NCBI GenBank assembly: GCA_964016885.1
Contig: OZ024740.1
Coordinates: forward strand, 4,526,001-4,590,000
Source of the DNA: Eledone cirrhosa
Lineage: Eukaryota
Direction of reading: 5' to 3'
DNA: 64,000 bases
Each line of letters begins with the position of its first letter. Position 1 is the first letter of the stretch. A program made the translations under genes and the position numbers. Below are positions 1-64,000 of this stretch, one piece after another. The notes under the pieces are model-generated. The model saw nothing but the letters and a program-made list of their open reading frames with translations, made no database searches and was not told where the DNA came from.

Positions 1-30
1 TGTTGTAGTAATGACAGAATGTTACACTCC

Positions 31-33
<3 letters not shown>
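1..33. mobile_element. Probable terminus (TIR end) of a Tc1/mariner-type element cut by the window edge
   Basis: Ends in ...ACTCCCTG followed by TA, the same CAGGG/CCCTG-TA terminal signature as the element at 480-1793. The partner end is outside the window. Confidence 0.35.
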
Positions 34-479
<446 letters not shown>

Positions 480-1793
480 CAGGGTTATTCAAAAAGAATG
501 AACCGGTTTCATTACGCAATATTTTAATAGGGAAAAGCAATAGAAAACCCCAGCTAAGTCACAAGTATTCTACTGACAATCAACTTTTATTTCCTGTCTT
601 ACAAGTGTTCAATGTGGCCACCACCTGCAGCACGGGCAACATCAATGCAATAAGAGAATTCCTCCCAGACGCGAATCAGCACTGAGTCACGATCCACTGA
701 GTTGATCGCTGTTGTTATTCCATGTTTAAGGTCATTGAGGTTAGTGGGTTGCGGTGGATCATAAACGCGATCTTTTACATATCCCCCACAAGAAAAAAAT
801 CACACACGGTGAGGTCTGGGGATCTCGCAGGCCAAGCACAAAGAGCAAGGTCTTGGACCCCTTTCTGATCAATCCATTGCTGGGGCACTTTTTCATTTAA
901 AAAGCTCGAACCATCAGGTGCGAATGGGGCAGTGCTCCATCTTGTTGAATCTGCTTTCAGTGAAGTGAAGAGCTCGTTTTGGAGCATATCGAGATAGGTT
1001 TGTCCTGTAACAGTGTTTCCTTCAAAGAAAAAGAGACCATAAACCTTGTCCGGAGACACAGCACAGAAGACGTTCACCTTAGGGGCATCTCTTTCATACT
1101 CAACTGTTTCATGTGGGGGCTCTGTTCCCCAAATACGCACATTGTGATGATTGACTGTGCCGCTCAAGTGATTAGTCGCTTCATCACTAAAAATTAAACG
1201 TGAAATGAAGGTTTCGTCTTCCATCATCTCCAGCATCGATTCGCAAAATTCCTTCCGCTTCTTCTTGTCGTCATTGATAAGTGCCTGAATGAGGTGTAGT
1301 CTGTATGGTTTCAAATGTAGACGTCTTCTTAGCACACCCCAGATAGTGGATTGAGGGATCGCAAGCTCCCGGCTAGCCCGAATTGTGAACTTCCGCAGGC
1401 TGCCCTCAAACACAGCATGGATTCACGCCACTTGTTCCTCCGAAACTCGTGGTCGTCCTGGACCTTTTCCTTTACACAGACACCCACTCTCTTGAAACTG
1501 CTGAAACCACCGTCAAATGTTCTTAGGAGAGGGCGGATTAATGTTGAATCGTTTTCGAAAAGCACACTGCACCGTCACAACCGAATTTGTTTCCGCGAAC
1601 TCAAGAACGCAGAATGCCTTTTGCTGAGAACTCGCCATTCTGGAGGAAAACAAACAACTGAACATTGCCGGAGGAACGATGTGACTACAGCAACCCTGTG
1701 GCAACCCTTCAAAACTTAGAAAACTCCTCTTTCAAATGGTCACTGACTCATTCCATGACGATGCATGAAATCGGTGCATTTTGAATAACCCTG
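480..1793 (-). mobile_element. Full-length Tc1/mariner DNA transposon (rosa/DD41D-like), ~1.31 kb
   Basis: TIRs CAGGGTTATTCAAAA...ATGAACCGGTTTCAT (from 480) and ATGAAATCGGTGCATTTTGAATAACCCTG (to 1793), flanked by TA on both sides, with a transposase remnant inside. Confidence 0.93.
599..1638 (-). pseudogene. Frameshifted DDD transposase
   Basis: Starts MASSQQKAFCVLEF..SVVTVQCAFRKRF (HTH-like N-terminus) and contains IFSDEAT, QQDGA (in an alternative frame), WPARSPDLTVCDFF, ending GGGHIEHL*. Split over ORFs 1513-1704 and 775-1413 by stops/frameshifts. Confidence 0.9.
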
Positions 1794-1812
1794 TATATAT
1801 ATATATATATAT

Positions 1813-2438
<626 letters not shown>

Positions 2439-2464
2439 TAAAATAATAGATTAAAGTTTAAGCA

Positions 2465-2533
2465 AAGAATCGCTGCTTTCACCCTTAACGGGATCTTCAG
2501 AAGATCCCGTTAAGGGTGAAAGCAGCGATTCTT
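2465..2533. repeat. Perfect 34-bp-arm palindrome with 1-nt spacer
   Basis: AAGAATCGCTGCTTTCACCCTTAACGGGATCTTC-A-GAAGATCCCGTTAAGGGTGAAAGCAGCGATTCTT. Confidence 0.95.
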
Positions 2534-2596
2534 ATCGAGCCCTCTTTGGATTTTAGTCTTCAAATTTATTATTATTACTATATATATATATATATA

Positions 2597-2642
2597 TGCA
2601 AGTGTGGAAGATGGACGTTAAACGATGATGATGATGATGATG

Positions 2643-2645
<3 letters not shown>
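2597..2645 (+). mobile_element. Extreme 3' tip of RTE LINE with (GAT)n tail
   Basis: GCAAGTGTGGAAGATGGACGTTAAACGATGATGAT matches the 3' end of the RTE copy at ~12404-12456. Confidence 0.8.
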
Positions 2646-2684
<39 letters not shown>

Positions 2685-2686
<2 letters not shown>

Positions 2687-3470
2687 TGGCCGAATTACCC
2701 GCGCCTTGCTGCGTTTCACACATTTCTTTTTGTAAGAAAATGATGATTGATTTTAAATCAGTGATATAATTTATGGAGAAAAACTCTGCATTTCAATATT
2801 ACTCAATATAAAATGTAATGCATGAAAAATTAGAAAACATTATTTTTTGCAATATATCAAATCAAAATTACATTATTAAATCTTATTCTTATTTTGTTTC
2901 TTGTAAATAATTTTTTTCAAAATATCAATTCAAAACTTTTGTGAATAGGCATCATATCTTGTCATTTACTATGGTTTAAATTTCATATAAATAAATCGAA
3001 GGGAAAAAATTTTCAGCGGGGGTTTTGTGCCCCCAGAGAACCCTTTGATTAAAATGAAATATACTTATCCAAGTACCCTGGACAATAGTTTCAGAGTATA
3101 TATGGTTATGGGGTCTATCTCCAAAACCATAGGAGGAGTTTGTGAAATCTTGTTCCATTTATTGGCCAAAATTTTCACTATAGGGGGTTTAACTCCCATT
3201 AAGGTGTCTTAATATTATTGAAATTTGCTGAGATTTTGTGAATAGGCATCATATCTTATCATTTACCTATGGTTTAAATTTCATATAAATCAAAGGGAAA
3301 ATATTTTCAGCGGGGGTTTTGTGCCCCCGGGAAATCCTTTGATTAAAATGAAATATACGTAAGAAATCAAATGGGCATGAGCCCCACACACGTGTCAAGT
3401 TTCATCAAGATCGGTTTGGTAGTTTTTGAGTTTTAGGTTCACAAACAAACAGAAATGACCATTTATGTAT
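2685..3470. mobile_element. Non-autonomous Helitron/Helentron-like (DINE-1/Lep1-type) element
   Basis: One end reads GCTG..TACCCGCGCCTTGCTGCG; the other has AAGTTTCATCAAGATCGGT..TAGTTT..ACAAACAAACAGA before (TA)n. Internal ~125-bp direct duplication (2938-3065, 3236-3358). Family assignment from remembered motifs, not alignment. Confidence 0.55.
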
Positions 3471-3485
3471 ATATATATATATATA

Positions 3486-4545
3486 CATCATCATCATCGT
3501 TTAACGTCTATCTTCCACGCTAGCATGGGTTTAGATGGGAATTGTCGGGTGACCGTGTCTCGCTCATATAGGACTATCTGGCAGGTTTTCTACAGCTGGA
3601 TGCCCTTCCTAACACCAACCACATTTACAGTGTGGACTGGGAGGTTTTTATCATATTACCTACACGGCCACATTACAGTGTGGACTGTGTGTTTTTTTGT
3701 CGTGACGCCGACATGACCACATTTATTTAGGACTGGTGTTGATGGGGGTGGGGTGGGGTAGTTGGGGTAGTGGGAGGGGGGTGTATATTTGATTAAGAGG
3801 TGTCTACTGACTGTAGATTTCGCTTTAGGCAAGGCGGGTCTTCTCTATTACTGTGTAGCGCCAAAGATCTCGGTCCAGTGACATTGTTTTAGAGAGGTGT
3901 AAGTGTGTAAGGTCGGAATTTATCAAGTCCCAGGTTTTTCTGGGTCTGCCTACTCCGTGGCTACCATCAATTTTGATTGCCCTGCACTTTTTTATACAGC
4001 TGTCGTCTTTCATGCGCATCACGTGACCGTACCAATGTAGTCATCTCTCGAGTAAACCACATCTGATCCCTCTTGTTCCTAATTTCTCCCTTAGTTCGTT
4101 TATGCTTTGCCCTTCACGTATATTACTATTACACATTCAGCGGAGCATGCAAGCTTCGTTCCTCTCCAGTCTGCGTATATCCTCTGCACACAATGCCCAG
4201 GTCTCACTGCCATGCAACATTGCTGTTCGTATGCAGGCATCATACAACCTGCCTTTCATTTTTAGTGAGAACCCTTTAGCGGCTAATAGTAGTATAAGCT
4301 CTCTGAACTTTTTCCATCCAGTTCTGACTCTAGCTACTGTACTTTCAGAGCACCCTCCCCCACTGCTGATTTTATCACCCAGGTAACGGAAGCTGTCCAC
4401 TATTTCTTCAGAACCATCTAGGCAATAGAAAGAGCTAGTATTTTGTGGGCACTTGCTGCTACTTATTGCACCTGAGCACCGGCCACATATAAAGTCTACG
4501 TTCTTAGATAGCTTACCTGTGATCCCACTACATCTTTTATGTACC
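3486..4545 (-). mobile_element. 5'-truncated RTE LINE (C-terminal ORF, 3' UTR, (GAT)n tail)
   Basis: ORFs 4137-4400 (FRYLGDKISSGGG..GRLYDACIRTAMLHGSETW) and 3825-4022 (GRPRKTW), highly similar to 11370-12450. Confidence 0.93.
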
Positions 4546-4579
4546 TATAATTTGCATATATATATATATATATAGGGTA

Positions 4580-4693
4580 TAGGCCGAAGCTGAAGCATAT
4601 ATAAAGTATGTCTACCCCCGGCCCCACATGGTCACCTGACCTAGCATTGCCCACAACAAGACAACACGTCAAACCTATGCTAGCGTGGAAAAA
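4580..4693 (+). mobile_element. Deleted RTE 3' UTR fragment
   Basis: Resembles 7700-7735 joined to 7848-7910 (GCCGAAGxTGAAGCATATA...CCxATGCTAGxGTGGAA). Confidence 0.6.
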
Positions 4694-4780
4694 ATATATA
4701 TATATGCGTCCATATGTATATATTATGTGCGAGTATGTATTCATATATGTATATATGTGCCACAAATGGTGTACATATAT

Positions 4781-4941
4781 ATCATCATCATTTTACGTCC
4801 GCTTTTCCTTGCTTGCAAGGGTGGGACGGGAACTGATGTGGCTTGATTTCTACAGCTGGATGCCCTTCCTAACACCAACCTCATTTACAGTGAGTGGTGG
4901 GTGCTTTGTGCAGTGGCACCTCCACGACCACTTTGCAGTGG
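4781..4941 (-). mobile_element. RTE 3' UTR fragment with (GAT)n tail
   Basis: CATCATCATTTTACGTCC...CTACAGCTGGATGCCCTTCCTAACACCAACC shared with the other RTE 3' ends. Confidence 0.75.
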
Positions 4942-4964
4942 AATGATATGGACCCCAGTCCATA

Positions 4965-5111
4965 TCATCTCATTTCTACAGCTGAGTAAACTGGAGCAAT
5001 GTGAAATAAAGTGTCTTGCTCAAGGAGACAACACATCACCCGGTCTGATAATTGAACTCACGACCTTTCGATTGCAAGGCCAATGCTCTAACCACTAAGC
5101 CACGTGCCTCC
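4965..5111 (-). mobile_element. tRNA-derived SINE with CORE-like domain
   Basis: Minus strand: A box TGGCTTAGTGG, B-box-like GAGTTCAATT, then GTCTCCTTGAGCAAGACACTTTA, which resembles the CORE motif (CCTTGGGCAAG..ACTT). Confidence 0.75.
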
Positions 5112-5123
5112 ATACATATATAT

Positions 5124-5179
<56 letters not shown>

Positions 5180-5181
5180 GC

Positions 5182-5467
5182 ATACAGGTACACATACATA
5201 TATGCACGCATCAGTTTAGCCGACGTTTATTATAACGCCGGCCGCTTTGTTCGTTTGTCAACAAAGCGAACAGCCTGAATTTATGCCATACGGTGTTAAG
5301 GCAACCACGTCACCCTCCTGCTCAACACCGACACAGGTACGATGTACTAGTTCTAAGCTCCTCAGCCATCTTCAGCACCGTATACCCCTCTGCCAGATGG
5401 TTGAACATTCGAAAGTATACACTTTCCCTATGAAAATTAACGGCTGAGCAGCCCAATCAGGGTGTCC

Positions 5468-5546
<79 letters not shown>

Positions 5547-5660
5547 TGCTACTGTACGTCTGTATACATATATGTATGTACGTATACATACATACTTACA
5601 TTTAAGTAAGTGCCATACTAAGAGTGAGAAATGAAATTTCGTTTTCATTTTTTTTCAACT

Positions 5661-5757
<97 letters not shown>

Positions 5758-6035
5758 GGACACCCTGATTGGGCTGCTCAGCCGTTAATTTTCATAGGGA
5801 AAGTGTATACTTTCGAATGTTCAACCATCTGGCAGAGGGGTATACGGTGCTGAAGATGGCTGAGGAGCTTAGAACTAGTACATCGTACCTGTGTCGGTGT
5901 TGAGCAGGAGGGTGACGTGGTTGCCTTGGCGCCGTGCGGCATAAATCAGGCTGTCCGTTTGTTAACAAACGGACAGAGCGGGCGTTATAATAAACGTCCG
6001 CTAAACTGATACGTACATATATATATGTGTACCTG

Positions 6036-6040
<5 letters not shown>
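5182..6040. repeat. Long inverted repeat (arms ~5182-5471 and ~5753-6040) around (TA)n and a short spacer
   Basis: The arms are reverse complements; the inner ~170 bp look identical and the outer ~110 bp are diverged. Confidence 0.9.
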
Positions 6041-6073
<33 letters not shown>

Positions 6074-6109
6074 TACTACTGTACGTCTGTATACATATAC
6101 ATACATACT

Positions 6110-7935
<1,826 letters not shown>

Positions 7936-8086
7936 TATATGCATCCATATGTATGTATATATTATGTGTGTGTGTATATATGTATATATGTGCCAGAAAG
8001 GGTGTACCTCGACCAGCAGAAGGTTGTCAAGGAAAAGTCAATGGTCTGAAGTATTTTTTACTGACTCTCATATTCACTACAACTAC

Positions 8087-8139
8087 AACAACAATAATTA
8101 CTACTACTGCCACCAACACAACTACTACTACTACTACTT

Positions 8140-8185
<46 letters not shown>

Positions 8186-8210
8186 AACAACCACCACCAC
8201 CACCACTGCC
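8087..8210. repeat. (ACT)n/(ACC)n trinucleotide microsatellite
   Basis: Directly visible. Confidence 0.9.
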
Positions 8211-8284
8211 ACAACACACACGCACAAACAGACAGTCACACACTGTCAGGTAGACATACACACACACACATATCTATATACAAT

Positions 8285-8354
<70 letters not shown>

Positions 8355-8502
8355 TGTATGTATATATGTGTATGTATGTATGTGTGTATATATAACTTTA
8401 ATGTGTGTGTATATGTATTTTTTTATATAATGGTTTTGTGTGTATATATATAATAGCCTCGGATAAGGCTTGAGCTCTGCCGTGGGGTCAGACTTTTTCC
8501 TA

Positions 8503-8560
<58 letters not shown>

Positions 8561-9035
8561 CGTAATTGTATGTGTGTGTGTATGTATATATATGTGTATG
8601 TGTGTGTATATGTATATATGTATAAGGGTGTATGTCTATGCATCATTACATATAGTTATTTAATGATTATTTTCACTGATCTTTTACTCCAGGAACTTGT
8701 TGAGTGCTCTAAATCTGCTATAAGCATTTATACCCTTTTCTAAATATATATTTTTATTTATTATTTGTCGTATTGCCAACTTTTTATTTTTATTTTTATA
8801 TATACAATATTTTTTTATATATACAATATTTATTTTTTATATATAGAATAATTATGTTCTTTCTCATATATATATATATATATTGAATTATATATGTATA
8901 TATGTGTGTGTGTGTATATTGAATTATATATGTATATATGTGTATATGTTTGTGTAGGTATATATGTGTATGTGAATATGTATGTATGTGTGTGTGTGTG
9001 TATGTATATGTATATATATATAGATAGAGAGAGAG

Positions 9036-12000
9036 AGAGTTGGTACCATGAATGTAGGCACCTTAAAAGGCCGCTTTAACGAGGTTGTAGAAATGCTTGA
9101 ACGTAAGGAGGTTGATATTTGCTGTATCCAAGAGACCAGGTGGAGGGGTGGGTCTGCTACATTCATTGTGGGTAAAAAATGATGCTATAAGCTTTTCTGG
9201 GTGGGAAACGACAATGGGCTGGGTGGGGTAGGAATCATGTTAGCAGAAAATTGGGTGGATAAGATAATAGATGTAAATAGAGTGAATTACAGAATAATTA
9301 AAATAAGACTTGTCCTCAATAGAACTACTGTGACAGTAATATCTGCGTACGCACCCCAATCCGGACTGCCTGGCGCTATAAAAGACAGTTTCTATGAGAC
9401 ACTGATCCTCACTACCTCCCAAATAACCAACAGTGACTATATAATTATTGCTGGCGACCTAAATGGTCACGTTGGACAACATTGTGACGGCTATGATGGA
9501 ATCTACGGAGGCTATGGGTTTGGTACTTGAAATGAGGAAGGCTCCAGAATCCTGGAATTCTGTGACGCAAATAACCTAACTATCTGTAACACTAACTTCA
9601 AAAAACGAGACAATCACTTGATCACCTATAGATCGGGGGAACACACAAGCCAGATAGATTATATCCTTACCAGAAGACGTGACAGAGTGTCTGTTGTAAA
9701 CAATAAATCCCTCCCCCATGAAGAATGCACCTCTCAACATAGACTCAAAATTAGTGACCTCATAGTCAGGACGAGACGTATTCGACAACAGAAGAGGACT
9801 ATGCTCAGGAGAAAAATATGGAAGCTAAAGGACCCCACAACCAGAAATAAATTTAAAAGCATACTACTTGATGCTTTCGACAGTAAGGAAGAGCATTTAG
9901 AGTCGTACAATATAGAAGAACAGTGGGAATTCCTGAAAGCAAACCCGCTGATGGCGGCAGACGAAGTCTGTGGCTGGAGCAGGGCTATAGGCAGGAGGAG
10001 AGTAACATGGTGGTGGAACAGTAAGGTAGAGGAGTCAATTAAGTCAATTAAAGAGCAGGCTTGGAAAGTATGGCGGGATGGGGGAAGTAGAGAAGACTAT
10101 CAAGTGGCCAGGAGGGAAGCTAGGAGACAAGTGTACTTCGCAAGAAGGGAAGCAGAAGAAAGAAAGTTCAAGCATGTTCTACAACGCGAGGACCAAAAAC
10201 GTGAGGTGTTCAGGATTGCTAGGCAATGTGTCAAGGAAAACCGTGATATTGTCGGGGAGAAGTGTGTACTTAATGATGATAGTGTACTTGCCATCACTGA
10301 CGTTGATAAGAAGGTAGCTTGGAAGTGTCACTACGAAAGGCTACTAAATGAGGAGAATAAATGGGAGAAAGACAGTCTCCCCCACATCGACCCAATAGAG
10401 GGACCAGCAGTGTTAGTCGAAGGTAGTATAATAAGTAAGGCAATCAAAGATATGAAGACAGGCAACGGGGTTGGGCCTTCGGAAATAGTTGCTGAAATGC
10501 TGAAAGCCTCTGGAATGGTGGGACACACCATGGTCACCCGGATAGTAAACCAAGTCATACAGAATGGGGTGGTTCCGAAGGACTGGCGTAGCAGCATCAT
10601 CATTAACTGCTACAAGGGTAAAGGAGATGCCCTAAATAGGAGTAACTATAGAGGCATTAAATTAACCGACCAGGTCATGAAGGTCACGGAAAAAGTAATG
10701 GCGCAACTAATCAGAGAGAGAATTGATCTAGATGAAATGCAGTTCGGGTTTGTGTCAGGCAAAAGTACCACAGACGCTCTTTTCATTGTACCACAACTAC
10801 AGGAGACGTACCTAGCTAAAGGTAAACCACTATACTTAGCTTTTGTCGACTTGGAGAAAGCCTTTGACAGAGTCCCCCGTTCCATTATCTGGTGGGCTCT
10901 TAGAAAACTAGGTGTTGACGAATGGCTTGTGAGAGCTATACAAGCCATGTATAAAGAAACAGTCAGCAAGGTTAGAATTAACAACGAATATAGTGAAGAG
11001 TTTAGCGTAAAAGTTGGTGTTCATCAGGGCTCCATTCTTAGCCCCCTCCTATTTATTATTGCCCTTCAGGCTATAACAGTGGAGTTCAAGACTGGCTGCT
11101 CATGGGAACTCCTATACGCAGATGATCTAACTCTCATAGCTGAATCAATGGCCGAACTAGAGAAGAAATTCCAAACATGGAAGCATGGCCTAGAATCAAA
11201 AGGCCTTAACATTAACCTGTCTAAGACTAAAGTTCTAGTTTGTAGGAAGGAAAATAGGGCGCCGGTCCCATCCGGAAAATGGCCATGCTCAGTGTGTAGG
11301 AAAGGAGTAGGTAGAAACTCCATTTTATGTCCCAAATGCAAAGTATGGGTGCATAAAAGATGTAGTGGGATCACAGGTAAGCTAACTAAGAACATAGATT
11401 TTACATGTGGCCGGTGCTCTGGTACAATAAGTAGCAGCAAGTGCGCACAAAATACTAGCTCTTTCAAATGCACAGAGGGTTCTATAGAAATAGTGGACAC
11501 CTGGGTGACAAAATCAGCAGTGGGGGAGGGTGCTCTGAAAGTACAGTAGCTAGAGTCAGAACTGGATGGAAAAAGTTCAGAGAGCTTATACCACTATTAG
11601 CCGCTAAAGGGTTCTCCCTAAAAATGAAAGGCAGGCTGTATGATGCCTGCATACGAACAGCAATGTTGCATGGCAGTGAGACCTGGGCATTGGGTGCAGA
11701 GGATATACGCAGACTAGAGAGCAACGAAGCTTGCATGCTCCGATGGATGTGTAATAGTAATATACGTGAACGGCAAAGCATTAACGAACTAAGGGAAAAA
11801 TTAGAAATAAGAGGGATCAGATGTGGTTTACTCGAAAGAAGGCTACGTTGGTATGGTCACGTGATGCGCATGAAAGACGACAGCTGTATAAAAAAGTGCA
11901 CGGCAATAAAAATAGACGGTAGCCACGGAGTAGGCAGACCCAGAAAAACCTGGGACGACTTGATAAATTCCGACCTCATACACTTACACCTCTCCAAGAC

Positions 12001-12061
12001 AATGTCACTGGACCGAGATCTTTGGCGGTACACAGTAATAGAGAAGACCCACCTTACCTAA
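9036..12061 (+). pseudogene. Disrupted RTE endonuclease/reverse transcriptase ORF
   Basis: APE motifs (VGTMNVGTL, DICCIQETRW, ISAYAPQ, IAGDLNGHVG, QIDYIL), RT motifs (NYRGIKL, AFVDLEKAFD, QGSILSP, LYADD), RLRWYGHV and GRPRKTW. Premature TGA at 9528-9530 and a deletion/frameshift at ~11498. Confidence 0.93.
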
Positions 12062-12456
12062 ATACAAAGTAAAACCTACTACAGTCAGTAGGTACCTCTA
12101 ACAAAATACACCCCCGTCCCACTACCCCCACCCCATCCACATCGCCCCTTTCAATGTAAAGTTATGTTGGTACCACAACATCCAGTCTCAAATAAATGAG
12201 GTCGTGTAGGTGTCACGAAAAAAAAAACACAGTCCACGCTGTAATGTGGCCGTGTAGGCAACACGGTAAAAACCTTCCAGTCCACACTGTAAATGTGGTT
12301 GGTGTTAGGAAGGGCATCCAGCCGTAGAAAACCCGCCAGACAGTCCTATGCGAGCAAGACAACCACTCTTGCCTCAAGTGGGAAAACTCACGTCCAAACC
12401 CATGCAAGCGTGGAAGATGGACGTTAAACGATGATGATCATGATGATGATGATGAT
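9036..12456 (+). mobile_element. Near full-length RTE-clade (BovB-like) LINE lacking its 5' UTR
   Basis: Single-ORF layout APE, RT, Cys/His finger, C-terminal RTE motifs; 3' UTR 12062-12430; (GAT)n tail. Confidence 0.95.
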
Positions 12457-12458
12457 AT

Positions 12459-12995
12459 ATATACATATATATGGCATACGTCAAAACGGCCGGTCTCAAA
12501 AGTGAAACTAATTTTTGACAGTTACGTACACGTTATAAGAGTTATTTAAATTTATATATATAAAATAAAGGAGCAAATAAGAGCATGATATGAAGTCAGT
12601 CACGTGTGTGTATATATGTGTGTGTGTGTGTGTGTGTAAACGAATGTAAAAGAATATATGTAGGGCATAGATAATATGTAGGGCATAGATAATATGTAGG
12701 GCATAGATAAGGTTTCCTAGAATTTTACACACACACACATATATACACACACACGTTTATATATTATAGTGTGTATGTGTGCATATATAAGTGTATATGT
12801 GTGTGTACTTTTACATTCGTTTACACACACACACACATATATACACACACGTGACTGACTTCATATCATGCTCTTATTTGCTCCTTTATTTTATATATAT
12901 AAATTTAAATAACTCTTATAACGTGTACGTAACTGTCAACAATTAGTTTCACTTTTGAGACCGGCCGTTTTGACGTATGCCATATATATGTATAT
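12459..12995. repeat. Long inverted repeat / fold-back element (arms ~12459-12652 and ~12808-12995)
   Basis: Near-perfect reverse-complement arms. The spacer holds three copies of the 18-mer TAGGGCATAGATAATATG (third partial). Confidence 0.9.
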
Positions 12996-13137
12996 TAGAG
13001 TTAAATAAGGTTCATATGAATTATCTAAGAATGAGTTTTACACACACATATGTATATGTGTGTGTTTGTATTTGTATGTACGTGTTTGTGATATGTATGT
13101 ATATGTATGTGTATAATTGTATGGCTATGTATGTATG

Positions 13138-13228
<91 letters not shown>

Positions 13229-13432
13229 GTGTGTATATATGTATGTGTGTGTGTATTTGTGTATGCGTATGTATGTGTTTATGTATTTGTATATGTATAT
13301 TTATGTGTGAGAGTGTGTGTATGTATTTATTTTTACGTATGTATGTGTCGTGCATTTGTGTGTATTGCTTACCACGTGTGTTTGTTCATTTATTTGTTGC
13401 CTGTATCGCTGTCAACTTTATAAGTCTTTATA

Positions 13433-13626
13433 GGGCGTGGATTGGCAGTATCGGTAGAGGGTCGGACGCTCTGCTTTGACGTATAGAGTTACGGCCCTTG
13501 CCATTCTGGGTTCAAATCCCGCCGAGGTTAACTTTGTCTTTCATCCTTACAGGGTCGATAAAATAAAGTACCAGTAATGCTCTGGGTAATTGCTGGCCTT
13601 GTGCCAAACGTAAAAACAATTATAAT
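13433..13626 (+). mobile_element. tRNA-related SINE with Meta-like central domain
   Basis: A-box-like TGGCAGTATCGG, B box GGGTTCAAATCCC, central TTTCATCCTTACAGGGTCGATAAAATAAAGTACC (Meta/Sauria-like), AT-rich tail. Further copies at 16690-16982. Confidence 0.8.
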
Positions 13627-14306
13627 AGTCTTTATTTTCTTTTTTATTATTATATATATTTTTTCTATAATTTTTTTTCTATAATTTCTATATATTTTTT
13701 CTTATATTTATTTGTGTGTGTGAGTATGTAGAGGTGTGTGTATATATTTCTATTTTTGTGCATGCGTATGTATGCATGTATATATGTGTGTATGTATGTG
13801 TATGTATGTACGTGTGTATATACGTATGATTGTGGGTATGTATGTATGTATCTATATGTATGTGTGTATGGCTATGTATGTGTATGTGTATATATATATA
13901 TGTATGTGTATGTATGGATATGTTGATATCTATGTGTGTATGTATGTATATGTATATGTATGTCTATGTATATATATACACATATATATGTGTATGTGTG
14001 TGTGTATATGTGTGTGTATGTATGTGTGTGTATGTATATATATATGTGTATGTATATAATTGTGTGTGTGTGTGTGTGTTTGCATGTGTGTTTTTATTTT
14101 ATTTTATTTTTCCTTTCCTTCTTCCTTTTCCAGCCTCACTTTCATATAGATTATATTTTAGTTTTTAAAATCCAACGTCAATAAATACGCCAGGATTTTT
14201 TCTTTCTGATGATTGAAAGCAAAATTTTTTGCTTTTAAGAAACCACTGGTAAATGAAATAATTGCCTTATGTTGTTTATTACATAACTATATACATATAT
14301 ATATAT

Positions 14307-14762
14307 ATAATATTATAAAGCTGAGTGTCGTGTGTATTATGTATGTATCCTACACACCTCCCTATAGTTTCTTAGCTTTACTCTCTCCATCGCTCTTCCC
14401 TCTCTCTATAATAGATCATTCCCCCTCTCTATAATTTAACTGCTTTACTCTCTCTGTTGCTCTTCACTCTCTAATATTATAAAGCTGAGCGTCGTCTCTA
14501 TCTCTCTCTCCCTCTTTCACCCTCTCTATAATTTAACTGCTTTACTCTCTCTGTCACTCTTCACTCTCTAATATTATAAAGCTGAGCGTCGTCTCTATCT
14601 CTCTCTCCCTCTTTCACCCTCTCTATAATTTAACTGCTTTACTCTCTCTGTCGCTCTTCAATCTCTAATATTATAAAGCTGGGCGTCGTCTCTTTCTCTC
14701 TCTCCCTCTTTCACCTTCTCTATAATTCAACTGCTTTACTCTCTGTCTCTCTTCACTCTCTA
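14307..14762 (+). repeat. ~97-bp tandem repeat (four units, first one longer) starting TAATATTATAAAGCTGAG
   Basis: Unit starts at ~14308, 14472, 14569 and 14667; CT-rich body. Confidence 0.85.
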
Positions 14763-14815
14763 TATGGCAACACTCTTTTACTTTCCATATCTACCTTCAA
14801 TATATCAATATATAC

Positions 14816-14983
14816 CCAGGTTCTGCTGCACGTTGGGCTGAGGGGACCAAACTCCTCAAATACCGGTCGCTCTCTGACAGGTTTGTGGTCGTACCGCTGG
14901 CAGTGGAGACTTCTGGTGTCCTCGGCCCCAGGGCTACCTCCTTACTCACCACCATAGGCACTGAGCTGGCAGCACACAAATAA
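14816..14983 (+). pseudogene. Restriction-like endonuclease fragment of a CRE/R2-group non-LTR retrotransposon
   Basis: Manual translation PGSAARWAEGTKLLKYRSLSDRFVVVPLAVETSGVLGPRATSLLTTIGTELA matches the AA..AE..K..KY / F.P.A.ET.G..G..A pattern of RLE domains. Confidence 0.75.
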
Positions 14984-15149
14984 ACATACATATCTCTACT
15001 TTCTTTATTTCAATAGAAAGTCTGAATTCTGACACCCCAGTGAACCAGCCATATTCACTGAACCAGAACAATTCTCCCCATCCCATTTCTTTTGACCATT
15101 ATATTTTGTTTGTCATAAAATTCTATAAAAGGCTACAAAATAAATTCCC

Positions 15150-15492
15150 AAATACGGGCGCGAAATTTAATGAACTTATTCACGTGACAATCATAATTTC
15201 ATTTATAACCAATCAAATTACATTTATTAAAAAAAGCCTTCGTGAGCCACTTTTTTTAAAGTAAAAAGAAATTCAAACAAACTGGCGCGAAAGCTGATGT
15301 GCTTATTCACGTGACTGCATCAACCAACCAAACTTCACTCATATATGAAAAAACAACCTGAGCCCCCCCCCCCCTTTGTTTGAAGAACTGTGTAACGCGA
15401 ACTGGCGCGAAATTTATTATACTTATTGACCAACCAATCAAATTAGTTCTCTAAAAATCTGGCGTTTCGAGCCACTTTTTTCCATATAAAAC
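15150..15492 (+). promoter_or_regulatory. Candidate promoter: three ~125-bp modules with E2F, E-box and CCAAT motifs plus a TATA-like box
   Basis: GGCGCGAAA at ~15157, 15284, 15404; CACGTGAC at 15181 and 15308; AACCAATCA (or variant) at ~15207, 15322, 15432; TATAAAA at ~15485. Confidence 0.45.
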
Positions 15493-15773
15493 AAGTAACA
15501 TTCAAAGACCAACCAGATGTGAGAAAAACCACAGACCCTCCATCTCAACTCTACTTTTGAAAAGGAGAAGAACTGCGAAATCGGTAAAGGAACCAAATAA
15601 ATATATATATTTTTTAAATAAGACTCCAGTTGCATTTTCGATTTCATCTTTTTTCTTTATACTTTCACTCGTGTAGGACACCTGGGTTATTTTTCATTTT
15701 GTAAAAAAACCTCACTTTCTAATATATATATATACAATCACACACTCACACATGCACACATACACACACACAT

Positions 15774-15818
<45 letters not shown>

Positions 15819-16689
15819 TACACATATATATAGAGAGAAACCAAATACAAATTTCTTAGAAATATTCCTAAGCCTAATTAAATTCTCTTCCTCTGCAACC
15901 CCCACCAGGATAATGGTACCTTACCATTTTTTGAAGAATCACAGAATATTGTTGTTAGGGAAATTTCTGTTGGAAGCAAGTTAATGGTGGGACCAACGGA
16001 ATGGAGAATGTTGACAAGTCTCCAATCTTCAAATAAATGTCACAGCATCCTTCACAATTATTCCAGTGTCACTCTGATATTATGGGAACACACAACTATG
16101 TTCTGCCAGTCGGTAGAGTGTTTGCCAATATATTCCCAGATTTGCTGCCAATATCAAAGTATTTGTTAGAACTTTTGATCAGCTTTGCTGGAGATATTAC
16201 ACTTATTTCTTCAACAAAACTAATAACAGAAATATTTACCATACACAAACATACATATATACACATACACACATATATACACAAACACACATATATACAC
16301 ACACATACATATATACACAAACATACATATATACACAAACATACATATATACACATACATACATATATACACATACACACATATATACACATACATACAT
16401 ATATACACACATACATATATACACAAACATACATATATACACTATTATGGGGACATGTACACATATACATATATACACATACATGGGGACCTGTACACAT
16501 ATATATATATACACATACATGGGGACATGTACACACATATATGGGGACATGTAAACATATATGTCTACATATACACACATATATACATACACATACATAT
16601 ATACACATACATACATATATACACACATACATATATACACATGATGGTTGCCCCCTCGTTATCGAGTATGGCCTTTGCACGATATACCA

Positions 16690-16884
16690 TTATTAATAAT
16701 TGTTTCTACCTTTGGCACAAGGCTAACAACCACCCAGCGCATTACCAGTACTCCACCTCACCGTCTCCGCAAGGATGAAAGGCAAAGTTAACCTCGGCGG
16801 GATTTGAACTCAGAATGGCAAGGGCCGTAACTCCATGCGTCAAAGCATGGCGTCCGACCCTCTACCGATACTGCCAATCTACCA
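16690..16884 (-). mobile_element. Full SINE copy (family of 13433-13626), hypermutated in its 3' half
   Basis: Reverse complement aligns by eye along the whole 13440-13625 copy. Confidence 0.85.
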
Positions 16885-16982
16885 TTGCCTTTCATCCCCA
16901 CGGGGTCGACAAAACAAAGCACCAGTAATGCACCGGGCAATTGCCGGCCCTGTGCCCAACGCAGAAACAATCATTAATAATT
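16885..16982 (+). mobile_element. 3' half of the same SINE, inverted relative to its neighbour, hypermutated
   Basis: Aligns to ~13534-13625 with about 11 T>C changes. Confidence 0.85.
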
Positions 16983-17907
16983 ATTAATTAATTCTATCGT
17001 GCAATGCCTGTGCGTGAAGATATTTTTTAAAGTGAGGAAAGACTGTGCACTGAGCCAATCCCACTCTCTGAGCGACAGTAGCTATAACACGAAAAGAAGA
17101 AAAGATCAACAGCATCGGTAACTACTGAGCCGCAGGTTTTATATCAGAGTTATCCCAGTCTCCTGAGTTACCTTCTCCTAGAAGAATGCCCTGACAAAGG
17201 CTAGGGGTCCTTCACTCCCAGTGGTTTAACCACACAATCGGGTGTCCAGCCCGATTATTTCTATGTCCCCGCGCATATACATACACATTCACCCATGCAT
17301 ATACACATATACATATACATACATATTTACATGTGTGTATACATATTTACACACTTTTGGACGGCCATTGACTCTTATGAGTTCTTCCGCCCTTTGTCAG
17401 GTTTTGTTTTTTGTCCTGCAGGGTGTCCAAAATCACCCTCCTCACCAAGTAAACTTGGTGGGGTTGCCGGTTTAGTCGCCGACGACCCGACCATGCGACA
17501 GGTTGTATATACACGTACATACATATATACACAGACATACGTATATACACATACATGGAGACATGTACATACATATATATATACATACATGGGGATATGT
17601 ACACATACATATATATATACACATACATGGGGACATACACACACATATATAAACATATATGGGGACATACACACAGGCATGCACACACACACACACATAC
17701 ATACATATGTACATACACACACATACACATGGAATGCATACACATGTATACACACATACATGTGGCCATGAACACACACACACATATGTGGACATGCAAA
17801 CACACACATACACACTGACATGGATATACACACTTAGACATACACACATCTTCACATACATTTCGACATGCACACATACACACAAGTAATGGATTTCAGT
17901 TGGTCTT

Positions 17908-18086
17908 GATGATGATGATGATGAGGTGTGGGGTATCAGTGGCGGTGGTGGTGGTGATGATGGTGATAGTGATGGTGATGGTGATGATGGTGTTAATGGT
18001 GATGATGGTGATGATGATGGTGGTGATGATGGTTATGATCACAATGATGATGATGATGATGATGATAACAATCATCATGATAGCAA
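17908..18086. repeat. (GAT/GGT)n trinucleotide tract
   Basis: Directly visible. Confidence 0.9.
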
Positions 18087-18140
18087 TGTAATTTGTATTT
18101 GTTCTCACAATACAATTCTGTTGTAATTCTTCTCTCTATT

Positions 18141-20449
18141 CATCACCAACATCATCATCATCCTCGTTTAACGTCCATCTTCCAAGCTAGCATGGGTTAG
18201 ACGGGAGTTGTCCCACTTGAGGGAAGGTTGGTCGGGTGACCATGTCTCGCTCATATAGGACTATCTGGCATGTTTGCTACGGCTGGATGCCCTTCCTAAC
18301 ACCAACCACATTTACAGTGTGGACTGGGAACATTTTACCGTGTTACCTACACAACCACATTAGAGCGTAGACTGTGTGTTTTTTGTCGTGACATCTACAC
18401 GACCTCGATCTCATTATCTCATTTATTTGGACTGGATGTTGTGGTACCAACGTTACAGAGAGAGGGTGGTGTTGGTGGGAGTGGGAGGATAGGGTAGGGG
18501 TAGTGGATCGGGGTGTATATTTGGTTAAGAGGTGCCTACTGACTTTAGGTTTCGCTTTGTAGATAGGGAAGGCGGGTCTTCTGTATTAGTGCGTAGCGCC
18601 AAAGACCTCGGTCCAGTGACATTGTCTTAGAGAGGTGTAAGTGTGCAAGGTCGGAATTTATCAGATCGTCCCAGGTTTTTCTGGGTCTAACTACTCCTTA
18701 ACCACCATCAATTTTGATCGCCCTGCACTTTTTTATACAGCTATCGTCTTTCATGTGCATCACGTGACCATACCAACGTAGTCTTCTCTCGAGTAAACAG
18801 CATCTGATCCCTCTTATTCCTAATTTCTCACTTAGTTCATTTATGCTTTGTCGTTCACGTATATTACTATTACACATCCAACGGAGCATGCATGCTTCGT
18901 TCCTCTCCAGTCTGCGCAGGTCCTCTGCACGCAATGCCCAGGTCTCAATGCCATGTAGCACTGCTGTTCGTATACAGGCATCATACAATCTGCCTTTTAT
19001 TTTTAGAGAGAAAACTTTTGTGGCCAACAGTGGTATAAACTCCCTGAACTTTTTCCATCCCGTTCTCACTCTGGCTACTGTACTTTCAGAACACCCTCCA
19101 CCACTGCTGATTTCATCACCCAGATAACGGAAGGTGTCTACTATTTCTATAGAACCATCTGGGCAATAGAAGGAGCTAGTATCCTGTGGAAACTTGATAC
19201 TTATTGCAACTGAGCATCGGCCACATATAAAGTCTACGTTCTTAGATAGTTTACCTGTGATCCCACTACATCTTTTATGTACCCATACTTTGCATTTGGG
19301 ACATAAAATGGAATTTCTGCCTACTCTTTTCTTACACACTGAGCATGGCCATTTCCCTGAGGGCACCTGTGCCCTATTTTCCTTTCTACAAACTAAAACT
19401 TTAGTCTTAGACATGTTAACTTTAAGGCCTTTTGATTCTAGGCCATGCTTCCATGTTTGGAATTTCTTCTCTAGTTCAGCCATAGATTCAGCTATGAGAG
19501 TTAGATAGGAGTTCCCATGGTCAGCCGGTCTTGAACTCCTCTGTTATAGCCTGAAGGGCAATAATAAATAGGAGGGGGCTAAGGACAGAGCCTTGATGAA
19601 CACCAACTTTTACACTAAATTGTTCACAATATTCATTGTTAATTCTAACCTTACTGACTGTTTCTTTATACATAGCTTGTATAGCTCTCACAAGCCATTC
19701 ATCTACACCTAGTTTTCTAAGAGCCCACCAGATAATGGAGCGGGGGACTCTGTCAAAGGCTTTCTCCAGGTCTACAAAAGCTAAGTAGAGGGGTTAACTT
19801 TTAGCTAGGTACTTCTCCTGTAGTTGTCGTACAAGGAAAAGAGCGTCTGTGGTACTTTTACCAGACACAAACCCAAACTGCATTTCATCTAGGTCAATTC
19901 GCTCTCTGATTAGTTGCGCTATAACTCTTTCTGTGTCCTTCATGACCTGGTCAACTAACTTAATGCCTTTGTAGTTTCCTCTATCTAGAACATCCCCTTT
20001 ACCCTTGTAGCAGTTAATGATGATGCTGCTACGCCAGTCATTTGGTATGATGCCGTTCTGTATGACTTGGTTTACTATCCGTGTGACCATCGTGTGTCCC
20101 ACCGTTCCAGATGCTTTCAGCATTTCAGCAACTATCTCCAAAGGCCCAGCTGCCTTGCCTGTCTTCATATCTTTGATTGCCTTACTTATTATACTACCTT
20201 CAATTCGCTCTCTGATTAGTTGCGCTATAACTCTTTCTGTGACCTTCATGACCTGGTCGACTAACTTAATGCCTCTATAGTTTCCCTGTCGAGAGCATCC
20301 CCTTTACCCTTGTAGCAGTTAATGATGCTGCTGCTACGCCAGTCATTTGGTATGACCCCATTCTGTATTGCTTGGTTAACTATACGAGTGACCATAGTGT
20401 GTCCCACCATTCCAGATGCCTTCAACATCTCAGCAACTATCTCCGAAGG
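18141..20449 (-). mobile_element. 5'-truncated RTE LINE with duplicated RT segment at its 5' junction
   Basis: ORFs 18698-19483, 19794-20249 and 20261-20560 match the 9036-12456 copy; small deletion in the YADD region; 20200-20449 repeats 19894-20142. Confidence 0.93.
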
Positions 20450-20477
20450 TATTATAAACATATATTCATCTCTTTTT

Positions 20478-22136
20478 AAAAAAACACCCAGTCCACACTG
20501 TAAACTGGTCATGTAGGTGTCATGACAAAAAGTACCCAGTCTACACTGTAAAGTGGTCATGTAGGTGTCACGTCAAAAATCCCCCAGCATACATTGTAAA
20601 GTGGTCATGTAGGTGTCACAACAAAAAGCACCCAGTCCACTCTGTAAAGTGGTCCTGTAGGTGTCATGATAAAAAGCACCCAGTCCACACTGTAAAGTGG
20701 TCATGTAGGTGTCACGACAAAAAGCACCCAGTCCACTCTGTAAAGTGGTCCTGTAGGTGTCATGTCAAAAATCACCCAGCATACATTGTAAAGTGGTCAT
20801 GTAGGTGTCACAACAAAAAGCACCCAGTCCACCCTTTAAAATGGTCATGTAGGTGTCACAACAAAAAGCACCCAGTCCACTCTGTAAAGTGGTCATGTAG
20901 GTGTCATGACAAAAAGCACCCAGTCCACTCTGTAAAGTGGTCATGTAGGTGTCATGACAAAAAGCACCCAGTCCACACTGTAAAGTGGTCCTGTAGGTGT
21001 CACGACAAAAAGCACCCAGTCCACTCTGTAAAGTGGTCATGTAGGTGTCATGACAAAAAGCACCCAGTCCACTCTGTAAAGTGGTCATGTAGGTGTCATG
21101 ACAAAAAGCACCCAGTCCACTCTGTAAAGTGGTCATGTAGGTGTCATGACAAAAAGCACCCAGTCCACATTGTAAAGTGGTCCTGTAGGTGTCACGACAA
21201 AAAGCACCCAGTCCACTCTGTAAAGTGGTCATGTAGGTGTCATGACAAAAAGCACCCAGTCCACCCTTTAAAATGGTCATGTAGGTGTCATAACAAAAAG
21301 CACCCAGTCCACTCTGTAAAGTGGTCCTGTAGGTGTCACGACAAAAAGCACCCAGTCCACTCTGTAAAGTGGTCCTGTAGGTGTCATGACAAAAAGCACC
21401 CAGTCCACTCTGTAAAGTGGTCCTGTAGGTGTCACGACAAAAAGCACCCAGTCCACTCTGTAAAGTGGTCCTGTAGGTGTCACGACAAAAAGCACCCAGT
21501 CCACTCTGTAAAGTGGTCCTGTAGGTGTCACGACAAAAAGCACCCAGTCCACTCTGTAAAGTGGTCCTGTAGGTGTCACGACAAAAAGCACCCAGTCCAC
21601 TCTGTAAAGTGGTCCTGTAGGTGTCACGACAAAAAGCACCCAGTCCACTCTGTAAAGTGGTCCTGTAGGTGTCACGACAAAAAGCACCCAGTCCACTCTG
21701 TAAAGTGGTCCTGTAGGTGTCACGACAAAAAGCACCCAGTCCACTCTGTAAAGTGGTCCTGTAGGTGTCACGACAAAAAGCACCCAGTCCACTCTGTAAA
21801 GTGGTCCTGTAGGTGTCACGACAAAAAGCACCCAGTCCACTCTGTAAAGTGGTCCTGTAGGTGTCACGACAAAAAGCACCCAGTCCACTCTGTAAAGTGG
21901 TCCTGTAGGTGTCACGACAAAAAGCACCCAGTCCACTCTGTAAAGTGGTCCTGTAGGTGTCACGACAAAAAGCACCCAGTCCACTCTGTAAAGTGGTCCT
22001 GTAGGTGTCACGACAAAAAGCACCCAGTCCACTCTGTAAAGTGGTCCTGTAGGTGTCACGACAAAAAGCACCCAGTCCACTCTGTAAAGTGGTCCTGTAG
22101 GTGTCACGACAAAAAGCACCCAGTCCACTCTGTAAA
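20478..22136 (+). repeat. 40-bp minisatellite, ~41 copies, derived from RTE 3' UTR
   Basis: Unit AAAAAGCACCCAGTCCACTCTGTAAAGTGGTCCTGTAGGTGTCACGAC is 48 nt as written. Confidence 0.5.
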
Positions 22137-22260
22137 CCAGCTGTAGAAATCTAGCCAGAAACAGTTCTATATGAGCAAGACACGGCCACCTGACCCAACT
22201 TACATCTAATGGGACAACCTGTCTAACCCATGCTAGTGTGGAAAATAGATGTTAAATGAA
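22137..22260 (+). mobile_element. RTE 3' UTR terminal segment
   Basis: CCAGCTGTAGAAATC..GCCAGA...GTCTAACCCATGCTAGTGTGGAAAATAGATGTTAAA matches 7801-7925 and 12318-12430. Confidence 0.8.
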
Positions 22261-23236
22261 GATGGTGATGGTGGTGATGGTGATGGTGATGATGGTGGTA
22301 ATGATGATGATGGTGGTAATGATGATGATGATGGTGGTAATGATGATGATGATGATGATGGTGATGATGGTGATGGTGATGGTGATGATGAAGATGATGG
22401 TGATGATGATGATGATGATGATGGTGATGGTGATGGTGATGGTGATGATGATGATGGTGGTAATGATGATGATGGTGGTGATGATGATGATGGTGGTAAT
22501 GATGGTGATGATGATGATGATGATGAAGATGATGGTGATGATGATGATGATGATGATGATGGTGATGGTGGTGATGATGGTGATGGTGATGATGGTGATG
22601 GTGGTGATGATGGTGATGATGGTGATGGTGATGATGGTGGTGATGGTGATGGTGGTGATGGTGATGGTGATGGTGATGATGGTGATGGTGATGATGGTGG
22701 TGATGGTGATGGTGGTGATGGTGATGGTGATGGTGATGATGGTGATGGTGATGGTGGTGATGGTGATGGTGATGGTGATGATGGTGATGGTGATGATGGT
22801 GGTGATGGTGATGGTGGTGATGGTGATGGTGATGGTGATGATGATGGTGATGGTGATGGTGGTGGTGGTGATGGTGATGGTGATGGTGATGGTGATGATG
22901 GTGGTGGTGATGGTGATGGTGGGGGTGATGATGGTGATGATGATGGTGGTGGTGGTGATGGTGGTGATGGTGATGGTGGTGATGGTGATGGTGATGGTGA
23001 TGATGGTGATGGTGGTGATGGTGATGGTGGTGGTGATGGTGGTGATGGTGATGGTGATGATGATGGTGATGATGATGGTGGTGGTGGTGATGGTGGTGAT
23101 GGTGATGGTGATGATGATGGTGATGACGATGATGGTGATGATGATGGTGGTGGTGGTGATGATGGTGATGATGATGGTGGTGATTATGATGATGACGATG
23201 ATGATTATGATCACCACAACAATGATAATAATGATA
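22258..23236 (+). repeat. ~1-kb (GAT/GGT)n tract, expanded RTE 3' tail
   Basis: Begins exactly where RTE copies start their (GAT)n tail. Confidence 0.9.
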
Positions 23237-23610
23237 TTACACAGAACCAAAATAGATTCTAGTCTTGTAGCAGGTAGCAAAACATTCCTTGACCGTTCTT
23301 TCAGCGTCATTGACAGAGAACCAAATAGATTGATTCGTAATTTTAAGACCAGTTTGGAATACAAATGACGTTCAAAAATAGCCATGTTATTATAATTATG
23401 TACAAACAATTGATTAACATTTTGATAAATTTAACTTTATTTCTAGTTTTACATTTTCAAATTTTATGTTTGTTTCTATTAATTTTAACTGTTTATCTGC
23501 TGGTTTATAAATGTTGCAGTCTTTTTATATATATATTTCTTAGATATTTTTGATTAAATATGAATTTAGGTATTTGGATAGTTGCGTATTGTTTTGGTTT
23601 TTTTTGTATA

Positions 23611-26600
23611 ACTAGAGGGAACAGAGCTTGTTGTGTGGGTTAGATTGTTTCACTAGAGGGAACAGACCTGGTTGAGTGGGTTAGAAGGTTTCACTAGACG
23701 CAACAGAGCTGGTTGTGTGGGTTAGAAGGTTTCACTAGAGGGAGCAGAGCTTGTTGTGTGGGTTAGAAGGTTTCACTAGAGGGAACAGAGCTTGTTGTGT
23801 GGGTTAGAAGGTTTCACTAGAGGGAGCAGAGCTTGTTGTGTGGGTTAGAAGGTTTCAATAGAGAGAACAGAGGTGGTAGTGTGGGTTAGAAGGTTTCACT
23901 AGAGGGAGCAGAGCTTGTTGTGTGGGTTAGAAGGTTTCACTAGAGGGAACAGAGCTGGTTGTGTGGGTTAGAAGGTTTCACTAGAGGGAGCAGAGCTTGT
24001 TGTGTGGGTTAGAAGGATTCAATAGAGAGAACAGAGCTGGTTGTGTGGGTTAGAATGTTTCACTGGAGGGAGCAGAGCTCGTTGTGTGGGTTAGAAGGTT
24101 TCAATAGAGAGAACAGAGCTGGTGGTGTGGGTTAGAAGGTTTCAGTAGAGGGAGCAGAGCTTGTTGTGTGAGTTAGAAGGTTTCAATAGAGAGAGCAGAG
24201 CTGGTGGTGTGGGTTAGAAGGTTTCACTAGAGGGAGCAGAGCTTGTTGTGTGGGTTAGAAGGTTTCAATAGAGAGAACAGAGCTGGTTGTCTGGGTTAGA
24301 AGGTTTCACTAGAGGGAACAGAGCTGGTTGTGTGGGTTAGAAGGTTTCACTAGAGGGAGCAGAGCTTGCTGTGTGGGTTAGAAGGTTTCACTAGAGGGAC
24401 AAGAGCTGGCTGTGTGGGTTGGAAGGTTTCACTAGAGGGAATAGAGCTGGTTGTGTGGGTTAGAAGGTTTCACTAGAAGGAGCAGAGCTCGTTGTGTGGG
24501 TTGGAAGGTTTCACTAGAGGGAACAGAGCTGGTTGTGTGGGTTAGAAGGTTTCACTAGTGGGAGCAGAGCTGGTTGTGTGGGTTGGAAGGTTTCACTAGA
24601 GGGAATAGAGTTGGTTGTGGGGGTTAGAAGGTTTCACTAGAGGGAGCAGAGCTTGTTGTGTGGGTTAGAAGGTTTCACAAGAGGGACAAGAGCTGGTTGT
24701 GTGTGTTGGAAGGTTTCACTAGAGGGATTAGAGCTGGTTGTGTGGGTTAGAAGGTTTCACTAGAAGGAGCAGAGCTGGTTGTGTGGGTTGGAAGGTTTCA
24801 CTAGAGGGAACAGAGCTGGTTGTGTGGGTTGGAAGGTTTTACTAGAGGGAATAGAGCTGGTTGTGTGGGTTAGAAGGTTTCACTAGAAGGAACAGAGCTG
24901 GTGGTGTGGGTTAGAAGGTTTCACTAGAGGGTGCAGAGCTGGTTGTATGGGTTAGAAGTTTTCACTAGAGGGAGCAGAGCTTGTTGTGTGGGTTAGAAGG
25001 TTTCACTAGAGGGAGCAGAGCTTGTTGTGTGGGTTAGAAGGTTTCAATAGAGAGAACAGAGGTGGTAGTGTGGGTTAGAAGGTTTCACTAGAGGGAGCAG
25101 AGCTTGTTGTGTGGGTTAGAAGGTTTCACTAGAGGGAACAGAGCTGGTTGTGTGGGTTAGAAGGTTTCACCAGAGGGAACAGAGCTGGTTGTGTGGGTTA
25201 GAAGGTTTCACTAGAGGGAACAGTGCTGGTATTGTGGGTTAGAAAGTTTAACTAGAGGGAGCAGAGCTTGTTGTGTGGTTTAGAAAGTTTCACTAGATGG
25301 AGCAGAGCTTGTTGTGTGGGTTAGAAGGTTTCACTAGAGGGAACAGAGCTTGTTGTGTGGATTAGATTGTTTCATTAGAGGGAACAGACCTGGTTGAGTG
25401 GGTTAGAAGGTTTCACTAGACGCAACATAGCTGGTTGTGTGGGTTAGAAGGTTTCACTAGAGGGAGCAGAGCTTGTTGTGTGGGTTAGAAGGTTTCACTA
25501 GAGGGAACAGAGCTGGTTGTGTGGGTTAGAAGGTTTCACTAGAGGGAACAGAGCTGGTTGTGTGGGTTAGAAGGTTTCACTAGAGGGAACAGAGCTGGTT
25601 GTGTGGGTTAGAAGGTTTCACTAGAGGGAGCAGAGCTTGTTGTGTGGGTTAGAAGGTTTCAATAGAGAGAACAGAGCTGGTTGTGTTGGTTAGAAGGTTT
25701 CACTAGAGGGAACAGAGCTGGTTGTGTGGGTTAGAAGGTTTCAATAGAGAGAACAGAGCTGGTGGTGTGGGTTAGAAGGTTTCACTAGAGGGAGCAGAGC
25801 TTGTTGTGTGGGTTAGAAGGTTTCAATGGAGAGAACAGAGCTGGTTGTGTGGGTTAGAAGGTTTCACTAGAGGGAACAGAGCTGGTTGTGTGGGTTAGAA
25901 AGTTTCACTAGAGGGAGCAGAGCTTGTTGTGTGGGTTAGAAGGTTTCACTAGAGGGACAAGAGCTGGGTGTGTGGGTTGGAAGGTTTCACTAGAGGGAAT
26001 AGAGCTGGTTGTGTGGGTTAGAAGGTTTCACTAGAAGGAGCACAGCTGGTTGTGTGGGTTGGAAGGTTTCACTAGAGGGAACAGAGCTGGTTGTGTGGGT
26101 TAGAAGGTTTCACTAGAGGGAGCAGACCTGGTTGTGTGGGTTGGAAGGTTTCACTAGAGGGAATAGAGCTGGTTGTGGGGGTTAGAAGGTTCCACTAGAG
26201 GGAGCAGAGCTTGTGTGGGTTAGAAGGTTTCACTAGAGGGACAAGAGCTGGTTGTGTGGGTTGGAAGGTTTCACTAGAGGGAATAGAGCTGGTTGTGTGG
26301 GTTAGAAGGTTTCACTAGAAGGAGCAGAGCTGGTTGTGTGGGTTGGAAGGTTTCACTAGAGGGAACAGAGCTGGTGGTGTGGGTTAGAAGGTTTCACTAG
26401 AGGGAGCAGAGCTAGTTGTATGGGTTAGAAGTTTTCACTAGAGGGAATAGAGCTGGTTGTGTGGGTTAGAAGGTTTCACTAGAGGGAACAGAGCTTGTTG
26501 TGTGGGTTAGAAGGTTTCAATAGAGAGAACAGAGGTGGTAGTGTGGGTTAGAAGGTTTCACTAGAGGGAGCAGAGCTTGTTGTGTGGGTTAGAAGGTTTC

Positions 26601-29600
26601 ACTAGAGAGAACAGAGCTGGTTGTGTGGGTTAGAAGGTTTCACCAGAGGCAACAGAGCTGGTTGTGTGGGTTAGAAGGTTTCACTAGAGGGAACAGTGCT
26701 GGTATTGTGGGTTAGAAAGTTTCACTAGAGGGAGCAGAGCTTGTTGTGTGGTTTAGAAAGTTTCACTAGAGGGAGCAGAGATTGTTGTGTGGATTAGAAG
26801 GTTTCACTAGAGGGAACAGAGCTTGTTGTGTGGGTTAGATTGTTTCACTAGAGGGAACAGACCTGGTTGAGTGGGTTAGAAGGTTTCACTAGACGCAACA
26901 GAGCTGGTTGTGTGGGTTAGAAGTTTTCACTAGAGGGAGCAGAGCTTGTTGTGTGGTTTAGAAAGTTTCACTCGATGGAGCAGAGCTTGTTGTGTGGGTT
27001 AGAAGGTTTCACTAGAGGGAACAGAGCTTGTTGTGTGGGTTAGATTGTTTCACTAGAGGGAACAGACCTGGTTGAGTGGGTTAGAAGGTTTCACTAGACG
27101 CAACAGAGCTGGTTGTGTGGGTTAGAAGGTTTCACTAGAGGGAGCAGAGCTTGTTGTGTGGGTTAGATGGTTTCACTAGAGGGAACAGAGCTGGTTGTGT
27201 GGGTTAGAAGGTTTCACTAGAGGCAACAGAGCTGGTTGTGTGGGTTAGAAGGTTTCACTAGAGGGAACAGAGCTGGTTGTGTGGGTTAGAAGGTTTCACT
27301 AGAGGGAGCAGAGCTTGTTGTGTGGGTTAGAAGGTTTCAATAGAGAGAACAGAGCTGGTTGTGTTGGTTAGAAGGTTTCACTAGAGGGAACAGAGCTGGT
27401 TGTGTGGGTTAGAAGGTTTCAATAGAGAGAACAGAGCTGGTGGTGTGGGTTAGAAGGTTTCACTAGAGGGAGCAGAGCTTGTTGTGTGGGTTAGAAGGTT
27501 TCAATAGAGAGAACAGAGCTGGTGGTGTGGGTTAGAAGGTTTCACTAGAGGGAGCAGAGCTTGTTGTGTGGGTTAGAAGGTTTCAATGGAGAGAACAGAG
27601 CTGGTTGTGTGGGGTAGAAGGTTTCACTAGAGGGAACAGAGCTGGTTGTGTGGGTTAGAAGGTTTCACTAGAGGGAGCAGAGCTTGTTGTGTGGGTTAGA
27701 AGGTTTCACTAGAGGGACAAGAGCTGGTTGTGTGGGTTGGAAGGTTTCACTAGAGGGAATAGAGCTGGTTGTGTGGGTTAGAAGGTTTCACTAGAAGGAG
27801 CACAGCTGGTTGTGTGGGTTGGAAGGTTTCACTAGAGGGAACAGAGCTGGTTGTGTGGGTTAGAAGTTTCACAAGAGGGAGCAGAGCTGGTTGTGTGGGT
27901 TGGAAGCTTTCACTAGAGGAAATAGAGCTGGTTGTGGGGGTTAGAAGGTTCCACTAGAGGGAGCAGAGCATGTGTGGGTTAGAAGGTTTCACTAGAGGGA
28001 CAAGAGCTGGTTGTGTGGGTTGGAAGGTTTCACTAGAGGGAATAGAGCTGGTTGTGTGGGTTAGAAGGTTTCACTAGAAGGAGCAGAGCTGGTTGTGTGG
28101 GTTGGAAGGTTTCAATAAAGGGAACAGAGCTGGTTGTGTGGGTTAGAAGGTTTCACTAGAGGGAGCAGAGCTTGTTGTGTGGGTTAGAAGGTTTCAATAG
28201 AGAGAACAGAGCTGGTTGTGTTGGTTAGAAGGTTTCACTAGAGGGAACAGAGCTGGTTGTGTGGGTTAGAAGGTTTCAATAGAGAGAACAGAGCTGGTGG
28301 TGTGGGTTAGAAGGTTTCACTAGAGGGAGCAGAGCTTGTTGTGTGGGTTAGAAGGTTTCAATGGAGAGAACAGAGCTGGTTGTGTGGGTTAGAAGGTTTC
28401 ACTAGAGGGAACAGAGCTGGTTGTGTGGGTTAGAAAGTTTCACTAGAGGGAGCAGAGCTTGTTGTGTGGGTTAGAAGGTTTCACTAGAGGGACAAGAGCT
28501 GGGTGTGTGGGTTGGAAGGTTTCACTAGAGGGAATAGAGCTGGTTGTGTGGGTTAGAAGGTTTCACTAGAAGGAGCACAGCTGGTTGTGTGGGTTGGAAG
28601 GTTTCACTAGAGGGAACAGAGCTGGTTGTGTGGGTTAGAAGGTTTCACTAGAGGGAGCAGACCTGGTTGTGTGGGTTGGAAGGTTTCACTAGAGGGAATA
28701 GAGCTGGTTGTGGGGGTTAGAAGGTTCCACTAGAGGGAGCAGAGCTTGTGTGGGTTAGAAGGTTTCACTAGAGGGACAAGAGCTGGTTGTGTGGGTTGGA
28801 AGGTTTCACTAGAGGGAATAGAGCTGGTTGTGTGGGTTAGAAGGTTTCACTAGAAGGAGCAGAGCTGGTTGTGTGGGTTGGAAGGTTTCACTAGAGGGAA
28901 CAGAGCTGGTGGTGTGGGTTAGAAGGTTTCACTAGAGGGAGCAGAGCTAGTTGTATGGGTTAGAAGTTTTCACTAGAGGGAATAGAGCTGGTTGTGTGGG
29001 TTAGAAGGTTTCACTAGAGGGAACAGAGCTTGTTGTGTGGGTTAGAAGGTTTCAATAGAGAGAACAGAGGTGGTAGTGTGGGTTAGAAGGTTTCACTAGA
29101 GGGAGCAGAGCTTGTTGTGTGGGTTAGAAGGTTTCACTAGAGAGAACAGAGCTGGTTGTGTGGGTTAGAAGGTTTCACCAGAGGCAACAGAGCTGGTTGT
29201 GTGGGTTAGAAGGTTTCACTAGAGGGAACAGTGCTGGTATTGTGGGTTAGAAAGTTTCACTAGAGGGAGCAGAGCTTGTTGTGTGGTTTAGAAAGTTTCA
29301 CTAGAGGGAGCAGAGATTGTTGTGTGGATTAGAAGGTTTCACTAGAGGGAACAGAGCTTGTTGTGTGGGTTAGATTGTTTCACTAGAGGGAACAGACCTG
29401 GTTGAGTGGGTTAGAAGGTTTCACTAGACGCAACAGAGCTGGTTGTGTGGGTTAGAAGTTTTCACTAGAGGGAGCAGAGCTTGTTGTGTGGTTTAGAAAG
29501 TTTCACTCGATGGAGCAGAGCTTGTTGTGTGGGTTAGAAGGTTTCACTAGAGGGAACAGAGCTTGTTGTGTGGGTTAGATTGTTTCACTAGAGGGAACAG

Positions 29601-32600
29601 ACCTGGTTGAGTGGGTTAGAAGGTTTCACTAGACGCAACAGAGCTGGTTGTGTGGGTTAGAAGGTTTCACTAGAGGGAGCAGAGCTTGTTGTGTGGGTTA
29701 GATGGTTTCACTAGAGGGAACAGAGCTGGTTGTGTGGGTTAGAAGGTTTCACTAGAGGCAACAGAGCTGGTTGTGTGGGTTAGAAGGTTTCACTAGAGGG
29801 AACAGAGCTGGTTGTGTGGGTTAGAAGGTTTCACTAGAGGGAGCAGAGCTTGTTGTGTGGGTTAGAAGGTTTCAATAGAGAGAACAGAGCTGGTTGTGTT
29901 GGTTAGAAGGTTTCACTAGAGGGAACAGAGCTGGTTGTGTGGGTTAGAAGGTTTCAATAGAGAGAACAGAGCTGGTGGTGTGGGTTAGAAGGTTTCACTA
30001 GAGGGAGCAGAGCTTGTTGTGTGGGTTAGAAGGTTTCAATAGAGAGAACAGAGCTGGTGGTGTGGGTTAGAAGGTTTCACTAGAGGGAGCAGAGCTTGTT
30101 GTGTGGGTTAGAAGGTTTCAATGGAGAGAACAGAGCTGGTTGTGTGGGGTAGAAGGTTTCACTAGAGGGAACAGAGCTGGTTGTGTGGGTTAGAAGGTTT
30201 CACTAGAGGGAGCAGAGCTTGTTGTGTGGGTTAGAAGGTTTCACTAGAGGGACAAGAGCTGGTTGTGTGGGTTGGAAGGTTTCACTAGAGGGAATAGAGC
30301 TGGTTGTGTGGGTTAGAAGGTTTCACTAGAAGGAGCACAGCTGGTTGTGTGGGTTGGAAGGTTTCACTAGAGGGAACAGAGCTGGTTGTGGGGGTTAGAA
30401 GGTTCCACTAGAGGGAGCAGAGCATGTGTGGGTTAGAAGGTTTCACTAGAGGGACAAGAGCTGGTTGTGTGGGTTGGAAGGTTTCACTAGAGGGAATAGA
30501 GCTGGTTGTGTGGGTTAGAAGGTTTCACTAGAAGGAGCAGAGCTGGTTGTGTGGGTTGGAAGGTTTCAATAAAGGGAACAGAGCTGGTTGTGTAGGTTAG
30601 AAGGTTTCACTAGAGGGAGCAGACCTGGTTGTGTGGGTTGGAAGGTTTCACTAGAGGGAATAGAGCTGGTTGTGTGGGTTAGAAGGTTTCACTAGAGGGA
30701 ACAGAGCTGGTGGTGTGGGTTAGAAGGTTTCACTAGAGGGAGCAGAGCTTGTTGTGTGGGTTAGAAGGTTTCACTAGAGGGAACCGAGCTTGTTGTGTGG
30801 GTTAGAAGGTTTCACTAGAGGGAGCAGAGCTTGTTGTGTGGGTTAGAAGGTTTCAATAGAGAGAACAGAGGTGGTAGTGTGGGTTAGAAGGTTTCACTAG
30901 AGGGAACAGAGCTTGTTGTGTGGGTTAGAAGGTTTCACTAGAGGTAACAGAGCTGGTTGTGTGGGTTAGAAGGTTTCACCAGAGGGAACAGAGCTGGTTG
31001 TGTGGGTTAGAAGGTTTCACCAGAGGGAACAGAGCTGGTTGTGTGGGTTAGAAAGTTTCACTAGAGGGAGCAGAGCTTGTTGTGTGGGTTAGAAGGTTTC
31101 ACTAGAGGGACAAGAGCTGGGTGTGTGGGTTGGAAGGTTTCACTAGAGGGAATAGAGCTGGTTGTGTGGGTTAGAAGGTTTCACTAGAAGGAGCACAGCT
31201 GGATTGTGTGGGTTGGAAGGTTTCACTAGAGGGAACAGAGCTGGTTGTGTGGGTTAGAAGGTTTCACTAGAGGGAGCAGACCTGGTTGTGTGGGTTGGAA
31301 GGTTTCACTAGAGGGAATAGAGCTGGTTGTGGGGGTTAGAAGGTTCCACTAGAGGGAGCAGAGCTTGTGTGGGTTAGAAGGTTTCACTAGAGGGACAAGA
31401 GCTGGTTGTGTGGGTTGGAAGGTTTCACTAGAGGGAATAGAGCTGGTTGTGTGGGTTAGAAGGTTTCACTAGAAGGAGCAGAGCTGGTTGTGTGGGTTGG
31501 AAGGTTTCACTAGAGGGAACAGAGCTGGTGGTGTGGGTTAGAAGGTTTCACTAGAGGGAGCAGAGCTAGTTGTATGGGTTAGAAGTTTTCACTAGAGGGA
31601 ATAGAGCTGGTTGTGTGGGTTAGAAGGTTTCACTAGAGGGAACAGAGCTTGTTGTGTGGGTTAGAAGGTTTCAATAGAGAGAACAGAGGTGGTAGTGTGG
31701 GTTAGAAGGTTTCACTAGAGGGAGCAGAGCTTGTTGTGTGGGTTAGAAGGTTTCACTAGAGAGAACAGAGCTGGTTGTGTGGGTTAGAAGGTTTCACCAG
31801 AGGCAACAGAGCTGGTTGTGTGGGTTAGAAGGTTTCACTAGAGGGAACAGTGCTGGTATTGTGGGTTAGAAAGTTTCACTAGAGGGAGCAGAGCTTGTTG
31901 TGTGGTTTAGAAAGTTTCACTAGAGGGAGCAGAGATTGTTGTGTGGATTAGAAGGTTTCACTAGAGGGAACAGAGCTTGTTGTGTGGGTTAGATTGTTTC
32001 ACTAGAGGGAACAGACCTGGTTGAGTGGGTTAGAAGGTTTCACTAGACGCAACAGAGCTGGTTGTGTGGGTTAGAAGTTTTCACTAGAGGGAGCAGAGCT
32101 TGTTGTGTGGTTTAGAAAGTTTCACTCGATGGAGCAGAGCTTGTTGTGTGGGTTAGAAGGTTTCACTAGAGGGAACAGAGCTTGTTGTGTGGGTTAGATT
32201 GTTTCACTAGAGAGAACAGACCTGGTTGAGTGGGTTAGAAGGTTTCACTAGACGCAACAGAGCTGGTTGTGTGGGTTAGAAGGTTTCACTAGAGGGAGCA
32301 GAGCTTGTTGTGTGGGTTAGATGGTTTCACTAGAGGGAACAGAGCTGGTTGTGTGGGTTAGAAGGTTTCACTAGAGGCAACAGAGCTGGTTGTGTGGGTT
32401 AGAAGGTTTCACTAGAGGGAACAGAGCTGGTTGTGTGGGTTAGAAGGTTTCACTAGAGGGAGCAGAGCTTGTTGTGTGGGTTAGAAGGTTTCAATAGAGA
32501 GAACAGAGCTGGTTGTGTTGGTTAGAAGGTTTCACTAGAGGGAACAGAGCTGGTTGTGTGGGTTAGAAGGTTTCAATAGAGAGAACAGAGCTGGTGGTGT

Positions 32601-35600
32601 GGGTTAGAAGGTTTCACTAGAGGGAGCAGAGCTTGTTGTGTGGGTTAGAAGGTTTCAATAGAGAGAACAGAGCTGGTGGTGTGGGTTAGAAGGTTTCACT
32701 AGAGGGAGCAGAGCTTGTTGTGTGGGTTAGAAGGTTTCAATGGAGAGAACAGAGCTGGTTGTGTGGGGTAGAAGGTTTCACTAGAGGGAACAGAGCTGGT
32801 TGTGTGGGTTAGAAGGTTTCACTAGAGGGAGCAGAGCTTGTTGTGTGGGTTAGAAGGTTTCACTAGAGGGACAAGAGCTGGTTGTGTGGGTTGGAAGGTT
32901 TCACTAGAGGGAATAGAGCTGGTTGTGTGGGTTAGAAGGTTTCACTAGAAGGAGCACAGCTGGTTGTGTGGGTTGGAAGGTTTCACTAGAGGGAACAGAG
33001 CTGGTTGTGTGGGTTAGAAGTTTCACAAGAGGGAGCAGAGCTGGTTGTGTGGGTTGGAAGCTTTCACTAGAGGAAATAGAGCTGGTTGTGGGGGTTAGAA
33101 GGTTCCACTAGAGGGAGCAGAGCATGTGTGGGTTAGAAGGTTTCACTAGAGGGACAAGAGCTGGTTGTGTGGGTTGGAAGGTTTCACTAGAGGGAATAGA
33201 GCTGGTTGTGTGGGTTAGAAGGTTTCACTAGAAGGAGCAGAGCTGGTTGTGTGGGTTGGAAGGTTTCAATAAAGGGAACAGAGCTGGTTGTGTAGGTTAG
33301 AAGGTTTCACTAGAGGGAGCAGACCTGGTTGTGTGGGTTGGAAGGTTTCACTAGAGGGAATAGAGCTGGTTGTGTGGGTTAGAAGGTTTCACTAGAGGGA
33401 ACAGAGCTGGTGGTGTGGGTTAGAAGGTTTCACTAGAGGGAGCAGAGCTTGTTGTGTGGGTTAGAAGGTTTCACTAGAGGGAACCGAGCTTGTTGTGTGG
33501 GTTAGAAGGTTTCACTAGAGGGAGCAGAGCTTGTTGTGTGGGTTAGAAGGTTTCAATAGAGAGAACAGAGGTGGTAGTGTGGGTTAGAAGGTTTCACTAG
33601 AGGGAACAGAGCTTGTTGTGTGGGTTAGAAGGTTTCACTAGAGGTAACAGAGCTGGTTGTGTGGGTTAGAAGGTTTCACCAGAGGGAACAGAGCTGGTTG
33701 TGTGGGTTAGAAGGTTTCACCAGAGGGAACAGAGCTTGTTGTGTGGTTTAGAAAGTTTCACTAGATGGAGCAGAGCTTGTTGTGTGGGTTAGAAGGTTTC
33801 ACTAGAGGGAACAGAGCTTGTTGTGTGGGTTAGATTGTTTCACTAGAGGGAACAGACCTGGTTGAGTGAGTTAGAAGGTTTCACTAGAGGGAGCAGAGCT
33901 CGTTGTGTGGGTTAGAAGGTTTCACTAGAGGGAACAGAGCTGGTTGTGTGGGTTAGAAGGTTTCACTAGAGGGTGCGGAGCTTGTTGTGTGGGTTAGAAA
34001 GTTTCACTAGAGGGAACAGAACTGGTTGTGTGGGTTAGAAGGTTTCACTAGAGGGAGCAGAGCTTGTTGTGTGGGTTAGAAGGTTTCAATAGAGAGAACA
34101 GAGCTGGTTGTGTGGGTTAGAAGGTTTCACTAGAGGGAGCAGAGCTTGTTGTGTGGGTTAGAAGGTTTCAATAGCGAGAACAGAGCTGGTTGTGTGGGTT
34201 AGAAGGTTTCACTAGAGGGAACAGGGCTGATCGTGTGGGTTAGAAGGTTTCACTAGAGGGAGCAGAGCTTGTTGTGTGGGTTAGAAGGTTTCACTAGAGG
34301 GACAAGAGCTGGTTGTGTGGGTTGGAAGGTTTCACTAGAAGGAGCAGAGCTGGTTGTGTGGGTTAGAAGGTTTCACTAGAAGGAGCAGAGCTGGTTGTGT
34401 GGGTTGGAAGGTTTCACTAGAGGGAGCAGAGCTTGTTGTGTGGGTTTGAATGTTTCACTAGAGGGACAAGAGCTGGATGTGTGGGTTGGAAGGTTTCACT
34501 AGAGAGAACAGAGCTGGTTGTGTGGGTTAGAAGGTTTCACTAGAAGGAGCAGAGCTGGTTGTGTGGGTTAGAAGGTTTCACTAGAAGGAGCAGAGCTGGT
34601 TGTGTGGGTTAGAAGGTTTCACTAGAGGGAGCAGAGCTTGTTGTGTGGGTTAGAAGGTTTCACTAGAGGGACAAGAGCTGGTTGTGTGGGTTGGAAGGTT
34701 TCACCAGAAGGAGCAGAGCTGGTTGTGTGGGTTGGAAGGTTTCACTAGAGGGAACAGAGCTGGTTGTGTGGGTTAGAAGGTTTCACAAGAGGGAGCAGAG
34801 CTGGTTGTGTGGGTTGGAAGCTTTCACTAGAGGAAATAGAGCTGGTTGTGGGGGTTAGAAGGTTCCACTAGAGGGAGCAGAGCTTGTGTGGGTTAGAAGG
34901 TTTCACTAGAGGGACAAGAGCTGGTTGTGTGGGTTGGAAGGTTTCACTAGAGGGAATAGAGCTGGTTGTGTGGGTTAGAAGGTTTCACTAGAAGGAGCAG
35001 AGCTGGTTGTGTGGGTTGGAAGGTTTCAATAAAGGGAACAGAGCTGGTTGTGTAGGTTAGAAGGTTTCACTAGAGGGAGCAGACCTGGTTGTGTGGGTTG
35101 GAAGGTTTCACTAGAGGGAATAGAGCTGGTTGTGTGGGTTAGAAGGTTTCACTAGAGGGAACAGAGCTGGTGGTGTGGGTTAGAAGGTTTCACTAGAGGG
35201 AGCAGAGCTTGTTGTGTGGGTTAGAAGGTTTCACTAGAGGGAACAGAGCTTGTTGTGTGGGTTAGAAGGTTTCACTAGAGGGAGCAGAGCTTGTTGTGTG
35301 GGTTAGAAGGTTTCAATAGAGAGAACAGAGGTGGTAGTGTGGGTTAGAAGGTTTCACTAGAGGGAGCAGAGCTTGTTGTGTGGGTTAGAAGGTTTCACTA
35401 GAGGTAACAGAGCTGGTTGTGTGGGTTAGAAGGTTTCACCAGAGGGAACAGAGCTGGTTGTGTGGGTTAGAAGGTTTCACTAGAGGGAACAGTGCTGGTA
35501 TTGTGGGTTAGAAAGTTTAACTAGAGGGAGCAGAGCTTGTTGTGTGGTTTAGAAAGTTTCACTAGATGGAGCAGAGCTTGTTGTGTGGGTTAGAAAGTTT

Positions 35601-38600
35601 CACTAGAGGGAACAGAGCTTGTTGTTTGGGTTAGATTGTTTCACTAGAGGGAACAGACCTGGTTGAGTGGGTGAGAAGGTTTCACTAGGCGCAACAGAGC
35701 TGGTTGTGTGGGTTAGAAGGTTTCACTAGAGGGAACAGAGCTGGTTGTGTGGGTTAGAAGGTTTCACTAGAGGGTGCGGAGCTTGTTGTGTGGGTTAGAA
35801 GGTTTCAATAGAGAGAACAGAGCTGGTTGTGTGGGTTAGAAGGTTTCACTAGAGGGAGCAGAGCTTGTTGTGTGGGTTAGAAGGTTTCAATAGCGAGAAC
35901 AGAGCTGGTTGTGTGGGTTAGAAGGTTTCACTAGAGGGAACAGGGCTGATCGTGTGGGTTAGAAGGTTTCACTAGAGGGAGCAGAGCTTGTTGTGTGGGT
36001 TAGAAGGTTTCACTAGAGGGACAAGAGCTGGTTGTGTGGGTTGGAAGGTTTCACTAGAAGGAGCAGAGCTGGTTGTGTGGGTTAGAAGGTTTCACTAGAA
36101 GGAGCAGAGCTGGTTGTGTGGGTTGGAAGGTTTCACTAGAGGGAGCAGAGCTTGTTGTGTGGGTTTGAATGTTTCACTAGAGGGACAAGAGCTGGATGTG
36201 TGGGTTGGAAGGTTTCACTAGAGAGAACAGAGCTGGTTGTGTGGGTTAGAAGGTTTCACTAGAAGGAGCAGAGCTGGTTGTGTGGGTTAGAAGGTTTCAC
36301 TAGAGGGAGCAGAGCTTGTTGTGTTGGTTAGAAGGTTTCACTAGAGGGACAAGAGCTGGTTGTGTGGGTTGGAAGGTTTCACCAGAAGGAGCAGAGCTGG
36401 TTGTGTGGGTTGGAAGGTTTCACTAGAGGGAACAGAGCTGGTTGTGTGGGTTAGAAGGTTTCACAAGAGGGAGCAGAGCTGGTTGTGTGGGTTGGAAGCT
36501 TTCACTAGAGGAAATAGAGCTGGTTGTGGGGGTTAGAAGGTTCCACTAGAGGGAGCAGAGCTTGTGTGGGTTAGAAGGTTTCACTAGAGGGACAAGAGCT
36601 GTTTGTGTGGGTTGGAAGGTTTCACTAGAGGGAATAGAGCTGGTTGTGTGGGTTAGAAGGTTTCACTAGAAGGAGCAGAGCTGGTTGTGTGGGTTGGAAG
36701 GTTTCAATAAAGGGAACAGAGCTGGTTGTGTAGGTTAGAAGGTTTCACTAGAGGGAGCAGACCTGGTTGTGTGGGTTGGAAGGTTTCACTAGAGGGAATA
36801 GAGCTGGTTGTGTGGGTTAGAAGGTTTCACTAGAGGGAACAGAGCTGGTGGTGTGGGTTAGAAGGTTTCACTAGAGGGAGCAGAGCTTGTTGTGTGGGTT
36901 AGAAGGTTTCACTAGAGGGAACAGAGCTTGTTGTGTGGGTTAGAAGGTTTCACTAGAGGGAGCAGAGCTTGTTGTGTGGGTTAGAAGGTTTCAATAGAGA
37001 GAACAGAGGTGGTAGTGTGGGTTAGAAGGTTTCACTAGAGGGAGCAGAGCTTGTTGTGTGGGTTAGAAGGTTTCACTAGAGGTAACAGAGCTGGTTGTGT
37101 GGGTTAGAAGGTTTCACCAGAGGGAACAGAGCTGGTTGTGTGGGTTAGAAGGTTTCACTAGAGGGAACAGTGCTGGTATTGTGGGTTAGAAAGTTTAACT
37201 AGAGGGAGCAGAGCTTGTTGTGTGGTTTAGAAAGTTTCACTAGATGGAGCAGAGCTTGTTGTGTGGGTTAGAAGGTTTCACTAGAGGGAACAGAGCTTGT
37301 TGTTTGGGTTAGATTGTTTCACTAGAGGGAACAGACCTGGTTGAGTGTGTGAGAAGGTTTCACTAGGCGCAACAGAGCTGGTTGTGTGGGTTAGAAGGTT
37401 TCACTAGAGGGAGCAGAGCTCTTTGTGTGGGTTAGAAGGTTTCACTAGAGGGAGCAGAGCTTGCTGTGTGGGTTAGAAGGTTTCACTAGAGGGAACAGAG
37501 CTGGTTGTGTGGGTTAGAAGGTTTCACTAGAGGGAATAGAGCTGGTTGTGTGGGTTAGAAGGTTTCACTAGAGGGAACAGAGCTGGTGGTGTGGGTTAGA
37601 AGGATTCACTAGAGGGAGCAGAGCTTGTTGTGTGGGTTAGAAGGTTTCACTAGAGGGAACAGAGCTTGTTGTGTGGGTTAGAAGGTTTCACTAGAGGGAG
37701 CAGAGCTTGTTGTGTGGGTTAGAAGGTTTCAATAGAGAGAACAGAGGTGGTAGTGTGGGTTAGAAGGTTTCACTAGAGGGAGCAGAGCTTGTTGTGTGGG
37801 TTAGAAGGTTTCACTAGAGGTAACAGAGCTGGTTGTGTGGGTTAGAAGGTTTCACCAGAGGGAACAGAGCTGGTTGTGTGGGTTAGAAGGTTTCACTAGA
37901 GGGAACAGTGCTGGTATTGTGGGTTAGAAAGTTTAACCAGAGGGAGCAGAGCTTGTTGTGTGGTTTAGAAAGTTTCACTAGATGGAGCAGAGCTTGTTGT
38001 GTGGGTTAGAAGGTTTCACTAGAGGGAACAGAGCTTGTTGTTTGGGTTAGATTGTTTCACTAGAGGGAACAGACCTGGTTGAGTGTGTGAGAAGGTTTCA
38101 CTAGGCGCAACAGAGCTGGTTGTGTGGGTTAGAAGGTTTCACTAGAGGGAGCAGAGCTCGTTGTGTGGGTTAGAAGGTTTCACTAGAGGGAGCAGAGCTT
38201 GCTGTGTGGGTTAGAAGGTTTCACTAGAGGGAACAGAGCTGGTTGTGTGGGTTAGAAGGTTTCACTAGAGGGTGCGGAGCTTGTTGTGTGGGTTAGAAGG
38301 TTTCAATAGAGATAACAGAGCTGGTTGTGTGGGTTAGAAGGTTTCACTAGAGGGAACAGAACTGGTTGTGTTGGTTAGAAAGTTTCACTAGAGGGAACAG
38401 AACTGGTTGTGTGGGTTAGAAGGTTTCACTAGAGGGAGCAGAGCTTGTTGTGTGGGTTAGAAGGTTTCAATAGAGATAACAGAGCTGGTTGTGTGGGTTA
38501 GAAGGTTTCACTAGAGGGAGCAGAGCTTGTTGTGTGGGTTAGAAGGTTTCAATAGCGAGAACAGAGCTGGTTGTGTGGGTTAGAAGGTTTCACTAGAGGG

Positions 38601-41600
38601 AACAGGGCTGATTGTGTGGGTTAGAAGGTTTCACTAGAGGGAGCAGAGCTTTTTGTGTGGGTTAGAAGGTTTCACTAGAGGGACAAGAGCTGGTTGTGTG
38701 GGTTGGAAGGTTTCACTAGAAGGAGCAGAGCTGGTTGTGTGGGTTAGAAGGTTTCACTAGAAGGAGCAGAGCTGGTTGTGTGGGTTGGAAGGTTTCACTA
38801 GAGGGAGCAGAGCTTGTTGTGTGGGTTTGAATGTTTCACTAGAGGGACAAGAGCTGGTTGTGTGGGTTGGAAGGTTTCACTAGACGCAACAGAGCTGGTT
38901 GTGTGGGTTAGAAGGTTTCACTAGGAGGAGCAGAGCTGGTTGTGTGGGTTAGAAGGTTTCACTAGAAGGAGCAGAGCTGGTTGTGTGGGTTAGAAGGTTT
39001 CACTAGAGGGAGCAGAGCTTGTTGTGTGGGTTAGAAGGTTTCACTAGAGGGACAAGAGCTGGTTGTGTGGGTTGGAAGGTTTCACCAGAAGGAGCAGAGC
39101 TGGTTGTGTGGGTTAGAAGGTTTCACTAGAAGGAGCAGAGCTGGTTGTGTGGGTTAGAAGGTTTCACTAGAGGGAGCAGAGCTTGTTGTGTGGGTTAGAA
39201 GGTTTCACTAGAGGGACAAGAGCTGGTTGTGAGGGTTGGAAGGTTTCACTAGAGGGAACAGAGCTGGTTGTGTGGGTTAGAAGGTTTCACTAGAAGGAGC
39301 AGAGCTGGTTGTGTGGGTTGGAAGGTTTCACTAGAGGGAATAGAGCTGGTTGTGTGGGTTAGAAGGTTTCACTAGAAGGAACAGAGCTGGTGGTGTGGGC
39401 TAGAAGGTTTCACTAGAGGGAGCAGAGCTGGTTGTATGGGTTAGAAGGTTTCACTAGAGGGAGCAGAGCTTGTGTGGGTTAGAAGGTTCCACTAGAGGGA
39501 CAAGAGCTGGTTGTGTGGTTTGGAAGGTTTCACTAGAGGGAATAGAGCTGGTTGTGTGGGTTAGAAGGTTTCACTAGAGGGAACAGAGCTTGTTGTGTGG
39601 GTTAGAAGGTTTCACTAGAGGGATCAGAGCTGGTTGTGTGGGTTAGAAGGTTTCACTAGAGGGAACAGAGCTTGTTGTGTGGGTTAGAAGGTTTCACTAG
39701 AGGGAACAGAGCTGGTTGTGTGGGTTAGAAGGTTTCACTAGAAGGAGCAGAGCTGGTTGTGTGGGTTGGAATGTTTCACTAGAGGGAACAGAGCTGGTTG
39801 TGTGGGTTAGAAGGTTTCACTAGAGGGAACAGAGCTGGTTGTGTGGGTTAGAAGGTTTCACTAGAGGGAGCAGAGCTTGTTGTGTGGGTTAGAAGGTTTC
39901 ACTAGAGGGACAAGAGCTGGTTGTGTGGGTTGGAAGGTTTCACCAGAGGGAATAGAGCTGGTTGTGTGGGTTAGAAGGTTTCACTAGAAGGAGCAGAGCT
40001 GGTTGTGTGGGTTAGAACGTTTCACTAGAGGGAACAGAGCTGGTGGTGTGGGTTAGAAGGTTTCACTAGAGGGAACAGAGCTGGTTGTGTCGGTTAGAAG
40101 GTTTCACTAGAGGGAGCAGAGCTGGTTGTGTGGGTTGGAAGGTTTCACTAGAGGGAGTAGAGCTGGTTGTGTGGGTTAGAAGGTTTCACTAGAAGGAACA
40201 GAGCTGGTGGTGTGGGTTAGAAGGTTTCACTAGAGGGGGCAGAGCTGGTTGTGTGGGATAGAAGGTTTCACTAGAGGAAATAGAGCTGGTTGTGTGGGTT
40301 AGAAGGTTTCACTAGATGGAGCAGAGCTGGTTGTGTGGGTTAGAAGGTTTCACCAGAGGGAACAGAGCTTATTGTATGGGTTAGAAGGTTTCACTAGAGG
40401 GAACAGAGCTTGTTGTGTGGGTTAGATTGTTTCACTAGAGGGAACAGACCTGGTTGAGTGGGTTAGAAGGTTTCACTAGACGCAACAGAGCTGGTTGTGT
40501 GGGTTAGAAGGTTTCACTAGAGGGAGCAGAGCTTGTTGTGTGGGTTCGAAGGTTTCACTAGAGGGAACAGAGCTGGTTGTGTGGGTTAGAAGGTTTCACT
40601 AGATGGAACAGAGCTGGTTGTGTGGGTTAGAAGGTTTCACTAGAGGGAACTAAGATGGTTGTGTGGGTTAGAAGGTTTCACTAGAGGGGGCAGAGCTGGT
40701 TGTGTGGGATAGAAGGTTTCACTAGAGGAAATAGAGCTGGTTGTGTGGGTTAGAAGGTTTCACTAGATGGAGCAGAGCTGGTTGTGTGGGTTAGAAGGTT
40801 TCACCAGAGGGAACAGAGCTGGTTGTATGGGTTAGAAGGTTTCACTAGAGGGAACAGAGCTGGTTGTGTGGGTTAGAAGGTTTCACTAGAGGGAACAGAG
40901 CTGGTTGTGTGGGTTAGAAGGTTTCAGTAGAGGGAACAGAGCTTGTTGTGTGGGTTAGAAGGTTTCAATAGAGAGAACAGAGCTGGTAGTGTGGGTTAGA
41001 AGGTTTCACTAGAGGGAACAGAGCTGGTTGTGTGGGTTAGAAGGTTTCACTAGAGGGAGCAGAGCTTGTTGTGTGGGTTAGAAGGTTTCACTAGAGGGAA
41101 CAGAGCTTGTTGTGTGGGTTAGAAGGTTTCACTAGAGGGAACAGAGCTGGTTGTGTGGGTTAGAAGGATTCAATAGAGAGAACAGAGGTGGTGGTGTGGG
41201 TTAGAAGGTTTCTCTAGAGGGAGCAGAGCTTGTTGTGTGGGTTAGAAGGTTTCAATAGAGGGAACAGAGCTGGTTGTGTGGGTTAGAAGGTTTTACTAGA
41301 GGGAGCAGAGCTTGTTGTGTGGGTTAGAAGGTTTCACTAGAGGGAGCAGAGCTTGTTGTGTGGTTTAGAAAGTTTCACTAGAGGGAGCAGACCTTGTTGT
41401 GTGGGTTAGAAGGTTTCAATAGGGAGAACAGAGCTGGTTGTGTGGGTTAGAAGGTTTCACTAGAGGGAACAGAGCTGGTTGTGTGGGTTAGAAGGTTTCA
41501 CTAGAGGGAACAGAACTGGTTGTGTGGGTTAGAAGGTTTCAGTAGAGGGAACAGAGCTTGTTGTGTGGGTTAGAAGGTTTCAATAGAGAGAACAGAGCTG

Positions 41601-44600
41601 GTTGTGTGGGTTAGAAGGTTTCACTAGAGGGAACAGAGCTGGTTGTGGGGGTTAGAAGGTTTCACTAGGGGGAACAGAGCTGGTTGGTGGGTTAGAAGGT
41701 TTCACTAGAGGGAACAGAGCTGGTTGTGTGGGTTAGAAGGTTTCACTAGAGGGAGCAGAGCTTGTTGTGTGGGTTAGAAGGTTTCACTAGAGGGAGCAGA
41801 GCTTGTTGTGTGGGTTAGAAGGTTTCACTAGAGGGAGCAGAGCTTGTTGTGTGGGTTCGAAGGTTTCACTAGAGGGAACAGAGCTGGTTGTGTGGGTTAG
41901 AAGGTTTCACTAGAGGGAACAGAGCTGGTTGTGTGGGTTAGAAGGTTTCACTAGAGGGAACAGAGATGGTTGTGTGGGTTAGAAGGTTTCACTAGAGTGG
42001 GCAGAGCTGGTTGTGTGGGATAGAAGGTTTCACTAGAGGGAACAGAGATGGTTGTGTGGGTTAGAAGGTTTCACTAGAGGGGGCAGAGCTGGTTGTGTGG
42101 GATAGAAGGTTTCACTAGAGGAAATAGAGCTGGTTGTGTGGGTTAGAAGGTTTCACTTGATGGAGCAGACCTGGTTGTGTGGGTTAGAAGGTTTCACCAG
42201 AGGGAACAGAGCTTATTGTATGGGTTAGAAGGTTTCACTAGAGGGAACAGAGCTGGTTGTGTGGGTTAGAAGGTTTCACCAGAAGGAACAGAGCTGGTTG
42301 TGTGGGTTAGAAGGTTTCACTAGAGGGAACAGTGCCTGTATTGTGGGTTAGAAAGTTTCACTAGAGGGAGCAGAGCTTGTTGTGTGGGTTAGAAGGTTTC
42401 ACTAGAGGGAATAGAGCTGGTTGTGTGGGTTAGAAGGTTTCACTAGAGGGAACAGAGCTGGTGGTGTGGGTTAGAAGGTTTCACTAGAGGGAGCAGAGCT
42501 TGTTGTGTGGGTTAGAAGGTTTCACTAGAGGGAACAGAGCTTGTTGTGTGGGTTAGAAGGTTTCACTAGAGGGAGCAGAGCTTGTTGTGTGGGTTAGAAG
42601 GTTTCAATAGAGAGAACAGAGGTGGTAGTGTGGGTTATAAGGTTTCACTAGAGGGAGCAGAGCTTGTTGTGTGGGTTAGAAGGTTTCACTAGAGGTAACA
42701 GAGCTGGTTGTGTGGGTTAGAAGGTTTCACCAGAGGGAACAGAGCTGGTTGTGTGGGTTAGAAGGTTTCACTAGAGGGAGCAGAGCTCGTTGTCTGGGTT
42801 AGAAGGTTTCACTAGAGGGAACAAAGCTGGTTGTGTGGGTTAGAAGGTTTCACTAGAGGGTGCGGAGCTTGTTGTGTGGGTTAGAAAGTTTCACTAGAGG
42901 GAACAGAACTGGTTGTGTGGGTTAGAAGGTTTCACTAGAGGGAGCAGAGCTTGTTGTGTGGGTTAGAAGGTTTCAATAGCAAGAACAGAGCTGGTTGTGT
43001 GGGTTAGAAGGTTTCACTAGAGGGAACAGGGCTGGTTGTGTGGGTTAGAAGGTTTCACTAGAGGGAGCAGAGCTTGTTGTGTGGGTTAGAAGGTTTCACT
43101 AGAGGCACAAGAGCTGGTTGTGTGGGTTGGAAGGTTTCACTAGAAGGAGCAGAGCTGGTTGTGTGGGTTAGAAGGTTTCACTAGAAGGAACAGAGCTGGT
43201 TGTGTGGGTTGGAAGGTTTCACTAGAGGGAGCAGAGCTTGTTGTGTGGGTTTGAAGGTTTCACTAGAGGGACAAGAGCTGGTTGTGTGGGTTGGAAGGTT
43301 TCACTAGAGAGAACAGAGCTGGTTGTGTGGGTTAGAAGGTTTCACTAGAAGGAGCAGAGCTGGTTGTGTGGGTTAGAAGGTTTTACTAGAAGGATCAGAG
43401 CTGATTGTGTGGGTTAGAAGGTTTCACTAGAGGGAGCAGAGCTTGTTGTGTGGGTTAGAAGGTTTCACTAGAGGGACAAGAGCTGGTTGTGTGGGTTGGA
43501 AGGTTTCACCAGAAGGAGCAGAGCTGGTTGTGTGGGTTAGAAGGTTTCACTAGAAGGAGCAGAGCTGGTTGTGTGGGTTAGAAGGTTTCACTAGAGGGAG
43601 CAGAGCTTGTTGTGCGGGTTAGAAGGTTTCACTAGAGGGACAAGAGCTGGTTGTGTGGGTTGGAAGGTTTCACTAGAGGGAACAGAGCTGGTTGTGTGGG
43701 TTAGAATGTTTCAGTAGAAGGAGCAGAGCTGGTTGTGTGGGTTGGAAGGTTTCACTAGAGGGAATAGAGCTGGTTGTGTGGGTTAGAAGGTTTCACTAGA
43801 AGGAACAGAGCTGGTGGTGTGGGCTAGAAGGTTTCACTAGAGGGAGCAGAGCTGATTGTATGGGTTAGAAGGTTTCACTAGAGGGAGCAGAGCTTGTGTG
43901 GGTTAGAAGGTTCCACTAGAGGGACAAGAGCTGGTTGTGTGGTTTGGAAGGTTTCACTAGAGGGAATAGAGCTGGTTGTGTGGGTTAGAAGGTTTCACTA
44001 GAGGGAACAGAGCTTCTTGTGTGGGTTAGAAGGTTTCACTAGAGGGATCAGAGCTGGTTGTGTGGGTTAGAAGGTTTCACTAGAGGGAACAGAGCTTGTT
44101 GTGTGGGTTAGAAGGTTTCACTAGAGGGAACAGAGCTGGTTGTGTGGGTTAGAAGGTTTCACTAGAAGGAGCAGAGCTGGTTGTGTGGGTTGGAATGTTT
44201 CACTAGAGGGAACAGAGCTGGTTGTGTGGGTTAGAAGGTTTCACTAGAGGGAACAGAGCTGGTTGTGTGGGTTAGAAGGTTTCACTAGAAGGAGCAGAGC
44301 TGGTTGTGTGGGTTAGAAGGTTTCACTAGAGGGAGCAGAGCTTGTTGTGTGGGTTAGAAGGTTTCACTAGAGGGACAAGAGCTGGTTGTGTGGGTTGGAA
44401 GGTTTCACTAGAGGGAGTAGAGCTGGTTGTGTGGGTTAGAAGGTTTCACTAGAAGGAACAGAGCTGGTGGTGTGGGTTAGAAGGTTTCACTAGAAGGAGC
44501 AGAGCTGGTTGTATGGTTAGAAGTTTTCACTAGAGGGAATAGAGCTGGTTGTGTGGGTTAGAAGGTTTCACTAGAGGGAGCAGAGCTTGTTGTGTGGGTT

Positions 44601-47600
44601 AGAAGGTTTCAATAGAGAGAACAGAGGTGGTGGTGTGGGTTAGAAGGTTTCACTAGAGGGAGCAGAGCTTGTTGTGTGGGTTAGAAGGTTTCACTAGAGG
44701 GAACAGAGCTGGTTGTGTGGGTTAGAAGGTTTCACTAGAGGGAACAGTGCCGGTATTGTGGGTTAGAAAGTTTCACTAGAGGGAGCAGAGCTTGTTGTGT
44801 GGGTTAGAAGGTTTCACTAGAGGGAGCAGAGCTTGTTGTGTGGGTTAGAAGGTTTCACTAGAGGGAACAGAGCTTGTTGTGTGGGTTAGATTGTTTCACT
44901 AGAGGGAACAGACCTGGTTGAGTGGGTTAGAAGGTTTCACTAGACGCAACAGAGCTGGTTGTGTGGGTTAGAAGGTTTCACTAGAGGGAGCAGAGCTTGT
45001 TGTGTGGGTTCGAAGGTTTCACTAGAGGGAACAGAGCTGGTTGTGTGGGTTAGAAGGTTTCACTAGAGGGAACAGAGCTGGTTGTGTGGGTTAGAAGGTT
45101 TCACTAGAGGGAACAGAGATGGTTGTGTGGGTTAGAAGGTTTCACTAGAGAGGGCAGAGCTGGTTGTGTGGGATAGAAGGTTTCACCAGAGGAAATAGAG
45201 CTGGTTGTGTGGGTTAGAAGGTTTCACTAGATGGAGCAGAGCTGGTTGTGTGGGTTAGAAGGTTTCACCAGAGGGAACAGAGCTTATTGTATGGGTTAGA
45301 AGGTTTCACTAGAGGGAACAGAGCTGGTTGTGTGGGTTAGAAGGTTTCACTAGAGGGAACAGAGCTGGTTGTGTGGGTTAGAAGGTTTCAGTAGAGGGAA
45401 CAGAGCTTGTTGTGTGGGTTAGAAGGTTTCAATAGATAGAACAGAGCTGGTTGTGTGGGTTAGAAGGTTTCACTAGAGGGAACAGAGCTGGTTGTGTGGG
45501 TTAGAAGGTTTCACTAGAGGGAGCAGAGCTTGTTGTGTGGGTTAGAAGGTTTCACTAGAGGGAACAGAGCTTGTTGTGTGGGTTAGAAGGTTTCACTAGA
45601 GGGAACAGAGCTGGTTGTGTGGGTTAGAAGGTTTCAATAGAGAGAACAGAGGTGGTGGTGTGGGTTAGAAGGTTTCTCTAGAGGGAGCAGAGCTTGTTGT
45701 GTGGGTTAGAAGGTTTCACTAGAGGGAACAGAGCTGGTTGTGTGGGTTAGAAGGTTTCACTAGAGGGAGCAGAGCTTGTTGTGTGGGTTAGAAGGTTTCA
45801 CTAGAGGGAGCAGAGCTTGTTGTGTGGTTTAGAAAGTTTCACTAGAGGGAGCAGAGCTTGTTGTGTGGGTTAGAAGGTTTCAATAGGGAGAACAGAGCTG
45901 GTTGTGTGGGTTAGAAGGTTTCACTAGAGGGAACAGAGCTGGTTGTGTGGGTTAGAAGGTTTCACTAGAGGGAACAGAGCTGGTTGTGTGGGTTAGAAGG
46001 TTTCAGTAGAGGGAACAGAGCTTGTTGTGTGGGTTAGAAGGTTTCAATAGAGAGAACAGAGCTGGTTGTGTGGGTTAGAAGGTTTCACTAGAGGGAACAG
46101 AGCTGGTTGTGGGGGTTAGAAGGTTTCACTAGGGGGAACAGAGCTGGTTGTGTGGGTTAGAAGGTTTCACTAGAGGGAACAGAGCTGGTTGTGTGGGTTA
46201 GAAGGTTTCACTAGAGGGAACAGAGCTGGTTGTGTGGGTTAGAAGGTTTCACTAGAGGGAGCAGAGCTTGTTGTGTGGGTTAGAAGGTTTCAATAAAGAG
46301 AACAGAGCTGGTGGTGTGGGTTAGAAGGTTTCACTAGAGGGAGCAGAGCTTGTTGTGTGGGTTAGAAGGTTTCAATGGAGAGAACAGAGCTGGTTGTGTG
46401 AGTTAGAAGGTTTCACTAGAGGGAACAGAGCTGGTTGTGTGGGTTAGAAGGTTTCACTAGAGGGAGCAGAGCTTGTTGTGTGGGTTAGAAGGTTTCACTA
46501 GAGGGACAAGAGCTGGTTGTGTGGGTTGGAAGGTTTCACTAGAGGGAATAGAGCTGGTTGTGTGTGTTAGAAGGTTTCACTAGAAGGAGCACAGCTGGTT
46601 GTGTGGGTTGGAAGGTTTCACTAGAGGGAACAGAGCTGGTTGTGTGGGTTAGAAGGTTTCACAAGAGGCAGCAGAGCTGGTTGTGTGGGTTGGAAGCTTT
46701 CACTAGAGGAAATAGAGCTGGTTGTGGGGGTTAGAAGGTTCCACTAGAGGGAGCAGAGCTTGTGTGGGTTAGAAGGTTTCACTAGAGGGACAAGAGCTGG
46801 TTGTGTGGGTTGGAAGGTTTCAGTAGAGGGAATAGAGCTGGTTGTGTGGGTTAGAAGGTTTCACTAGAAGGAGCAGAGCTGGTTGTGTGGGTTGGAAGGT
46901 TTCACTAAAGGGAACAGAGCTGGTTGTGTAGATTAGAAGGTTTCACTAGAGGGAGCAGACCTGGTTGTGTGGGTTGGAAGGTTTCACTAGAGGGAATAGA
47001 GCTGGTTGTGTGGGTTAGAAGGTTTCACTAGAGGGAGCAGTGCTGGTTGTGTGGGTTAGAAGGTTTCACTAGAGGGAGCAGAGCTTGTTGTGTGGGTTAG
47101 AAGGTTTCACTAGAGGGAACAGAGCTTGTTGTGTGGGTTAGAAGGTTTCACTAGAGGGAGCAGAGCTTGTTGTGTGGGTTAGAAGGTTTCAATAGAGAGA
47201 ACAGAGGTGGTAGTGTGGGTTAGAAGGTTTCACTAGAGGGAGCAGAGCTTGTTGTGTGGGTTAGAAGGTTTCACTAGAGGTAACAGAGCTGGTTGTGTGG
47301 GTTAGAAGGTTTCACCAGAGGGAACAGAGCTGGTTGTGTGGGTTAGAAGGTTTCACTAGAGGGAACAGTGCGGGTATTGTGGGTTAGAAAGTTTAACTAG
47401 AGGGAGCAGAGCTTGTTGTGTGGTTTAGAAAGTTTCACTAGATGGAGCAGAGCTTGTTGTGTGGGTTAGAAGGTTTCAATAGAGGGAACAGACCTGGTTG
47501 AGTGGGTTAGAAGGTTTCACTAGACGCAACAGAGCTGGTTGTGTGGGTTAGAAGGTTTCACTAGAGGGAGCAGAGCTCGTTGTGTGGGTTAGAAGGTTTC

Positions 47601-50600
47601 ACTAGAGGGAACAGAGCTTGTTGTGTGAGTTAGATTGTTTCACTAGAGGGAACAGACCTGGTTGAGTGGGTTAGAAGGTTTCACTAGACGCAACAGAGCT
47701 GGTTGTGTGGGTTAGAAGGTTTCACTAGAGGAAGCAGAGCTCGTTGTGTGGGTTAGAAGGTTTCACTAGAGGGAACAGAGCTGGTTGTGTGGGTTAGAAG
47801 GTTTCACTAGAGGGAGCAGAGCTCGTTGTGTGGGTTAGAAGGTTTCAGTAGAGGGAACAGAGCTGGTTGTGTGGGTTAGAAGGTTTCACTAGAGGGTGCG
47901 GAGCTTGTTGTGTGGGTTAGAAGGTTTCAGTAGAGAGAACAGAGCTGGTTGTGTGGGTTAGAAGGTTTCACTAGAGGGAGCAGAGCTTGTTGTGTGGGTT
48001 AGAAGGTTTCAATAGCGAGAACAGAGCTGGTTGTGTGGGTTAGAAGGTTTCACTAGAGGGAACAGGGCTGGTTGTGTGGGTTAGAAGGTTTCACTAGAGG
48101 GAGCAGAGCTTTTTGTGTGGGTTAGAAGGTTTCAATAGAGAGAACAGAGCTGGTTGTGTGGGTTAGAAGGTTTCACTAGAGGGAGCAGAGCTTGTTGTGT
48201 GGGTTAGAAGGTTTCAATAGCGAGAACAGAACTGGTTGTGTGGGTTAGAAAGTTTCACTAGAGGGAACAGAACTGGTTGTGTGGGTTAGAAGGTTTCTCT
48301 AGAGGGAACAGAGCTTGTTGTGTGGGTTAGAAGGTTTCACTAGAGGGAACAGACCTGGTTGAGTGGGTTAGAAGGTTTCACTAGATGCAACAGAGCTGGT
48401 TGTGTGGGTTAGAAGGTTTCACTAGAGGGAGCAGAGCTCGTTGTGTGGGTTAGAAGGTTTCACTAGAGGGAACAGAGCTGGTTGTGTGGGTTAGAAGGTT
48501 TCACTAGAGGGTGCGGAGCTTGTTGTGTGGGTTAGAAAGTTTCACTAGAGGGAACAGAACTGGTTGTGTGGGTTAGAAGGTTTCACTAGAGGGAGCAGAG
48601 CTTGTTGTGTGGGTTAGAAGGTTTCAATAGAGAGAACAGAGCTGGTTGTGTGGGTTAGAAGGTTTCACTAGAGGGAGCAGAGCTTGTTGTGTGGGTTAGA
48701 AGGTTTCAATAGCGAGAACAGAGCTGGTTGTGTGGGTTAGAAGGTTTCACTAGAGGGAACAGGGCTGGTTGTGTGGGTTAGAAGGTTACACTAGAGGGAG
48801 CAGAGCTTGTTGTGTGGGTTAGAAGGTTTCACTAGAGGGACAAGAGCTGGTTGTGTGGGTTGGAAGGTTTCACTAGAAGGAACAGAGCTGGTTGTGTGGG
48901 TTGGAAGGTTTCACTAGAGGGAGCAGAGCTTGTTGTGTGGGTTTGAAGGTTTCACTAGAGGGATAAGAGCTGGTTGTGTGGGTTGGAAGGTTTCACTAGA
49001 GGGACAAGAGCTGGTGTGTGGGTTGGAAGGTTTCACCAGAAGGAGCAGAGCTGGTTGTGTGGGTTAGAAGGTTTCACTAGAAGGAGCAGAGCTGGTTGTG
49101 TGGGTTAGAAGGTTTCACTAGAGGGACAAGAGCTGGTTGTGTGGGTTGGAAGGTTTCACTAGATGGAACAGAGCTGGTTGTGTTGGTTAGAATGTTTCAC
49201 TAGAAGGAGCAGAGCTGGTTGTGTGGGTTGGAAGGTTTCACTAGAGGGAATAGAGCTGGTTGTGTGGGTTAGAAGGTTTCACTAGAAGGAACAGAGCTGG
49301 TGGTGTGGGCTAGAAGGTTTCACTAGAGGGAGCAGAGCTGGTTGTATGGGTTAGAAGGTTTCACTAGAGGGAGCAGAGCTTGTGTGGGTTAGAAGGTTCC
49401 ACTAGAGGGACAAGAGCTGGTTGTGTGGTTTGGAAGGTTTCACTAGAGGTAACAGAGCTGGTTGTGTGGGTTAGAAGGTTTCACCAGAGGGAACAGAGCT
49501 GGTTGTGTGGGTTAGAAGGTTTCACTAGAGGGAACAGTGCGGGTATTGTGGGTTAGAAAGTTTAACTAGAGGGAGCAGAGCTTGTTGTGTGGTTTAGAAA
49601 GTTTCACTAGATGGAGCAGAGCTTGTTGTGTGGGTTAGAAGGTTTCAATAGAGGGAACAGACCTGGTTGAGTGGGTTAGAAGGTTTCACTAGACGCAACA
49701 GAGCTGGTTGTGTGGGTTAGAAGGTTTCACTAGAGGGAGCAGAGCTCGTTGTGTGGGTTAGAAGGTTTCACTAGAGGGAACAGAGCTTGTTGTGTGGGTT
49801 AGATTGTTTCACTAGAGGGAACAGACCTGGTTGAGTGGGTTAGAAGGTTTCACTAGACGCAACAGAGCTGGTTGTGTGGGTTAGAAGGTTTCACTAGAGG
49901 AAGCAGAGCTCGTTGTGTGGGTTAGAAGGTTTCACTAGAGGGAACAGAGCTGGTTGTGTGGGTTAGAAGGTTTCACTAGAGGGAGCAGAGCTCGTTGTGT
50001 GGGTTAGAAGGTTTCAGTAGAGGGAACAGAGCTGGTTGTGTGGGTTAGAAGGTTTCACTAGAGGGTGCGGAGCTTGTTGTGTGGGTTAGAAGGTTTCAGT
50101 AGAGAGAACAGAGCTGGTTGTGTGGGTTAGAAGGTTTCACTAGAGGGAGCAGAGCTTGTTGTGTGGGTTAGAAGGTTTCAATAGCGAGAACAGAGCTGGT
50201 TGTGTGGGTTAGAAGGTTTCACTAGAGGGAACAGGGCTGGTTGTGTGGGTTAGAAGGTTTCTCTAGAGGGAACAGAGCTTGTTGTGTGGGTTAGATTGTT
50301 TCACTAGAGGGAACAGACCTGGTTGAGTGGGTTAGAAGGTTTCACTAGATGCAACAGAGCTGGTTGTGTGGGTTAGAAGGTTTCACTAGAGGGAGCAGAG
50401 CTCGTTGTGTGGGTTAGAAGGTTTCACTAGAGGGAACAGAGCTGGTTGTGTGGGTTAGAAGGTTTCACTAGAGGGAGCAGAGCTTTTTGTGTGGGTTAGA
50501 AGGTTTCAATAGAGAGAACAGAGCTGGTTGTGTGGGTTAGAAGGTTTCACTAGAGGGAGCAGAGCTTGTTGTGTGGGTTAGAAGGTTTCAATAGCGAGAA

Positions 50601-53600
50601 CAGAACTGGTTGTGTGGGTTAGAAAGTTTCACTAGAGGGAACAGAACTGGTTGTGTGGGTTAGAAGGTTTCTCTAGAGGGAACAGAGCTTGTTGTGTGGG
50701 TTAGATTGTTTCACTAGAGGGAACAGACCTGGTTGAGTGGGTTAGAAGGTTTCACTAGATGCAACAGAGCTGGTTGTGTGGGTTAGAAGGTTTCACTAGA
50801 GGGAGCAGAGCTCGTTGTGTGGGTTAGAAGGTTTCACTAGAGGGAACAGAGCTGGTTGTGTGGGTTAGAAGGTTTCACTAGAGGGTGCGGAGCTTGTTGT
50901 GTGGGTTAGAAAGTTTCACTAGAGGGAACAGAACTGGTTGTGTGGGTTAGAAGGTTTCCCTAGAGGGAACAGACCCGGTTGAGTGGGTTAGAAGGTTTCA
51001 ATAGAGAGAACAGAGCTGGTTGTGTGGGTTAGAAGGTTTCACTAGAGGGAGCAGAGCTTGTTGTGTGGGTTAGAAGGTTTCAATAGCGAGAACAGAGCTG
51101 GTTGTGTGGGTTAGAAGGTTTCACTAGAGGGAACAGGGCTGGTTGTGTGGGTTAGAAGGTTACACTAGAGGGAGCAGAGCTTGTTGTGTGGGTTAGAAGG
51201 TTTCACTAGAGGGACAAGAGCTGGTTGTGTGGGTTGGAAGGTTTCACTAGAAGGAACAGAGCTGGTTGTGTGGGTTGGAAGGTTTCACTAGAGGGAGCAG
51301 AGCTTGTTGTGTGGGTTTGAAGGTTTCACTAGAGGGATAAGAGCTGCTTGTGTGGGTCGGAAGTTTTCACTAGAGGGACAAGAGCTGGTGTGTGGGTTGG
51401 AAGGTTTCACCAGAAGGAGCAGCGCTGGTTGTGTGGGTTAGAAGGTTTCACTAGAAGGAGCAGAGCTGGTTGTGTGGGTTAGAAGGTTTCACTAGAGGGA
51501 GCAGAGCTTGCTGTGTGGGTTAGAAGGTTTCACTAGAGGGACAAGAGCTGGTTGTGTGGGTTGGAAGGTTTCACTAGAGGGAACAGAGCTGGTTGTGTTG
51601 GTTAGAATGTTTCACTAGAAGGAGCAGAGCTGGTTGTGTGGGTTGGAAGGTTTCACTAGAGGGAATAGAGCTGGTTGTGTGGGTTAGAAGGTTTCACTAG
51701 AAGGAACAGAGCTGGTGGTGTGGGCTAGAAGGTTTCACTAGAGGGAGCAGAGCTGGTTGTATGGGTTAGAAGGTTTCACTAGAGGGAGCAGAGCTTGTGT
51801 GGGTTAGAAGGTTCCACTAGAGGGACAAGAGCTGGTTGTGTGGTTTGGAAGGTTTCACTAGAGGGAATAGAGCTGGTTGTGTGGGTTAGAAGGTTTCACT
51901 AGAGGGAACAGAGCTTGTCGTGTGGCTTAGAAGGTTTCACTAGAGGGATCAGAGCTGGTTGTGTGGGTTAGAAGGTTTCACTAGAGGGAACAGAGCTTGT
52001 TGTGTGGGTTAGAATGTTTCACTAGAGGGAACAGAGCTGGTTGTGTGGGTTAGAAGGTTTCACTAGAAGGAGCAGAGCTGGTTGTGTGGGTTGGAATGTT
52101 TCACTAGAGGGAACAGAGCTGGTTGTGTGGGTTAGAAGGTTTCACTAGAGGGACAAGAGCTGGTTGTGTGGGTTGGAAGGTTTCACTAGAGGGAACAGAG
52201 CTGGTTGTGTGGGTTAGAAGGTTTCACTAGAGGGAACAGAGATGGTTGTGTGGGTTAGAAGGTTTCACTAGAGGGAACAGAGATGGTTGTGTGGGTTAGA
52301 AGGTTTCACTAGAGGGGGCAGAGCTGGTTGTGTGGGATAGAAGGTTTCACCAGAGGAAATAGAGCTGGTTGTGTGGGTTAGAAGGTTTCACTAGATGGAG
52401 CAGAGCTGGTTGTGTGGGTTAGAAGGTTTCACCAGAGGGAACAGAGCTTATTGTATGGGTTAGAAGGTTTCACTAGAGGGAACAGAGCTGGTTGTGTGGG
52501 TTAGAAGGTTTCACTAGAGGGAACAGAGCTGGTTGTGTGGGTTAGAAGGTTTCAGTAGAGGGAACAGAGCTTGTTGTGTGGGTTAGAAGGTTTCAATAGA
52601 TAGAACAGAGCTGGTTGTGTGGGTTAGAAGGTTTCACTAGAGGGAACAGAGCTGGTTGTGTGGGTTAGAAGGTTTCACTAGAGGGAGCAGAGCTTGTTGT
52701 GTGGGTTAGAAGGTTTCACTAGAGGGAACAGAGCTTGTTGTGTGGGTTAGAAGGTTTCACTAGAGGGAACAGAGCTGGTTGTGTGGGTTAGAAGGTTTCA
52801 ATAGAGAGAACAGAGGTGGTGGTGTGGGTTAGAAGGTTTCTCTAGAGGGAGCAGAGCTTGTTGTGTGGGTTAGAAGGTTTCACTAGAGGGAACAGAGCTG
52901 GTTGTGTGGGTTAGAAGGTTTCACTAGAGGGAGCAGAGCTTGTTGTGTGGGTTAGAAGGTTTCACTAGAGGGAGCAGAGCTTGTTGTGTGGTTTAGAAAG
53001 TTTCACTAGAGGGAGCAGAGCTTGTTGTGTGGGTTAGAAGGTTTCAATAGGGAGAACAGAGCTGGTTGTGTGGGTTAGAAGGTTTCACTAGAGGGAACAG
53101 AGCTGGTTGTGTGGGTTAGAAGGTTTCACTAGAGGGAACAGAGCTGGTTGTGTGGGTTAGAAGGTTTCAGTAGAGGGAACAGAGCTTGTTGTGTGGGTTA
53201 GAAGGTTTCAATAGAGAGAACAGAGCTGGTTGTGTGGGTTAGAAGGTTTCACTAGAGGGAACAGAGCTGGTTGTGGGGGTTAGAAGGTTTCACTAGGGGG
53301 AACAGAGCTGGTTGTGTGGGTTAGAAGGTTTCACTAGAGGGAACAGAGCTGGTTGTGTGGGTTAGAAGGTTTCACTAGAGGGAACAGAGCTGGTTGTGTG
53401 GGTTAGAAGGTTTCACTAGAGGGAGCAGAGCTTGTTGTGTGGGTTAGAAGGTTTCAATAGAGAGAACAGAGCTGGTTGTGTTGGTTAGAAGGTTTCACTA
53501 GAGGGAACAGAGCTTGTTGTGTGGGTTAGAAGGTTTCTATAAAGAGAACAGAGCTGGTGGTGTGGGTTAGAAGGTTTCACTAGAGGGAGCAGAGCTTGTT

Positions 53601-56600
53601 GTGTGGGTTAGAAGGTTTCAATGGAGAGAACAGAGCTGGTTGTGTGAGTTAGAAGGTTTCACTAGAGGGAACAGAGCTGGTTGTGTGGGTTAGAAGGTTT
53701 CACTAGAGGGAGCAGAGCTTGTTGTGTGGGTTAGAAGGTTTCACTAGAGGGACAAGAGCTGGTTGTGTGGGTTGGAAGGTTTCACTAGAGGGAATAGAGC
53801 TGGTTGTGTGTGTTAGAAGGTTTCACTAGAAGGAGCACAGCTGGTTGTGTGGGTTGGAAGGTTTCACTAGAGGGAACAGAGCTGGTTGTGTGGGTTAGAA
53901 GGTTTCACAAGAGGCAGCAGAGCTGGTTGTGTGGGTTGGAAGCTTTCACTAGAGGAAATATAGCTGGTTGTGGGGGTTAGAAGGTTCCACTAGAGGGAGC
54001 AGAGCTTGTGTGGGTTAGAAGGTTTCACTAGAGGGACAAGAGCTGGTTGTGTGGGTTGGAAGGTTTCACTAGAGGGAATAGAGCTGGTTGTGTGGGTTAG
54101 AAGGTTTCACTAGAAGGAGCAGAGCTGGTTGTGTGGGTTGGAAGGTTTCACTAAAGGGAACAGAGCTGGTTGTGTAGGTTAGAAGGTTTCACTAGAGGGA
54201 GCAGACCTGGTTGTGTGGGTTGGAAGGTTTCACTAGAGGGAATAGAGCTGGTTGTGTGGGTTAGAAGGTTTCACTAGAGGGAACAGAGCTGGTGGTGTGG
54301 GTTAGAAGGTTTCACTAGAGGGAGCAGAGCTTGTTGTGTGGGTTAGAAGGTTTCACTAGAGGGAACAGAGCTTGTTGTGTGGGTTAGAAGGTTTCACTAG
54401 AGGGAGCAGAGCTTGTTGTGTGGGTTAGAAGGTTTCAATAGAGAGAACAGAGGTGGTAGTGTGGGTTAGAAGGTTTCACTAGAGGGAGCAGAGCTTGTTG
54501 TGTGGGTTAGAAGGTTTCACTAGAGGTAACAGAGCTGGTTGTGTGGGTTAGAAGGTTTCACCAGATGGAACAGAGCTGGTTGTGTGGGTTAGAAGGTTTC
54601 ACTAGAGGGAACAGTGCTGGTATTGTGGGTTAGAAAGTTTAACTAGAGGGAGCAGAGCTTGTTGTGTGGTTTAGAAAGTTTCACTAGATGGAGCAGAGCT
54701 TGTTGTGTGGGTTAGAAGGTTTCAATAGAGGGAACAGACCTGGTTGAGTGGGTTAGAAGGTTTCACTAGACGCAACAGAGCTGGTTGTGTGGGTTAGAAG
54801 GTTTCACTAGAGGGAGCAGAGCTCGTTGTGTGGGTTAGAAGGTTTCACTAGAGGGAACAGAGCTTGTTGTGTGGGTTAGATTGTTTCACTAGAGGGAACA
54901 GACCTGGTTGAGTGGGTTAGAAGGTTTCACTAGACGCAACAGAGCTGGTTGTGTGGGTTAGAAGGTTTCACTAGAGGGAGCAGAGCTCGTTGTGTGGGTT
55001 AGAAGGTTTCACTAGAGGGAACAGAGCTGGTTGTGTGGGTTAGAAGGTTTCACTAGAGGGAGCAGAGCTCGTTGTGTGGGTTAGAAGGTTTCAGTAGAGG
55101 GAACAGAGCTGGTTGTGTGGGTTAGAAGGTTTCACTAGAGGGTGCGGAGCTTGTTGTGTGGGTTAGAAGGTTTCAATAGAGAGAACAGAGCTGGTTGTGT
55201 GGGTTAGAAGGTTTCACTAGAGGGAGCAGAGCTTGTTGTGTGGGTTAGAAGGTTTCAATAGCGAGAACAGAGCTGGTTGTGTGGGTTAGAAGGTTTCACT
55301 AGAGGGAACAGGGCTGGTTGTGTCGGTTAGAAGGTTTCACTAGAGGGAGCAGAGCTTTTTGTGTGGGTTAGAAGGTTTCAATAGAGAGAACAGAGCTGGT
55401 TGTGTGGGTTAGAAGGTTTCACTAGAGGGAGCAGAGCTTGTTGTGTGGGTTAGAAGGTTTCAATAGCGAGAACAGAACTGGTTGTGTGGGTTAGAAAGTT
55501 TCACTAGAGGGAACAGAACTGGTTGTGTGGGTTAGAAGGTTTCTCTAGAGGGAACAGAGCTTGTTGTGTGGGTTAGATTGTTTCACTAGAGGGAACAGAC
55601 CTGGTTGAGTGGGTTAGAAGGTTTCACTAGACGCAACAGAGCTGGTTGTGTGGGTTAGAAGGTTTCACTAGAGGGAGCAGAGCTCGTTGTGTGGGTTAGA
55701 AGGTTTCACTAGAGGGAACAGAGCTGGTTGTGTGGGTTAGAAGGTTACACTAGAGGGAGCAGAGCTTGTTGTGTGGGTTAGAAGGTTTCACTAGAGGGAC
55801 AAGAGCTGGTTGTGTGGGTTGGAAGGTTTCACTAGAGGGAGCAGAGCTTGTTGTGTGGGTTTGAAGGTTTCACTAGAGGGATAAGAGCTGGTTGTGTGGG
55901 TTGGAAGGTTTCACTAGAGGGACAAGAGCTGGTTGTGTGGGTTGGAAGGTTTCACCAGAAGGAGCAGAGCTGGTTGTGTGGGTTAGAAGGTTTCACTAGA
56001 AGGAGCAGAGCTGGTTGTGTGGGTTAGAAGGTTTCACTAGAGGGAGCAGAGCTTGTTGTGTGGGTTAGAAGGTTTCACTAGAGGGACAAGAGCTGGTTGT
56101 GTGGGTTGGAAGGTTTCACTAGAGGGAACAGAGCTGGTTGTGTGGGTTAGAATGTTTCACTAGAAGGAGCAGAGCTGGTTGTGTGGGTTGGAAGGTTTCA
56201 CTAGAGGGAATAGAGCTGGTTGTGTGGGTTAGAAGGTTTCACTAGAAGGAACAGAGCTGGTGGTGTGGGCTAGAAGGTTTCACTAGAGGGAGCAGAGCTG
56301 GTTGTATGGGTTAGAAGGTTTCACTAGAGGGAGCAGAGCTTGTGTGGGTTAGAAGGTTCCACTAGAGGGACAAGAGCTGGTTGTGTGGTTTGGAAGGTTT
56401 CACTAGAGGGAATAGAGCTGGTTGTGTGGGTTAGAAGGTTTCACTAGAGGGAACAGAGCTTGTCGTGTGGCTTAGAAGGTTTCACTAGAGGGATCAGAGC
56501 TGGTTGTGTGGGTTAGAAGGTTTCACTAGAGGGAACAGAGCTTGTTGTGTGGGTTAGAATGTTTCACTAGAGGGAACTGAGCTGGTTGTGTGGGTTAGAA

Positions 56601-59600
56601 GGTTTCACTAGAAGGAGCAGAGCTGGTTGTGTGGGTTGGAATGTTTCACTAGAGGGAACAGAGCTGGTTGTGTGGGTTAGAAGGTTTCACTAGAGGGAAC
56701 AGAGCTGGTTGTGTGGGTTAGAAGGTTTCACTAGAGGGAGCAGAGCTTGTTGTATGGGTTAGAAGGTTTCACTAGAGGGACAAGAGCTGGTTGTGTGGGT
56801 TGGAAGGTTTCACTAGAGGGAATAGAGCTGGTTGTGTGGGTTAGAAGGTTTCACTAGAAGGAGCAGAGCTGGTTGTGTGGGTTAGAAGGTTTCACTAGAG
56901 GGAACATAGCTGGTGGTGTGGGTTAGAAGGTTTCACTAGAGGGAACAGAGCTGGTTGTGTCGGTTAGAAGGTTTCACTAGAGGGAGCAGAGCTGGTTGTG
57001 TGGGTTGGAAGGTTTCACTAGAGGGAGTAGAGCTGGTTGTGTGGGTTAGAAGGTTTCACTAGAAGGAACAGAGCTGGTGGTGTGGCTTAGAAGGTTTCAC
57101 TAGAAGGAGCAGTGCTGGTTGTATGGTTAGAAGTTTTCACTAGAGGGAATAGAGCTGGTTGTGTGGGTTAGAAGGTTTCACTAGAGGGAGCAGAGCTTGT
57201 TGTGTGGGTTAGAAGGTTTCAATAGAGAGAACAGAGGTGGTGGTGTGGGTTAGAAGGTTTCACTAGAGGGAGCAGAGCTTGTTGTGTGGGTTAGAAGGTT
57301 TCACTAGAGGGAACAGAGCTGGTTGTGTGGGTTAGAAGGTTTCACCAGAAGGAACAGAGCTGGTTGTGTGGGTTAGAAGGTTTCACTAGAGGGAGCAGAG
57401 CTTGTTGTGTGGGTTAGAAGGTTTCAATAGAGAGAACAGAGGTGGTGGTGTGGGTTAGAAGGTTTCACTAGAGGGAGCAGAGCTTGTTGTGTGGGTTAGA
57501 AGGTTTCACTAGAGGGAACAGAGCTGGTTGTGTGGGTTAGAAGGTTTCACCAGAAGGAACAGAGCTGGTTGTGTGGGTTAGAAGGTTTCACTAGAGGAAA
57601 CAGTGCCGGTATTGTGGGTTAGAAAGTTTCACTAGAGGGAGCAGAGCTTGTTGTGTGGGTTAGAAGGTTTCACTAGAGGGAGCAGAGCTGGTTGTGTGGG
57701 TTAGAAGGTTTCACTAGAAGGAACAGAGCTTGTTGTGTGGGTTAGATTGTTTCACTAGAGGGAACAGACCTGGTTGAGTGGGTTAGAAGGTTTCACTAGA
57801 CGCAACAGAGCTGGTTGTGTGGGTTAGAAGGTTTCACTAGAGGGAGCAGAGCTTGTTGTGTGGGTTAGAAGGTTTCACTAGAGGGAACAGAGCTGGTTGT
57901 GTGGGTTAGAAGGTTTCACCAGAAGGAACAGAGCTGGTTGTGTGGGTTAGAAGGTTTCACTAGAGGGAACAGTGCCGGTATTGTGGGTTAGAAAGTTTCA
58001 CTAGAGGGAGCAGAGCTGGTTGTGTGGGTTAGAAGGTTTCACTAGAGGGAGCAGAGCTTGTTGTGTGGGTTAGAAGGTTTCACTAGAGGGAACAGAGCTT
58101 GTTGTGTGGGTTAGATTGTTTCACTAGAGGGAACAGACCTGGTTGAGTGGGTTAGAAGGTTTCACTAGACGCAACAGAGCTGGTTGTGTGGGTTAGAAGG
58201 TTTCACTAGAGGGAGCAGAGCTTGTTGTGTGGGTTCGAAGGTTTCACTAGAGGGAACAGAGCTGGTTGTGTGGGTTAGAAGGTTTCACTAGAGGGAACAG
58301 AGCTGGTTGTGTGGGTTAGAAGGTTTCACTAGAGGGAACAGAGATGGTTGTGTGGGTTAGAAGGTTTCACTAGAGGGGGCAGAGCTGGTTGTGTGGGATA
58401 GAAGGTTTCACTAGAGGAAATAGAGCTGGTTGTGTAGGTTAGAAGGTTTCACTAGATGGAGCAGAGCTGGTTGTGTGGGTTAGAAGGTTTCACCAGAGGG
58501 AACAGAGCTTATTGTATGGGTTAGAAGGTTTCACTAGACGCAACAGAGCTGGTTGTGTGGGTTAGAAGGTTTCACTAGAGGGAACAGAGCTGGTTGTGTG
58601 GGTTAGAAGGTTTCAGTAGAGGGAACAGAGCTTGTTGTGTGGGTTAGAAGGTTTCACTAGAGGGAGCAGAGCTTGTTGTGTGGGTTAGAAGGTTTCACTA
58701 GAGGGAACAGAGCTGGTTGTGTGGGTTAGAAGGTTTCACTAGAGGGAGCAGAGGATGTGGTGTGGGTTAGAAGGTTTCAATAGGGAGAACAGAGCTGGTT
58801 GTGTGGGTTAGAAGGTTTCACTAGAGGGAACAGAGCTGGTTGTGTGGGTTAGAAGGTTTCACTAGAGGGAGCAGAGCTTGTTGTGTGGGTTAGAAGGTTT
58901 CACTAGAGGGAACAGAGCTTGTTGTGTGGGTTAGAAGGTTTCACTAGAGGGAACAGAGCTGGTTGTGTGGGTTAGAAGGTTTCAATAGAGAGAACAGAGG
59001 TGGTGGTGTGGGTTAGAAGGTTTCTCTAGAGGGAGCAGAGCTTGTTGTGTGGGTTAGAAGGTTTCACTAGAGGGAACAGAGCTGGTTGTGTGGGTTAGAA
59101 GGTTTCACTAGAGGGAGCAGAGCTTGTGGTGTGGGTTAGAAGGTTTCACTAGAGGGAGCAGAGCTTGTTGTGTGGTTTAGAAAGTTTCACTAGAGCGAGC
59201 AGAGCTTGTTGTGTGGGTTAGAAGGTTTCAATAGGGAGAACAGAGCTGGTTGTGTGGGTTAGAAGGTTTCACTAGAGGGAACAGAGCTGGTTGTGTGGGT
59301 TAGTAGGTTTCACTAGAGGGAACAGAGCTGGTTGTGTGGGTTAGAAGGTTTCAGTAGAGGGAACAGAGCTTGTTGTGTGGGTTAGAAGGTTTCAATAGAG
59401 AGAACAGAGCTGGTTGTGTGGGTTAGAAGGTTTCACTAGAGGGAACAGAGCTGGTTGTGGGGGTTAGAAGGTTTCACTAGGGGGAACAGAGCTGGTTGTG
59501 TGGGTTAGAAGGTTTCACTAGAGGGAACAGAGCTGGTTGTGTGGGTTAGAAGGTTTCACTAGAGGGAGCAGAGCTTGTTGTGTGGGTTAGAAGGTTTCAC

Positions 59601-62600
59601 TAGAGGGAGCAGAGCTTGTTGTGTGGGTTAGAAGGTTTCACTAGAGGGAGCAGAGCTTGTTGTGTGGGTTCGAAGGTTTCACTAGAGGGAACAGAGCTGG
59701 TTGTGTGGGTTAGAAGGTTTCACTAGAGGGAACAGAGCTGGTTGTGTGGGTTAGAAGGTTTCACTAGAGGGAACAGAGATGGTTGTGTGGGTTAGAAGGT
59801 TTCACTAGAGGGGGCAGAGCTGGTTCTGTGGGATAGAAGGTTTCACTAGAGGGAACAGAGATGGTTGTGTGGGTTAGAAGGTTTCACTAGAAGGAGCAGA
59901 GCTGGTTGTGTGGGTTAGAAGGTTTCACTAGAGGGAGCAGAGCTTGTTGTGTGGGTTAGAAGGTTTCACTAGAGGGACAAGAGCTGGTTGTGTGGGTTGG
60001 AAGGTTTCACTAGAGGGAACAGAGCTGGTTGTGTGGGTTAGAATGTTTCACTAGAAGGAGCAGAGCTGGTTGTGTGGGTTGGAAGGTTTCACTAGAGGGA
60101 ATAGAGCTGGTTGTGTGGGTTAGAAGGTTTCACTAGAAGGAACAGAGCTGGTGGTGTGGGCTAGAAGGTTTCACTAGAGGGAGCAGAGCTGGTTGTATGG
60201 GTTAGAAGGTTTCACTAGAGGGAGCAGAGCTTGTGTGGGTTAGAAGGTTCCACTAGAGGGACAAGAGCTGGTTGTGTGGTTTGGAAGGTTTCACTAGAGG
60301 GAATAGAGCTGGTTGTGTGGGTTAGAAGGTTTCACTAGAGGGAACAGAGCTTGTCGTGTGGCTTAGAAGGTTTCACTAGAGGGATCAGAGCTGGTTGTGT
60401 GGGTTAGAAGGTTTCACTAGAGGGAACAGAGCTTGTTGTGTGGGTTAGAATGTTTCACTAGAGGGAACTGAGCTGGTTGTGTGGGTTAGAAGGTTTCACT
60501 AGAAGGAGCAGAGCTGGTTGTGTGGGTTGGAATGTTTCACTAGAGGGAACAGAGCTGGTTGTGTGGGTTAGAAGGTTTCACTAGAGGGAACAGAGCTGGT
60601 TGTGTGGGTTAGAAGGTTTCACTAGAGGGAGCAGAGCTTGTTGTATGGGTTAGAAGGTTTCACTAGAGGGACAAGAGCTGGTTGTGTGGGTTGGAAGGTT
60701 TCACTAGAGGGAATAGAGCTGGTTGTGTGGGTTAGAAGGTTTCACTAGAAGGAGCAGAGCTGGTTGTGTGGGTTAGAAGGTTTCACTAGAGGGAACATAG
60801 CTGGTGGTGTGGGTTAGAAGGTTTCACTAGAGGGAACAGAGCTGGTTGTGTCGGTTAGAAGGTTTCACTAGAGGGAGCAGAGCTGGTTGTGTGGGTTGGA
60901 AGGTTTCACTAGAGGGAGTAGAGCTGGTTGTGTGGGTTAGAAGGTTTCACTAGAAGGAACAGAGCTGGTGGTGTGGCTTAGAAGGTTTCACTAGAAGGAG
61001 CAGTGCTGGTTGTATGGTTAGAAGTTTTCACTAGAGGGAATAGAGCTGGTTGTGTGGGTTAGAAGGTTTCACTAGAGGGAGCAGAGCTTGTTGTGTGGGT
61101 TAGAAGGTTTCAATAGAGAGAACAGAGGTGGTGGTGTGGGTTAGAAGGTTTCACTAGAGGGAGCAGAGCTTGTTGTGTGGGTTAGAAGGTTTCACTAGAG
61201 GGAACAGAGCTGGTTGTGTGGGTTAGAAGGTTTCACCAGAAGGAACAGAGCTGGTTGTGTGGGTTAGAAGGTTTCACTAGAGGGAGCAGAGCTTGTTGTG
61301 TGGGTTAGAAGGTTTCAATAGAGAGAACAGAGGTGGTGGTGTGGGTTAGAAGGTTTCACTAGAGGGAGCAGAGCTTGTTGTGTGGGTTAGAAGGTTTCAC
61401 TAGAGGGAACAGAGCTGGTTGTGTGGGTTAGAAGGTTTCACCAGAAGGAACAGAGCTGGTTGTGTGGGTTAGAAGGTTTCACTAGAGGAAACAGTGCCGG
61501 TATTGTGGGTTAGAAAGTTTCACTAGAGGGAGCAGAGCTTGTTGTGTGGGTTAGAAGGTTTCACTAGAGGGAGCAGAGCTTGTTGTGTGGGTTAGAAGGT
61601 TTCACTAGAAGGAACAGAGCTTGTTGTGTGGGTTAGATTGTTTCACTAGAGGGAACAGACCTGGTTGAGTGGGTTAGAAGGTTTCACTAGACGCAACAGA
61701 GCTGGTTGTGTGGGTTAGAAGGTTTCACTAGAGGGAGCAGAGCTTGTTGTGTGGGTTAGAAGGTTTCACTAGAGGGAACAGAGCTGGTTGTGTGGGTTAG
61801 AAGGTTTCACCAGAAGGAACAGAGCTGGTTGTGTGGGTTAGAAGGTTTCACTAGAGGGAACAGTGCCGGTATTGTGGGTTAGAAAGTTTCACTAGAGGGA
61901 GCAGAGCTGGTTGTGTGGGTTAGAAGGTTTCACTAGAGGGAGCAGAGCTTGTTGTGTGGGTTAGAAGGTTTCACTAGAGGGAACAGAGCTTGTTGTGTGG
62001 GTTAGATTGTTTCACTAGAGGGAACAGACCTGGTTGAGTGGGTTAGAAGGTTTCACTAGACGCAACAGAGCTGGTTGTGTGGGTTAGAAGGTTTCACTAG
62101 AGGGAGCAGAGCTTGTTGTGTGGGTTCGAAGGTTTCACTAGAGGGAACAGAGCTGGTTGTGTGGGTTAGAAGGTTTCACTAGAGGGAACAGAGCTGGTTG
62201 TGTGGGTTAGAAGGTTTCACTAGAGGGAACAGAGATGGTTGTGTGGGTTAGAAGGTTTCACTAGAGGGGGCAGAGCTGGTTGTGTGGGATAGAAGGTTTC
62301 ACTAGAGGAAATAGAGCTGGTTGTGTAGGTTAGAAGGTTTCACTAGATGGAGCAGAGCTGGTTGTGTGGGTTAGAAGGTTTCACCAGAGGGAACAGAGCT
62401 TATTGTATGGGTTAGAAGGTTTCACTAGACGCAACAGAGCTGGTTGTGTGGGTTAGAAGGTTTCACTAGAGGGAACAGAGCTGGTTGTGTGGGTTAGAAG
62501 GTTTCAGTAGAGGGAACAGAGCTTGTTGTGTGGGTTAGAAGGTTTCACTAGAGGGAGCAGAGCTTGTTGTGTGGGTTAGAAGGTTTCACTAGAGGGAACA

Positions 62601-64000
62601 GAGCTGGTTGTGTGGGTTAGAAGGTTTCACTAGAGGGAGCAGAGGATGTGGTGTGGGTTAGAAGGTTTCAATAGGGAGAACAGAGCTGGTTGTGTGGGTT
62701 AGAAGGTTTCACTAGAGGGAACAGAGCTGGTTGTGTGGGTTAGAAGGTTTCACTAGAGGGAGCAGAGCTTGTTGTGTGGGTTAGAAGGTTTCACTAGAGG
62801 GAACAGAGCTTGTTGTGTGGGTTAGAAGGTTTCACTAGAGGGAACAGAGCTGGTTGTGTGGGTTAGAAGGTTTCAATAGAGAGAACAGAGGTGGTGGTGT
62901 GGGTTAGAAGGTTTCTCTAGAGGGAGCAGAGCTTGTTGTGTGGGTTAGAAGGTTTCACTAGAGGGAACAGAGCTGGTTGTGTGGGTTAGAAGGTTTCACT
63001 AGAGGGAGCAGAGCTTGTGGTGTGGGTTAGAAGGTTTCACTAGAGGGAGCAGAGCTTGTTGTGTGGTTTAGAAAGTTTCACTAGAGCGAGCAGAGCTTGT
63101 TGTGTGGGTTAGAAGGTTTCAATAGGGAGAACAGAGCTGGTTGTGTGGGTTAGAAGGTTTCACTAGAGGGAACAGAGCTGGTTGTGTGGGTTAGTAGGTT
63201 TCACTAGAGGGAACAGAGCTGGTTGTGTGGGTTAGAAGGTTTCACTAGAGGGAGCAGAGCTTGTTGTGTGGGTTAGAAGGTTTCACTAGAGGGAGCAGAG
63301 CTTGTTGTGTGGGTTAGAAGGTTTCACTAGAGGGAGCAGAGCTTGTTGTGTGGGTTCGAAGGTTTCACTAGAGGGAACAGAGCTGGTTGTGTGGGTTAGA
63401 AGGTTTCACTAGAGGGAACAGAGCTGGTTGTGTGGGTTAGAAGGTTTCACTAGAGGGAACAGAGATGGTTGTGTGGGTTAGAAGGTTTCACTAGAGGGGG
63501 CAGAGCTGGTTCTGTGGGATAGAAGGTTTCACTAGAGGGAACAGAGATGGTTGTGTGGGTTAGAAGGTTTCACTAGAGGGGGCAGAGCTGGTTGCGTGGG
63601 TTAGAAGGTTTCACTAGATGGAGCAGAGCTGGTTGTGTGGGTTAGAAGGTTTCACCAGAGGGAACAGAGCTTATTGTATGGGTTAGAAGGTTTCACTAGA
63701 GGGAACAGAGCTGGTTGTGTGGGTTAGAAGGTTTCACCAGAAGGAACAGGGCTGGTTGTGTGGGTTAGAAGGTTTCACTAGAGGGAACAGTGCCGGTATT
63801 GTGGGTTAGAAAGTTTCACTAGAGGGAGCAGAGCTTGTTGTGTGGGTTAGAAAGTTTCACTAGAGGGAGCAGAGCTTGTTGTGTGGGTTAGAAGGTTTCA
63901 CTAGAGGGAACAGAGCTGGTTGTGTGGGTTAGAAGGTTTCTCCAGAAGGAACAGAGCAGGTTGTGTGGGTTAGAAGGTTTCACTAGAGGGAACAGTGCCG
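23611..64000. repeat. 41-bp satellite DNA array, >40 kb (~985 monomers), runs off the window
   Basis: Consensus ACTAGAGGGA(A/G)CAGAGCT(G/T)GTTGTGTGGGTTAGAAGGTTTC; period 41 (TTTCACTAG at 23771 and 23812); one orientation throughout, no insertions seen. Confidence 0.98.

Follow-up and report, generated by a model that had tools for sequence, protein, structure and literature searches.

RNA edits can pass into DNA by reverse transcription, as in plant mitochondria and in kinetoplastids, where edited mRNA undergoes retroprocessing. In these cases, C-to-U edits or U insertions and deletions are involved, and organelle genes are replaced in place. Among retroelements, the closest precedents are avian retroviruses edited by ADAR and LTR elements edited by APOBEC. 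ADAR-linked A-to-G hyperediting has been described in RAV-1 (Felder, 1994) and avian leukosis virus (Hajjar and Linial, 1995; both as cited in PMC8586724). APOBEC 'DNA-edited' LTR retrotransposons have been found in vertebrate genomes; within the survey that describes them, they are reported absent from 19 invertebrates (PMC4866542). Editing in repeats is also known from cephalopods (PMC9068888). A-to-I edits are treated as not directly inherited (PMC7703385), and a 2016 review states that the role of ADAR editing in Alu subfamily evolution 'has not yet been determined' (PMC4982230). In the literature covered, which was largely open-access, no paper on ADAR footprints in germline non-LTR copies was found.

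An inverted SINE pair in the genome of Eledone cirrhosa (3.0 Gb, large chromosomes) is probably such a case. It is located in the window, i.e. the whole stretch of 64,000 nucleotides that was analysed (GCA_964016885.1, contig OZ024740.1, positions 4,526,001 to 4,590,000, forward strand). The reading preferred here, which is drawn from sequence, is that a hairpin RNA was probably edited by ADAR and that individual edited molecules were then, repeatedly, copied into DNA by LINE machinery and inserted into the germline genome. Its probability is estimated at roughly 0.88. With the avian retroviruses, the locus shares clustered A>G changes ascribed to ADAR in a reverse-transcribed element (PMC8586724). 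Unlike these viruses, the element is non-LTR and non-autonomous, resides at several loci of an animal assembly and uses a SINE pair as duplex, and the edit sets differ from copy to copy. As in APOBEC-edited LTR elements, a strand-biased deaminase footprint is kept in genomic copies and becomes visible when edited copies are compared with a source. However, the APOBEC footprints are G>A changes from C-to-U deamination on the cDNA and concern LTR elements only, whereas A>G changes on the RNA strand, limited to a duplex, are seen here (PMC4866542). Substrate, clustering and depletion of G upstream of the edited A correspond to the hyper-editing of inverted SINE or Alu pairs in RNA (PMC4365171). 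While the latter is known in transcripts, the changes described here stand in the genome sequence. In contrast to retroprocessing, they are of the A-to-I type and affect dispersed nuclear retroposons.

As the first-pass annotation had claimed, an inverted SINE pair is present at this locus. Both arms have been mapped, and the relevant parts of the window are the following:

16640..17507, minus strand: 5'-truncated copy of a non-autonomous RTE-type retroposon with the inverted SINE pair (empty copies of the element at L066-L094; 5' and 3' junctions inside a microsatellite)
16973..17275, minus strand: part common to an autonomous APE-RT LINE, where it lies immediately before the ORF (304 nt, 89-91% identity to L173, L174 and L176; in L174, the ORF follows directly)
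16640..16682, minus strand: 3' terminus common to the same LINE, then TATG-type microsatellite (87-89% identity to the LINE 3' ends in L139, L173, L176 and L177)
16885..16973, plus strand: first hairpin arm, formed by the 3' half of a SINE that is antisense in the retroposon RNA (11/25 A>G on the minus strand)
16697..16785, minus strand: 3' half of the full SINE, second hairpin arm (12/29 A>G)
16786..16884, minus strand: 99-nt loop closed by the long stem, formed by the 5' half of the full SINE and with practically no edits (1/20 A>G, at a polymorphic column)
16689..16700, again at 16970-16981, without strand: palindromic AT-rich 12-mer, SINE insertion site in the 3' hairpin loop of the host (seen in the sequence; empty site in other host copies; single SINEs inserted here independently in L036, L046, L153, L155 and L158)
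13433..13626, plus strand: ordinary unedited SINE, inverted relative to the full SINE and 3 kb off, used as comparison copy

The host element comprises ~600 nt, is abundant and mostly empty at the SINE site (1347 candidates, of which 40 were scored and 30 fetched). Over 304 nt, its 5' part matches an autonomous LINE at 89-91%, namely the stretch that directly precedes the ORF. The last ~54 nt of the host element match the 3' end of the same LINE (87-89%) and are followed by a TATG-type repeat. Common 5' part and 3' end characterize it as a non-autonomous LINE derivative. The C-terminal part of the LINE has homologues with an APE-RT-C2H2 layout in about 1100 aa; given this domain layout, the partner LINE is a putative member of the RTE clade. 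Host copies display variable 5' truncation and a fixed 3' end with a simple-repeat tail. Because of the orientation of the LINE ORF and the common 3' end, the sense strand of the host is the minus strand of the window, i.e. the strand that carries the changes.

The SINE itself, dispersed copies of which are flanked by target-site duplications, may be tRNA-derived, with the Nin/Deu type as candidate superfamily. ARAGORN called no tRNA, and a search against Rfam yielded no match at the gathering score and, below it, just microsatellite-driven miRNA matches. The AT palindrome in the 3' hairpin loop of the host is a recurrent SINE target in both orientations (window 16689-16700, L036, L045, L046, L070, L152-L155, L158 and L159), and single SINEs that entered it several times independently are unedited. 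Before editing, the hairpin RNA would have had a near-perfect 89-bp stem. A stem of ~100-120 bp with a loop of ~100 nt had been proposed; the stem is present and the loop has 99 nt, but the SINE-derived stem is shorter, reaching ~95-100 bp with the AT flanks. The edited sense strand of the window pair folds with -167 kcal/mol compared to -109 kcal/mol for the opposite strand, as expected with G-U wobble pairs.

Other repeats in the window include a 41-bp satellite array (23600-64000; about 980 copies, strong G skew), a 40-bp tandem array (20490-22130) and two near-perfect inverted repeats with short spacers (5279-5946, 265 nt, 98%; 12459-12995, 173 nt, 99%) that lack the mismatch load of the SINE pair.

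Compared to the copy at 13433-13626, T>C accounts for 13 of 27 differences in the left SINE and for 12 of 19 in the right piece. As reference, the majority sequence of 79 other SINE copies from 60 loci was used; these loci were chosen by likeness to the SINE and are, hence, biased toward clean ones. The window copy, read on the minus strand, deviates from this reference by A>G at 23/54 arm As and 1/20 loop As. Earlier counts of ~11 T>C per arm and ~1 in the loop are thereby confirmed (12/29, 11/25 and 1/20). The excess is restricted to the stem (arms vs loop, Fisher p=0.0018): In the adjoining host flanks, 0/23 As are changed, and in the whole host outside the hairpin, 3 A>G are found at 146 As. 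T>C amounts to 0/51 in the arms (p=1.5e-8 against A>G), so that all changes are on one genomic strand despite the opposite orientation of the SINEs, as originally noticed. At two of the changed positions, 16834 in the loop and 16738 in an arm, ordinary SINE copies are themselves variable. On the 5' side, the 23 arm changes have U in 11 cases, A in 7, C in 4 and G in 1. This agrees with the earlier count of mostly U or A and ~1 G among 22, but for this one copy, taken by itself, the scarcity of 5' G is not significant (p=0.22). Decay of CpGs created by the edits, a sign of age, was not significant (2/21 vs 5/228, p=0.11).

A genome search with the composite revealed four further full copies on C2, C6, C3 and C17 with 88-94% identity, non-SINE flanks included (40 scored of 5215 candidates). 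The five copies have one 3' end and five different 5' ends, as expected from separate target-primed insertions. Their junctions sit in TATG-type microsatellites, where target-site duplications cannot be read. A>G is found at 23/54 (window), 25/54, 18/54, 21/54 and 31/46 arm As, and T>C, in the same order, at 0/51, 0/51, 1/51, 0/51 and 0/49 positions. In the loop, each of the five copies has A>G at 1/20 As. The difference between arms and loop is significant in four copies with p=0.0018 to 1.8e-6 and in L033 with p=0.015. G>A occurs 0-5 times per copy compared to 19-35 A>G, i.e. APOBEC-type clusters of G>A on the sense strand are not encountered.

The edit sets of the five copies were analysed without three sites, two of them polymorphic and one possibly an ancestral G. 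Among 39 sites edited in at least one copy, 10 are edited in all scorable copies and 12 in one copy only; at 9/44 scored arm sites, all five copies have G. The best of 105 rooted trees over the 39 sites needs at least 53 gains or 9 losses, and 66/741 site pairs are incompatible. Consequently, repeated events are required at the variable sites. Fixed-margin shuffles of 37 gap-free sites uncovered no tree signal beyond site and copy rates (P=0.38 and 0.14), which fits separate edited molecules that arose from a single template in which some sites are hot spots. The five copies may nonetheless have inherited a core of about nine sites or may have been re-edited serially. An early five-copy tree, which was based on three G/A variants, was dropped: two of the three sites could be edits, and the tree fitted the edits poorly (72 gains).

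Alternatively, a single edited ancestor might have been integrated once, and its five descendants might differ by later mutation, by conversion or by a few further rounds of editing. The 10 of 39 sites common to all scorable copies would agree with this history, as would the fact that four copies are near-subsets of L035; furthermore, another host family in the genome has largely shared edit patterns (see below). However, 76/193 cells would have had to revert, while G>A is observed at only 11/304 native non-CpG G cells. Site and copy rates by themselves are enough to produce the nesting. The would-be reversions are scattered among retained edits, whereas conversion would leave tracts. Serial descent with re-editing is possible, yet it needs ADAR more than once. 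Descent from one edited integration is, therefore, regarded as very unlikely.

The anatomy, the strand, the restriction to the stem, the five loci with different 5' ends and the lack of tree signal are observed. On this basis, the following course of events is proposed for separate edited molecules. In a single master copy, two SINE pieces would have inserted head to head into the palindromic AT site, and the transcript of this copy could fold into the 89-bp stem. ADAR would then have converted roughly one third to two thirds of the stem As to inosine, with a preference for 5' U and A. During target-primed integration, the reverse transcriptase of the partner LINE would have read inosine as G, and the master may later have been lost or broken. 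The proposal of the first-pass annotation that a hyper-edited minus-strand hairpin RNA was reverse-transcribed and integrated is supported by these data, with an RTE-type retroposon as vehicle and its sense strand as the edited strand.

The unedited source locus with the same inverted structure, for which a search had been recommended, was not found. Genome searches with composite, junction and arm-start patterns did not reveal an intact unedited master. The junction pattern is present at 4 loci, all of them edited; the fifth copy has a 19-nt deletion there. Of 13 matches to the arm-start pattern, five are the known copies and seven are loci in which the SINE is single and antisense; the last is L150. 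L150 (G000:C3:356511075-356511675) is a 3'-truncated stub: It has a full-head host with the alleles of the family, is unedited and breaks off ~20 nt into the first arm. It carries many private changes. Judged by its sequence, L150 is possibly a remnant of the master or a sibling of it.

Inverted SINE pairs were further surveyed in 128 non-redundant loci, which contain 82 pairs with a distance of less than 1 kb. In 7/82 pairs both arms are edited, and all of these belong to the five copies or to L095, a locus found by the edited-SINE pattern. Among 64 inverted pairs in 22 loci that had not been chosen by edit pattern, no pair (0/64) has more than four same-strand changes per arm. One of these clean pairs, L070, resides in the same host site. 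Similarly, a sharing of the variants by solitary SINE subfamilies, which would have spoken against the reading, is not seen: 173/174 SINE pieces in loci not chosen by edit pattern have at most five same-strand A>G or T>C changes, and the lone exception is an edited piece. This means, inversion alone does not make the pattern; passage through RNA appears to do so.

An edited copy and its unedited source, independent of the five copies, could be compared directly. L095/L179 (G000:C1:356649628-356650248) differs from its source on C12, L180 (G000:C12:19803306-19803932), by 71 A>G among 83 substitutions over 617 nt with 198 As. T>C was found three times, and among As with a 5' G, 3/25 are edited (p=0.007). 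The edits extend into complementary microsatellites, and the copy starts within the first SINE. L095/L179 is followed by a related RTE-type element that is absent from the source stretch L180; L095/L179 may be a chimeric retro-insertion.

This pair also bears on the idea that RNA-based polishing or read errors placed transcript edits in the assembly. The C alleles of the window copy are those of the assembly sequence: Over 16630-17270, the matches from contigs of four of 24 sequence runs (X1, X4, X5 and X7) were dominated by repeats, and no piece among the matches listed spans the hairpin. However, polishing with RNA would leave edits in the transcribed locus, which here would be the source on C12; instead, this source is unedited and the truncated copy on C1 is edited. 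In addition, edits are found in dispersed copies while the 64 ordinary inverted pairs are clean, and younger unedited SINEs directly adjoin edited ones in L033, L108 and L117. An assembly artefact is, thus, highly improbable.

Published ADAR motifs comprise a depletion of G upstream and an enrichment of G 3' of the edited A (PMC4365171). In the five copies, pooled by 5' base, 55/79 cells with a 5' U are edited, 40/96 with A, 16/54 with C and 1/23 with G, whereby the cells are not independent. The preference for 3' G is weak or absent here, with a mean edited fraction of 0.52 with 3' G and 0.36-0.54 with other bases. In 12 edited pieces from other loci, which are partly related, the edited fractions by 5' base are 60/123 (U), 72/142 (A), 25/103 (C) and 7/66 (G), and 40/86 As with 3' G are edited compared to 124/348 others. 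An ADAR-family deaminase domain (PF02137) is encoded above cut-off at four genome loci; ADAR, ADAD and ADAT1 are alike possible. Thus, A>G on one strand, restriction to the duplex, depletion of 5' G, identity of the edited strand with the inferred sense strand of the host and a PF02137 domain all agree with a product of ADAR.

A process other than ADAR could be misincorporation by reverse transcriptase at the hairpin under skewed dNTP pools, or an adenine deaminase or GC-biased repair that acts on a DNA cruciform. Since the changes are tied to retroposed copies, a reverse transcription step is involved anyway. However, both arms are affected, loop and flanks are spared, and the 5' order U, A > C > G recurs in the 12 partly related pieces from other loci (5' G at 7/66). 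A DNA-level or GC-biased process would add T>C on the same strand, which is seen at 0-1 of about 50 positions per copy. Such mechanisms have, therefore, very little probability. SINE subfamily variation and CpG decay, both already discounted by the first-pass annotation, are rejected, as the two arms are oppositely oriented, the 79 other copies lack the pattern and CpG decay runs in the wrong direction; templated repair at the locus, which had been offered as an alternative, is unneeded and unsupported.

Edited SINE pieces are not confined to inverted pairs. An autonomous LINE family with an RT ORF, which we take to be Dong/R4-like, has antisense SINE pieces in its 5' region; their A>G sets, located on the sense strand, are common to the copies, and a partner arm in cis is missing (L108, L111-L113, L115-L117, L123, L129, L131, L162, L167, L169 and L170). 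Such pieces were detected in 11/30 loci fetched from 171 pattern matches and in four further loci. Many of the 30 loci are ordinary SINEs with 2-3 changes, so that 171 is not a count of edited copies. As the edit patterns of this family are largely shared, an edited copy seems to have kept multiplying. Several copies are followed by the same LINE in antisense, tail to tail.

The second such family is the autonomous RTE-type LINE that is the partner of the host element: Five of its copies (L041, L166, L168, L171 and L172) carry an antisense SINE piece near the 5' end with 10-16 sense-strand A>G each and partly different patterns. A 5' inversion is present in L175. Within 15 stretches of the first and 6 of the RTE-type family, each of 9.9 kb, no sense SINE partner was found inside the element. 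The partner strand of the duplex may have lain upstream at the source locus or may have been free SINE RNA. Furthermore, a lone sense SINE fragment with 15 A>G among 18 changes is located at L097:1428-1543 between inverted arrays of a 43-nt repeat. RTE and Dong-type LINEs have been described in octopus genomes (PMC13282606).

The five copies resemble snapshots of individual edited RNA molecules that were preserved in the germline. All sequences concerned are non-coding repeats, and an effect on host genes or fitness is not implied. The sets of A>G changes can serve as a strand marker that reveals which RNA was copied, and the method developed for APOBEC footprints is adaptable to A>G for genome-wide counts. 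Tentatively, and at slightly less than even odds, ADAR might routinely edit germline retrotransposition intermediates in this octopus-type genome, which would make RNA editing a recurrent source of heritable mutation; edited elements would stay mobile and found subfamilies, and some of these, which lack a partner arm in cis, would have been edited in a duplex with free SINE RNA. With the copies, a path by which RNA editing leads to changes in DNA becomes open to testing, and they record ADAR activity in the cells in which LINEs jump.
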